Positions 1-64,000 of a stretch of 64,000 nt of DNA are shown piece by piece. The first letter of the stretch is position 1. Every line of letters starts with the position of its first letter. The stretch is from contig OX597817.1 of assembly GCA_951406725.2 (NCBI GenBank), positions 100,502,001-100,566,000 on the forward strand. Reading direction: 5' to 3'. Made by a program: the position numbers and the translations under genes. The notes beneath the pieces are model-generated. The model saw only the letters and a program-made list of their open reading frames with translations. It did not search any database and was not told where the DNA came from. This DNA is from Octopus vulgaris (taxonomy: Eukaryota).

Positions 1-340
1 AGAGTAATCCATACTGTATATTTGCAGCACAATAGCAAAGTGTAAACGCTTTATTAATAAGGACAAGCGGATCGTTTCTGATGCCCACTTTTAGTTTTGT
101 TGTTAAAAATCAGCATTTTAATAAAAATATAGTCGCCTCCAAGAGAAGCCTGACTACCCTATCTACACAAAACAATTAACTACAAATCTACTTCTATGTA
201 CACAGCCGCAGTTTCTTGCGTTCTATGTACTTCTTTTCCATCAGTTAATACACCCACTATATGGCCATAGCAAATGGAAGGAAAAACAGTGTCAAAGTGG
301 CGTGACGATCTCTCCCGCGCTCTCCCACCCCACACACAGA

Positions 341-763
341 GGCGCAGGCGTGGCTGTGTGGTAAGAAGTTTGCTTTGCAGCCTCATGGTTCCGGTTCAAA
401 CCCCCTGCGTGACATCTTGGGCAAGTGACTTCTTCTACAGACGCAGGCTTACCAAAGTCTTGAGTGGATTTGGTAGACGAAAATCAAGAGAAGTCTATCG
501 TTTATTTATAAATATATATATATGTATATATCTATGTGTGTGTATCTTTGTGTATGAGTCAGTCCTCCATCACCGCTTGACAACGAGCAATAATGTGTTT
601 ACGTCCCCGTTACTTAGCGGCTCGGCAAAAGTAAGTGATAGAATAAGTACCAGGCTTTTCAAATAAAAAAAAAAAATGAGTACTGGTGTTGATTTGTTAG
701 ACTAAAATTCCTGAAAGCGGTACCCTAGCATGGCCGCAGTTTAATGACTGAAACAAGAATAAA
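341..763 (+). mobile_element. tRNA-derived SINE (octopus-type family A), diverged copy
   Basis: Head GGCGCAGGCGTGGCTGTGTGGTAAG with B-box-like GGTTCAAACCC. Shares the core GAGTGGATTTGGTAGACG and the 3' tail CATGGCCGCAGTTTAATGACTGAAAC with the copies at 21861 and 53547. Confidence 0.85.
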
Positions 764-765
764 CA

Positions 766-813
<48 letters not shown>

Positions 814-1482
814 AGAATTCACAAAAAAAAAACAAAAGACGAAGACAGGTGGTGTAGACAACAAACAACAGATGTATTAGTTTAACGCTCGGGAAGTGAA
901 TACCGGACAGAAGAGTCTCACAGGAGAGCTAGGAAGAAGGGGAGATAATAAAGTAGTGTTAGGAAGAAGAGGAGCTCGGAAGGAGGGGTGATAATAAAGT
1001 AGTGGTGATCCCAAAACGAAGGTGCGCGTGCGTGTGTATAAGAGAGTATGTATGTACGTGTGGAAGAGGGCTGGTGACCTTGAAGTGTGCGTGTATGTGT
1101 ATGTGTAAGTGTGAGGATGTGGGGCTGGGAAGTGGTCAGTGATAGTGTGTGCGTGGTGGTGTGATGTGATGTAATGTGTTGTGTGGTATTGTGGTGTATG
1201 GTGTAGTGGTGTGTGGTGTGAGCGGTTATAATAACCGACTAAGGGATAAAATATCCGTATATACTATCGGTATCTGTTACCCGTGTTATCTCTGGGTATG
1301 GATATGCAGGCACACTATGCTCTTAGAGTACAGGTAACAACAGAATAAACAAAGTTTACCAGGAATCAAATATAATTAATTAGAAAATAGAGAATAACTC
1401 AGATCAGCAAACAAAACAATTGGATCTCATCTCAAGCTTATTATCTAATACAAAACATGACATAACATTTATGTGACATAAC

Positions 1483-1582
1483 AATTCTTACGGCCGTTTC
1501 CGCTTCCGATGTCAATTCAGTGCATAATATCCTTCAATTCCTAGGACGTTCGAGCTAGAACACGGAGCTTCATCAGAGTTAA
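1483..1582 (-). ncRNA. Minimal type-I hammerhead ribozyme motif in a PLE pseudo-LTR remnant
   Basis: Minus strand reads CTGATGA-agctccg...cggaagcg-GAAA-CGGCCG-TA. Stem III is palindromic; stem I is weak. Confidence 0.65.
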
Positions 1583-1987
1583 TACAAAAGCGTCCAAAAT
1601 AAACAAAAGGTAGAGGGAATAGGAAGGGAAACATGGCCTAGAGAAGTCTAGAAGCCCAGTATATTATAAACATCCAGTCACCCAACTTAGGGCCTCGAAG
1701 TCAGTACGTAAAAGAGAGCTCTAGCAATGGTCTACAGAAAAAAAATTCGGTTTATTTCAATATAAAGGGGGAACCAAGATGTTTAAACAATTGTGAAAAG
1801 AACCGAGCATAAAAAATAATACAAGAAAATTATTAACATGTCTCTAAAAGGGCATTACACTAAGCTAACGTAAATAACTCTAGTTAATATTTATCCAAAA
1901 CCGTTTCAATAGATATATAAATTAGCAAATAAAAAATAAAAAATAAATAAGTAAAGGGTGCGGATGAGAAGACTATGATATAAGTAG

Positions 1988-2925
1988 TGCGGGACCGCTT
2001 ATGTCCTTCTGTAGCATTGTGACATAACATAGATAATAGAAAAATAAATTAATACGATTAAATGGATAAAAAAAAAACCAACTTATAGTTAAGGGGAGAC
2101 AACTAGTACAGATATTTCATAAGAAAAACAACTGCTAAAACAATGTTGGAATTTACATCCTAGATAGCAAATATAAATCGAATGGTGATAAAAATAGACA
2201 AACAATTAAATGTGTACACGTACTTAAGAAAATACCACCTTGTAGGTATACGACATAACAAAATGACAAAACCACTAACATATAAGCGATTAAGACCAAA
2301 TCGTGTGTTACTTAATATCATGAAAATAATTCACATGTTAAAACAGTTTACTAAAGATACTTAATAAGCATTACATTATCCTTAAAGTTAGATAGTTAAT
2401 TTAATTTAATTTGATAATTTAAAAAATTATGTTAACCTCTAGATGGGAGCAGTCAATGAATATAGTTTTCATAATCAAACAGTTTACTAAATATACTTTC
2501 ATATTGTTAAATTTAATAATTAAAAAATTAAAAAATTATATAGACCCTAAGTGGGTGCAGACATATTATTTCCACCAACAGATTATACTTTCAGTCTTAC
2601 ATAATAAATCCAACTTGATCGCACTACTCGAAAGACAATGACAATGTATGGTGCACCTATAAGGTGGTATTTTCTTAAGTACGTGTACACATTTAATTGT
2701 TTGTCAATTTTTACCACCATTCGTTTTATATTTGCTATCTAGGATGTAATTCCAACATTGTTTTAGCAGTTGTTCATTTTTATGAAACATCTCTACTAGT
2801 TGCTTCCCCTTAACTATAAGTTTTTTTTTGTATCCATTTGTCCGTATTTATTTATTTATTTTTCCTATTATTTATGTTATTTATGTTATGTCGCGATGCT
2901 GCAGAAGGACGTAAGCAGCCTCGCA
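1988..2925. repeat. Long imperfect inverted repeat (arms about 1988-2249 and 2656-2925)
   Basis: aaatgtgtacacgtacttaagaaaataccacctt in the left arm is the reverse complement of aaggtggtattttcttaagtacgtgtacacattt in the right arm. Similarity extends about 260 bp. Confidence 0.85.
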
Positions 2926-2929
2926 GGAA

Positions 2930-3886
2930 GAGAGAGTAGAACGCCCATCAACCTCCATCACTGACGAGAAGATTCAGCAAACTCGAGAAATGGTAATGGT
3001 TAACAGGCAAGTTATCCTCGATGAGATAGCTCATTCTCTGCAGATTAGTCATGGTTCTGCCTATCAAATCATCCAGAATCAGCTCGGTTTCCATAAAGTC
3101 TGTGCAAGGTGGGTGCCAAGAGAGCTTACTGCATAGCACAAGCGCAAACGCCTTGAGGTCTGTCAACGTTTACTCGATCGCTACAACAACGAGAGCGCGG
3201 AATTTTTGCGCAGAATTGTCATAGGAGATAAAACGTGGGTGCATCATTATGAGGCAAATTCCAAAAGACAGAGTGTGGAGTGGAAACATCCTGGTTCGCC
3301 AGCGACGAAGAAATTCAAGACTCAGTATTCCGTGGGAAAGGTGATGCTAACCCTTTTTTGGGACTCAAAAAGGCCTATACTGGAAGACTGCCTGGAAAAG
3401 GAGTATGCGATCAACAGCGCAAGACACAGTGCTTTGCTGGCCAACAAACTGAAGGCAACAATTCGCGCCAAACGCCGAAGCCTATTGTCAAAGAAAGTTT
3501 TGTTGTTGCATGACAATGCACGCCCACACACAGCCGCCCATACCGTTGAAACCGTTAGCCAATTGAGTTTTGAGGCGCTGGAACACCCTGATTACAGCCC
3601 AGATCTTACCCCTTCCGACTATCATATATTTGGACCACTCAAAGATGGTTTACGAGGTCGTCTATTTCCTACGGATGAAGATGTGAAGGAAGCGGTGCAT
3701 AAATGGTTGCACGACCAACCGATCATCATCTTCTTAGAGGGAATACGTAAGCTTCTGGACTGCTGGACTAAGTGCATCGAAAAGGAAGGAGACTATATAG
3801 AAAAATGACGTACTTGTTTATCCCCTGTTTTTGTGTAAATACATTGAAAAAACAAGAGTTTGTATAATTTTTGACTCTCCCTCGTA
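2930..3886 (+). mobile_element. Mariner (DD34D) transposon, 5'-truncated; transposase ORF 3206-3808
   Basis: Motifs IVIGDKTWVHHYE, LLHDNARPH and HPDYSPDLTPSDYH. 3' TIR ends TTTTGACTCTCCCTCGTA at 3886. Confidence 0.92.
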
Positions 3887-4996
3887 TATATGATATTTGC
3901 TTAAAAATATCCAGGTGAATGATATGTGCGTGGAACTCAGGTCATTTGAAAGACATTTAAAAAATAGAATTACAACAACTTGGTTTTCCAAAGGTTTAGG
4001 ATCTGACTTTCACTTTTGTCATTCGATATTTAATATAATTTCGTTTGGTGGCCGGTAATGAATTGTATTTTATTTTCTGAAGTCGTGTGTGCAGTCAACT
4101 TATTTGTCATTGACTTCAAATGTATCAGGTTGTTTTTATCTTTGTTGTTGGTAGTGTTATACTTATAATTGGACACACACGTGCACACGCATATATATAT
4201 ACACGCACATACGTACATAAATTCAAATTATTTTGACTTCTAAAAAATGAATCTTATCGCGACGAACTGGTAACAATACTCGCTTTGTGCCTTTGTTCTT
4301 TCAATCGGTCTTTAACATCCAACCGGTTTTCATATGCCACAGGGAACTTCCGGGGTCAGTGATCACATTTTAATCTGTTCACATAAAGCTTTTATTATTT
4401 TAGAATAGAATAATCCTTCTTGTGTTCTTTCATAGATGTACACACACTTTCCAGCATTGTGAAAATAAATTGCTTTGTCTTTAAATGAATCAGTGTCAAA
4501 ATATTGTGAAATATGAAATATGTTGCACAACTGGGAAACGACGATTTCGGGATAAATTTATAGTCAATCATATTGGAAGAAAAATATGCAGTTCGTATCA
4601 GTGATAAAATATGATACATAGAATATTTTATTTCTGAAGAAACGAAAAAAATAGTTTTGTATAGCACGTGTGTATGTGTATGCGTGAATGTGTGTATAGG
4701 GTTTGCATAAGTATGTGTATGAATAGGAAAAACATTTGAGATTGGTGTCAAAAATCCACCACTTTTGTGTGGCTATCTTAGTTTAGTTGAGACAGAGAGT
4801 AAAAGATAAAAGACGGTTGACAGTGCGCCATACAATGAATTAAATAGTCCAAGCTCTGCGGCGTCTCGCCACTTCTCATGGAAAATATATCTTAAGACAG
4901 TTATGAAAGCAAATGAGTCTATGGCCAGAGAATACCAAAGGATTTTGGTTAATATTTACAACTTAACCCAGAAACAAAAATCAAACAAAAATAACC

Positions 4997-6446
<1,450 letters not shown>

Positions 6447-6914
6447 TTATACATTTTGGGATACTTACCCCCGTGTTCCGAGAGTTAAAAAGGTCGAGTT
6501 GCGTCCCCTAGACAGTCTGTAGAAAATGTGTTGCATATAAAAAGCTTAGATTATCGACCCATGTCGAATTTATCGATTTTTTTCAGAACTGGGGGAACTT
6601 TTCAAAATTTTTGCTGCGTTAGTTTTGAATTATGACATTGGGCTACGTGTGTGTCAAGTTTCATCAGAATCGGTTGAAAGCCGTGGTCAGGGTGAGGGTA
6701 CAACCTGACAGACACACAGACAGACAAACTGCCGTTTATATATAGAGAGATTTCCTTAAAAGGGATGTAAAACATCTAATTCACTGGTGCAGCAGTTGAA
6801 TACCACTGAGAAAAGGGGTATAAGCACAAATATTAAATGAAATGGGGAAATGCTATTGACAAATTAACAATTTATTTACATTATAATATAATATAATGTA
6901 TTATAAAAATACAA

Positions 6915-7427
6915 TCTATATATATAAAACTGTAGTTGTGTGAGTGTCTGTCCCCTTCGATTTAGATTCCTAACTACTCCCACATTTTGCGGTGCAGTTT
7001 AACCAAATTCGGGTATCTTATAGTCGTGATTCATATCGAGCCCGTCTGAGTATTAGCGCGCGTCTACGATGAGTCTACGATTTTAAAAATAATTTAACAT
7101 CATTTTTTATTCCATTTTAATGTATAATTTTTCGTGTGTCGATGGCGGCGGAGTTGGCGTCCATGGTCACACCTGCACCTGTTTGCTTCTCCCATTTCTT
7201 CCCTCCCTCGTGAAGCTGTGGGGAAGGGAGTGTAAGGAAATCAACGTCGTAAAGCGTTGTCAAGGAGACCAGCGTTCTTTTAGAACAACGACTTCATGGC
7301 TTGAATACACCAAAACAGAAATGGCTAAGAAAGCCCGAATTGGCATCTATAAGGGAAGTAACTCTCTAAAAATGCTTATATAGTTATTTCCCTTACAGAC
7401 CCGAGCAACGCCGGGCGATACTGCTAG
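6915..7427 (+). mobile_element. Non-autonomous Helitron
   Basis: A|TCTATATATATAAAA 5' end, 3' hairpin CCCGAGCAACGCCGGG, terminal CTAG|T, inserted between A and T. Same family as 32009-32404. Confidence 0.88.
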
Positions 7428-7470
7428 TATAATATAAATATTATAATATAACAAATGAAAAAAACATATA

Positions 7471-7550
7471 AAAGCAACAATTTGTTTCGACTTGTATACA
7501 TTAGTTGATTTATAAAAAACTTCTATGTATACAAGTCTCTTCCGGGCCTT
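7471..7550 (-). ncRNA. Hammerhead-like variant
   Basis: Minus strand reads aaggc-CCGGAAGA-gacttgtatacat...atgtatacaagtc-GAAA-caaattg-TT-gcttt. Stem II is a perfect 13 bp; the core is atypical. Confidence 0.5.
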
Positions 7551-7966
7551 GGTTCAAAAGACAGACGAAATTCCATATAAAAAACAGCCAAATTGCAAAA
7601 ATATACTAATTCAAAATATTTATGTTTAGGAGCTTGAGCGTTAAAATACAAATATATAAGTACAATAAAATACAAATATATAAGTACAATGAAAGAACAA
7701 CAAAATTCAAATGTATAAAATAATTAAGTAAAGAAAATTTACAACGGTCATAAAAAGTTTTTATATACATCTCCAATAATATCAATCTAAATGTAGTTAA
7801 ATCGAAAATAATCACTGGCCATTTTAATAATATATAATAATGTATATAAATAAATAAATTATGAGAGTTTGGCGTAGTTTTACAGACGGAAATAAAATGT
7901 TAATCCAAAATTTTTATTCTATAAATAAATATGCGTATACATGTTCAAAATATGGATGATTACTAA

Positions 7967-8006
<40 letters not shown>

Positions 8007-8474
8007 TATGTATAGTATAATATAATGTATAATAGCTACTCACATTTATTTATTGTTACTGATATAAACAATATTCTAAGTAACCAACAAGTAAAAAGTC
8101 CCAATTTAGTTTATCAGAGAAAAAACCTTCGTAAATAAGATAAACAAAAACATAGTTACGTATTATAGACTGTATTATGTCTTAGATAATGAGAAAATAA
8201 ACTATAAATAAAAGTATATCACATTTTCATTTTTACTAAGTTTTTCAGTAGGAACGAAATTAGAGTAAGTCAATAGTTATATACTAAATTACTTAGTTTA
8301 TCAGAGTAAATCAAAGCTTTTATATTTATAAATCAATTAGCTACAGAAAATAGCCGGAAATAAGTACTTGCAATATAAAAGTTTTTGATCAGAATATGGC
8401 ATTATATAAAATTATTCATTTATTATTATTATCCTTAATTAATAAATTAATAAATAAATCAGTTTATATATTTA

Positions 8475-10223
8475 CTAGCAGCTAAGCCCGGTTTCACTCG
8501 GTCAGGGAACGACGCGAAGAGAAAAACGAAAGAAGTGAACATGAAGTGTTGTTTGGGCGGTGGATCTTGGTAGAAAAAAAAAGAATGTCAGTCATTGTGA
8601 GTTCGTAAGGAGAGCAAAGCAAGACTGGACCTACGTGGGCTGGCAGGACGATGAAAAAATTGCGGAGTTGAAATTAGAGCAGTTGAAGTTACCGTTGTTA
8701 TCATTGGAGTGCCTCTTGGTAGACAACATTCTTCGTCCTTCCCTCGAGTGTACAAATGGAAAGACCATGGGGACTGTCAACACGGGAGCAGCTAACATAC
8801 ACTTGTCCGCGTGAGAATACTTGCTCTGTCAGATTCAAATCAACCACTTGCAGTGATTGTCCCTGCGCCTTGTTGACTGTCATAGCAAAGCAGAGTTTGA
8901 TGGGAAATTGCACCCATTTAAATTTGTAGGTCGTATCGGAGGGAATGAAGGATATAGGAGTTATAATGACGTCTTTGCCAGCCGCCGGTCCATTCAAGAT
9001 TGTTGCCTGGAGAACTCGGGAGCACAATATTTTGATAATCATCCGCGTACCATTGCACATTATTGGAACATCTAAACTCCTTAGCAGCATGATTGGCGCG
9101 CCAACCTTCAGATGCAGTTCGTGAGGTGGTAGTCCTGCGGGTGTTTGCGAGTTAAGGAATTCAGGTGTAGCTTTTCTCAACCTTATCATTTCGGCTCCCC
9201 TGTTTCGGTTGGAGCCTCCAGCTGCACGAAAATTTTCTGATCCCCCCACTTTTCGTCAGATTTGTCATGGGCCTGTCGGTCTATCTAAAATACATGGGGA
9301 GATGAATTTTTTCATCAACACAGGGGAGCCAAAATAAATTTTTTCAATGTCCAATGGAAGCCGAATCGTGAAAAAGGTTGAGAAATGCTGATCTATTACG
9401 ATGGTTTTTATTTAGGCACATCGTAAAAGTATTTTAAAAAAATTGTTAAATATAAAGAAAAATATGTTTTTTGAAGCAAATGCAGTTAGAAAAAATATTT
9501 GCCATTTCAAGTCATCACTAAAAACAAAGCTCAATTTTTGAATGAAATAATAATTTTATTCTTTTATTGTAAGTTGTAAATTTTGCCCGAGAAATAAAGC
9601 AAATAATCACGAAATGCATTGTTAAAAATCTGCAACTCGATAGCAAATCTCTCCAAATTGATTAGAAATGCATAAATTTAATAATAATGACGCTAAATAA
9701 AGTCTGGTCGAGGAATACCAAAGAAATTACTTTATATTAACAAAAAACAGACACGTGCTTTTATAGAGAACAGATTGTACTCAAGTGAAACATACCAAAT
9801 ACACAGTTGAAACGCTGTAGGATTTTTCTTTTCAGCGTTGAATGTTACCATCTCACTTCCATTGCGTGCACACGCGCACACATACACAAACACGCACATA
9901 AACACATACGCGCGCACACACACACATTCACATTCACCCCCCCTTTTACATACACACAGATATATTCACACAGAGTTGAAAAGCTGACATCACCCTTCCT
10001 TCCTTATTTATGTATCATCCCTTCCTTTCTCATTCATAAACAAGAGTATTATTATAGGAGATTATCTCGCAAACCACGGGAGCTATGAAAAAAATAAAAA
10101 ATTCAGCATCATCACCGTATCATTCTATACATGTGTGTAATTTTTCGCGCAATTCCACCCAGCCGTTTGACCGTGAATCGCAAGACAAGAAAGAATCGCC
10201 CATGTCATATTTATATGTATAGA
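8475..10223 (-). mobile_element. Non-autonomous Helitron carrying a Pif1-like helicase C-terminal fragment (8701-9165)
   Basis: Terminal CTAG at 8475 with an adjacent hairpin; 5' TCTATAC at 10223. Protein motifs PHELHLKVGAPIMLLR, FAMTVNKAQGQSL, FSRGQVYVSCSRV. Confidence 0.85.
9168..9390. mobile_element. Putative hAT-type MITE inside the Helitron
   Basis: Terminal inverted repeats tagcttttctcaacctt / aaggttgagaaatgctg. No clear TSD. Confidence 0.45.
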
Positions 10224-10904
10224 TGACTTTAGTCAATGTAGAACATAAATATTTTTCATTATTTTTCCCACATTGATTTTAGTCTACAATTCCTATAAGC
10301 TCAAAAATGCATATTAGCTTGCTGGTATTCGAACCTCAGATCAAGCAATTTCAACTTGTGCAGGCTAAGTGACTTAATAAGTATCCAAACGTACATGTAA
10401 CCTTGAGATAGAAATCAATTGACACCTTTTGACATGAAGCAGTTTACATACATTGCTAACTTAACTTCTCGCTGCATGTGAATCGATAAATCCTTCTGCG
10501 CTTTTACGCTCAGCTTTGCACAAAATAGTAAAAAAAAAAAAATGAATCCTAATTTTTTCTTCCCTTTGTATTGAAAGTTTTGAAAAACGAACCCTCTCCA
10601 CTATATGTAGAAAAAATAGCACTATTTCACAAAATTGGTTTGATCAAAATCACTCAAAGCACGGCTGATGGCAGGCGCAATCACCTTTGAATGAGGAATT
10701 GCATTAGAAAAAGTTTTAATCGATTTTCTAGGTAACTATGGGGGATAGGAAAAAAATGCAAACGACAGCACAATTCATGGACCCGTCTCCACTTGTATGC
10801 CATTTTTCACGCGAATCCACCCAGCCGTTTGGCTGTGAACCTCAAGACAAGAAATAAAGAATACAAGAATACAACGATCGCCCATGTCCAATTTATATAA
10901 TAGA

Positions 10905-11651
10905 CTAGCTTAAGGTGACCCGCTCTAGGCGCGGGTGAGGGTGTGTTTGTTACTTTCTGTTGCTTCCTTTCTGTTTCTTATCGTCACATCCTCCCTCTTT
11001 GTTTCTCTCTTCTTTCTCTCTCACTTTCCCACTCTCTTACTCTTCCTTTCTCTCGGACTCTCCCTCGCTTTCTCTTACGCGTGCACGTAAAATCACAAAA
11101 AATAATTCAAAATTACTTAAATTTTTGTGAAATTTGATACTTTTTTCTGGAATATTTTGACGGTTCATGATTCAAATGAAAGCTAAAATTTTGGCCTTTA
11201 ACACAATGCTATTTTTACCCACGTCAACCAAATAATGCAAACAGAAAAAAATTAAATCTAAAAATAGGGCAAAAAAGTACTCTTTTTAAAAGTTGAAAAA
11301 TTTTACCCCCCCTTTCTAAAATCCCCCATATTTTTACAACCACAATTAAAGATAGCCCCCGCAGCAACACGAAAAGCCACCATTATTCAAACAGCGCAAC
11401 CTGTCTATCCCATAAAACTCAATTTTTCCCATATTCCTCACCATGGCAACCAAACGGTAGCCCCGAGCGACTTGCAACGGTAGCCCCGAGCGACTCTTCA
11501 CCCCATTGGCCACCCCCATTTTACCCCCCAGTGTAAATATTGGCACCAATCCGACCCTATCTACCGCCCTTTAAACCGTTCCCATCCCCAAATGAGACAA
11601 ATAACCAAGAAATCAAACACCTTTTTCTCATTTCAGCTTTATAGATATTGA
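10905..11651 (-). mobile_element. Non-autonomous Helitron abutting the 5' end (10904) of another Helitron
   Basis: CTAG at 10905-10908 followed by hairpin ACCCGC-TCTAGGC-GCGGGT. Minus-strand 5' TCAATATCTATAAAG at 11651. Confidence 0.65.
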
Positions 11652-11658
11652 TGATTAT

Positions 11659-11689
<31 letters not shown>

Positions 11690-11702
11690 TACATACATAC
11701 AT

Positions 11703-11750
<48 letters not shown>

Positions 11751-12173
11751 TTATACACACACACACACACACATATATATAAATCAACACAATATATCTT
11801 ATTAATAATATCTGTTATGATTGTGCGGTGGTGGTGGGCGATAATAATTCACTGTTCTAAAAAACTTGTAGCGGGAATATTTAAACTTTTGCGGCTGTCA
11901 ACGCTCTCCCTCTATAGATACAGACAGACGTACAGTGAGAAAGGTGGTGGGAGAAAAAGCGACAGATAGACGGCGAAGGCGGAGAGGGAATGAGAGTGGA
12001 AGGTGTCACACGTCGTTATAGAGAGAATAAATATCACGATTAAAGGACTTTAAAGTGCTGGGTCAAGAAATTGGTCACCAGCTCAATGCCTAAGTGTTTA
12101 TGATATTTTAAGGAAGCACAATCTAAACATCCTTCGGAGAAATGGTAATTAGCTGTCGCTAATAATTGTGTTA

Positions 12174-13405
12174 TACGAGGGGCGTTCAATAAGTAATGCC
12201 CCTGACCCACTTCCCATAGCAGTAGAGCAACGACACTTGGCACAGTTATTAGTCTTTTCCTACATAGGAACTACCCAGAGTTATGCATTTCTCCCATTGT
12301 TTGATACAGCTCTGGAGACCGTTTTTGTAGAAGACCCCAGCTTGGTCCTCCAACCACGACGTGACTTCAGAAATCAAGGCTGCATCATCTGGGAAACGCT
12401 TTCCTTTCAAAATCAACTTCATGGCTGGGAAGAGGTGAAAATCAGAGGGTGCAAGGGGAGGAGTTCATAGCTGCACGCCTGTGCTTCTGATCTGGTGACA
12501 CGCGAGTTGTCCTGCAGGAGGAGGATGCCTTTGCTGATCTTGCCCCGCTTCTTGATTTTGATAGCTTCTCTTAATTTCCTCAAAAGTGAAGCATAATAGG
12601 CTCCTGTAATTGTGGTACCCTTTGCCAGGAAATCTGTCATCACTACTCCGTCCTGGTCCCAGAAGACTGTGAGCATAACCTTGTCAGCGGATGGCTGCAC
12701 CCTTGCCTTCTTTGGAGGAGGTGAGTCACGGTGCTTTCACTGCATTGGTCTATGGATCATAGTGATGGACCCAGGTTTTATCCTGTGTGATCAGTCTTTT
12801 GAAAAATTTTGACTCATCTTCTTGGCACATCTCCAAATTCATCCTCGAGCACTCAACGCGTTCTTGCTTCTGGAAAGGTGTGAGCAACCTGGAAATCCAT
12901 CTGGCAGACACCTTTTGCATATGCAAATGGTCATGAATGATAGTTTCCACAGACCCGGTACTAATCTTGACCTTATGGGTTATTTGGCGAATAGTTATGC
13001 GTTGACCTTCCAAAATGGCAGCCTCAACTTGACGGACAGACGTCTCATCAATGGCAGAAGGGGGCGACCAGATCTGGGAGCTGTTTCCACAGAGTTCCGA
13101 CTATGTTTGAATTCACAATGCCAGCGTTTTACAAGGTCATATGATGGGGTATCATCACCATAAGTTACTTTCATTTCATCAAAAGTCTCCCGTGGTGTGC
13201 GTCCTTTCAAATACAAAAACCAGATCACTGCTCGACACTCAACAGGCTCCATTTCACACTTGACTCAGTTCAAACACCTGTAAATCAGAAACCACAATTA
13301 GTTCAGAGCTGTAATTTGCCACTTAATCTATAGAGGTATAAATAAGTGCACATGCAAAATTTCAGCTAGATCAAACAACTGCAAGTGGGTCAGGGGCATT
13401 ACTTA
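12174..13405 (-). mobile_element. Mariner transposon, defective, with one TIR clipped
   Basis: TIR TACGAGGGGCGTTCAATAAGTAATGCCCCTGACCCACTT. Motifs LITQDKTWVHHYDP and VMLTVFWD. Same family as 58690-59969. Confidence 0.93.
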
Positions 13406-13439
13406 GTATCTTTTTTTAAAAAAACAAAAAAAACTTGTA

Positions 13440-13598
13440 TTAACAGGTTCAATGAAGTCGCTCGGAGGTGGGGCCGAACGGCTTCATTTCATCTTTCATT
13501 ATATTTAATTCATCCTTCTCATTCGTTTTGTTTCTTTTTTGTTCCCACCTTGTGCTATTCCCTCTATGTACGGCTTTCATAGCCAATATAATGAAATA
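13440..13598 (+). mobile_element. 3' UTR remnant of an L1/Tx1-like LINE
   Basis: ctatgtacggctttcatagccaatataatgaaataaa resembles the 3' end of the downstream LINE (ctatgtgcggcttccatggtcactttatgaaataaa). Confidence 0.65.
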
Positions 13599-13613
13599 AA
13601 GAAGCTTGCTTCC

Positions 13614-16600
13614 TGTTGAAGACTTCGATCGTGTTTCTTTTTTTGCGCTCTGTGAGTTGTCATTTTTATTGTTGAAACTATTATTTATTGTAAACTGTTA
13701 TTGAAAATTATTGTTGGAAGTTGTTATTGTGAACTGTTGCCTGTTTGCAGGCTTTGTTGGACTATTTATTTCCCGGTATTCACACTACAATATTATATCA
13801 AAAGTACAAGGCCTATCCAAGACAATGTGCCTGGATAGGAGAAACGCTGTTTAAACAAATGAAGGGGAGGCACCCAAAAGCCATTTCTAGGCTAAAAGAC
13901 CAACCGAAATATCTAAGGAAAGAAGAAAAGAGAGGGACTCCGTCATGAGACGTGAGGTCAGCCTTTACATCGCCAACGAAAAGGTAAGTAAAAACTTTAC
14001 TTTTTCTTAAACTAACAACACTTCAACTTGTCTGTATAAATGTGCGTGGTCCGAACTCGAAGTGGAAGCAAGTATGTTTCCTCGACGACCTCAGAGCATA
14101 TGACATACATGTGATGGTTGCTACAGAGACCAAGCTGGATAGGCTACAAACCTTCTCGGCTCTCCTGAATGGCTATGAGAAATGCATGTCTCCTGGCTAG
14201 ACTGGAGGTAGAGGAGGTGTAGTAGTCCGAAAAGGCTTGGCCCTGCAGACAAGTACAGACTTCGTGGACCCTGAAAGTGGGTTGGTCTTCCTTGACGTGA
14301 CATACAGCAACAAGGCCTTCAGGTTGATCAGTATTTACGCCCCTTGTGCAAGAAGGCAGATTCCTATCAGCGCCTAGAGAAATTTCTCGTGACGTCCAAG
14401 ATATTAGTTGTGTTAGGAGATTATAATACTATCCTGGATGCACGCCTGGATAGCTATGGCTCGACTGGTAGGAGTGTTAACTCACACCTCATCGATCTGC
14501 TTAAGCGTTTTCAACAGGCAGATCGTTACAGACTTGAGCACCCGAACGTCCCAGTGTGGACCTGATGAATGGCGACGGGAAGCTCAAGTCTTACTTAGAC
14601 AGGATAGTTTTAATGATTAGAGATAAGTCTAGCTTTAGCTGTCCACAGTTTGTTCAAGCCGCCTACAATGATCCAAAAATGGTTACGTGTAGGCTGAACA
14701 TAATACCTATAGACAGGGATCCGGCTACTGGAAGCTGAACAAGTCTATTTTGGCTTGTGAGGCATACTGTAACTGGATTAAGGAGTTAGGGAAAAGGGCA
14801 TTAACCGGCACCGTAGTGAATAACCGGTGGTAGTTTGCTCTAAAAGGACACATACGCTTTGAGTCTATTAGATTTAGCCGTCAGCTAAGTTTAGATAAGG
14901 CTGGGATAGAAGGCAACCTACTTTTAAGGCTTTAGAAGACGCGTTGTGATTCGGCTCTACATCCCAAATTTTGGCAGCGAGAACAGCCTTGGACCGTCAC
15001 CTCAAAGCCAAACATGATGGATGCAGGGTTCGGGCAAAAGCACGTGCATTGGACCACGAGGGAATTAATGTTGCCGATACGGTAAAGACACAGTGTGACA
15101 ACGATGCCATATTCAGGTCTTTTGTCGACGAAAATGGACGTTTGGTCAAAGGATAGGAGGAGATGTGTGAGGCACTTACAAGCATTTCGCTGAGTTTTTC
15201 GTGAGGAGCAGGACGCTTGACCATGGTGAGGTCCTACGGGACTTCCTGGCTGGTGGCCCGCGTCTCTTGGCACGAGAAGCTGAGTACTGTGACAGGCCGA
15301 TTAAGGCTGTCGAGGTGATCGAGGCGCTGTCCGAGTGCCTCGGGGACAGGTCGCTGGGTCTTGATGGTCTACCCTATGAGTTTTACGAAAATATGCCAGA
15401 CTTGTTCGGGCACCTACTGGCCAGCGTCTACGCTAACTGGCAGCAGAATGGGATAATTCCCAGATCTGCGAGTTGGTGGGTGGAGGCGTTGATCAGAAAG
15501 GACCTGAACAAGGGGGATGTCATACGTAAATTTCGGCCCATAACTCTTCTAAACAGAGTTAAAGATTTTGGCGAAGGTGTTGGCAAAATGGTTGGCGCAA
15601 ACTTGCGCTATCGCAGGCAGATCAATTCAAGATAATCTCCATCTTATACGCTACTCCTTAGAGAGGGTTGGAAAATTTCTAGAAAAGGTGGGGAACTGGT
15701 ACATTTAGACCAGTCTAAAGCATTTGATAGGGTCGACCATCAGTACCTGGAGGCGGTCCTCGGGGAGGCCGGGTTGGGCCCGACTTTCCTCAGTTGGATT
15801 GCTGCTTTGTACAGTGACATAGAGTGTATCATCCGAGTAAACGGTTTTGTTTTCAAAACCGTTCAAGATTGAACGCTCAGTACGCCAGGGATGTTCCTTG
15901 TCACCGCTTATGTATGTATTGGCTCTTGAGCCATTGCTGCGGAAGTTGGAGGCGTAAGGGGGCGTGTCACATGATCTGTGGTGTGGAAGAGGAGCCACTG
16001 CGTATATAGATGACATCTCCATCATCGTGTCTGAAGAAGGGCAGCTTCCTTACGTGGAAAATGCCATCAAAGGATACGAGGTGGTGGCAGGAGCAAAGGT
16101 TAACCAGGTGTCGACTTGCAATTCTGCACTTGGGGCATAGGACGGAAGGTCCGGTTAAGTTGCTAGGGGCCTGGTTCGGTCCAGACCTCCAGATAGAGAA
16201 GAATTGGAGCGAGTTCATGGGCAACGAGACTGCCCTAACTCAGACCTGGTCTGCGCGGGTGTTATCATTGTTAGGGAGAGCGGAGATTGTGTGGATGTTC
16301 ATAGCATCTGTCATCACCTACCGCCTGACCGTTGTGCCTTGCCCCGATTTGTGGCTGAACAAGTTGGAAAGAATCCTTTTCGGATTTTTGTGGAAGGGAA
16401 GAAAGCCACTTGTGAAGCGCTCTGTCTGCTGCCAAAATCGCTAAAGGGCGGGCTAGGGATGCCTTGGCTGAATATGCGAAAATTCACGTCAAGGTTGAGG
16501 CACCTCTGTCTTTACCTGGATGGAGGGCAGGTATGGTCACCACACGTAAGGTTCTACCTTCCACTGTTGACTTTCTTAATGGATATTGGTCTATGGATCA

Positions 16601-17544
16601 AACGAAGACCTAGGCTGGGAGATTGGCAATTGGAGTGCTGTCTGGCACTCCAGCTACTCTCTCGGGCGGGCAATACTGGCCACAAGAGTTCCACTGTGGA
16701 TTTTTACAGCAGGTTAGTGGAATTTATGTCAGACTATGTCCTGGGGGAGACCCTGGGCTTCGATGGAAATCAGTTTATCAACCTGTTCTGGATAACCTTC
16801 GAGCCGGGGCATCTGATAATTACTAGTAATCCCTGGCTTGGCAGTGCTCCCTTCGGCATTGCCTGTTCGAGACAAGCTGTCAAGGCACGGAAGTGCCGTA
16901 TCACCGACATGCCTGAGGTGGGGGCGGGACAAAGAAACTGTCTTGCAAGCTTTCGAGGAGTGTCCGGAATTATCAGGACCGATAGCTTTTGTCGAGCAAC
17001 TGTTGTCAACGATAGGAAGAGTACAGCTATCGGCTGAGTCTATCATCAAGATTGTACCGCTTCCTTCCCTTAACGGGGAAAGGAATGCTGGTTTTTTCTG
17101 CGTAGTATCCATACTGAAAGAAACAGTATGGAAGACGCGTGTAAGAGGTATAGTGACAGATACCTTCGTCTCTGGCCAGGGATTGGTTAACTTCTTTGGT
17201 TACCACCTCGATAGCAAAGATCAGGCTGGAGAAGAGATACCTGTCACAGGATGTATCCATGAAAAGATGGAAGCAAGTAGTGAATAAGCTGCGAGTGACT
17301 GGAACCAGGTAAGTGGGGTCAGAAGGAAAAGTAAGGTTTCGAACCTGGCGGTTGGATGCCTTTCCTTCAGTCACACATTGCAAAATTTGTAATGATCATC
17401 AAGTTTATATTGAAATTTAACAGCATGACATATTTTATTATTCGAAACTTTTTCGTCCGTAATAAGCAACTTCTTAACCATCTATGTTTTTCTGTCCTTG
17501 TTTGTCCCATCTATGTGCGGCTTCCATGGTCACTTTATGAAATA
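13614..17544 (+). mobile_element. L1/Tx1-clade LINE; ORF2 pseudogene at about 14010-17310 (APE endonuclease + RT), ORF1 largely missing
   Basis: APE motifs CINVRG, ATETKL, VLGDYN, SYLDRI. RT motifs GLDGLPYEFY, FRPITLLN, LDQSKAFDRVDH, SVRQGCSLSP, YIDD, and KGGLGMP. Many frameshifts and stops. Confidence 0.9.
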
Positions 17545-17900
17545 AAGAAACTTGCTTCCCAACTGCATAGTTCCGGGTTCAATCCCACTGCTTGTTAGCT
17601 TGAGCAAGTGTCTTCCACTATAGCCTCTGGCCAACCAAAGCCTTGTGAGTGGATTTGGTAGACGGAAACTGAAAGAAGTCCATCGTTTATGTCTTTGTAT
17701 TTGTCCTCCACCACCGCTTGACAACCGGTATTGATGTGTTTACATCCCCATAGCTTAGCGATTTGGCAAAAGAGACCGATAGAAAGAGACTCGGTTTAAC
17801 AACATAAATCCTGAGGTCAGTTTGTTCAACTAAAACCGTCAAGGCGGTGCACTAGCACGGCAACAGTCATATAGCTGAAACACGTAAAAGATAAAAGATA
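17545..17900 (+). mobile_element. SINE family A lacking the first roughly 23 nt of its head
   Basis: Starts AAGAAACTTGCTTCCCAAC...GTTCCGGGTTCAATCCC, with the family core and 3' tail. Confidence 0.85.
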
Positions 17901-17999
17901 CACTTAGAATAGCTGTGCAAACAAGCCCCTATTTACAATTTATATTCATGAACAATTCATTAATACGTACTGCCTGCGGTTGCAGTGATAAACGAGCAT

Positions 18000-18780
18000 A
18001 AAAAATTTGTGCTTGTTATTCATAGTATCTTTCATTAGTTCTCAGTTATATAGTATTTCTCTGTAGAAAGAACGAAGGCACTTTTATATACGATTTTCTT
18101 TTTAGTTTTATTTAAGTTCTTGAGAGAGTTCAAGCCGGTCGCTAGCAAAGCGACCAGGCTTTTTGAATTAAGTTCCCGGTGTTTGTAAATATGTGTTTGA
18201 CTTGGTGTGTTGATTGAACTGTCGATGCATACACCCAAGTGTGTGCATTTGTTCACAAAAGATTCTCAGGTGAAGAAGTTTTGGAATGTCTTACAAATCT
18301 TTGCTGTATTTGGAGAATCCACGTCAGATTATTTTATTTCTAAGTTTTTGTGCACAATTGTTGGGTACATAACCTAATGCATCTATGATCATTGGTACAA
18401 TGATCATAGTACCCAGGGTACTAGAGCTGTAAGTTCCGCATTAATTCATCATAAATGGCCTCTTTTTCATGGTCTTTTGATTGTACATTCACGTCCGTTG
18501 AGCTGCTTACTTCTACAACAGTGCATGACTTTTGTTTCCTGTTTCACAGAAAAATATCAGGTCTGTTATGTTTGCACCGAATTGATGTTTCTATTGGCAT
18601 TCATTGTTTTTAAAGGTGTGAATACTTGTTGGTTCTTATATGTCTTGACGTATATGCCAGGGCAATCTTTCCTGCGGTAGCACTGTAAATAGCCTTTGCA
18701 ACTATATCATGCCTCAGGGGCAGGTAGTATCTCGTAGACATTTTTGGGCAGCCTCTGATGATGTTGGTGATATCTTTCAT
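18000..18780 (-). mobile_element. R4/Dong-like RLE non-LTR retrotransposon, 3' fragment
   Basis: Minus-strand translation gives IIRGCPKMSTRYYLPLRHDIVAKAIY and CTVVEVS..DVNV..EKEAIYDELMRNLQL (zinc knuckle plus restriction-like endonuclease). Confidence 0.75.
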
Positions 18781-18834
18781 ACTCTATGTATGTATGTATT
18801 TAGGTATGTATGTGTGTATGCATATGTATGTTAT

Positions 18835-20375
18835 TATTTAGTTTTATTTCTAAATTTCTTGCCAATAGTGAAAGAGCCTGTTTCTAACATAGATCCAAGG
18901 CTCCTTCATTGGAATTTCAACAACTTCAACAAGGTATTTGGGCATGTTTGTGTGTCTGTGAGCAGTATTTGGAATCAGTGCATGTGAAGATTTGTATGTT
19001 TTATGTATATATTCTCATGCACATAGTTGCATGTCTAGACATGCGCATACTTAAATCCTAAATTTCTGGAAAGTTTTACAAATTTTCACATTTCCATGGA
19101 TGGCTTGGATCTGTAATCTTCTGATTAGCTTTCTTCTTTTTGGTTTTGAAAAGCCCAATTTCTCAAGATATGTGCTTAGGCAGTTTGTTACATATCCAAG
19201 TGCCACAATAATCACAAGTATAAACCTTGTAATCCGGGTAGAGTAACTGTAAACTTCTCAATAATTCAGCGTAGGTGTTTTCTTTTTCACTAATCTATAG
19301 CTTTATTTTGACATCCACTGGACAGTTGATTTTCACTACTGTACATTGTTTCTCTTTACTGTCCCAAATCACAATGTCTGGTCTGTTATGCTTACATTTT
19401 TTTGAAGTTTTCACTGAGACATTCCATCAGTACTCTTTCATATTATGAATAGCTATAACCTCTAGAATACTGTGGGTTCTTATCTTTTTGACTGCAAGAT
19501 TATCCTTCTGCTGGATCTCATTATGCAGTATCTCGGTTACATCTCATCAGTAAATAATAATTCGATGACATTTTTGGACAACTGCTTATGATGTGGATGA
19601 TATCTTTGGTGTTAACTCCACAAAGTCTGCGTTGGCTATCACATTTTGGTGTTTTTCCTGCGTCTCTACCCCTTTTGTGCATCAGGTACTTGGTTGCTGT
19701 TCATGGACTGAAAATGCATATCCTTCAAAGTGAGCATTAGTAATCCGGTTGTTGGTCCATGATAGACTGCTTTTATGATCAGATCAATGTTATTGTCATC
19801 TTGGAGCTTTCTGCTAACATACCCAGGCATAGCCTTCTGCTGATATAGTCCTGTCCTTCCATCTGATGGTACGTTGTGGTAGAGTCGTGCAACTTTTTAG
19901 GCATGAATTCAAGGTTATTATACAAAGAATGTTGTTCGAAGAGTTGCTTTCCAAGACTCATGTATGCCTCGTGTATGCAAACTTAGTCAAGGGATGTACT
20001 TCGAGACGTGGTGGATAAAAGATGCTGCCGAAGGGATATGATATTCAAAGGCTGTCTGGATCGATGTTAAGCCTCTCTCTCTTTGTTTTCGTTTTAAGTA
20101 GAGGTGGTCTACGTCGCTGTTGATGTGGAAATTATTCGTATTGGTCAAAATCTTCCGGGTTTTCACATCAATGGCTTGGATTTCATCAAGCATCCAATCA
20201 AGTAGCCCAGATGTTGGTATCAGTGCTGGAACTGCAAAACACACTTTAGGCCACTGTTTTATTGAATGCAGAGAGTTACGAGGTTCATATTTTCCTTATC
20301 CGGCTGCAATATTCTTTAGTGACACATGCCTTGTTACAAGTAACATCGAAAGATATGTTTTCATCTACTCTTTGG
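18835..20375 (-). mobile_element. Second R4/Dong-like RLE non-LTR fragment
   Basis: Motifs IDVKTRKILT..FHINSDVDHLYLKRKQRERGL, CRLCG..HIISSCPKM and HNRPDIVIWD (PD of the RLE). Confidence 0.8.
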
Positions 20376-20397
20376 TCCCTGTATGTATGTATGTTTA

Positions 20398-20480
20398 TAT
20401 AATATAATATAATATAATATAATATAATATAATATAATATAATATAATATAATATAATATAATATAATAAATATAATATA
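20398..20480. repeat. (AATAT)n microsatellite
   Basis: Directly visible. Confidence 0.95.
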
Positions 20481-20849
20481 TATATAACACATACATAAAA
20501 TATATATATTTAAATGTCTTTGTGAAAATTACTTGATAGAATTTTATTAAGTATAAAAAAGATTTTTAAAAATATTTTAAAAAGTTATAAATTCTTTATC
20601 AGAACGTCACTATTCTTTGTGGAAGAAGTTTCTTTCTACTGTGTGTGTAACCGCTTTCGATTATCTTTTCAAACACACGTGTTCTTAGATAATGTTTGAA
20701 AGAGGAAGTTGTTATTTTTGTAGTAGTGGTAGTATTAACTATTTCCGGTTTATTTTCGGACTTAGGATTTTCATGAAGTATTCTTCCTTTGTCTTTCATA
20801 GTTAATCATTTTTATATATTTTGTAAAAAGGGAATATGTAAATATTCTT

Positions 20850-21860
20850 TTACATTTTGCCTTTCGTAGTTGATCATTTTCATCGTTTATTTGGTAACAT
20901 GGAATATTAAAAAATTTTCCATTTGCACAAATATCTAGATGTTCACTGCATTATTAAGTGGTGAATTTGTTGTATATGCAAATTTACACGACTGGTCAGT
21001 TCCCTTCTTGTCTCCCCAATGTAGTTTTCATTGCATTGGGGAGATGTGATGCAGTAGATGAATTTTTTGTTTTGCAATTCATGTTTGCATTCACCTATAA
21101 TTCCTTCCCATTCTTGAATCTGTTGGTTGTCTCTTGTTCAATTAATTCACATATCCCACAACAAGGGTCTCTACAGTTGGTTACTTGCATCGTTTCTTTT
21201 TCAAATGTGAATCTCACCTTTGAGGTTTAGTGGTTGTCTTCGACTGTTGCTAATTTGTGATTTTTAAAATTATTCGTGGGAGATTTGGTGGTTGATGAAG
21301 AATTAAGAGGTATCGTTTGACTGAATGCAGGATGGCGTGGTTTCTAGGATTGTGGGTGGATACAAATGGAATAATTGTATTTGTATTTTTGTTTTCACAC
21401 CTAGCCTGAGTGTTTCTCTTTGCTTTTGGTACGTCATGTTGAATTACTTTGTTGGGATATTTTTGTTTCTGAAGGAATACTATTTTTGCTATTCTTTTCT
21501 CTCATTTAACGTTATCTGTGACTACTGAGCACATATGCTTTGTCATATTAAATGGTATGTTACTTTTTCTATGGGAAGGATGGCAAGATCTAACATCTAA
21601 ATATTGGTGTATGACTGTGTTCTTGCAGTAGAGGTCAGTTGTAACTGTCTCATTTTCTTTGAATATCAGAATAGCCAGAAAGGGGAGTTCCTTTTCATTC
21701 ATTTCCATAGTGGATTGGATTGAGGCATGAATGCTATTTATTAATTTAAGCAGATTGGTTCCTAGTTTCATCAGAGGTGACAGAGCCTCTTTCAACCATA
21801 TCCAAACTTCTTCCACAATTGTTAGTGTCGTTCCGATAAAGAATTTATAACTTTCTTTAA
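20850..21860 (-). mobile_element. Penelope-like element fragment (RT thumb + GIY-YIG remnant)
   Basis: ELPFLAILI..TDLYCKNT..QYLDVRSCHPSH..NIPFN, with a downstream YIGET-like motif near 21010. Confidence 0.8.
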
Positions 21861-22268
21861 GTGGCTGTGTGGTAAGTAGCTTGCTAACCAACCACATGGT
21901 TCCGGGTTCAGTCCCACTGCGTGGCATCTTGGGCAAGTGTCTTCTGCTATAGCCCCGGGCCGACCAATGTCTTGTGAGTGGATTTGGTAGACGGAAACTG
22001 AAAGAAGCCTGTCGTATATATGTATATATATATGTGTATGTGTGTGTGTTTGTGTGTCTGTGTTTGTCCTCCTAGCATTGCTTGACAACCGATGCTGGTG
22101 TGTTTATGTCCCCGTTACTTAGCGGTTCGGCAAAAAGAGACCGATAAAATAAGTACTGGGCTTACAAAAGAATAAGTCCTGGGGTCGAGTTGCTCGATTA
22201 AAGGCGGTGCTCCAGCATGGCCGCAGTCAAATGACTGAAACAAGTAAAAGAGTAAAGAGTAAAAGAGT
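21861..22268 (+). mobile_element. SINE family A, young copy
   Basis: Nearly identical to 53547-53977; ends in (GTAAAAGA)-like repeats. Confidence 0.92.
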
Positions 22269-22594
22269 ATATGTATGTATGTATATGTGCGCACACATAC
22301 AGACAGACAGACAGACAGACAGACACACACACACACACACACACAAACACCGTATATATCAACCCTAGGAAGGAAGCTTAACGTGATTATTCGACATGGA
22401 AAAACCAACAACCAACACTTCCTCAAATCAGATTTTAACCACTAATATATATATACCCTACCTAAAACAAAAAAAAAAAAAAACGTGAGAGGCACCATTC
22501 CGGAATAGCTGAGCACTGGAGTCGATGTCGTCGACCAACTCCTCCTCTAAATTTCAGGCCTTATGCCTATAATAGAAAGGATTATTACTATATT

Positions 22595-22800
22595 GTCAGA
22601 TCGGTGGATTGGAAGGACTAAGGATTTCTGGGAAAAAAATCCTTATGGTTTTTGTTCCAGTTCTTTACGTTCCAAGTTCAAATCCCAACGAGGTTCAGAA
22701 TTTTAAAAATCCTTTCTGGTCGATAAAATATAATATCAGTCAATAGCTGCGCTTGATCTAAGCCCCGTTTCCATAATTACAGACTGTGTGCTTGTAACTG
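22595..22800 (+). mobile_element. Degenerate SINE family B
   Basis: tttacgttccaagttcaaatccc...gtcgataaaata resembles the copy at 24513. Confidence 0.5.
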
Positions 22801-24512
22801 GAAATTTTTATTACCATAATGAACTCTTCTCTGAACTTTTTGATATTTTTACCAGCTTCTTCTTTTGCAGTAAGCATGTTATTCTATTCTCCATTCGCTG
22901 AGCCTCTTTCAACACTCTTCTTGACAGCGTTGTACTTTTTACCAATTATCTAAAAGAATTCAAAGTGAAATTAAAAATCAACGTTAACATTTACTTCTCT
23001 TATTGACCCTATGTGGCAGACTCTATGGTCACTCGACTTTGAAGAAAAATACCGCATTGTCTTACAAAATTAGAACACATTGTTTTGAACTAAACAAAAA
23101 AAGACTGGATAGTCACTATTGGAAAGCTAGCTTAGGGCTAACAAAAGCATCAAAAATTGAAATTGTCAACAGCAACTATAACAAAAGCAATTTATATGGG
23201 TTTCCGAATTCCTCAATATAGTTGAGACAAAAATAGTTGTTGGTGTTGACAAAATAAATAATGTCATAACATGGGAAATTTTCTTAGCGATGCTTACCGA
23301 ATGGAAAATATATAGTAAAGTGGGAGATAATATACGTAATGATGTGAACTCCAAAATTAAAATTATATCCGTTATGAAAAGAAAAATTATTAGTTTTAAT
23401 GATAATTGTTACAAATAAGGAAGATTACTTCAGTACTAATATTGCTTAAAAATTGAACGGGACTATGCAGTGGGGAGTGAGCCTGATAACTCCATATGTT
23501 TCGATCTTATTAGTCCTTATCAACATAATATTATTAGTTTTTTTTTACCATATCTAAGAATGATTGAGAGAATATATAGGATTTTAGCAAAAAAAAAAAA
23601 GAAAAATAAAGCTAAACAAAAGAAAATCGCTCCCTACACTGACATAAGACAACTAAAGTTGTTACTGTATCAAGCAAAAATTCAGACTTGTTTCCAACTG
23701 TATGTCCCCATTTGATTTTTTTTCATCATTTTGAATAATGAAGCTATCTCCTTGCCTTTGGCAAGAATAATCATTGATTTCAATGATTCTTCTTTTCATT
23801 ATTATTGTAATTTGAATTTAGTAATAATAACAGGTAAAAATTTCTCAGAAATGCCTTCTGCGCGAAGGAACATTTAAGTAAGACGTCTAACATTCTAAAC
23901 TGTGGATTTTAATTTTCATTACAGTTGTAAGTTTCATTTGATTATATATTTTCGGCTCACTACAATAATATAATACTATCCATTATGTAAATTATATTAT
24001 ATGCTGATACTTGTTACATTCTCTTATAACTCTTCAATGTCATATTCAGTAGACTTAGAACATATAGAGGAATCCTTAGAAAAATACAGAGCAATTTTCG
24101 GAATACTCATATGGTATTTAGTTAAGTAGATTCTAGCTATGTTCTTGCTATTATCTCTAAGCCGTTGTCCAGACACGGAAATATATTAATATATAACCTT
24201 TCAGTTTGGTATATTTATATTAGTACTTCAGTATTTCATTTGGATATTTCACATTTTCTTTCCAAGATGACGAACCAATTCAATCTGAATTTAGTTTCCT
24301 ACATTAGAAAAATAAATCCAGGACTGATTGACTTGAAAATGAAGTCTGAGAAAATTTTGCAATGTTTGCTTCACTTACTGGACCCAAGGTTTGCGAATTA
24401 AACATATTCATTGCATCTTTGAAAAGGACAGATTCTCAAGATGTGTACGTAGGAACTTTGATGGATTATCTAGCACCTTCATGATACATGGGCAAATAGG
24501 AGGCCAGAGAAA

Positions 24513-24725
24513 GGCGGCGAGCTGGCAAAATCGTTAGCACACCGAGTAATATGCTTAGCAGCAATTCATCTGTTTTTACGTTCTGAATTCTACGTTCTAC
24601 CGTAGTCGACTTCGCCTTTCATCCTTTTGGAATCGATAAAATAAATAGCAGTTGAATTCTAGAGTTAATGTAACCGACTTATCCCCTGTCCCAAAGTTGC
24701 TGGTCTAGTACCAAAATTTGAAATC
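24513..24725 (+). mobile_element. tRNA-derived SINE family B
   Basis: Head GGCGGCGAGCTGGCAAAATCGTTAGCAC and core GTCGACTTCGCCTTTCATCCTTT. Confidence 0.7.
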
Positions 24726-25001
24726 AATACTATGCCAGAGATTTTATATTTTTTAATTGGTTTCAGTTATTCGACAGCAACTATGCTGAGGCACCAAATT
24801 CAAAAGCTTAATCGGTTATATTGTCCCAGTTATTATTACTGTCTGGTATTATTTCAGTTCACCGTTTTGAGAGAAAAAGAAGAAAAAAGCATAAACCAAC
24901 TGGTTTACATTGATAAAATTAAGCATAAATGCATAAATACATTCTCATAAACATACACATACACAAGCATATGTATATATTTGTGTGTAGGGAGGATCAT
25001 A

Positions 25002-25121
25002 GTATAAACTCAGGGTCTTCCGGTGTGTATAAACTCAGGGTCTTCCGGTGTGTATAAACTCAGGGTCTTCCGGTGTGTATAAACTCAGGGTCTTCCGGTG
25101 TGTATAAACTCAGGGTCTTCC
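25002..25121. repeat. Perfect 25-bp tandem repeat, 4.8 copies
   Basis: Unit GTATAAACTCAGGGTCTTCCGGTGT, with no spacers. Confidence 0.97.
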
Positions 25122-25249
25122 TTGGCAGACAAATTCATGTGAATTTAGTTTTCTGAATGATCTATACTGAAGGAAAAAGAAAGGTTGAGGTGGTTTCTGC
25201 AAATATATCGATGAGACATTTATTTGTAATTATAATTATTTTGAATATT

Positions 25250-25613
25250 TGATTGGGAATATATATCCAAAACATCTAGAAGTGATCAGAAATGGTGATT
25301 CGGTAGATGAAGTCAAATATTTAGATGTTAGGGTAATTCATGAAGGAAAAGAGGTTGATTAGTGTTTATAATAAAACTTATAACTTTGATTTTCGTATTG
25401 AATCATAGCCCTGGGCACTAAATAGAATTCCCCGCGAAGTAGAGTATAACGTATTTTCCAGTCACGTTATTAGATGGAGTAAGATTACAAATGAGGTTGG
25501 TTTGTTTGTTTTTGAATAGAATTAAAAAGGCTAATGATACGTATGGAAGAACAAGGTTACATTAAGAAAATGTTAGTTAAATGTTTTAACTGTTTCTTAG
25601 GGAGAAATAATGA

Positions 25614-25620
<7 letters not shown>
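25250..25620 (+). mobile_element. Decayed PLE RT-thumb fragment
   Basis: VKYLDVRV and, after a frameshift, ISVYNKTYNFDFRI. Confidence 0.45.
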
Positions 25621-25652
<32 letters not shown>

Positions 25653-25889
25653 AATGTCCTGAAATTTTATGGTTGCACGACATTATTAATTCAGAACGTC
25701 TGGATTACAGGTGGGCATCGATAGTCCTACCCCCGGAATGAACTCGTAGTGAATTACCCCTTCATACTTCTACCGGACGCAGAACATTACCTTTTATTTG
25801 AGATGCCCATGTTTGGCGACAGGTTCCGGAAGCTGTCCGTTGACTAACCACTGCCAACACATATTAAGATTCCTGTAAAATATCTCCCT

Positions 25890-26146
25890 CAGATTATTAC
25901 TTGTTCCGATCCATGGCTCACTTCCTGCGCTCGCTACGTATCATCAACCAAGAAGATGTTGAAGCAGCAATGACAGAGAAGAGAAGAATTGATATCAGCG
26001 TGGAATCAAAGAACTGGCAGAAAGGTGGCTTCATGCGGTGCAACACGATGGCCTCTACTTCGGATACTAGATGCTTTGGTTGTAACATGACGAATAAAGG
26101 AAATAAGTTACCAAAATATTGCAAAACCTTTGACTTAATACAATAT
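25890..26146 (+). mobile_element. Mariner 3' remnant
   Basis: YYLFRSMAHFLR..INQEDVE resembles the mariner C-terminus. Confidence 0.6.
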
Positions 26147-26186
26147 TTCGTTTAGGCTTAACGATACTACTGTGGTATTAGAACTT

Positions 26187-26295
<109 letters not shown>

Positions 26296-26449
26296 TTATA
26301 TAATATATATATATATGCTTCAGAATAAAGCGTTAGTCGAGTGAATTAATGCATGCATACATACATACATAGATGTCTGTCTGTATGTATGTGGGTGTGT
26401 ATATATGAATAAGTATATATAGGCGCAGGAGTGGCTGTGTGGTAAGCAT

Positions 26450-26780
26450 ATATGAATAAGAAAAAGTAGAAAATGGAGAAATTGACGTGTAGACATAAGT
26501 TTATCTAAAGATATTGAAATCAATATATGAAATTCTTATCTCTACACCCGTTTCCATATCCAATTAATTCAATTAAAGAAAGTAAATTAAATCAAATTAA
26601 TTTAAAATTTTCATATTGAAACTGGTTAATTGGGTGTTTCATTAGGGGAGAATTTCCAGAAACGAATTACATTCCAACATGTTAGTCGACCTATGACAGA
26701 CTCAGATGTGAGCGTTTTGGTAATGTATGTATCTGAAAAAACCGTTATGAGTATATTATATACATACTTAACGCTTATGA

Positions 26781-26829
<49 letters not shown>

Positions 26830-27098
26830 TACATAACGGTTTTTAAAAATACATTCATTACCAAAATGCACACATCTGAGTCGACCAACACGTTGGAATG
26901 TAATTTTTCTGGAAATTTTCTCCTGATGAAATACCCAATTAACCAGTTTCAACATGAAAATATTTAATTTCTCTAATTGAAATAATTGAATATGGAAACA
27001 ACTGTAGGGATAAGAATTTCATGTTAATTTTGATTTAAATATCTTTGAATAAACTGATGTCTATGCGTCAATTTCTCCATTTCTTTTTCTCATTCATA
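26450..27098. mobile_element. Inverted pair of PLE pseudo-LTR-like segments (about 26450-26755 and 26830-27098) around (TA)n
   Basis: The arms are reverse-complementary (e.g. gaaactggttaattgggtgtttc / gaaatacccaattaaccagtttc) and each carries an HHR motif. Confidence 0.8.
26919..27010 (+). ncRNA. Minimal hammerhead ribozyme motif
   Basis: tctc-CTGATGA-aatacccaatta...taattgaatatg-GAAA-CAACTG-TA-ggga. A degenerate antisense twin (CTAATGA core) lies at about 26538-26648. Confidence 0.75.
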
Positions 27099-27199
27099 AA
27101 TATTTTAAATACTAATATACACCAATACAAAACTAAAGCATTTAGTTTTCACTGAACACTGCTATAAACCGGAGAACTAGGATGCAAACATCTCTTAAA

Positions 27200-27641
27200 G
27201 GCTTATAGGCCCTTGGCAATGCTCTCTCCCAATGCATAAAAGGAAATTGGAAAATATTTTTGAACAACTGCCTCACCCTCTGGAGTCACAACATAAATAG
27301 ACTCTTGGAGTTCAAAAGACTCCTTAACAGCATTAACACCAACTGCAATTTACAACGGAACACCACCAAGAGGAACTCCCATTCTTAGACATATTGGTTA
27401 AAAAATAAACAAAGAATAGAAACGGACATTTTTTTACAAAACCACAGACGACATTAAACAATATCTATTATTAAGCTCATGCCACCCGAGACATCAAAAA
27501 CAAAATATCCCTTTCAACCTTGCAAGAAGGATTTGCACTATAGTGTCCGAAAAAGTATCAGAGAACTAAGATTGCAAGAGCTTAAAAACGTACTCCAGGA
27601 TAGACACTACCTAATTTAACTCATAGTTGAAAACGCCATTA
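27200..27641 (+). mobile_element. Penelope-like RT fragment, interrupted by a Helitron
   Basis: EELPFLDILVKK..IETDI..QYLLLSSCHPRH..NIPFNLARRICTIVS. Confidence 0.8.
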
Positions 27642-27667
27642 TCTCTCTATATATAAAACTGAGAATG

Positions 27668-27710
<43 letters not shown>

Positions 27711-28688
27711 GTGTTTCCCTAAAACTTGAGAACTACACACATTCAAATTTTACACACGCCTTACTTAAGGTTCGAGGAGTGTCATCGGCAAAAAATCTTA
27801 ACTTTTTCCCTAGGGCGACCCCACAGCAATATCATATCTTCTCCACTATTTCAGTATTACGTGTTAAAAGTGAAACAAAAACATCTCTCTTTTGTAATGC
27901 AGACACTTTCACTTTAATACTGAAACTATTAAAGTGAAAGTATTAAATAACAGGGATGAATCATTAACAAGTGGTCATCCATTTTGCTAGAAGAAGATCC
28001 GCTATGGTCTTATATGCTACACCACTGATTTTCAATTCATATTAATAAAATTAATATTCAATTTTTCACCCTTATTATGTGTGTGTGTGTGTATTAGCAA
28101 TTCGTATAAAATTGCATCAATGACTTGAACTTGAATAAGTGGTTTCACATAAACGGGGATAAATTAAAAAGGTTTGTTGTTATTATTATTACTGTTTGAC
28201 TATTGTAATCACGTTTGTTGGTTCCTCGTCAGGGAAACGTTGTTGTGTTGCATTTGTTAAATAATTGTAAACCGTAACCCTCCCCCTTTCGGAGAAGGGG
28301 CTTTCGTTATTGTTTAAAAATTGAATTGTGTCCCTGTTTGGGGAAATTGACAATATTTTCACCGTCTTTACAGAAGCATTTTTGTTAAAATGCCTTCGAT
28401 AGAAGAAAGTTCAATAATGAATTTCACTGCAGCCGTACACTTCTATACAAGACGGAGGACAAGATCCAATTGATCGAAATTGCAAGAGACGGGCCTACAA
28501 TTCCAGTCTGTTATATATTTTGAGTATTGTTATCATTAGCGATATCAAGATATAACTTTCTGTTTTGTATTTTATGTGTAGATGTATATATATATAGATG
28601 TACATGTAATATGTACACATATATATACACATATATACATGCATAATATATCTACCCATACACACATACGCACATACACACATACATA

Positions 28689-28825
28689 GGGGCAGGTGTG
28701 GCTTTGTGGTAACAAACTACGTTCCAAACACATGGTCCTGGGTTCAGTCCCACTGTGTGGTGACTTGGCATGTGTCTTCTGCTGTAACCTCAGACCAACA
28801 AAAGCCTTCTCAGTGGATTTTGTAC
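28689..28825 (+). mobile_element. SINE family A 5' fragment inside the Helitron
   Basis: ggcaggtgtggctttgtggtaac...gggttcagtcccactgtgtgg. Confidence 0.75.
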
Positions 28826-28879
28826 ATATATACAGGCATACATACATATATATATATATATACTTGCATACGTACATAT

Positions 28880-31800
28880 TCGGCATAAACACTCTACCAC
28901 TACAACTAATAACTGTTGGGAACACTTTCAAACCTGCCTTACATTCGGACCGGAATCTCAACGCCCGAGTTTTCCATCTGAAGTTAATCTCTCTCATGGA
29001 GCTCATGCAAAAAGGGTAAGTCTTTGGGCCCATACAATGTGACATGTACACAATCGAGCCTTCCACATGCTCATATCCTGCTTTGGCTCTCAGCGAAGAT
29101 CAATTCCAATGACATCGACAAGATAATCTCTGCAGAGCTTCCTGATCCAGCTTTAGACAAAGAACTATACGAAATAGTTAAAGCAAACATGGTACATGGT
29201 CTATGTGGGCGTGGATTCAACATAAACACACCATGCTTGAAGGACAGCATATGTTCAAAAAAATTTCCAAGGATGTTCCTACAAGAAACTCAGACAGGTG
29301 ATGATGGGTACCCATCATACAGACGCAGAAAACCAGAAGACGGAGGTTTCACAGTAGCTATCGGACAGCACGATATTGATAATAGATGGATTGTTCCATA
29401 CTGCCCACTCCTGTCAAAGACTTTCAATGCCCACTCCTGTCAAAGACTTTCAATGCCCACATCAGCGTTGAGTTTTGCAACTCCGTTAAATCTATCAAGT
29501 TTGAAGTTCAAACATTGCAGCGTCAGAACCCTTGCTTACATATTTGCAAACGTACTTGATGGATTTAACGGTTTTCAAATATGTAAACAAGGGTTCTGAC
29601 GCTGCAATGTTTGGACTTCAACAAGAATACTGCCAGGATGAGGTGACGCATTATCAGGTGGGACGGTACATAAGTAGCAACGAGGCTTTCTGGCGCATCT
29701 TTGGCTTTCCAATTCACCAACGACACCCCGCCATTAAACAGCTTGCAGTGTACCTGGAAAATGGTCAAAGAGTGTACTTCACCGATGCTAATGCTTCTCT
29801 GTTGGCAGAGGAAACAAGGGATAGCACACTCACTGCATTCTTTAAGCTTTGTCAAGTGGATCAATTCGCTCAAACCTTGCTGTATCCACAGATTCTATCG
29901 TACTACACTTGGAATGGAAAAAAATGGGCCCCACAGAAATCAGGTCAAAATGTTCATGGATACCCTGGCATTAAGTTTCACACTTGCCTTGGGCGAGTAT
30001 ACACAGTGCATCCCACTCAACAAGAGTGCTTCTACCTTCGTCTACTACTGCATGAGGTCAGAGGGCCAACGTTTTTCCAGGCCCTAAAAACCGTTCATGG
30101 ACATGTCTGCACAACATACAGAGAAGCCTGCTATCGACAAGGTCTGTTAGAAGATGGTGCACAATGGGATGCAACTTTAGGAGAGGCTGCTTTATCAAAA
30201 TCACCTAAAAGTCTCAGGGCACTATTTGCAGTATTACTACAGGCATGAGAACTGTGTGATCCGGCCACTTTATGGCTCAAATATAGAGACAACCTGGCTG
30301 AAGACTTTCAGCGCCAAGCTCAACTGCTCTATCCTGACATGGAGGGTATCAGCAATGAAATCTATAACAAAACACTCATTGACATTGAAGACAGAATTGC
30401 TAAACTGGGTGGAAATGAATTGTCGACGTATGGCTTGCCACAAGCATTCAGGTCAGGGTCAAATAGCCTTCCCACTGCTGTCATTCGTGAAACAACCTAC
30501 GACACTCAAGCGCTTTCAAAGTACATTGTTGAAAATGAGCCTAATTTACTTCCGGACCAGCTGCAGGCCTACAGAACTATTCTTAACAGTGTACGCCAAC
30601 GCGAGGGACGAATCTTCTTCCTCGATGCTCCTGGAGGGACAGGAAAAACATTTATTATAAAGTTTCTCCTTGCAGAAGTTAGGCAGCATCAGGACATTGC
30701 AGTAGCTGTAGCCTCCTCTGGCATTGCAGCTACTTTGTTACCCGGTGGCAGGACAGCACACTCAACTTTTAAACTCCCTTTCAATTTAGCAGCATCCGAA
30801 ATGCCTTCATGCAACATCAACAAAAGCTCAGATCAGGGATAAGTACTTAAAATGTGTCATCTAATTGTCTGGGATGAATGCACTATGGCTCACAAGGGAG
30901 CTTTGGAAGCATTAGATAGAGCCCTGAAAGACATCCGAGACTGTCAGGCTCCAATGGGAGGTGTAACGCTTCTGTTGTCAGGTGATTTCAGGCAAACTCT
31001 TCCTGTCATTCCGAAAGGCACTAGAGCAGATGAAGTCTAAGCATGCCTAAAGTCCTCTACCCTGTGGCATCATGTTACGATCCTCAGTCTCACCACTAAC
31101 ATGAGAGCTCAGCTACACGGCGACAAAATGTCCACAAAGTTTGCACAGGACATGTTGACACTTGGTGAAGGCAAGATGCCTCTCGATGCTGCAGGACAAA
31201 TGGAAGTGTGGTCATTTTCCTCTGTTGTTAATTCTGTAGATGACCTCAAAAACAAAGTCTTTCCCAACTTCACACAAAACTACTAAACTCACAATTGGCT
31301 GTGTGAAAGAGCAATATTAGCTCCAAAAAACGTCGCTGTTAACAAAATTAATCAACAGCTAATGCATTCTCTTCCCGGCACTATACACACTTACAAGACT
31401 GTTGATACAATTCCAGATATAAATGAAGTTGTGAACTATCCTCCTGAATTTCTCAATTCACTGGAGCCTCCCGGACTACCTCCACACATATTAGCACTTA
31501 AAGTTGTAATGCTACTCCGCAATCTGGAACCACCAAGACTTTGCAATGGAACACGACTGGTGATATGGTGATAAAGAAAATGATGTCACACGTTATCGAG
31601 GCGATCATTCTTTCTGGATGTGGAAAAGGCGATGACGTCTTTATTTCAAGAATTCCTCTTACTCCATCAGGAGCAGAAATTCCATTTACATTCAGAAGAC
31701 TGCAATTCCTCCTTCGTGTCAGCTTTGCCATGTCCATTAACAAATCTCAGGGCCAAACCCTCTCTGTAGCTGATCTTCTCTTGGAAGAGCCCTGCTTCTC

Positions 31801-31909
31801 GCATGGGCAACTGTATGTTGGCTGCTCAAGAGTAGGAACCAAAAGAAACCTTTTTGTATATGCTCCAAGAGGAAAAACAAGGAACATTGTTTACAACGAG
31901 GTGTTATAA
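28880..31909 (+). pseudogene. Helitron RepHel (HUH Rep + Pif1/SF1B helicase) pseudogene
   Basis: Rep motifs LPHAHILLWL and KYVNKGSD. Helicase motifs [52 protein letters not shown]. Multiple stops and frameshifts. Confidence 0.95.
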
Positions 31910-32008
31910 TCTCAACAGCCAGGAGGTATATACATGATCCCCTTTTTTTAACGAACTTCATGTACTTCCATGTAATTATATAAATATACAGATATATATA
32001 TATATATA

Positions 32009-32404
32009 CTAGCAGTATCGCCCGGCGTTGCTCGGGTTTGTAAGGGAAATAACTATATAAGCATTTTTAGAGAGTTATAGCCAAAAAATAGCAAAAAATG
32101 CATTAAAAATGGAAAAAAAATTAAGGTAAATTTTTTAAAAATCGTTGACACATCGTAGATATTTTTAGAGAGTTACTTCCCTTATATAATAGCGAAAAAA
32201 ATGCATTAAAATGGAAAAATATGATGGTAAATTTTTTTTAAATCGTAGACTCATCGTAGACGCACGCTAATACCCAGAAGGGCTCGATATGAATCACGAC
32301 TATAAGATACCCAGTTTTGGTTACACTGCACCGCAAAATGTGGGAGTAGTTAGGAATCTAAATCGTAGGAGACAGACACACAACTTCACTTTTATATATA
32401 AAGA
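32009..32404 (-). mobile_element. Non-autonomous Helitron nested antisense in the large Helitron
   Basis: CTAGCAGTATCGCCCGGCGTTGCTCGGG is the reverse complement of the 7400-7427 terminus. 5' TCTTTATATATAAAAG at 32404. Confidence 0.88.
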
Positions 32405-33514
32405 TATAAGCCACGTAGTAATATACACATACTTTGTTATATACACATTCTTAAAAGAAAATGTTATTTTGAACACAACATTTATAAAGAATAAAATATT
32501 TTTTGGTTTTTCTTTTAAACGGATGCATACATTTATTAATAACTATATATAAGTGTCGTCTGTTTATACATAAACACTGTTTCATACTGCAATTATATAT
32601 ACATATATCTATATATAATATTATATAATAAAATATATACAGAATATGTGTATATATTTATGTATGTGTAAATATGTACTGAAAGAAGCTCGGCTCGCCA
32701 ATTAATACTACCAAAATTTAACGACAGAAAGTAAAATAAAAACCAATTTACCTTTTCTGTATTGTTATAGCAATTCGACCGTCCGTGTGTCTTTGCAAAT
32801 GTGTTGGAATGATAAGTAAGTTCTGTTTGGCGCCTTTTTTTACTAATAACAAACACACACGTGTTTGTATGTAGTTGTTTGAAACCTTTGTGTTTGTCAC
32901 TGTCATATATGTATGTGTATGCGTGTGTGTGAGGAATGACTCACACACACACTCACGCACGCACACATGTACATCAATGCTTTCGGAGTGAAATGTTAAA
33001 ATATTGAGTTTTCTCGAATTTTGTCTTAATTGAGGGTAAAATTGAAAGAAATTTTGTATGGCATGACCCAATGCAAGTACTTTGAAAAATCATGGGTAAA
33101 CTCTAATTGAAGAAATTGTGTGAGGAGTAAATCGTTATGTATTTATTTGTTTCTGTTTGCTGTGTTTTTTTTTTCGTTTTATAGAAATAGTTTCACTTTA
33201 ATCGTTGCAAACTTGCAAAGAGAAAGTCGTAGAAATTAGAGTGATATCGTGAGTGAATCAGATCGCTCCCTTTGTGTGTGTGTGTGCGTGTGCTATAGCC
33301 CACACTAAGAAAAGCACTTGACTTACACACCACAATGTGAGTTTTCTCTAAATTTTGCTTAATTGGGGTTGAAATTTTAAAAACTGGACCTGGCACGACA
33401 CGATGCATTCTACTCTTAAAAATGCTAGGTAAATTGTAATTGAAGAAATCCTATATTGTAGATTTCTATAAGAGACAAAGGGAGGCAGATAAAATCTGCC
33501 TTTTATAATAAGAG

Positions 33515-33558
<44 letters not shown>

Positions 33559-33832
33559 CCATATATATATATAACAGAAAAGTCTAATTCTTCAATTGAA
33601 TGTAACCGGGCAACGCCGGGTATCTCTGCTAGTATAAGATAAATTTTAATTTTCTGAGAGAATTTACCTGTTTCGGCTCTACTTGAAAAAAACGAACCTT
33701 ATCAAAAATATATATTTTAAAAGTTAAGTGTAATAAAACAGTTCATAATTGTTTCTTACTAGTCTCAAAAGAGTCCACATGGTGGTGTTTTGTGTGTGGG
33801 AGCATAATGGCTGTCTTGTGCGTTGACTAGAA

Positions 33833-34200
33833 TCATTGGCTGTAATAGAGAAAGTGACCTTTGGCCGTAATAGCAGTAGTAGAAGAGCCCGTTGGTCGTA
33901 GTAGTAGAAGTGACCGTGGTGGTGGTTGGAGTTGTAGCAGCAGTTCATTGGCTGTAGTGGTAGTAGCAGCAGCCGTGGAAGTGACCGTTGGCTGTAATAG
34001 CAGCAATAGAAGAGACTGTTGTTCGTAGTAGTAGTAGTGACCGCGGTGATAGTGGTGGTTGGAGTTGTAGCAGTAGTTCATTGGCTATAGTAGTAGTAGT
34101 AGTAGAAGTGGAAGTGACCGTTGGCTGTAATAGCAGCAGTAGCAGAGACCGTTGTTTGCAGTAGTAGTGATCGTGGTGGTAGTGGAGGTTGGAGTTGCAG
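33833..34200. repeat. Degenerate minisatellite with a unit of about 110-135 bp, roughly 3 copies, TAG-rich
   Basis: Recurring cattggctgta, gaagtgaccgttggctgtaatagcagc and ggttggagttgtagcag. Confidence 0.8.
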
Positions 34201-34231
34201 AATTTTTTTTTGGGATCACCAATATATTGTT

Positions 34232-35176
34232 TTAATGTTCATGGCTCAGGGTGTTTAAACTTGGTCCGAATTTTCTAATGAAATGGAGTTCTTTGCTATG
34301 ACGTTGAGTGAAAGTTACGTTGTTATTGAATGGGTAAAGTGGGAAAGTTGAGAATTTTGGATTTTTATTTGATGCACATCTGTATATGTGGCCGCTAAAT
34401 AGGTATTTTCCTGTATTCAAGATTCCTAATTTGGGATTTATGTACTGTCATCTTTTTCGTAGACTGTTTTTTGTATGACCAATATATTGCCTTTGGCACC
34501 CTGCGCATGTTATCACGTAAATTAAGTTTTCCGATGCACAGATGAAGTTTGTTCTGATGGTAAAATGATGGCCTTGTTCTAATGTGTCTTCCTAACCGTC
34601 TACTAAGATGACATAGATCCCGCAGTTGGGCTTTCCACATTTAACTGTTGATTTTGTGGTTGTTATTGGGTGCAATTTAGCCTGGGTTAAAATCCTTCAG
34701 TAGGGCTGTGCTTTGGAATATGGTGCTGAGGGCCTCATTGTTAAGTGGGTTGTATGTACAGATGTAGGGTAGGGTTTTTAAATTTTCTTCCTTTTTTGGT
34801 TTTGGTTGTCTCAGGTCTTCTATATTTAATTTCAGTGCTCGTTGGATTGTATTGTCTATTAGGGTTTTTTGAATAATTCCTATTTATGAGTGTAGTTCTG
34901 AGTTCCAGGAGACGTGTGTATCGGGTGTTTGTGTCTGATACTATGGTGCAAATCTTTCTGGCTAAACAGAAAGGGATATTTATTCTTGTGTGTCTTGGGT
35001 GGCATGAGTCATATGGTAGGTATTGCTTTGAGTCTGTCGGTTTATAATATATATCCGTCTCTATTTTGTTGCCGACTTTCTTAATGAGGATGTCTAGAAA
35101 TGGTAGTTTTTCTTGGTTATATTCTATCGTGAATTGAATGTTTTCATTAATTCCATTTAGTAGTATTTCAAATTTT
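34232..35176 (-). mobile_element. Penelope/Poseidon-like element 3' part (RT thumb + GIY-YIG)
   Basis: EKLPFLDILIKK..TDIYYKPTDSKQYLPYDSCHPRH..IPFCLARKICTIVS, with downstream MTVHKSQIR and SGHIYRCA. Confidence 0.88.
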
Positions 35177-35177
35177 A

Positions 35178-35377
<200 letters not shown>

Positions 35378-36741
35378 GCATACATAAATATATATATGTC
35401 AAAACAGAAAATTGGAAGATTTGCTATGTTTTGATATGTAATTACTCTTCAAATTGAGTTCACCGAAAATTTCAATTGCTATGCATATCACATTTGAAGT
35501 ATAACATCTATATACATACACTTGAATGATGAGAAGGGGCGAGAACACAACTGGATTATATTCACCACACACACACACGCACATGTATATGTACATAAAC
35601 ATACATAATACATACAAACATACATGCAAGTATATGTGTAGCTATATACATTTATACATCCATATATTGCATACAATAGTTAGTGTTTCCGGTTAGTTGT
35701 TAGCACTAAGTCTCTTTACTTTGTTGCGAACAATTTCTCATGCTTTCTCTGAGCAATGATCAAAGAAATGCACAAGCTAAATTCATATTCACAAACATAC
35801 TAGTACAAATACTAAATATAAAAAAAGCATTAGATAATGCTGACGTAGTGGTCACTCACTTCACAAGAAAAAAAAATGGACAGACCTCACTACTGTTATA
35901 TGTTAGATAGATTAGCTCTAGATATTCTTCCACACACACAAAAAAAAGAAATAGGATTGTCCATAATTTTCTGCATATAGGGAATATCTTTGCTTTTATA
36001 CTCTCTCTCTGCTTACCCATAATCTGTTTGTTTGCTATTTTGTCTCATAAACCATGTGTCTATCCTTCTCAATTCCACAGTTTCATTGTTTGTCTCTAAG
36101 ATGCTAGCTATTATCTTCATATCTTTTTGCAGCTGGCGATTACTACTTCTCTCATGTATTGAATTCAGTCAGTTTATCTACATTTCCTTATTGTTAACCT
36201 ATCTCCCTCTCTTCAGGTTATTTGCCTTTCTTTTCTTGCTAATCTCTCTCTCTCTTCCCCACTCTCCATCATTCATTCCCTTTCTGTTTCTCACTCACTC
36301 TTATCTTCTGGTTATCCACATTTGTTTGTCCTAATAATCAAACATTTTTTCAGCAGATCGTAGATTATAAAGACGTGCAAACTTAAAGATGTTTTGGCAG
36401 TGACGTGCATTTCAGCAACATGTATGTATGTATGTATGTATGTATGTATGTATGTATGTATGTATGTATGTATGTATGTATGTATGTATGTATGTATGCA
36501 TTTATGTAGGAATGTTTCTATCTACCTATATATGTATGTATGTTTGCATGCGTGCATGTATTTGTTCGTATGTATGCATGTGTTCTTGGTTTTATTTCTT
36601 AGCATTGTTGAAAGAGGCATAGGAACAAGGATTTTCAGTAGAATTTAGACATCAGTAGCACAATTCCCTCATCACATGTATGAATCAAAGAGCATCTCTA
36701 CACATACGTGTTCGAAAGAAATTTTTGGTACGTTTCCATAC

Positions 36742-36870
36742 CTAGCGGTTCTGCAAAGGAAACTGATTGAATAAGTGCCAAACTTTAAAATAATACTGTA
36801 GCCGATTTGCTTGATTAAACCCTTCAAGGCAGTGCTCCAGCATGATCACAGTCCAATGACTGTAACACAT
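36742..36870 (+). mobile_element. SINE family A 3' fragment
   Basis: tagcggttctgcaaag...aaggcagtgctccagcatgatcacagtccaatgactgtaac. Confidence 0.7.
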
Positions 36871-37050
36871 GACAGATAAACGGTAGGAAATTGACACATA
36901 TGTATAGCTATACATACATACATACATACATACATACATACATACATACATACATACATACATACATACATACATACACGCATACATACATATCGTCAAT
37001 AAATCATAAATCCAAAAGAGAAGCACACTGTAAGTTATAGAGCAGTAGAG

Positions 37051-37305
37051 TAATTTAGATAAAGATAATTATGGCCGGTCTATGGGGTTACTTTGGGTTT
37101 CACATCCATAAAGCGCTTAGCTTTCGGCGTTTCGTCAGACTCCTGTGCATTCAACAAGTAGCTACGTGGTCTTTTCTCCCTCCACTTTAAAGAGAGGTTA
37201 TAGGCCACCGGCCATCAGGGTCTGAAGAAACGCCGTGAAATTAAGCGCTTTATGGACGTGAAGCCAAGAGTAACCCCAGAGATCGGCCATAACTATATTT
37301 ATATG

Positions 37306-37309
<4 letters not shown>
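37051..37309. mobile_element. Foldback/MITE-like element, arms about 95 bp, spacer about 70 bp
   Basis: tatggccggtc..ggggttact..ccataaagcgctta is mirrored by taagcgctttatgg..agtaacccc..gatcggccata. Confidence 0.75.
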
Positions 37310-37359
<50 letters not shown>

Positions 37360-37360
<1 letters not shown>

Positions 37361-39906
37361 GTAAAATAATATGTGACAATTATTCAATAGCCAAGATAAA
37401 ACTCTGAGTTTCGGATGCCGAGGTGGAAATCCAGAACACCATCTCTTCAGTTATTTGGCCATCTGAAAAACGCTATGAAAAAAGACCGTTATACAAAGAG
37501 AAATTACTGTGTTATGATTCCGCTACTTATATAAATTAAGGTTAAAAGTTCATAGTAAACACGTATGCATGCCTATGTGCGTACGTATACGTCACTATGA
37601 AAACGTACATATCTTCACTCGTATTTTTCGCCAAATGTATACGCATATATATACAAACTCATACACACACACGCGTACCGTAAAGGTTCATACATACGTC
37701 TATATACGCACAATCACAAGAAAAAACATGGTTAAAGGTAACAATACAGAAAAAAACATAAGGAAGTATACAAAGCGTAAAACCACGTTCATATACGTAC
37801 ATGCCCTTATGCACGCATACACACACACGCCCATATATGTACATACCCGCACATGTTTATATACGCATACACACACACACATACACAAAAAAGGATTATA
37901 CATACGCCCCAAACAACCGAAAAAATTGTAAAAATACTAATGAAAAATGTCTATATATATATGTATTCTTATGCCCGCACACACGCACACATCTATATAC
38001 ATACATACCCGCCCACTCATACATATTCACACACGCGTACAAATGAATCTATATACACATCTATATAGGTACAAGAAAAAATGCAGGATGGAAGAATACA
38101 GAAAAATTATTATGTGTAAAAATATAAACATATATGAAAAAATAAAAGGTATAATACGATAAAAAACTTTTTTGGGCATAAATATAGAAAGCAAGTTCTA
38201 TCTGTATTCTTGGGGGGACCAACAACGTAACAAAAATGTTGTCACATGTGGGCATGTTCCGAAAAGTTCTGTCCTTGAGTTTAGACATGCAGTAGGGTCT
38301 AAGCTGCTTTTCCAGATAAGCCATCTCTCCATGTCGCATAGACCGCACTCTCCGCTGCCGTTGGTGTAGGGCTTACATTTGGCCAAAATCTCCCAATGGA
38401 TGTTGTAATTGACACCTTTATCTTTTAATGACCAAATATGATTGGATAATTTTGTCGCTTTTCTTTTGTTCCAGTGCCTAAAAATCAAGGTGTGGTTATT
38501 GAATCTGACCTTGAAATTACCCTCGGTAAGGCCCACGTATTTCTTCATCGAAACGGTGTCTTTAGTGGTTAAAGAGTCCATAGTCTTTTGTGGTTATAGA
38601 GTTCATAGATGTGGGCACAATTTTTTATTCCTGCATGAACAGCTGTTTTCTTGTGGTTTTTGTGTGTTATGTGTGATTATATTTTTAAAATTGGTAGTGG
38701 AACTAAAAATAATTTTTGAATTGTGTTTATTGAAGAGTTTCCTATAAGCATGGTTAACTGAAAAATGTCAGTGTTAAGAAATATTTACCTATATTGAAGG
38801 TCACCTCGGGTGAGTAAGGGGGTGTAAACCAGATGATCTTCCTATTTCTATTTTTCCTCTTCTTTACTGTTGGGCTAGTAACAGGTGTATATTTTATTTT
38901 TTCGCTAAAACCACTATCTTTTAAAGCCTTATATACTGGGCAACGCTATTAAAAATGTCCTTATCGGAGGAGAGGCTAGAAATTCTCTTAATATTTTAAA
39001 CTAAATTTTTGAATACTATAGGGGGATGGCATGAACCTACATTAATATAACTAAGTCTATAATTGGGCTTCCTATTAGGCTTATAAATGTTCTTATTTAG
39101 ATCTAAGGAAACGTCTAGGAAATTGACAACCGTCAGGTTAGTATCTATAGTTATACTAAGTCCGAAGTATTTCATTAAATGGATAATATCCTTCCTAAAT
39201 CGATCCTGTGCTGGTCCATTTGTATTAGCGGTTAAAGCGAGGGCATCATCTTTGTAGATGGCGAAATATACGTCAGGAAAGCTCTTACCTAATGTATCTA
39301 GTAGAAAAAATCCAATAAGATCGCATATGCCTGCTCCATCATATGACCCCATGCTCACATCGAAAGCACCCTCTGTGTCGGTATTTTTGACCCACTCTGC
39401 GCTCTCGCTGAAAGTAAGGTCTTTCTAGCATGGAAGATTATATCCTTATCCTGTGTACTGATTTCTATGAAATCGCTAGCGAAGACGAGGGCTTTATCTA
39501 GCAGTTCTTTAGAGATAGAGGCATAAAAATCAACAATATCGAATTGTGTAAACCTCGCTTTTTTCTTATTCTTAATGGCTTTAAACCAGTCTACGATTTC
39601 TATACTATTGGACCATTGTACTAGCCTAGTAGCGGTCTTAATTTTCGCATTTATTTTGTGTAAGAGTTGTGAATATTTGCTGTTATCTACCAGGTACAAG
39701 TTCTTGGTTTTGTCCGAAAAAAGTGCTTTTTTCTTGGAGCTTTTTATATATTTTATATCTTTTTTCAATTTACGTTGGAAATTGTTAAAAGAGTTACGAA
39801 ATTTTATTTTATTCATATGTTTCAGTAGGTCCGCTTCGAAATCTTCCAAACCTTTGATCTTGGAAGGGAATTTTTTAGATTTTATACGATAGAAAGTATT
39901 TTCCAT
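37360..39906 (-). mobile_element. Penelope-like element with C-terminal GIY-YIG endonuclease (probably Nematis-like), 5'-truncated pseudogene with a 3' HHR
   Basis: RT motifs QFDIVDFYASI, MGSYDGAGICDLIG, YKDDAL, NFLDVSLDL and linker CSCRNKKLCP. EN motifs YVGLTEGNFKVRFNNH, CGLCDMER, LNSRTELFGTCPH. The 3' end abuts (TA)n. Confidence 0.88.
37391..37458 (-). ncRNA. Minimal hammerhead ribozyme motif
   Basis: ccaaataa-CTGAAGA-gatg...catcc-GAAA-CTCAGAG-TT-ttatcttgg, with an 8-bp bulged stem I. Confidence 0.75.
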
Positions 39907-40360
39907 GGGATTATTAGTAAAGAAATTTTAGATAAAAAGAGGCTGTTTACTACTATTTGGCAAACAGATTTTGTATTAGGAAAACTAGGTCAATGTCAAA
40001 TGGTCACAGTGACCACTTATAGAGAATGCAGAGATTCTTTTATACTTATATACATCAACTTTATACTTAGCTGGTAGGTTTTCAATATTTTGATACGTTG
40101 GATTAAAGGAGAAATTATAAATCTAATATATATTCATTTTGGATAAAAATCTATCAATTATGAGTAGGCATAATACTCATTAACTGAGGACAAAAGTCTT
40201 ATTAATCAAGTGAATATATTAGGGGTCAAATATATATATAATTGGAAAACTTGAACATTACTACCTTAAATTTAAATCGACATCTTTGTCTATATATCTA
40301 CCTTCTCTATAATGTTATCAATTGATATGAAAATTATGTATTAATAGAAAACCTCTATTA

Positions 40361-40446
40361 ATGGCTGATGACTGCTCAACATTTTAAAACTGTTGTAATA
40401 CTTACAACATTTAACAAAATGACGTAGCGTGAAACGACCGTACCAA
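40361..40446 (+). ncRNA. Minimal hammerhead ribozyme motif
   Basis: tgg-CTGATGA-ctgct...agcgt-GAAA-CGACCG-TA-cca. Confidence 0.7.
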
Positions 40447-40704
40447 ATTACCGAAGTTATTCTTGTTGCTTATTTTGATTATAATCACCCCATGGATTTA
40501 TATACAAAATTCTGGTGCATCTAACTTAAGTACCATATTCATCTGAATCTAAATTTTGCTGAACTTATATATATAAACACACACACACACGCACACATAT
40601 ATAAACACATATGTATTACTTCTACATTTTTGATTCACCTTAAATATTCTAATTAACTATACTAAATGACCTGAGATGCTCGTCCTGCCTTGGTTTTATA
40701 TTCC

Positions 40705-40758
<54 letters not shown>

Positions 40759-40759
<1 letters not shown>

Positions 40760-40810
40760 GGCGGTGCCCCAGCATGGCCACAGCTCAAGAGTTGAAACTG
40801 GAAAACATAA
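40759..40810 (+). mobile_element. Isolated retroposon 3' tail of about 50 bp at a (TA)n tract
   Basis: TGGCGGTGCCCCAGCATGGCCACAGCTCAAGAGTTGAAAC is homologous to the SINE A tail. Confidence 0.7.
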
Positions 40811-41055
40811 AACAAACATAAAATAAATATATATAATAAAATATTAGGGAATAAATCCAAACTTACAGGGAAAAATCAGATTTAGGATTAAATCCAATTT
40901 TATAGTAAAATATTATATTATATTAAATTAGAGATAAAACCACTATTAGGCAAATCAAACAATGAAAAACATAAGCCAATACATAAAATTAATTAATTTA
41001 TATTATTTTAAATATATATCAAAAGTATTAAAAGTTTAATAAAAGATAATGAGTA

Positions 41056-41130
41056 AAACACTACGATCGTTTCATGGCTGTCCAATTCGTAATAATTCGA
41101 GTTATGGTTACAGTCAATCTTCAGGTAATT
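41056..41130 (-). ncRNA. Minimal hammerhead ribozyme motif in a pLTR-like segment with a short inversion (40921-40968 / 41170-41218)
   Basis: aattac-CTGAAGA-ttgactgt...acagccat-GAAA-CGATCG-TA-gtgttt. Confidence 0.75.
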
Positions 41131-41211
41131 GAAATATCTATCTTAGCGAGGTTTAACAGTGAACTAAAATTTTTCATTGTTTAATTTGCCTAATAGTGGT
41201 TTTATCTCTAA

Positions 41212-41264
<53 letters not shown>

Positions 41265-41268
<4 letters not shown>

Positions 41269-41575
41269 TTGATCACGTGACCGACAAGACCATCAAATGT
41301 TTTACACATCGCTGGTCACAATGCGTTCGCATTGTTTTAGCCTTCGAATGATGCCACTCCGCTGGCTAAGCGAAGAGAGAACAGAAGAGGCCAATAGAAG
41401 AGAGAGAGAGAAAGAGTAGTGAAAGAGTACACCAGGGATCACCACACCCTGTCGGAGCGTCGTGGAGCTTTTAGTTGTTTTCGCCCAATAAACACTCACA
41501 ACGCCCGGTCTGGGAATCGAAACCGCGATCCTACGACCGCGAGTCCGCTGCCCTAACCACTAGGCCATTGCGCCT

Positions 41576-41577
<2 letters not shown>
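41265..41577 (-). mobile_element. tRNA-derived SINE family C
   Basis: Head GGAGGCGCAATGGCCTAGTGGTTAGGGCAGCGGACTCGCGGTCGTAGGATCGCGGTTTCGATTCCC with A and B boxes, followed by a non-tRNA body. Confidence 0.85.
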
Positions 41578-41656
<79 letters not shown>

Positions 41657-41661
<5 letters not shown>

Positions 41662-42840
41662 GGTAATTCCATAAGTAACACGTTTTTTTTTCAAGTGCAT
41701 GAACCAAAAGACGGAGGTGGACGGTATAAACTACCTGCATCAATTTGCTAGAAAAGCTGGTAGTAATTTTACCTTGTACTTATTTTTAGTACAAGTTTTG
41801 AAGAGTGCAGTTCAATTTTAACAGTTAATTTTTCAAAGCTATAATGGAAGTGGCAAAGGAGCATATATTCTTTTTGAGTTCAATAAAGGCAACATCGCAA
41901 CGGAAAGTACAAGGAATGTTAATGCAGTATATGGGGATCAGAAAATAATTCTAAGCCAGTGTCAACAGTGGCTCCGGAAATTCCGACCCGGAAACTACGG
42001 GCTAGAAGACGAGCCTCGTCCTGGAAGATCTGGAGAGCTCGACGAGGACGTCCTGCAAACCCTGGTGGAACAAAATCCCATCTTAATTGTTGAGGAACTA
42101 GCAGAAAAGCTTGGATTTAGTTATTCAACCATTTATCGACACCTGCGTGTCATTGGAAAAGTCAGAAAATTCGGTCAATGTGTTAGTCACAAACTTTCCG
42201 AATCTAATCGCGCGCAGCGAGTGAATGTGTGCTCTTCTTTGCTGCCACGTCTCACGAATGAATCTTTTTTGGATCGAATAGTGACGAGAAATGAGTTCTC
42301 TTTAAAAATATCAAACACCAAAGACAGTAGGTAGGAGAAGGAGCAACACCGGCATCCCAGGCTAAAGAAGGTCTTCACCCACGTAAGATGGTGTCACCTG
42401 TTTCGTGGGATATGAAAGGTTAGAACTTTTAAATCCAAACCTAACTATAATAAAGGAAACCTACTGTGAGCAGGTTGAGCGGCTTAAGTCAGCGCTAGAA
42501 AAAAAAAACGACCATCTTTGGTTTGAAGACGAAAGGTGTTCTTTCATCAGGATGATGCTCGGCCACATACAGCGAGGATGACATTCCAAAGGCTGGAGTA
42601 GTTTGAATGGGAAACGACTCTCCACCCACCATATTTGCCTGACGTTGCTCCATCTGATTATCATTTATTTCGCAGTTTTCAAAATCATTTGGATGGAAAA
42701 TATATGAATTCTGTAGAGGAGGAATATTTTTTGCCAGGGACAAGTAAATTTTGGATGAGGGGCCTTGCAAATCTACCATATAGATGAAAGAGCATAGTAG
42801 AAAATGAAGGAAAGTATATTTTAGATTAAAAAAGAACCTG
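41657..42840 (+). mobile_element. Mariner transposon, decayed
   Basis: LEDEPRPGRS, EELAEKLGFSYSTIYRHL, FHQDDARPH, HPPYLPDVAPSDYHLFRS. Confidence 0.9.
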
Positions 42841-42869
42841 TGGCGCATATATTTGTCCTTTAACTCTTT

Positions 42870-45431
42870 CGGGATTCAATGGATCAAAATAAACTGTGGG
42901 ATATCTGTCATGGATGGGGAATGGAAGGAGTCTCCAAGCAGCTTCATTACTGCTTACATAATGGCCTATTAGATATTGGTGTACCTCATTGATGCCCTAT
43001 CAGCATCTGAAAGGCCAAAGATAGCCATGTCGGACCCTTTGTTTATATATGTGTATACATACTTGATGGAGCGAACGGAATTGCAAAATTCCACGTTAAT
43101 GTGTGCCTTGAAAACTCGTAGCAATAGAGGACTATATGGGACAATCCATCTGTTGTCTACAACGACCGGAGTTTGCTGTGGCCGAAGGGTGAAATGGAAT
43201 CCACCGTCTCCCGGTTAGCGTCTTTTGTACGTTGGATCCCCGTCATGTCCAGTGTGCGTTTCAGAAGTGAACTGTTTAGGGTACCCTTTTGAGCACTTTC
43301 CATTTATCATGCATGGGGAATTCTGATTATAAGGACTACAGGGACCATGAACCATATGCGATTTGACGATGTCGAAAAGTCGTTTGTCTACATCCTGATT
43401 TGGAATCTCCGCACTTATAACAGAGTATATTTGGGTTGAGTGAAACTTTTCGTTCAACCAAATCAAAATATGTGCATGCGGCAGGCCTCGTTTCTGCCAT
43501 TCGAAGGTATACATTCGATAGATAACTTCTCCAATTATTTTTTTATTTGTAAGTATGTCCATGAATTTCAATATCTTAATGTGGAAAACCCTCGCGATTA
43601 AGTCGTGTCGATGATGGGGTTTTTGCCCTGGCAGAAGATTTTCAGTAACTTCAGTTCACTTAGGATTGCTTGTGAATGTAAGGAAAAGGTCTGGAGAAGC
43701 AAAGTTTCTAACACAGGTCATAGCGTCTTGTGTTTTTTCGTGTATGTACCTTGGTTCCCCGGTGAAGGAAGCCGGAAGAATAACCCTGTGGCCGACATTT
43801 TGAATGTCATCATCATTGGCAATAGCATCCCGCAAGAGGATGTAGGATTTAACACGAAGTTTTAGTTGGTTATTTTTTATATAAAGATGGCGCTGATCCT
43901 CCACTTTAGCGTATATGTCTACCATGAACTGCTGGAAAAGGTTACATTTGAGTAAGTGGCTGACCGGCTCACGAACCATGATCATGAAGGTGTAAAAGTC
44001 ATTGCTAGTGACAGACTTTGTTTGATAATTATGTCTGGTTAGTGGATAGCTATCTTGCCCTTCCCAGAATATGATTGGTTACTGTAGATCATCATATGAA
44101 CGATGAGTCTCAGAAACCCTTCATAATGTATTGTCACGTGAGTGGATAACAATAACCCTGCGGTCATATTGATCGCCAACTAAGATACAGGCGACCTCTT
44201 CAGTGGTGGGGGCATTGTATCAACCCAAGTACTGTCTAACGGGTTTTTGTCGGCTCTTATGGCTAGGTTAAAATCATTTGAAATTTGTGTCTATTCTGCT
44301 GCAACTTATAGTTGTCGAATCAGATTATTTTGGGTCAAAAACATGGTCTGCAGAGTAGAAACGATGTCCTCATGCAAGGCTGTTATTATCTGACAGTGTC
44401 ACCTTAACTGCTGCTGGTTGTTTCCCATAAAGTAAATTTGCAGAAATTTGGCTGGGTCATCGTTGGATGGTATACTTGCCCTTGCACTCTGAATGTCGTC
44501 TGAAATCTTTCCTTTGCTATTTGTTAAGTCGCGCCAAAAGATGTCAGCTGGGAAGTGAAATTGTAGCGTCGAATGTACTTTGATTCTGTAGTACACCCAT
44601 CTAGCAAGTCAAATAATGGCTGTGGAGGAGGTTATAAAAAATGAATCTGAACCTTGTCTCCAGAGCAACACATTCCAGGACTTTCACACGCAAACTTCTT
44701 TGCCCCACAGAACCTGCACAGATGCGATAGCCAGCCTACTCTTACAGCAAGATCTCCCCTGTAATCTAAATCAGGATCATATATAAGAGCCGATTTCTCT
44801 TCGCAAAATGCACCTTCCATTGGTACATGCGTGGGGGCGGCAGGCATTATATATTGGACACTCGAACTCATTATAATAACACTGTCTATACTGCGATTTG
44901 TCCTAACAAACGCTTGCCTATTGGATGCTTGTAAGAGGCGGTTGTCACGCTGTTGGTGAGACTCAGCTGCTCGGTTTGTTGCAGATCTACATCGGTTCAG
45001 TGTAAGGCGCTCCGAACGGTGCTCCTGAGACTCAGCAGATCGGGCTGCTGCAGTTGTACGTCTGTTTCATAGTAAACGTGTGGAACATGCTTCCTGACAC
45101 TCAGCTGCTCTGGTTGCTGCAGTTCTACGTCTGTTTCGAAGAAGATGTATGGAATGTGCTTCCTGAGACCCAGCTGCTCACGTTGCTTCTGCAGTCCACC
45201 GATTATGAAGATGCCGCACCTGGCAGTCTACCTCAAACTCTGATGTCCGTGTTGCTGTTATTCTACACCTGGTTTTTTAAACTCGTTGCAGCCGTTCTGT
45301 TTGAGACTCTGACACTCGTATTGCTGCAGCTGTTCACGCTGAAGTGAGTTTTCTTGAGTACGAATAGAAGCCGCTTTCTTTGCGGCCATTGTTTGTGGAA
45401 ATAAATTAGAATGTCTTCGTTTTAGTGGCAT
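42870..45431 (-). pseudogene. Helitron Rep pseudogene (N-terminal repeats, zinc finger, HUH Rep; helicase missing)
   Basis: CRFCGAKKFACESPGMCCSGDKV, KFLQIYF, ILPASFTGEPRY, DLFLTFTSNP, EWQKRGLPHAHILIWL, YVSSNEAAWR. Confidence 0.92.
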
Positions 45432-47584
45432 GGCTGAAAATAGCGAACGATTATGGAAAATATATTATATGGAAGACATAGCAATAAGTTGTGCATTGTA
45501 TAATTTGATTTTTTAGTAACGAATGAAGAGCTGTGGAAAAAATCATATGTCAATTTGTATACCGTTATCATGAGAAGAAGCGGTAAGTTCACAATGATTT
45601 GGCTGTTCTGTGTTGATAAGCGTAATGCATTCTGTTAGCAGATATATAGTGGCGGAATGGAACTTATCGTTTGTCAAGAAGTGAAGGAGGGAGGGTACAG
45701 TTGTAAAGTGATTTATGTTCATAAGTATCACAAACTATGTACTGTTTCATCGAATAAAAGGAGTTGATATGATTTTGAAAATTATATTTTCCACCTACCC
45801 ACCGAAATTTCCTAATTTTTAACTGTTTTTCGAATTTTGTTTGTTATCCACGTGGAAAAATAGAGATTATGAATGTGGGGAATATAATTTGTTCTTGAAA
45901 GTTAAATTTTTCTGAAAGAAATACCCATCAGCTACCCGCTTTGGGACGAAATGCAAATCTCCTGTTTGAAAAACATAGGAATGTGAGTAAATTGAGGAAT
46001 GAAATAAGGGGAAGGACAGAAATGTAATCTCGGACATGCTAGAAATAACAGGTAAAGGACTGGATTTCTGAGATAACTTGCTTGTAAGTTTCCGGGTTTT
46101 TTTCACCGGATTCCTATGTTTTAGATGACGGAGATTCCGAATATGCAAAAAACCAAGTTTTCAAAAATTTTAGCTTTTTTCGAATTTTTTTTTCAATTTA
46201 CGTGGAAAAATACGGAGATTAAGATTATGGGGGTGAGTGGGTAAAAGAAATTTTAATTTCAAATTTTTTATGAAAAACTCTAAAATTGATCCACACCCCA
46301 TCCCGCTATCTAAAAGTGAAAACGAATGGCTGTTTTGCCCGTTTCCGCATGCGTAGATTTAGAGTGAAAGAGCAAAAGGATCACAGCATGTGAAGCCCTC
46401 ACCACGAAACTCGATATACTAAAAATAACAGGGCAATTTTTCGTTTTTTAGATTGCCAATAACAGCTAAATGCCTGGAGAATTTTTGTGGTTGTGGGTGC
46501 GCGTGCGCAACAATTCCTACAGCTTATCCGAATGAACAGAGAAAGAAGTACACCAAATATATTTGACATACCTGTCATATACGTCGGCTTTGTTTTTTTC
46601 GCTTTAAAGGTAAACGATTCTGATAGAAACAATTACCTTGGTGTCAGTTCATTGGATTAATCCCAACAAAATACTACAAGTTTAGTCACTGGCTCAGTAC
46701 CTATGTTTGTGTTCATTCTAAAATAATAAAAAACTTTAACATACTTCCATTTGAAATTAGAATTTGTCCCCACCCCCATATTCTTAATCTCCGTATTTTC
46801 CCCGCGTAGATTGAAAAAAGAATTTCGAAAAAAAAATTTAAAATTTGGGTGGGGGAGGAATGAAAAAATTTGAAAACCTGGTTTTTTGCATATTCGGAAT
46901 CTCCGTCATCGAAAACATAGGAATCCGGTGAAGAAATACTGAATGCTCCTTCCCCCATCTTGACCACCCATCAACTACCCGCTTTGGGGCGAAATGCAAA
47001 TGTCCTATATGGAAAACAGGAATTTGAATAAATTGAGGAAAGAAATAAGTGTGGGCGGCGGTACTCTAACTGTGTGTACACCAAAGGAAGTTATTTTTGC
47101 ATAACTTACTTAATTCCAATTAATTAGTGGAAGTTGTGACTTGTTGACAGCATGAGGTCCCTGCACATTATAATGAGAAATTGAAAGAGAGAGAGAGATA
47201 ATGCCTAATTCTACGCATGCATGAAACTTGGGACGAATGTGAAAATGACCTGAAAATTTTTACGATACAACCTGGGTTCTGGGGTTGTTAGCGTCCCCTT
47301 CTCTCCCGCTTTCCCCCACCCTCTTTGTGCCGGTGTTTTTCACTTTCAACTATGGAACATTCATAGGGTATGAAACATCAGCGTCTGTCTCTCACTCGCT
47401 ATCCGTCTTTCAACTTCCATAGAGACTTGTTTTCTGTCTCTGTTTCTTTCTCTTGTCTCTCTGTCTTTTTCTCATTCTGCGTTTCTCCCGGTCATTCTGT
47501 GAAAATTGATTTCTTTATTCTTTGAAGAGAGCAGAAATTGAAAGGAAAGAGAAAATGGTAGAGAGTGTATATGAAATGGATGAG

Positions 47585-47650
<66 letters not shown>

Positions 47651-47966
47651 CGTGTGCGCGAAAGAGAGACAGAGAGGAAGAGACAAAGAGACAGTGAGTG
47701 AAGGTGTGTGTCGTGATGAAGGATATCTTTTAAAGTAGAAAATGTGACGTCATCATAGTCATATAAATGTTTACGATAGTTGACTTATATAAAAGATTAT
47801 AATTTAAAATTTTTGAAATCTATAGTGCAAATATGTCAAAGAAAATAAAGTTTAATTAGTAGCCAAAATAGTAATGAATCTTTTGATACCCCATACGTCA
47901 AAATCGGCACCTTGATTTTGGAATGTATAAGGAACATACGTACACACACTCTTTTATAGTTATAGA
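45432..47966 (-). mobile_element. Probable Helitron 5' non-coding region with internal direct and inverted repeats
   Basis: Helitron-like 5' ends at 47966 (TCTATAACTATAAAAG) and 47796. Inverted repeat 46095-46240 / 46768-46935; direct repeat 45923-46007 / 46966-47049. Confidence 0.55.
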
Positions 47967-48199
47967 TATATGTATACACACACACACACACACATTTTGT
48001 TGGAGGTTAGTCACCTTCCTAATATTGTTATTAAAGACAAAATATTCTCACAAACTAATCCAAAATAATCCAGTATCTGGAGTTAATTAACCTGTATTTA
48101 GTGCTTCAGGCAAAATTGTCATTTTGCTCCTGAATTGTGATTTATACTCCGTGTGTAATTAAGACTTCCGATCAACTGTGTAGTTTTAGCGTTTTGTTA

Positions 48200-49600
48200 T
48201 ATCTTTTTGCGTCACAATACTGTTGTAAGCTTGTATGCTGGCTTTGGGCAATTGTGTGTTAGATTATTATTTGTGCGTTTATGCAGATAATTTTCGAATT
48301 CAAAAAAGCTTTTAGTTTGTTGGAAAATATGATTTAGATTGGTTATAACATTCAGAAAGATACGAGCGCCATCTCTATCCTCACAAATTCTTTTCTTTAC
48401 ATCTAAATAAGAAATCGATGCTTGTTTGTTCATACCCAACTTTGTTCATACCCATGCTTAACTTTTACTCAATGTTAAGATTATAATTATTATAATATGA
48501 CCTAAGCAATTTTCCTGCGTCGAATGCATAAAAATTCAACAAAATTCAACAAAAATATAATTGAGCAAATTGATGAGAAAAAATTCCCTCATGAATATCA
48601 TCAATAAAGATTACTTTGAAGAGTGAAAACTAAATTCTTCAAAATTAGATAAAGATATAGCAGTCATGTTCACTACAAGCAACATAAAATATGCTGGATT
48701 AAGACTGAAATTTGACAGAAATACAGAGATCAATTATCAGGGAGAAAAACTAAAACCACAATAAAATAACTTATAGAATCTATTCCCTGATGATGCATGT
48801 GCGATGAAGAAAAAATGTAATGTGATCATATTTGAGACTGTCGACAATACCAAATCCTGCAGGTGCCTGCTCGTCTACATTTGTATGTTAAATTATCGCT
48901 TTAAATTTAAGATTCAGTCTTGTCATTTTCTCATTTGAAAGCGTTCATTTTGTAATATTTTATTTTGTATTCAGAAATACATTGTTGATCGACTCAAATT
49001 TTTGGGAAGATTCTTACAAGTAGTATCATGTTAGTACGATTATCTTTGTAGATTGGCATGTCGGAACCTTTAAAATTGTTTCGAAATTCACTTATGTATG
49101 GTGACAGTAAAAGACAGGATTCTCTGCACTGTACATTGCGATATTCAATAGCTTATGAAATGACGTGCAGTGTTACTGTCTGGAATCTTTTATTATCTCT
49201 AATTTCAAATTTGCTTCTGTATGTAAATATACTATAGTATCAATGTTGTGATAAGGATTTTATTGAATTTTCCAGAATTGGAAATCTGGGATGGTTGATG
49301 TGAGTGGAGTAAAATTTCGTCTTTTCTTCTGAGATTTTAAGGAATTTTGCGATGAAACTGTATATAGTTTATTTTTGTACTCTCATATTGTTGATGATGA
49401 AGTCGTTTTTAGTTCTATAAAAGTGCATTGTTAAGGCTGTTAATGTTTTATTTCAGTATGCTCAGCTTTTTGTATTATGATTACGTTGGATACCTACTTT
49501 GGCGGTTTTTCATTTCAAATGAGACGTTTTTAATTTTGTTATGAGATTGACTCGCTATCGTAGCTGGTAAAATTGTTAATGAAGCTGGTAACTTTAAGAG
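48200..49600 (-). mobile_element. Highly decayed PLE-like RT remnant
   Basis: IFIDDI near 48600 followed by ISYLDVK. Confidence 0.35.
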
Positions 49601-51155
49601 GAATACGATTGGGGTATATTTAGGTAACACAGCGTAATTAGAATACCCGAAAATCTATGATGACAAATAGATAACAAATGACAAGCTGCTTATTTGAAAT
49701 CCTTCAATATGGCGACTGTAAACAATGGGAGAAATATTTTATTTTTATCTCTAGTAAACAGAAAAAAAAAACATAAGGGAATCCTCGAATATAACCGTAC
49801 CCTTATCACAATTCTTCGACGAACTAGGGAAATTGAACCTAACTCACTATATTTATATATAGTGAGTTACGTATGAGAACAATTGGTTATTTTTCATAAC
49901 GTCTGCAGTGCGCCTAGTGAAAACTTTCAAATAAATAACTATATATTTGTGTTTAAGGTATTCCGAATTCCGCACTATAATCTATAATAAACTTCACTAT
50001 GTTTATATACGTTTATATATCATCTTTATATATCATTCAACTACGAAATTGCAACCTTAAGAATATTATTCAACTACTATCGTAGTTGAATAATATTCTT
50101 AAGGTTGCAATTTACTCACACGCAGCATCTTTCAGAACTTGTCATTAATTCAGTTCTTAACCAAATAGAAAACTGTTAAGATCTTTGAAGAGGACTGGTC
50201 CCTAGCTACATTTTGGCATATAAAATTGATATTTGATTTAGTAGAAAAAAAGTTTACATCAAAATTTGTAGCAACGTTATAGAAGAGTAAGTAACGCCAC
50301 CACTCAAGTTTAGATCTAAATAACTTTTTATTTTAAAAGCAAAAAATATTTATCTTAGCTTCAATGATAGAAGAAAGCCTGAAGAATTTCATAGTTTGTA
50401 TAAAAAAAGTTGTGAGGTAAAATATCATGAAAAAATATAAGCAAGCCAAAAAATAGGATTTTTTTTAATTTTTAAAGCAAACTATATCTTAATTAAGCAT
50501 AAATGATAGAGTACAATTCGAAGAATTTCATGGTATCATCTCATGCAATGAAGTTTCAAAAGAAAAAGTTGCGAGTATTTGTTTCTCAAATTTGAGGGTA
50601 ATAATGTAGTTCTATACTTCTTTATGAATATAGTTCTTTAAGGAGACTTTTAATATATGTCACCGGTGTCATTGAGATAAGGAAAAAATTATCAACAACA
50701 CTGCTAATTGACGCATTTGACACATTATTAATTAGCATAATAGCATAGCCTGGAAAAAAACATGAATTACATGGAAAAATGCGAGCAAGAGAAATAATAA
50801 TCTTAAGATTACAAACTTTGGAAATTACAGTACAAGTTATTACACTTGGAAAAGTTCAGGACAACTTATTACATCTGATAAAGTACAGAACAAGAAAATT
50901 TTTACTTAAAATATTGCAGCTAAAATAAATTTTTACTTAAAATATTGCAACCTTTTCAATAGTCAAGATTATTGAAAAGGTTGCAAGACGCAACGAAAAT
51001 TTTAGGAAAATAAAAATAAGAAATAAGTGGAAATTTTACTGGTGAATGTGTTAAATTATAAGGCACAAAAAGAAAATGACTCTCCCCATACACAACAGAA
51101 TATGCTTCAACACACGAACTCATAAAGAATCTTGTAAACCAAATCCAAAAATGAA

Positions 51156-51186
<31 letters not shown>

Positions 51187-51346
51187 CGTACATTTGCCAT
51201 TTGAATATGGCTAACCCCTAAGGGTGGATGCTACTGTAGTTTGTAGCCCCAGGAGGACACCTCCTCCAGCTGGCTATAGACACACTTTCTGTGCCCTATC
51301 AGTATTTGTGAAGGAAAGTCATCCTTCCCGTCTTCAACTTATGATA

Positions 51347-51391
51347 CACACGGACTCGAGTTTCAAGGTATTAACCTATCATCGGCGTGTG
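51347..51391 (-). ncRNA. Minimal hammerhead ribozyme (inverted copy)
   Basis: cacacg-CCGATGA-taggttaatacctt-GAAA-CTCGAG-TC-cgtgtg. Confidence 0.8.
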
Positions 51392-51487
51392 ACAATCATA
51401 GTTGTTGACGAGAAGTCAGCTCCCTTCACAAATACATATACTTTTTCCAAATACATATACTGACTTGTCGTCGACAACTATGATTGT

Positions 51488-51532
51488 CACACGCCGATGA
51501 TAGGTCAATACCTTGAAACTCGAGTCCGTGTG
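51488..51532 (+). ncRNA. Minimal hammerhead ribozyme, predicted cleavage after 51526 (GUC)
   Basis: cacacg-CCGATGA-taggtcaatacctt-GAAA-CTCGAG-TC-cgtgtg, with a perfect 6-bp stem I and palindromic stem III. Confidence 0.85.
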
Positions 51533-51839
51533 TATCATAAGTTGAGGACGGGAAGGATGACTTCCCTTCACAAATACTGATAGGGCACAGAAAGTGTGTC
51601 TATAGCCAGCTGGAGGAGGTGTCCTCCTGGGGCTACAAACTACAGTAGCATCCACCCTTAGGGGTTAGCCATATTCAAATGGCAAATATACGTCACGATG
51701 TGTTTCCGCTACTGTTTATAACTCGCTCTGAGATTTATCATTGTTTGATTTCACTTTTTCAATATCAGTGTCAATCGATACTGGAAAAAGTATATGTATT
51801 TGTGAAGGGAGCTGACTTCTCGTCGACAACTATGATTGT

Positions 51840-51884
51840 CACACGCCGATGATAGGTCAATACCTTGAAACTCGAGTCCGTGTG
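51840..51884 (+). ncRNA. Minimal hammerhead ribozyme, predicted cleavage after 51878 (GUC)
   Basis: Identical to 51488-51532. Confidence 0.85.
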
Positions 51885-52094
51885 TATCATAAGTTGAAGA
51901 CGGGAAGGATGACTTCCCTTCACAAATACTGATAGGGCACAGAAAGTGTGTCTATAGCCAGCTGGAGGAGGTGTCCTCCTGGGGCTACAAACTACAGTAG
52001 CATCCACCCTTAGGGGTTAGCCACATTCAAATGGCAAATATACGTCACGATGTGTTTCCGCTACTGTTTATAACTCGCTCTGAGATTTATCATT

Positions 52095-52130
<36 letters not shown>

Positions 52131-52196
52131 GAATTTTTTGCGTAATGAGATAAAAAACCAAGGCTGTGTTGATATTAGAACATTTATAGATAGAAG

Positions 52197-52248
52197 GTCT
52201 TACACCTATTTCCAGGATAGTTATTAATTATATCCCTTCATCGGAGAC
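52197..52248 (-). ncRNA. Minimal hammerhead ribozyme motif (different family)
   Basis: gtct-CCGATGA-agggata...tatcctg-GAAA-taggtg-TA-agac. Confidence 0.65.
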
Positions 52249-52654
52249 GATGTGAGAGGATGGTTAAGTTATAGTTAGTTTAGATGTGATACAAAATAGA
52301 CAGTGAGGTGGAGGAAAGAAAATAGAAGCAAGGTATGTAGGGATATTGAAGTTGTAGATCCATTTTTTTAGGTAGAATGGTATATATGTAGGATTCCTAA
52401 ACCTTATGAGTAGAGTCCAACAGAGTTTAAAATGTGTCCTTCCAAATATAGAGTTTATACACAATGTAAGTTTCCAATTGCATATGAGTGAGATCCAGCA
52501 GTTTTTAAACTTGGTCATTCCAAGTACAGATTTATACAGTGTTGTAGGGTCAAAGGTTTTTACTTAAAGTGACCTAAAAATAGGGAGTGTATTAGTAGGG
52601 TCAAATCGAAGACAGGAAGAGAGGAATGAAGAAAGAGAAAAAAGAGAAGAGAAA

Positions 52655-52688
<34 letters not shown>

Positions 52689-53207
52689 AAGACAGAGAAG
52701 GAGAAGAAAGTAAGAAGAAAAGTAATAAAATAATAACAAAATAATAAAAAATATAAAAACCCTGAAGAGAGGGATAAAGGAAATAAAGAAAAAAGAAAAA
52801 AAAAGAAAATAGAAAAAAAAGAAAAAAGAAAAATAAAGATATAGATACATCAGTGGTCAGTGGAGATAATTTGCAAGTAAGAGTGGGGAGATGAAGGGTG
52901 AAAGAGAGAGAAAGGTATTATAGTGTAAAAAGATAGAAGGAATGGGGGTGGCGGTAAAAGGTAAAGGAATGACAAATGTGTGGTGATGGTGTTAGAGTCT
53001 CAGTGTAGGGGCGGAGAGAGTGGTTAGTAGTATGAAGAATTAAGGAATTTATATGTTTAGCAGTTCAGTGCTTAGTAATATAAGAAAATATATATGTGAA
53101 GATGTATATACATGTATATATCAGACATGTTGCACATACAGTCCTTACTCGCATGCATATGCACACATGCACACTCACGTATACATGCATCTGCATGTAT
53201 TCTCGCT

Positions 53208-53254
<47 letters not shown>

Positions 53255-53259
<5 letters not shown>

Positions 53260-53468
53260 AGGAAATGAAGAAAATGCTGACAAATAATTGAAGTAATTTA
53301 AGTAATTTAATTAGGTGAAAGTTCTTTTTACCGGTTGCGCATTTGTTATGCTTATCAAAATATTTTGATAAGCATAACAAATGCGCAACCGGTAAAAAGA
53401 ACTTTCACCTAATTAAATTACTTAAATTACTTCAATTATTTGTCAGCATTTTCTTCATTTCCTTTTTT
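53255..53468. repeat. Perfect spacer-less palindrome, about 107-bp arms, centre at 53361/53362
   Basis: ...ccggttgcgcatttgttatgcttatcaaaat|attttgataagcataacaaatgcgcaaccgg... Confidence 0.95.
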
Positions 53469-53499
53469 ATATATCACCACTCGTGTTCGACATCTCCTT

Positions 53500-53546
<47 letters not shown>

Positions 53547-53548
<2 letters not shown>

Positions 53549-53708
53549 CGCAGGAGCGGCTGTGTGGTAAGTAGCTTGCTAAACAACCACATGGTTCCGG
53601 GTTCAGTCCCACTGCGTGGCATCTTGGGCAAGTGTCTTCTGCTATAGCCCCGGGCCGACCAATGTCTTGTGAGTGGATTTGGTAGACGGAAACTGAAAGA
53701 AGCCTGTC

Positions 53709-53755
<47 letters not shown>

Positions 53756-53976
53756 TGTGTTTGTGTGTCTGTGTTTGTCTCCCTAGCATTGCTTGACAAC
53801 CGATGCTGGTGTGTTTACGTCCCCGTCACTTAGCGGTTCGGCAAAAGAGACTGATAGAATAAGTACTGGGCTTACAAAGATTAAGTCCTGGGGTCGATTT
53901 GCTCGACTAAAGGCGGTGCTCCAGCATGGCCGCAGTCAAATGACTGAAACAAGTAAAAGAGTAAAAGAGTAAAGAG

Positions 53977-53977
<1 letters not shown>
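53547..53977 (+). mobile_element. SINE family A, full-length young copy
   Basis: Head GGCGCAGGAGCGGCTGTGTGGTAAGTAGC, internal (TA)n, and 3' tail. Confidence 0.93.
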
Positions 53978-54019
<42 letters not shown>

Positions 54020-54055
54020 ATATATATATATATATACATATATATATACACATAT

Positions 54056-57000
54056 CAGGGGCGTGCACTCTCAGGTATGCGTTGCATGCCCTGTGATTTT
54101 TTTATCCATATGATCGGAAGATTAGATAAAATAGTTACTTTGTTTCAAAATCCGTCCAGTTGTTTTTTGGGAAATATTTCGTCTCCCCTTCTCCTCTCAC
54201 AGTGACTCGTACTTCTGCTTTGAGAAGTCATGCTTTGAGAAGACCCGCATGACAGACACTCCCTCTCTGTCTCAGTTTGTCCTTCCTTCCTTCCTTCCTT
54301 CCTCCCCCCCCTCTCTCTCTCTTAGTGACTTGTTTAAAAGACATGCTAAGAGGATAGGGCATTTGGAATATTTTTACCCCCTTCCTCTCTCTCTTTGTGG
54401 TTCGTCATGCTTTGAGAAGGCCCGCATGACCTCCCTCTCTGTCTCTTTGTTAGTTTGTCCCTCCTTCCTCTCTCTCTCTTAGTGACTTGATAAAACAGAT
54501 GCTAGGAGGAAAGGTCGTTCATAATATTTTGTACCCCCTTCCTTTCTTTCTCAGTGGCATGTCATGCTTTGAGATGACCGCATGATACCCACTCTCTGTC
54601 TCTTTGCTAGTGTAGAATTGTTACTAACCTTGTTCCATTTCTGACCGGAACAAGAGCAGTCCCATAATTCTTAAGTTAGCCAGCTGAAATGTTGGAATAA
54701 CTTAGCGGTAAGTTTGAATTTTTTTAACCAAAACATCTGTTTGCACTATTATATTTTTGGAGTGTTCTGAAAACAAAAATATAATCTATATTATAGTTCT
54801 TATTTCAGAAGTAGTTAATTAATCTTAAATTAATTCCGTTTTGTTGAAATTGACTAACAATTTACGCCGGCGCTTCCACGTGTGTTCGTATATAAGAACA
54901 GCCTTTTACGAAATGAGTGAAATGTGTGTTATAAACGATATTTTGAGAAATAGTTTTTCGAAAAGAGACTTCGATGGAAAACAATTAATTATAAATGGTG
55001 GGAGACCAACACCGAAATTACCTAATCTGCGAAGCTACAACAAGAAATTCACGAGACAATTCCAGGTTAATTTGTATGAAAAGAAAAAATGGTTAACTGG
55101 GAGTGCTATCCTTATTAAATCTGTTGGCCTTGTTTACTTTTTTGCTTAGAAAAGAATGTTTGGAATGATAAAGGCTATGATGATTTAAATAATTTACATA
55201 TGGCTATGTTAAAGCACAAGCGTTCTCAAAGGCATATAAAATATTTGATAGATCTTAAAATATTCGAGAATGTTCGCATAGACTTACAATTAGATGCATG
55301 TAAAAATCAAAGCATACAACATCATAATGAGAAAGTCAGACAAAACAGATCCATTCTGCAACGATTGATCGATGTTGTTATTTTTTTAGGCTTCCAGGAA
55401 TTATCGTTTTGGGGTCATTTTGAATCTGAAGGCTCTAATAATAGTGGAAATTATAAAGAACTCTTATATGTAATCAGTAAATATGACAAAAAATAGAAAG
55501 TCATCTAGATACAGCTTCTATCTTCACCGGTCTGTCAAACAGAATTCAAAATGACTTGATCGATGCAATTCATAAAGTTATGTTGAATGAGATGCAAAAG
55601 GAAATCGAGCAAGCTAAGTTTGTTTCTATTTTTGTTGATGAGACATCTGATGTCTCAGCATATTCACAACTGTCAACAGTTTTACGTTATGTTACAGAAG
55701 ACTGTGTGACGAAAGAACGATTTATCGGTTTTAGTGATGTTAGTGCAGATCGATCTGTAAATGCTTTATCTGAACATGTTTTTAAATGCATTGAATTGTG
55801 GAAATGTGAAAACAAATTGATTGCACAAACCTATAACGGTGCCACTACAATGGTAGAACAGTTAAATGGGTTACAGGCAAAAGTAAGAAAGAAATACGAA
55901 TGTGCGATTTTCATTCATTGTTGTGCCCATATCCTAAATTTAGTTCTTTCACAATCATGCTCTGCTATGAAAGAATGCAAGATATTTTTTTGTACAATAA
56001 ACGGACTGAGTACATTTTTTACGAAATCACCGAAAAGGGCTAATGTATTAGATAACATTGTTAAAAAAAAGATTTCCGAAGGCAACAGCAATGGAATTAC
56101 TCCTCACGGCTTATTATTACCACAAAGGAAAATTATAATTTCATAATCAGCCTTTTTGAGCACATCATTGAAAATCCTGAAGCATGGGATGATACCACCA
56201 TAAATTCAGCAATTGGATTCTTACACACTTTAAAAGCTCCAGATTTCTTATTTTTGTTAGAAGTATTCAGTGAGATTTTTTCTTTTACTGGCGTCTATTT
56301 AACATCCCCCAGAATAAAAGTCATGACATAGTGTATTGTAAAGAGCAAATAGATAAAACTAGAACTGTACTCGAAAATAAACTTGATAATTTTTCAATCT
56401 TTTATATGTTAGAGGAAAAATATGGAGTCGATGCAGGAATCGGAATTCAGAGATTCAAGAATATATCTATTGAGCCCCAACGACATTATAAAATGCTTTA
56501 TAACAAAATTATCAGTGCAATAGTTGACCAAATAAAAGCACGATATTCATCCTTAGAAGAGTTTAAATTCATGGAGCTTTCGAATTTCAACAAATTTGAT
56601 GAGTATTGCAAACAATTTAAAATTCATGGGTACTATTTAAGAAGAGTGGTCCCGGTGCGCGCACCCGAGCATCCACGCCATCTAGTCGTGACTAGTCGAT
56701 CCTTACTTTGTGTTTTTGTGTTTTATTTACTTTGTTTAAAACATTATTTACTTTGTGTTTTTGTGTTTTATATATTTTGTTTAAAAAATTTATTTACTTT
56801 GCTAGATAGTCGTAGGATCGACTAGTCACGACTAGCCAGCGCGGATGCGCGAGCGCGCGCAAGGGGACCACCCTTCTTAAATAGTTCCAGGGTGACGTTT
56901 TTTTTATTCTAGGTCATACGGGGGTGATTGCATATTCAGAATCTCCCATATGTAAATCGTAGGAATTCGAACATTTTTTTACTGAAAAATTGCCGTGGTG

Positions 57001-57057
57001 GGGGGAGGCAAAGAAATTCATTGCATGCCCAACCCCGGAAGTCACCGCACGCCACTG
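54056..57057 (+). mobile_element. hAT transposon (DUF4371/ZMYM1-like transposase pseudogene at about 54913-56627)
   Basis: TIRs CAGGGGCGTGC / GCACGCCACTG. Motifs QELSFWGHFESEGSNNSGNYKELL, IFVDETSDVS..QLSTVLRYV, FIHCCAHILNL. Three subterminal GTCATGCTTTGAGA..CCCGCATGA repeats. Confidence 0.9.
56629..56888. mobile_element. MITE with about 75-bp imperfect TIRs nested in the hAT
   Basis: ggtactatttaagaagagtggtccc..ctagtcgtgactagtcgatcct is mirrored by aggatcgactagtcacgactag..gggaccacccttcttaaatagttcc. Confidence 0.8.
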
Positions 57058-57303
<246 letters not shown>

Positions 57304-57484
57304 TTTATAATTAGGGTTCAGCAAAGATTTGCTTTACCACATACCGAAGTTTAGAAATAGCAGCCAACAGACCTTAGCTATTTCTTCTACTTTAAAAAGG
57401 GACTCCCAGAAAAACCAAAATACTTGAAAACAATCTACGCAGGCAGAGAGGAAAAATAATGAAAATCAATCCATATCTGGTCAG

Positions 57485-57567
57485 CCACATACGCGCGTTT
57501 CGGAATTAGATCGGTATAAAGAATATAGAATTATACTTTACCCAACCATTTTCGTTCATCAGCATGG
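57485..57567 (-). ncRNA. Minimal hammerhead ribozyme motif
   Basis: ccatg-CTGATGA-acgaa...ttcc-GAAA-CGCGCG-TA-tgtgg. Confidence 0.75.
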
Positions 57568-57769
57568 AACTCCAACAATATTAAATATTAAATTCGAAGG
57601 CACCGGAAGAATTGAATATATCTCTCCACCTAACGGTATCAGACAGATCATATTCAGTGTTAGTACCGCCGAATTCAAAATTTCTCCCTGATAACAAACT
57701 ACAGTTTTTTCTTGTAGTATATTACTTGACGACACGTGCTGATGGGCAGGGGAAGGTGATGAACCTCAT

Positions 57770-58650
57770 TCGTATTTTGTGCCCCCCCCCACTCCACATT
57801 CGAAACATACTGGCGACCCACTCACCACCATGACTCTCAATCTGGTTCCATCTGGTAGGATGACCTCCTCTACAATCTTGTGGAGGTCAAGCAGGCTGAT
57901 ATGCACCATCACCTCCAGGCCACATCCCCACCAGCCAACCTCCGCGGTCCTCGACATTTTCAGGATCTATACCTCCTACTCTGTATTATAGAGGACGGCT
58001 GCCACAAACCAGTCCTCGTCAATTTCGGGTGGCACTCTCCCCATCCTCACTCCGGATGCACGTCCGCCACAGCAAATAGGTAACAGTGCCCACTGTGCCG
58101 ATTTCAATACTACGGTGGATCACTTCTTTGCTTCGCTCTCACTGACAAAGTGCACCTTCAACGTACCGAACTTTCGTCTTCTGGTACAGAACGTAGTTAT
58201 TCCTTTCACCTCCTTTAAGCACTCTTCCATCGCTTCCACGGCCGCCATCACCACCTTCCCTGTCGCTACATTCATCGTTCCATAGGTAATGATTTTCCCT
58301 CCTGCATTCTCCGTCACCTTCTTCGGAGGTGTCAGCCCCAGGCATCCTCCTTCCTTCTTCAACAAGGCATTAAACTTCTTGTATTCTATGTCCTTTGCTT
58401 CCAGTTCACGTATCTGCAGTAGCTCAGCTGTCAGGCTTTTGCCCGTCACCGCAGCATAACTTCCTGTTTGAACCGGCGTATTCATAATTCCATTATCCAC
58501 CGCTTCACCCATAAATGGGGAAGCCAAATAAAATTTTCAACAGATTAAAAAAATCACAAATTCAAACACAATATTCAACAATTCTGTAATTCAAATTAAC
58601 AAAACAGCAACTCACATGTGAGCGAAATCAAGACACAACAGCCAGTCTAC
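57770..58650 (-). mobile_element. L1/Tx1-like ORF1 (gag-like) fragment with 5' UTR
   Basis: SYAAVTGK..RKFGTL..EEVILPDGTRLRVMV..PVCFECG; paralogous to 60118-61300. Confidence 0.65.
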
Positions 58651-58689
58651 ACGCACTCTCTTCTTTTTCTTTAGGCATAAAGCCTTATA

Positions 58690-59969
58690 TACGAGGGGCG
58701 TTCAATAAGTAATGCCCCTGACTCACTTCCCATAGCAGTAGAGCAAAGAAACTTGGCACAGTTATTACACATTTTCTACATAGAAAACACCCAGAGTTAC
58801 GCATTTCTCCCATCGTTTGATGCAGCTCTGGAGACCGTTTTTGTAGAAGACCCCAGCTTGGTCCTTCAGCCACGACGTGACTTCAGAAATCAAGGCTGCA
58901 TCATCTAGGAAACGCTTTCCTTTTAAAAACAACTTCATGGCTGGGAAGAGGTGAAAATCAGAGGGTGCAAGGTCAGGAGAGTAGGGGGGATGGGGGAGGA
59001 GTTCATAGCCGCACGCCTGTGCTTCTGATCTGGCGACAAGCGAGTTGTTGACCGGAGCGTTGTCCTGCAGGAGGAGGATCTTGCCCCGCCTCTTGATTTT
59101 GATAGCTTCTCTTAATTTCCTCAAACGTGAAGCATAATAGGCTCCTGTAATTGTGGTACCCTTTGCCAGGAAATCTGTCATCACTACTCCGTCCTGGTCT
59201 CAGAAGACTGTGAGCATGACCTTACCAGCGGAGGGCTGCACCCTTGCCTTCTTTGGAGGAGGTGAGTCACGGTGCTTCCACTGCATTGACTGGGCTTTGG
59301 TCTATGGATCATAGTGATGGACCCAGGTTTCATCCTGTGTAATCAGTCTTTTAAAAAGTTTTGACTCATCTTCTTGGCACATCTCCAAATTCATCCTCGA
59401 GCACTCGACACGTTCTTGCTTCTGGAAAGGTGTGAGCAACCTGGGAATCTATCTGGCAGGCACCTTTTGCATATGCAAATGGTCATGAATGATAGTTTCC
59501 ACAGACCCGGTACTAATCTTGACCTCATGGGCTATTTGGTGAATAGTTATGCATCGATCTTCCAAAATGGCAGCCTCCACTTGACAGACAGATGTCTCAT
59601 CAATGGCAGAAGGAGGCGACCAGATCTGGGAGCTGTTTCCACAGAGTTCCGACCATGTTTGAATTCACAATGCCAGCGTTTTACAAGGTCATATGATGGG
59701 GCATCATCACCATAAGTTACTTTCATTTCATCAAACGTCTCCCGTGGTGTGCGTCCTTTCAAATACAAAAACCGGATCACTGCTCGACACTGAACAGGCT
59801 CCATTTCACACTTGACTCAGTTCAAACACCTGTAAATCAGAAACCACAATTAGTTCAGAGCTGTAATTTCCCACTTAATCTATAGAGATATGAATAATTG
59901 CACATGCAAAATTTCAGCTAGATCAACTGCAAGTGGGTCAGGGGCATTACTTATTGAACGTCCCTCGTA
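58690..59969 (-). mobile_element. Full-length defective mariner with both TIRs and TA ends
   Basis: TACGAGGGGCGTTCAATAAGTAATGCCCC...GGGGCATTACTTATTGAACGTCCCTCGTA. Motifs LLQDNAPVN and HPPYSPDLAPSDFHLF. Confidence 0.95.
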
Positions 59970-60117
59970 TATATAAGGGACATCACAAGTACAGACAACA
60001 CAAACGTGGAGTACATACAACGATTAACGAATGAATTATGAGGTGTGAAAAATTATGGTAATGAAATGGCTTTCTACCCCCCCCCCAAAAAAAGTAGAAA
60101 GTTCCATTTTACTGTTT

Positions 60118-61300
60118 TTACAATCCAGTTTGTATCGATTTTATATTAAAAAAGGCTATTAGATCTTCAAAATTTATCACTGGTGGTAATTCATCATATT
60201 GAAACCGCAGTAATGTGTTATCCATCCCACTTCCAAATATCTCTTTCAGTCTTGCTGCTTTCTCGTCATCTAGCAACACTGCTTTCATATTTCGATTCTC
60301 TCCCTTGTCTGCCAGTTTTAGTCTTATTACGCCTTTCATTTTTGCAATTCGTTTTTCTATGTCTACACTCTTCTCGTACACCATTCTTTCGTGTTTCCCT
60401 TTACGTAGCCTTCTCTCTTCACTCTCTGCCCTTATTGCCGGTGTTTCTATCTCTATTTGTTGCTCATCTACAAGTTTCTCCCGTCCCTCCTCCTCCTTAC
60501 TTGTTGAAGACTCTGCCCTTGTGTTCGATCCCCCGTTGCTTCATTTTTTCTTTTTTCCTTTTTCTCCGCCTTTCTTTTCTTTTTCGGTGGTGATTCACTA
60601 CTTCCTCTATTCTTCTCTACCTCAGTGATCTCTACTTCCTCCTCTGCTATTACATTTACTTCTTTCTGACACTCCTTCTCCACCACCTCCTGTTCGTGTT
60701 TCTGGGGACACTTTGCCTTCATGTGCCCCCTTACTCCACATTCGAAGCATATTGGCGGTCTACCCTCCACCATGATTCTCAGTCTGGTTTCATCGGGTAG
60801 TATTATTTCTTCCACAATTTGTGGAGGTCAGGAAGAGGATAGCTGCAACAAGCCAGTACTCATCAATTTCAGGTGGCACCTCCCTATCCTCACTCTGGTC
60901 GCACGTCTGTCACAGTAATCAGGTAAGAGTGCCAACTGTGCCGATTTCAAGGCTATGGTGGAGTATTTCTTTGCTTCGTTCTCATTAACGAAGCGTACCG
61001 CCACCGTGCCGAACTCTCGTCTTCTGGTATAGAATGTAGTTACTTCTTTTACTTCCTTTAAGCATTCCTGTATCGCTTCCACGGTCGCTATTTCCACCTT
61101 CCTTGTCGCTATATTCATCGTTCTAAAGGTAATGATGTTTCTTTCTTTATTCTCTGTCACTTCCTTGGTGGGTGTCAGCCTTAGCCACCCTCCTTCCTTC
61201 GTCAACAAGGTATTACATTTCTTGTAGTCTATGTCCTTTGCTTCCAGTTCACGTATCTGCAGTAGCTCAGCTGTCAGGTTTTTGCCCGTCACCGCTTCCT
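60118..61300 (-). mobile_element. L1/Tx1-like ORF1 pseudogene with CCHC zinc knuckle
   Basis: GRPPICFECGVRGHMKAKCP (CX2CX4HX4C) followed by a charged low-complexity tail; frameshifted. Confidence 0.7.
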
Positions 61301-62199
61301 GGGGGCCTAAATAGCCACAACTGGCCAGTGATAGACAACGGTGGAGGGAGTTCAGGGATGGATTCCTCCTTTTGGAGCGAGGAAACCCTGGATATTGGAT
61401 ACTGGAATCTTATAATTAAAGGAAATTAACTCAATATATTATAGTGCTGAAGTTGATGCTTTTCCCCCATAAAATCTGTGTAAAGTCTTGGGAAAATTCT
61501 AACAGACTCATCTTGAAATTATAGTAAAACAAATTATAGTTGCAGGTTATATACTAATGAAACCTCTTATTTACAGCAAGAAAATGTAGTTACATAGATC
61601 TGTAGTTTGAGATAACATGTCACAGTCAGAAATTTTCTACTAGGTTTTGAGCATTTTATTTTCTACATTTAAGTAAAATATTAACTGGTAAACATATCCC
61701 GCTTATAGGCACCCAAATTATGCAAATCTGAAGGATATAAAATCGTACAAATTAATTCAAAAGTGTTTTGCTAAGGCACCATATTGTTTTAATGGATTTA
61801 CTGATACTTTTGTTTCAAACTTTACGTATGCCAAGTTTCAACAAACATGTTTTGATTTTATTCCTGGTTTTCCTTCGGTAACATTTCTTCCCAAAGCCCA
61901 TGAAAAGAAGAAAAAAAAAAAAAAAAGAACTACAACACGAAATGATCATGTTCAATAATAAAAAAGAATGAAAACATGAAGTGGATACTTTAAGTTTTTA
62001 ATGATATTTACTTTCGCTTTTTCAAGTGGTTATGTGTAATTTAGACATTTAAATAAGTGGAAAGGAAATATTGATGTAATCATTAAAGTAGAAGCTTAAA
62101 AGATAACAGTATTAGATCGACATCAAACACCGAAGAAAATCTTATTAGATATTAAATATAGACATAAGATAGTTTAATGATGAATGGTTTAATCCTTGC

Positions 62200-63560
62200 A
62201 TGTTAAAAAGGATATATTTAATAATCGGTAACCGGACTATCTTCTATTGTGTCGGTCGTTAAGAGTCAACAAAGTTATAGAATATAAAAGTTTGTCAACA
62301 TGGCGTTTTATTAATTAATCAGAGGAAAAGTCTAGTGTCTAGTATCTTCCCAAACTGATGAGATCAATGTGATTGGTTTCCGATTTGAGCTTTGTAGATC
62401 AATGTAAAAACAAGACGGATTATCAGAAGATTACTGTTCTGGAAAGGAAGGATTGAGAAAAGTGCTGAGTATACAACTAGGGAGCAGTATGGTGAGATAT
62501 AGCAGAGGTAATGAGAAGATGAAAAAGAGGTGTATCGCATGTGCTAGAGCAGAGGTGGTTTGCACAGCTTGAATCAAAGGAGTAGAGGTCATTATAATAA
62601 CAGTAGAAGAGACAAAGAGAAGAAAGAGGAATTGTGAGTAGTTGTTACTTGTTAGTGAACCAGTGGTTGTATCTGTATCAGTCAGCTGATATAATTTTTT
62701 GGATATAATTTAAAATACTTACTTGTAAAACAGTAGCAAATTTGAGGGCTTTGTGTGTCATTTATGGCCATGTAGTGAAGGAAACTAGCTTCTCTCACAC
62801 ACACATGATTATTGTTTTCGGTTCTCTTGTTATGTCCTGATGGGAAGTTGATTTCGAGATCACGACTTGATGAAACAGTTTGATTTGAGATATCTAAATT
62901 GCATTGAGATGACACTTGTATCAGAAGGTCAAGGTGGAGTCAAGGGTGTTATTTTTCTGTGTAGGATTGCGATTTGTTAGAAGTATTTATAGAGGAAAGA
63001 GTGTTAGAGAATAACCGAAATTCGAAAAACTTAAAGATTGTAGGTTAGGGATGAATCAGTTTGACATGAGACTCCTGGTGTTAGGCATATGAGACGGATA
63101 GAATCTACAGAGAAGTAAACTACATTATTCTTATGCCAGCCAATGAAAGACTTCACTGACGTCAAAGGCAACAACATTATTTTCGTTGTAGTTATCGACA
63201 GATGAGTGAAATCTCGAGAGATCTGTCCCTATAGAAACTGGATCGGTGATCTTCGAAAAAGAAGAAATTTATAAATTTGTAAAGAAAGTCGTTTTACGAC
63301 TGTTTCACTCACTTTTGAGATGCTGGGAGTAAGAGCGGAAGGATTGTAGTTAGGAGGGTTAAAGAAGTTGATTATATTTTTATTGTGAATAGAGCAGTGT
63401 CACACGTTTCCATTGATTGAGATTGAACAACACAGAGAATAATTGAATAATTTAATGAAGACAAGAGTCATCCCTAAACATACCGACTGAAAATGATAGT
63501 AAGGAAATCGCTTGTACTGGCTGTGTTTTCTGGTTGGTCCGATCGTGTAGTTTTTCGCAT
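62200..63560 (-). mobile_element. Very decayed LINE RT remnant
   Basis: Minus-strand VVAFDVSEVF near 63150 resembles the RT motif (L/F)D(I/V)SKAFD. Confidence 0.3.
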
Positions 63561-64000
63561 TTTTGGTTGCACTGTTCACAATTTGGCGAAATGGAACAAA
63601 GAGAGTTTATAGAAAGTGTCATTGTATATGTATAGCATGCGGTTTAAAGCAAATGCGGTTGTTTTATTAACAGGTGTACTGTTTAATGAGCTACCACACA
63701 AAAGGATTCAGTTATATTTCTTTGAGATTAATGTCTAAAAGGAACAAATAGATTAAACGATTCATAAATCGAATCATTGAGAATATCAGTCAAAACGCAA
63801 TAAACACTAACAGAGTACATCTATTGCTGATACTAACAATACAGCAGTTACTATATCTATCTATATACTAAACCAAAATATTTAATTTTTATCATTTTAA
63901 ATTCCCCAAAAATGTGCATCCTTCTACTTTATGTTACTGAATTTTCTCGATGTTTTGATTGCTTTTGTAAAATAATTGATGATGCAATGAAATTAAGAGT

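Follow-up and report, generated by a model that had tools for sequence, protein, structure and literature searches.

Results

A hammerhead repeat inserted in a (TA)n tract

The window, by which we mean the whole stretch of 64,000 nucleotides of the Octopus vulgaris genome that was analysed (contig OX597817.1, positions 100,502,001 to 100,566,000), contains at 51183-52097 one insertion of a non-coding, multi-copy hammerhead repeat, that is, a non-LTR retrozyme. The insertion is flanked on both sides by (TA)n tracts. Its features are listed in window coordinates; positions within the repeat itself are given as unit positions.

51156-51182, no strand: left (TA)n target tract; in the family, TA-rich flanks occur at 153 of 222 outer 3' ends
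51183-51449, minus strand: inverted arm of 267 nt, unit 256-352 followed by 1-170, with the short 3' end, E1 (unit ~170-173), on the outside
51347-51391, minus strand: third hammerhead, antisense, with one loop-II difference
51450-51459, plus strand: insert at the junction of the two arms, which repeats 51431-51440
51460-52097, plus strand: direct arm of 1.8 units (unit 286-352, 1-352 and 1-219), with the long 3' end, E2 (unit ~216-220), on the outside
51488-51532, plus strand: hammerhead 1, type I, with a CCGAUGA core (U4C), U·U at 10.1/11.1 and a palindromic stem/loop III; predicted cut after 51526
51527-51878, plus strand: 352-nt monomer between the predicted cleavage sites; 42.9% G+C, branched fold
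51840-51884, plus strand: hammerhead 2, identical to hammerhead 1; predicted cut after 51878
52049-52097, plus strand: "tail" delimited by the two fixed 3' ends (unit 171-219), which only one arm carries on its outer side; internal copy at 51697-51745
52061-52097, plus strand: stretch (unit 183-219) with the highest conservation in families C and D, the distant ones; internal copy at 51709-51745
52098-52129, no strand: right (TA)n target tract

This layout bears out the original prediction, which was made from the letters of the window. Hammerheads 1 and 2 are letter-identical and carry GTC at 51524-51526 and 51876-51878, a spacing of 352 nt; the third copy is inverted and lies upstream, at 51391-51347; and the locus sits inside (TA)n, as described. 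The short duplicated patch reported between the arms was also found (11 nt, at 51431 and 51450) and is one of the junction inserts of the family; the insert at 51450-51459 is likely a templated one, made when two cDNA ends were joined. The direct repeat at the locus spans 287 nt with 3 differences. No frame of at least 120 aa lies at the locus, the unit thus being non-coding, and the 29 frames scanned among the 46 of this size in the window gave transposon families only.

The hammerhead core and the fold of the monomer

The hammerheads of the locus have a helix I of 6 bp, a helix II of 4 bp and a 2-bp helix III with a palindromic loop. They had been called minimal, but by the definitions of PMC4209133 helices of such sizes make the canonical metazoan type I form, which is distinct from the minimal one. 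The geometry of the minimal hammerhead of Penelope-like elements (PLEs), with a helix II of 7-8 bp, a short helix I and almost no helix III, was not found here. The core departs from the consensus (CUGANGA/GAAA with a 10.1-11.1 pair) in that it reads CCGAUGA, with C instead of U at position 4 (U4C), and has U·U at 10.1-11.1. None of the Rfam hammerhead models matched at the locus, neither at the gathering score nor at E<=10, where 16 other matches appeared, mostly to hairpin-driven miRNA models. According to PMC3088659, U4C lowers activity in vitro considerably, yet a viroid variant that carries it is still infectious; among axolotl hammerheads, one shares the U·U at the foot of helix II, and its self-cleavage improves in the dimeric form (PMC7229834). 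Local pairing at the locus was predicted at ~0.8 for helix I and ~0.5 for helix II, and local helix II probabilities were not higher in the sister family B (see below). For the monomeric helix III the predicted probability is near 0, as expected for 2 bp, and folding software therefore cannot rank activity. The loop-III palindromes are predicted to pair with each other at -10.7 kcal/mol. Judged from its core, the ribozyme of the copy at 51183-52097 is predicted to be weakened.

Folded as a circle, the monomer reached -124.1 kcal/mol, compared to -85.0 +/- 5.6 kcal/mol for 200 dinucleotide shuffles (z = -7.0, 0/200 as low), so that the strong self-pairing expected from the letters was recovered. 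The helices and hairpins that had been picked out by eye are all in this circular minimum free energy structure, among them the perfect 15-bp helix 51563-51577/51796-51810, present without mismatch; one of them, agttg/caact, has 4 rather than 5 bp and shares one base with the adjoining helix. The end-to-end pairing that had been described exists as well, but it corresponds to the extended helix I that type I hammerheads form. A tandem transcript would have the same pairing across its junction, so that, taken alone, the pairing does not argue for a circle.

Four related families

The genome searched comprises 2.8 Gb in 227 contigs. A first-look search with the monomer yielded 2325 candidates, and 40 of them were scored. 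In an exact search, a 25-mer taken from the 3' portion of the unit matched 2052 times genome-wide (control, 0), which sets the copy number, left to a genome search by the original prediction, at ~2,000 units. As the first 100 of these matches represented 67 insertions, the genome total would be roughly 1,400 insertions.

The copies form related families. Family A, to which the window's locus belongs, has the 352-nt unit; family B has 353 nt and is 90% identical; family C has 355 nt (77-78% identical); and family D has 358 nt (64% identical, 224/352). Exact hammerhead patterns were counted genome-wide: CCGAUGA occurs in 324 copies and CUGAUGA in 532. The full consensus core including G10.1-C11.1 is found in 470 copies, those of family B, and a U3-A8 core in 191, most of them in family D and some in family C. 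One array, at C2:14.086 Mb, contains 9 hammerheads.

Changes between these families follow the predicted structure. Between A and C, 7 double changes were seen among 94 aligned pairs and 0 in six slid controls. Covariation within A and B together was modest (6 pairs with double changes, 39/500 shuffles as high), and these two families had fewer pair types than all 500 shuffles. The loop-III palindrome is CTCGAG, CTGCAG or CCGCGG across related families; the upkeep of three different palindromes supports the earlier reading of CTCGAG as a palindromic stem III. Core and palindrome persist over 36% divergence. All together, these comparisons indicate that the 353-, 355- and 358-nt families have preserved the fold, the palindrome of loop III and the 3-8 core pair through compensatory changes. 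Unit 183-219 is also unusually well kept in family D (32/37 identical, against 224/352 overall), and is a candidate recognition site for a PLE protein.

Insertions pair one short with one long 3' end

We pooled 141 insertions, partly chosen as best hits or for two hammerheads, after removal of overlapping loci and of one member per duplicated pair. Their 222 outer 3' ends fell mostly at two sites ~46 nt apart: 113 at E1 (unit 160-179, mostly 170-173) and 93 at E2 (209-225, mostly 216-219), together 206/222, with 16 elsewhere. Outward 3' ends were present on both sides in 81/141 insertions, and in 69 of these both ends could be classed. One E1 was paired with one E2 in 67 of the 69 (p = 4e-18 against independence). 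A sample picked by the 25-mer only, and thus blind to 5' ends, gave one of each in 29/29 insertions, two being segmental duplicates. The window's locus obeys the same rule, its inverted arm ending at E1 and its direct arm at E2. The tail that separates the two sites measures 43-49 nt in retrozyme insertions. With TA-rich sequence at 153/222 outer 3' ends, the (TA)n flanks predicted for the locus are a property of the family.

Target duplications of 11-13 bp were found at 8/10 two-armed insertions outside TA tracts, a length (11) that 0/90 cross-locus controls reached. Such duplications were visible at 3/19 other insertions that are not two-armed, one of which is also TA-like. None is visible at the window's locus, which lies inside (TA)n.

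These observations are best explained if each two-armed insertion contains two separately primed cDNAs, which we consider likely. The inverted arm might instead arise from the first cDNA by fold-back and self-priming, or from an antisense template. Self-priming has been proposed for PLE palindromes (PMC3846280), and some of the 56 junctions of the family, which range from 19-nt inserts to 17-nt overlaps, show short overlaps. The haplotype is also common to both arms, with 67/4409 diagnostic differences across arms vs 60/4266 within arms. However, the lengths of the two arms do not correlate (rho 0.18, p 0.18), the longer arm is that of E1 in 30/60 insertions, the length difference is incompatible with simple fold-back in 23/60, and the target duplications are concentrated on the two-armed insertions. 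A fold-back origin thus appears improbable, and we retain two primed cDNAs. The use of two different RNAs for the two arms was considered too and was not seen except at one locus, L150, whose arms differ at 3 stem-II positions.

The insertions thus carry the features of those of EN+ PLEs: an inverted, 5'-truncated copy, two internal 3' ends, a one-sided tail and an AT-rich or microsatellite target.

Autonomous Penelope-like elements follow the same rule

A GIY-YIG search with follow-ups revealed several young PLE families with intact frames of 781, 775 and 811 aa, separate from the retrozyme; PLE candidates ran to thousands, and those examined were the best-scoring ones. Pfam confirmed the RT and GIY-YIG domains in the 781-aa frame and in the frame of a further element, L114, and the Atlas neighbours of these PLE frames were of the same families. 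The frames carry the CX4CxxC linker that PMC8557442 assigns to Neptune/Nematis.

These autonomous PLEs, too, occupy (TA)n tracts, and their two 3' ends are separated by 30-43 nt. In the 811-aa family, a short and a long end were found in 5/5 cleanly read inverted pairs, with a tail of 40-43 nt (2 further pairs were unreadable or cut short). The 781-aa family showed one of each in 2/2, with a tail of 38 nt; the two ends of the 775-aa family are ~36 nt apart; and L114 has a 100% identical inverted arm and a tail on one side. In biochemical work on PAc, the PLE protein, a predicted dimer, was shown to cut AT-rich DNA on both strands and to extend the two, with priming from two sites inside the RNA that mark the limits of the tail (PMC11167929). 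Because the insertion-end rule of the retrozyme is also that of the genome's PLEs, and because it agrees with this biochemistry, mobilisation by a PLE enzyme is the best reading of the insertions, and we regard it as very probable. Mobilisation by PLEs, which the original prediction had cited as a belief, thereby gains direct evidence from sequence, in the form of an insertion-end rule common to both kinds of element.

The units of families A-D have no significant similarity to the 3' ends of the 781-, 775-, 811-aa and L114-type PLE families. The best match, of 17 nt at the hammerhead stem (III), between family D and the 811-aa family, had an E value of 0.38. The 811-aa family has the tail length closest to that of the retrozyme and a stem III like that of family D, which provides a lead only. 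This family is very abundant (135/135 scored hits at >=97%). Three retrozyme loci (L009, L137 and L156) lie beside its members, and this was considered as a partner link; given the abundance of the family, chance adjacency in shared TA tracts suffices.

The unit might also be the terminal repeat (pLTR) or the 3' end of an unseen autonomous PLE, the copies being truncations. Its ends are of the PLE type, 24/57 Xenopus retrozyme families are homologous to known TEs, 21/22 of them PLEs (10.64898/2026.07.22.740005), and among thousands of PLE candidates only the best-scoring were examined. Against this, arms that reach far upstream enter another unit (a closed permutation) and never a reading frame at any locus seen, and this holds in four families, of 352, 353, 355 and 358 nt. 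Moreover, no PLE frame was fused to a unit as its terminal repeat in the 182 loci checked; PLE hits were present in 7/182, as separate neighbours or kilobases away (3 were inspected closely). We therefore consider truncation of a coding element very improbable. That the unit occurs alone, rather than as the pLTR of a longer coding PLE, had been named beforehand as a point on which the prediction could fall, and in the loci checked it stood.

The template of the insertions

If the template was a linear monomer released by cleavage, arms should pile up at the cleavage site. In 64 passes of this site by arms there were 2 stops (within 3 nt) where 1.7 were expected, with an upper bound of ~7-10%. 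No 5'-end pile-up that could serve as a sign of in vivo cleavage was thus found in these passes, and the cleaved linear monomer was rejected as template. Since the arms cross the cleavage site without stopping, the template would be either a circle or an uncleaved multimer.

We lean, by a narrow preference, to the circle. Circles have been shown for other animal retrozymes (PMC7229834). Private variants are fixed in all 5 copies of L124 and in all 6 of L132, and at least 6 haplotypes exist that are each uniform within a locus; both speak for a bottleneck through a monomer, although unsampled donors or gene conversion could also be the source of the private variants. Divergence within a locus nevertheless resembles divergence to the nearest locus (family A, 2.2-2.5% vs 2.3%; family B, 0.7-0.9% vs 0.8%), so that the sequences alone do not demand a circle. 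The same test gave no sign of a heterogeneous pool of circles.

With the same PLE insertion, the template could be an uncleaved linear multimer, transcribed from one or a few tandem master arrays and only occasionally trimmed by the hammerhead, with no circle at any stage. The absence of stops at the cleavage site fits this equally well, and an array of 9 hammerheads does exist at C2:14.086 Mb. Lineages with U4C have reached at least 324 copies, ribozyme mutants of PAc still insert in vitro, cleavage not being needed (PMC11167929), and 8/9 Xenopus retrozyme dimers are without cleavage (10.64898/2026.07.22.740005). By analogy to PAc, the spread of U4C (324 hammerheads by exact pattern) may mean that cleavage is dispensable. 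On the other hand, under linear copying a daughter insertion cannot exceed the units of its donor: two cleavage sites are kept in only 10/67 sampled insertions, and yet several haplotypes exist as uniform multi-unit arrays. In 31 family-B loci, recurring partial variants were mostly columns of indel alignment, and no clear variant specific to one unit position emerged. Lastly, the core and palindrome have been kept by compensatory changes over 36% divergence. We hold the linear multimer to be the less probable template, even if a serious one.

The original prediction had also spoken of a viroid-like RNA. Replication from RNA to RNA, with occasional writing into DNA, is suggested by the size and self-pairing of the monomer, and the heterogeneous circles of mussel retrozymes have been read that way (PMC7229834). 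Family B, however, hardly varies across loci (median 0.8% to the nearest locus, with several loci at 0), and such uniformity would not come from an error-prone RNA pool. With ~2000 DNA copies, a near-invariant family B and no sign of a heterogeneous replicating RNA pool, the term is overstated, and we give this reading hardly any weight.

Age and output of the window's locus

The insertion had further been described as young. Its segments differ at 3/279 positions within an arm and at 11/494 across arms, compared to 0 in some arrays of family B. The window's locus is not among the youngest, and "young" better suits the sister families B and D, some arrays of which have 0 differences.

It was claimed, in addition, that the insertion at 51183-52097 is itself an active source of a 352-nt circular RNA. 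It does retain two intact cleavage sites on the same strand, as in only 10/67 sampled insertions, helices I and II are predicted to form locally and the loop-III palindromes can pair, and the axolotl dimer and the infectious viroid variant above are precedents for the U·U and the U4C change, respectively. Yet its core combines two weakening changes, its copies are 1-2% apart, and in a read-through transcript the inverted arm is predicted to pair over 262/267 nt with the direct one, at the cost of one hammerhead. Given this pairing, the locus would more probably yield double-stranded RNA than circles, except where transcription begins at the junction between the arms. We therefore find it unlikely that this copy is a young and active source of circles. 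What stands of the description as a retrozyme-like locus is that it belongs to a multi-copy repeat of the non-LTR retrozyme type, is targeted to (TA)n and occurs alone; the rest is called into question by a core that looks weakened and by the 267-nt antisense arm, which is predicted to base-pair with the unit.

Parts of the stretch were present in 20 of the 24 sequencing runs listed, none of which is on record as RNA. Contigs from 4 runs (3 presumed to be RNA, 1 of unstated type) covered all 30 bins of 51747-52097, a type of evidence that cannot show ends, strand, level or circularity. Some of these contigs bridge the cleavage site and some enter TA or unique flanking sequence; they pointed to families B and C.

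Discussion

A model for the insertion of the retrozyme

Taken together, our results are probably best explained by PLE-driven insertion into (TA)n, in which two cDNAs are primed on one RNA, which would be a circle made by the ribozyme. In such a model, a copy with two hammerheads would be transcribed and would cut itself, likely as a dimer held by the loop-III palindromes. The 352-nt monomer would then be ligated, its ends being held by the extended helix I. A dimer of the PLE protein would bind near the conserved tail and nick both strands of AT-rich DNA ~11-13 bp apart. E1 would be the start for one subunit and E2 for the other, and both would copy backward for a random length, possibly beyond one unit. 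Finally, both cDNA ends would be fused by end-joining to give the head-to-head structure.

Comparison with known elements

The octopus unit has the sequence features of animal non-LTR retrozymes, known from mussel (350-390 nt), axolotl (331/353 nt) and coral (225-245 nt; Cervera and de la Pena 2020, PMC7229834). As these do, it is a dispersed, non-coding repeat with one type I hammerhead per tandem unit of 150-450 nt, arranged from dimers to multimers, with a G+C content below 50%, a self-paired predicted circle, target duplications longer than 4 bp (11-13 bp in octopus) and PLEs in the same genome (PMC7229834); its U·U at the foot of helix II recurs in the axolotl HHR_Amex2. In that study cleavage and circles were demonstrated, whereas the octopus unit is known from genomic sequence; the octopus cores include U4C and U3-A8; and mobilisation by PLEs was merely suggested there. 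Its main text gives no hits for a tail, for inverted arms or for microsatellite targets, and mentions neither octopus nor cephalopods.

That retrozymes ride on PLEs is also the view of Li, Clavereau and Pollet (bioRxiv 10.64898/2026.07.22.740005). Their argument is based on co-occurrence and pLTR homology in Xenopus, whereas ours is based on the insertion signature; homology to the pLTR of a resident PLE, as used by Li et al. 2026, did not reach significance in any of the four PLE families that we compared. The main text of that preprint mentions no mollusc and no "tail". Non-autonomous elements of Chlamys such as MRC1 (PMC8557442) are likewise non-coding passengers of PLEs, with pLTR-like partial tandems and multicopy head-to-tail insertions; in contrast to the octopus unit, they generally have the 3' sequence of the autonomous family, and their clade is described as lacking canonical hammerheads.

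With EN+ PLEs (PMC8557442, PMC3846280) the retrozyme shares 5' truncation, partial tandems, an inverted arm, a tail at one end and AT-rich or (TA)n targets, and with PAc two internal start sites (PMC11167929). The tail is optional or often one-sided in the first two papers, whereas here we find a near-strict one of each (67/69), and it measures 30-40 bp in PMC8557442 as against 43-49 nt in the retrozyme. A further difference is that the retrozyme unit encodes no protein, neither RT nor GIY-YIG, and thus is not an autonomous PLE.

In LINE-1 twin priming, cDNA synthesis on one RNA is primed from the two nicked strands of the target, which results in an inverted 5' part; the poly(A) end serves the first primer, and the position of the second site varies. 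The retrozyme differs in that both of its sites are fixed and internal, and in that its two arms overlap in sequence.

We found no twin-priming or paired-priming model for PLEs in the literature, and no cephalopod hammerhead retrozyme, although the supplements of PMC7229834 and of the preprint, or Repbase/Dfam, may hold the family; the 12 supplements of PMC4918200 contain no octopus, cephalopod or squid. The type of element is itself already known. What is new is the evidence at the level of insertions and the rule of one site per arm.

Implications

It is tempting to speculate, and we do so tentatively, that a dimeric PLE enzyme works on one ribozyme-made circle, with two cDNAs that start from fixed sites and chase each other round. 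This would explain both the tandem arrays of the retrozyme and the structure of all PLEs that bear an endonuclease, with its inverted arm and its tail on one side. The retrozyme would then need only a 37-nt tail signal and no helper sequence in common, and may in this way have persisted over 36% divergence through at least 5 hammerhead cores, including U4C and U3-A8.

The machinery that moves animal retrozymes was left open in 2020 (PMC7229834) and argued in the 2026 preprint from co-occurrence and homology (10.64898/2026.07.22.740005). In octopus the insertions themselves bear the PLE signature, beside young intact PLEs under the same rule. Where the PLE literature has an "optional tail", the pairing of one site with each arm yields a sharper prediction for the existing PAc in vitro system. 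Lastly, the four families provide natural active-site variants (U4, C4 and U3-A8, with 10.1-11.1 paired or unpaired) with which to ask if cleavage and circles are needed.

Features of the window around the insertion

Apart from the retrozyme insertion, the window carries decayed remnants of Penelope-like elements (PLEs), fragments of other transposons and short repeats:

20849-21921, minus strand: decayed PLE fragment
27215-27610, plus strand: decayed PLE fragment
34235-35175, minus strand: decayed PLE fragment
33852-34197: tandem array with a 133-nt period, directly 3' of the preceding fragment
3137-3808, 8701-9255, 30249-30842, 41822-42334, 43215-44078, 55119-56146 and 58765-59199: transposon fragments (Mariner-type, Helitron/PIF1, DUF4371)
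50896-50949: perfect direct repeat of 23 nt, and 50945-50986: inverted repeat of 20 bp, both at a distance of roughly 200 nt from the insertion's left end

No host gene was found among the window frames scanned (29 of the 46 frames of at least 120 aa).

Features of individual loci

Elsewhere in the genome, locus L034 (C2:14.086-14.090 Mb) is an array with nine hammerheads, which has the U4C core and lacks TA flanks. Some variants are common to subsets of its units, which suggests that the array expanded after its insertion. At L150, three stem-II positions differ between the arms, each arm matching a different haplotype; this mismatch would reflect either local conversion or the use of two templates. 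Judged by flanks that are 98-99.7% identical around the same insertion, L052/L057 and L170/L171 are segmental duplications, and each pair was entered once in the pooled insertion set.

L233 contains a distinct palindromic element of 450 nt (L233:3090-3539), whose centre is close to a motif that resembles a hammerhead and has a long helix II. A more distant relative of the retrozyme lies further on in L233. At L031:2114-4300, a C-rich, PLE-like frame of 729 aa is flanked by two separate retrozyme insertions; it shows 28-31% identity to the other PLE families and had no match in Pfam.

Hammerheads of autonomous PLEs and of sister retrozyme families

The young 781-aa PLE family (L104:768-2204 and L104:2126-4468) has an additional upstream frame of 479 aa, for which a Pfam scan gave no match; near the element's 3' end lies what looks by eye like a hammerhead variant of the U3-A8 type. 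In another autonomous family (L114:4805 and L116), position 4 of the element's own hammerhead is C, as in the window's hammerheads, which makes U4C a recurrent change across unrelated elements of this genome. The 811-aa family (L296-L309, L281-L295) is very abundant, with inverted arms kilobases long and a tail of 40-43 nt; its hammerhead is U3-A8, with a stem III that resembles that of retrozyme family D in a non-significant match.

Family D (358 nt; L255, L257, L258, L260) has a U3-A8 core and a helix III of 1 bp, its copies are 96-100% identical, and the two 3' ends and TA flanks are as in the other families. Family C (355 nt; L225, L232, L248) has varied cores, U4C among them. Family B (353 nt; L070, L124, L128, L132), with a full consensus core and 470 exact-pattern copies in the genome, is younger than the window's own family A. 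Its arrays reach about five units, some of them without any differences, and family B is the best candidate for the predicted live circles.
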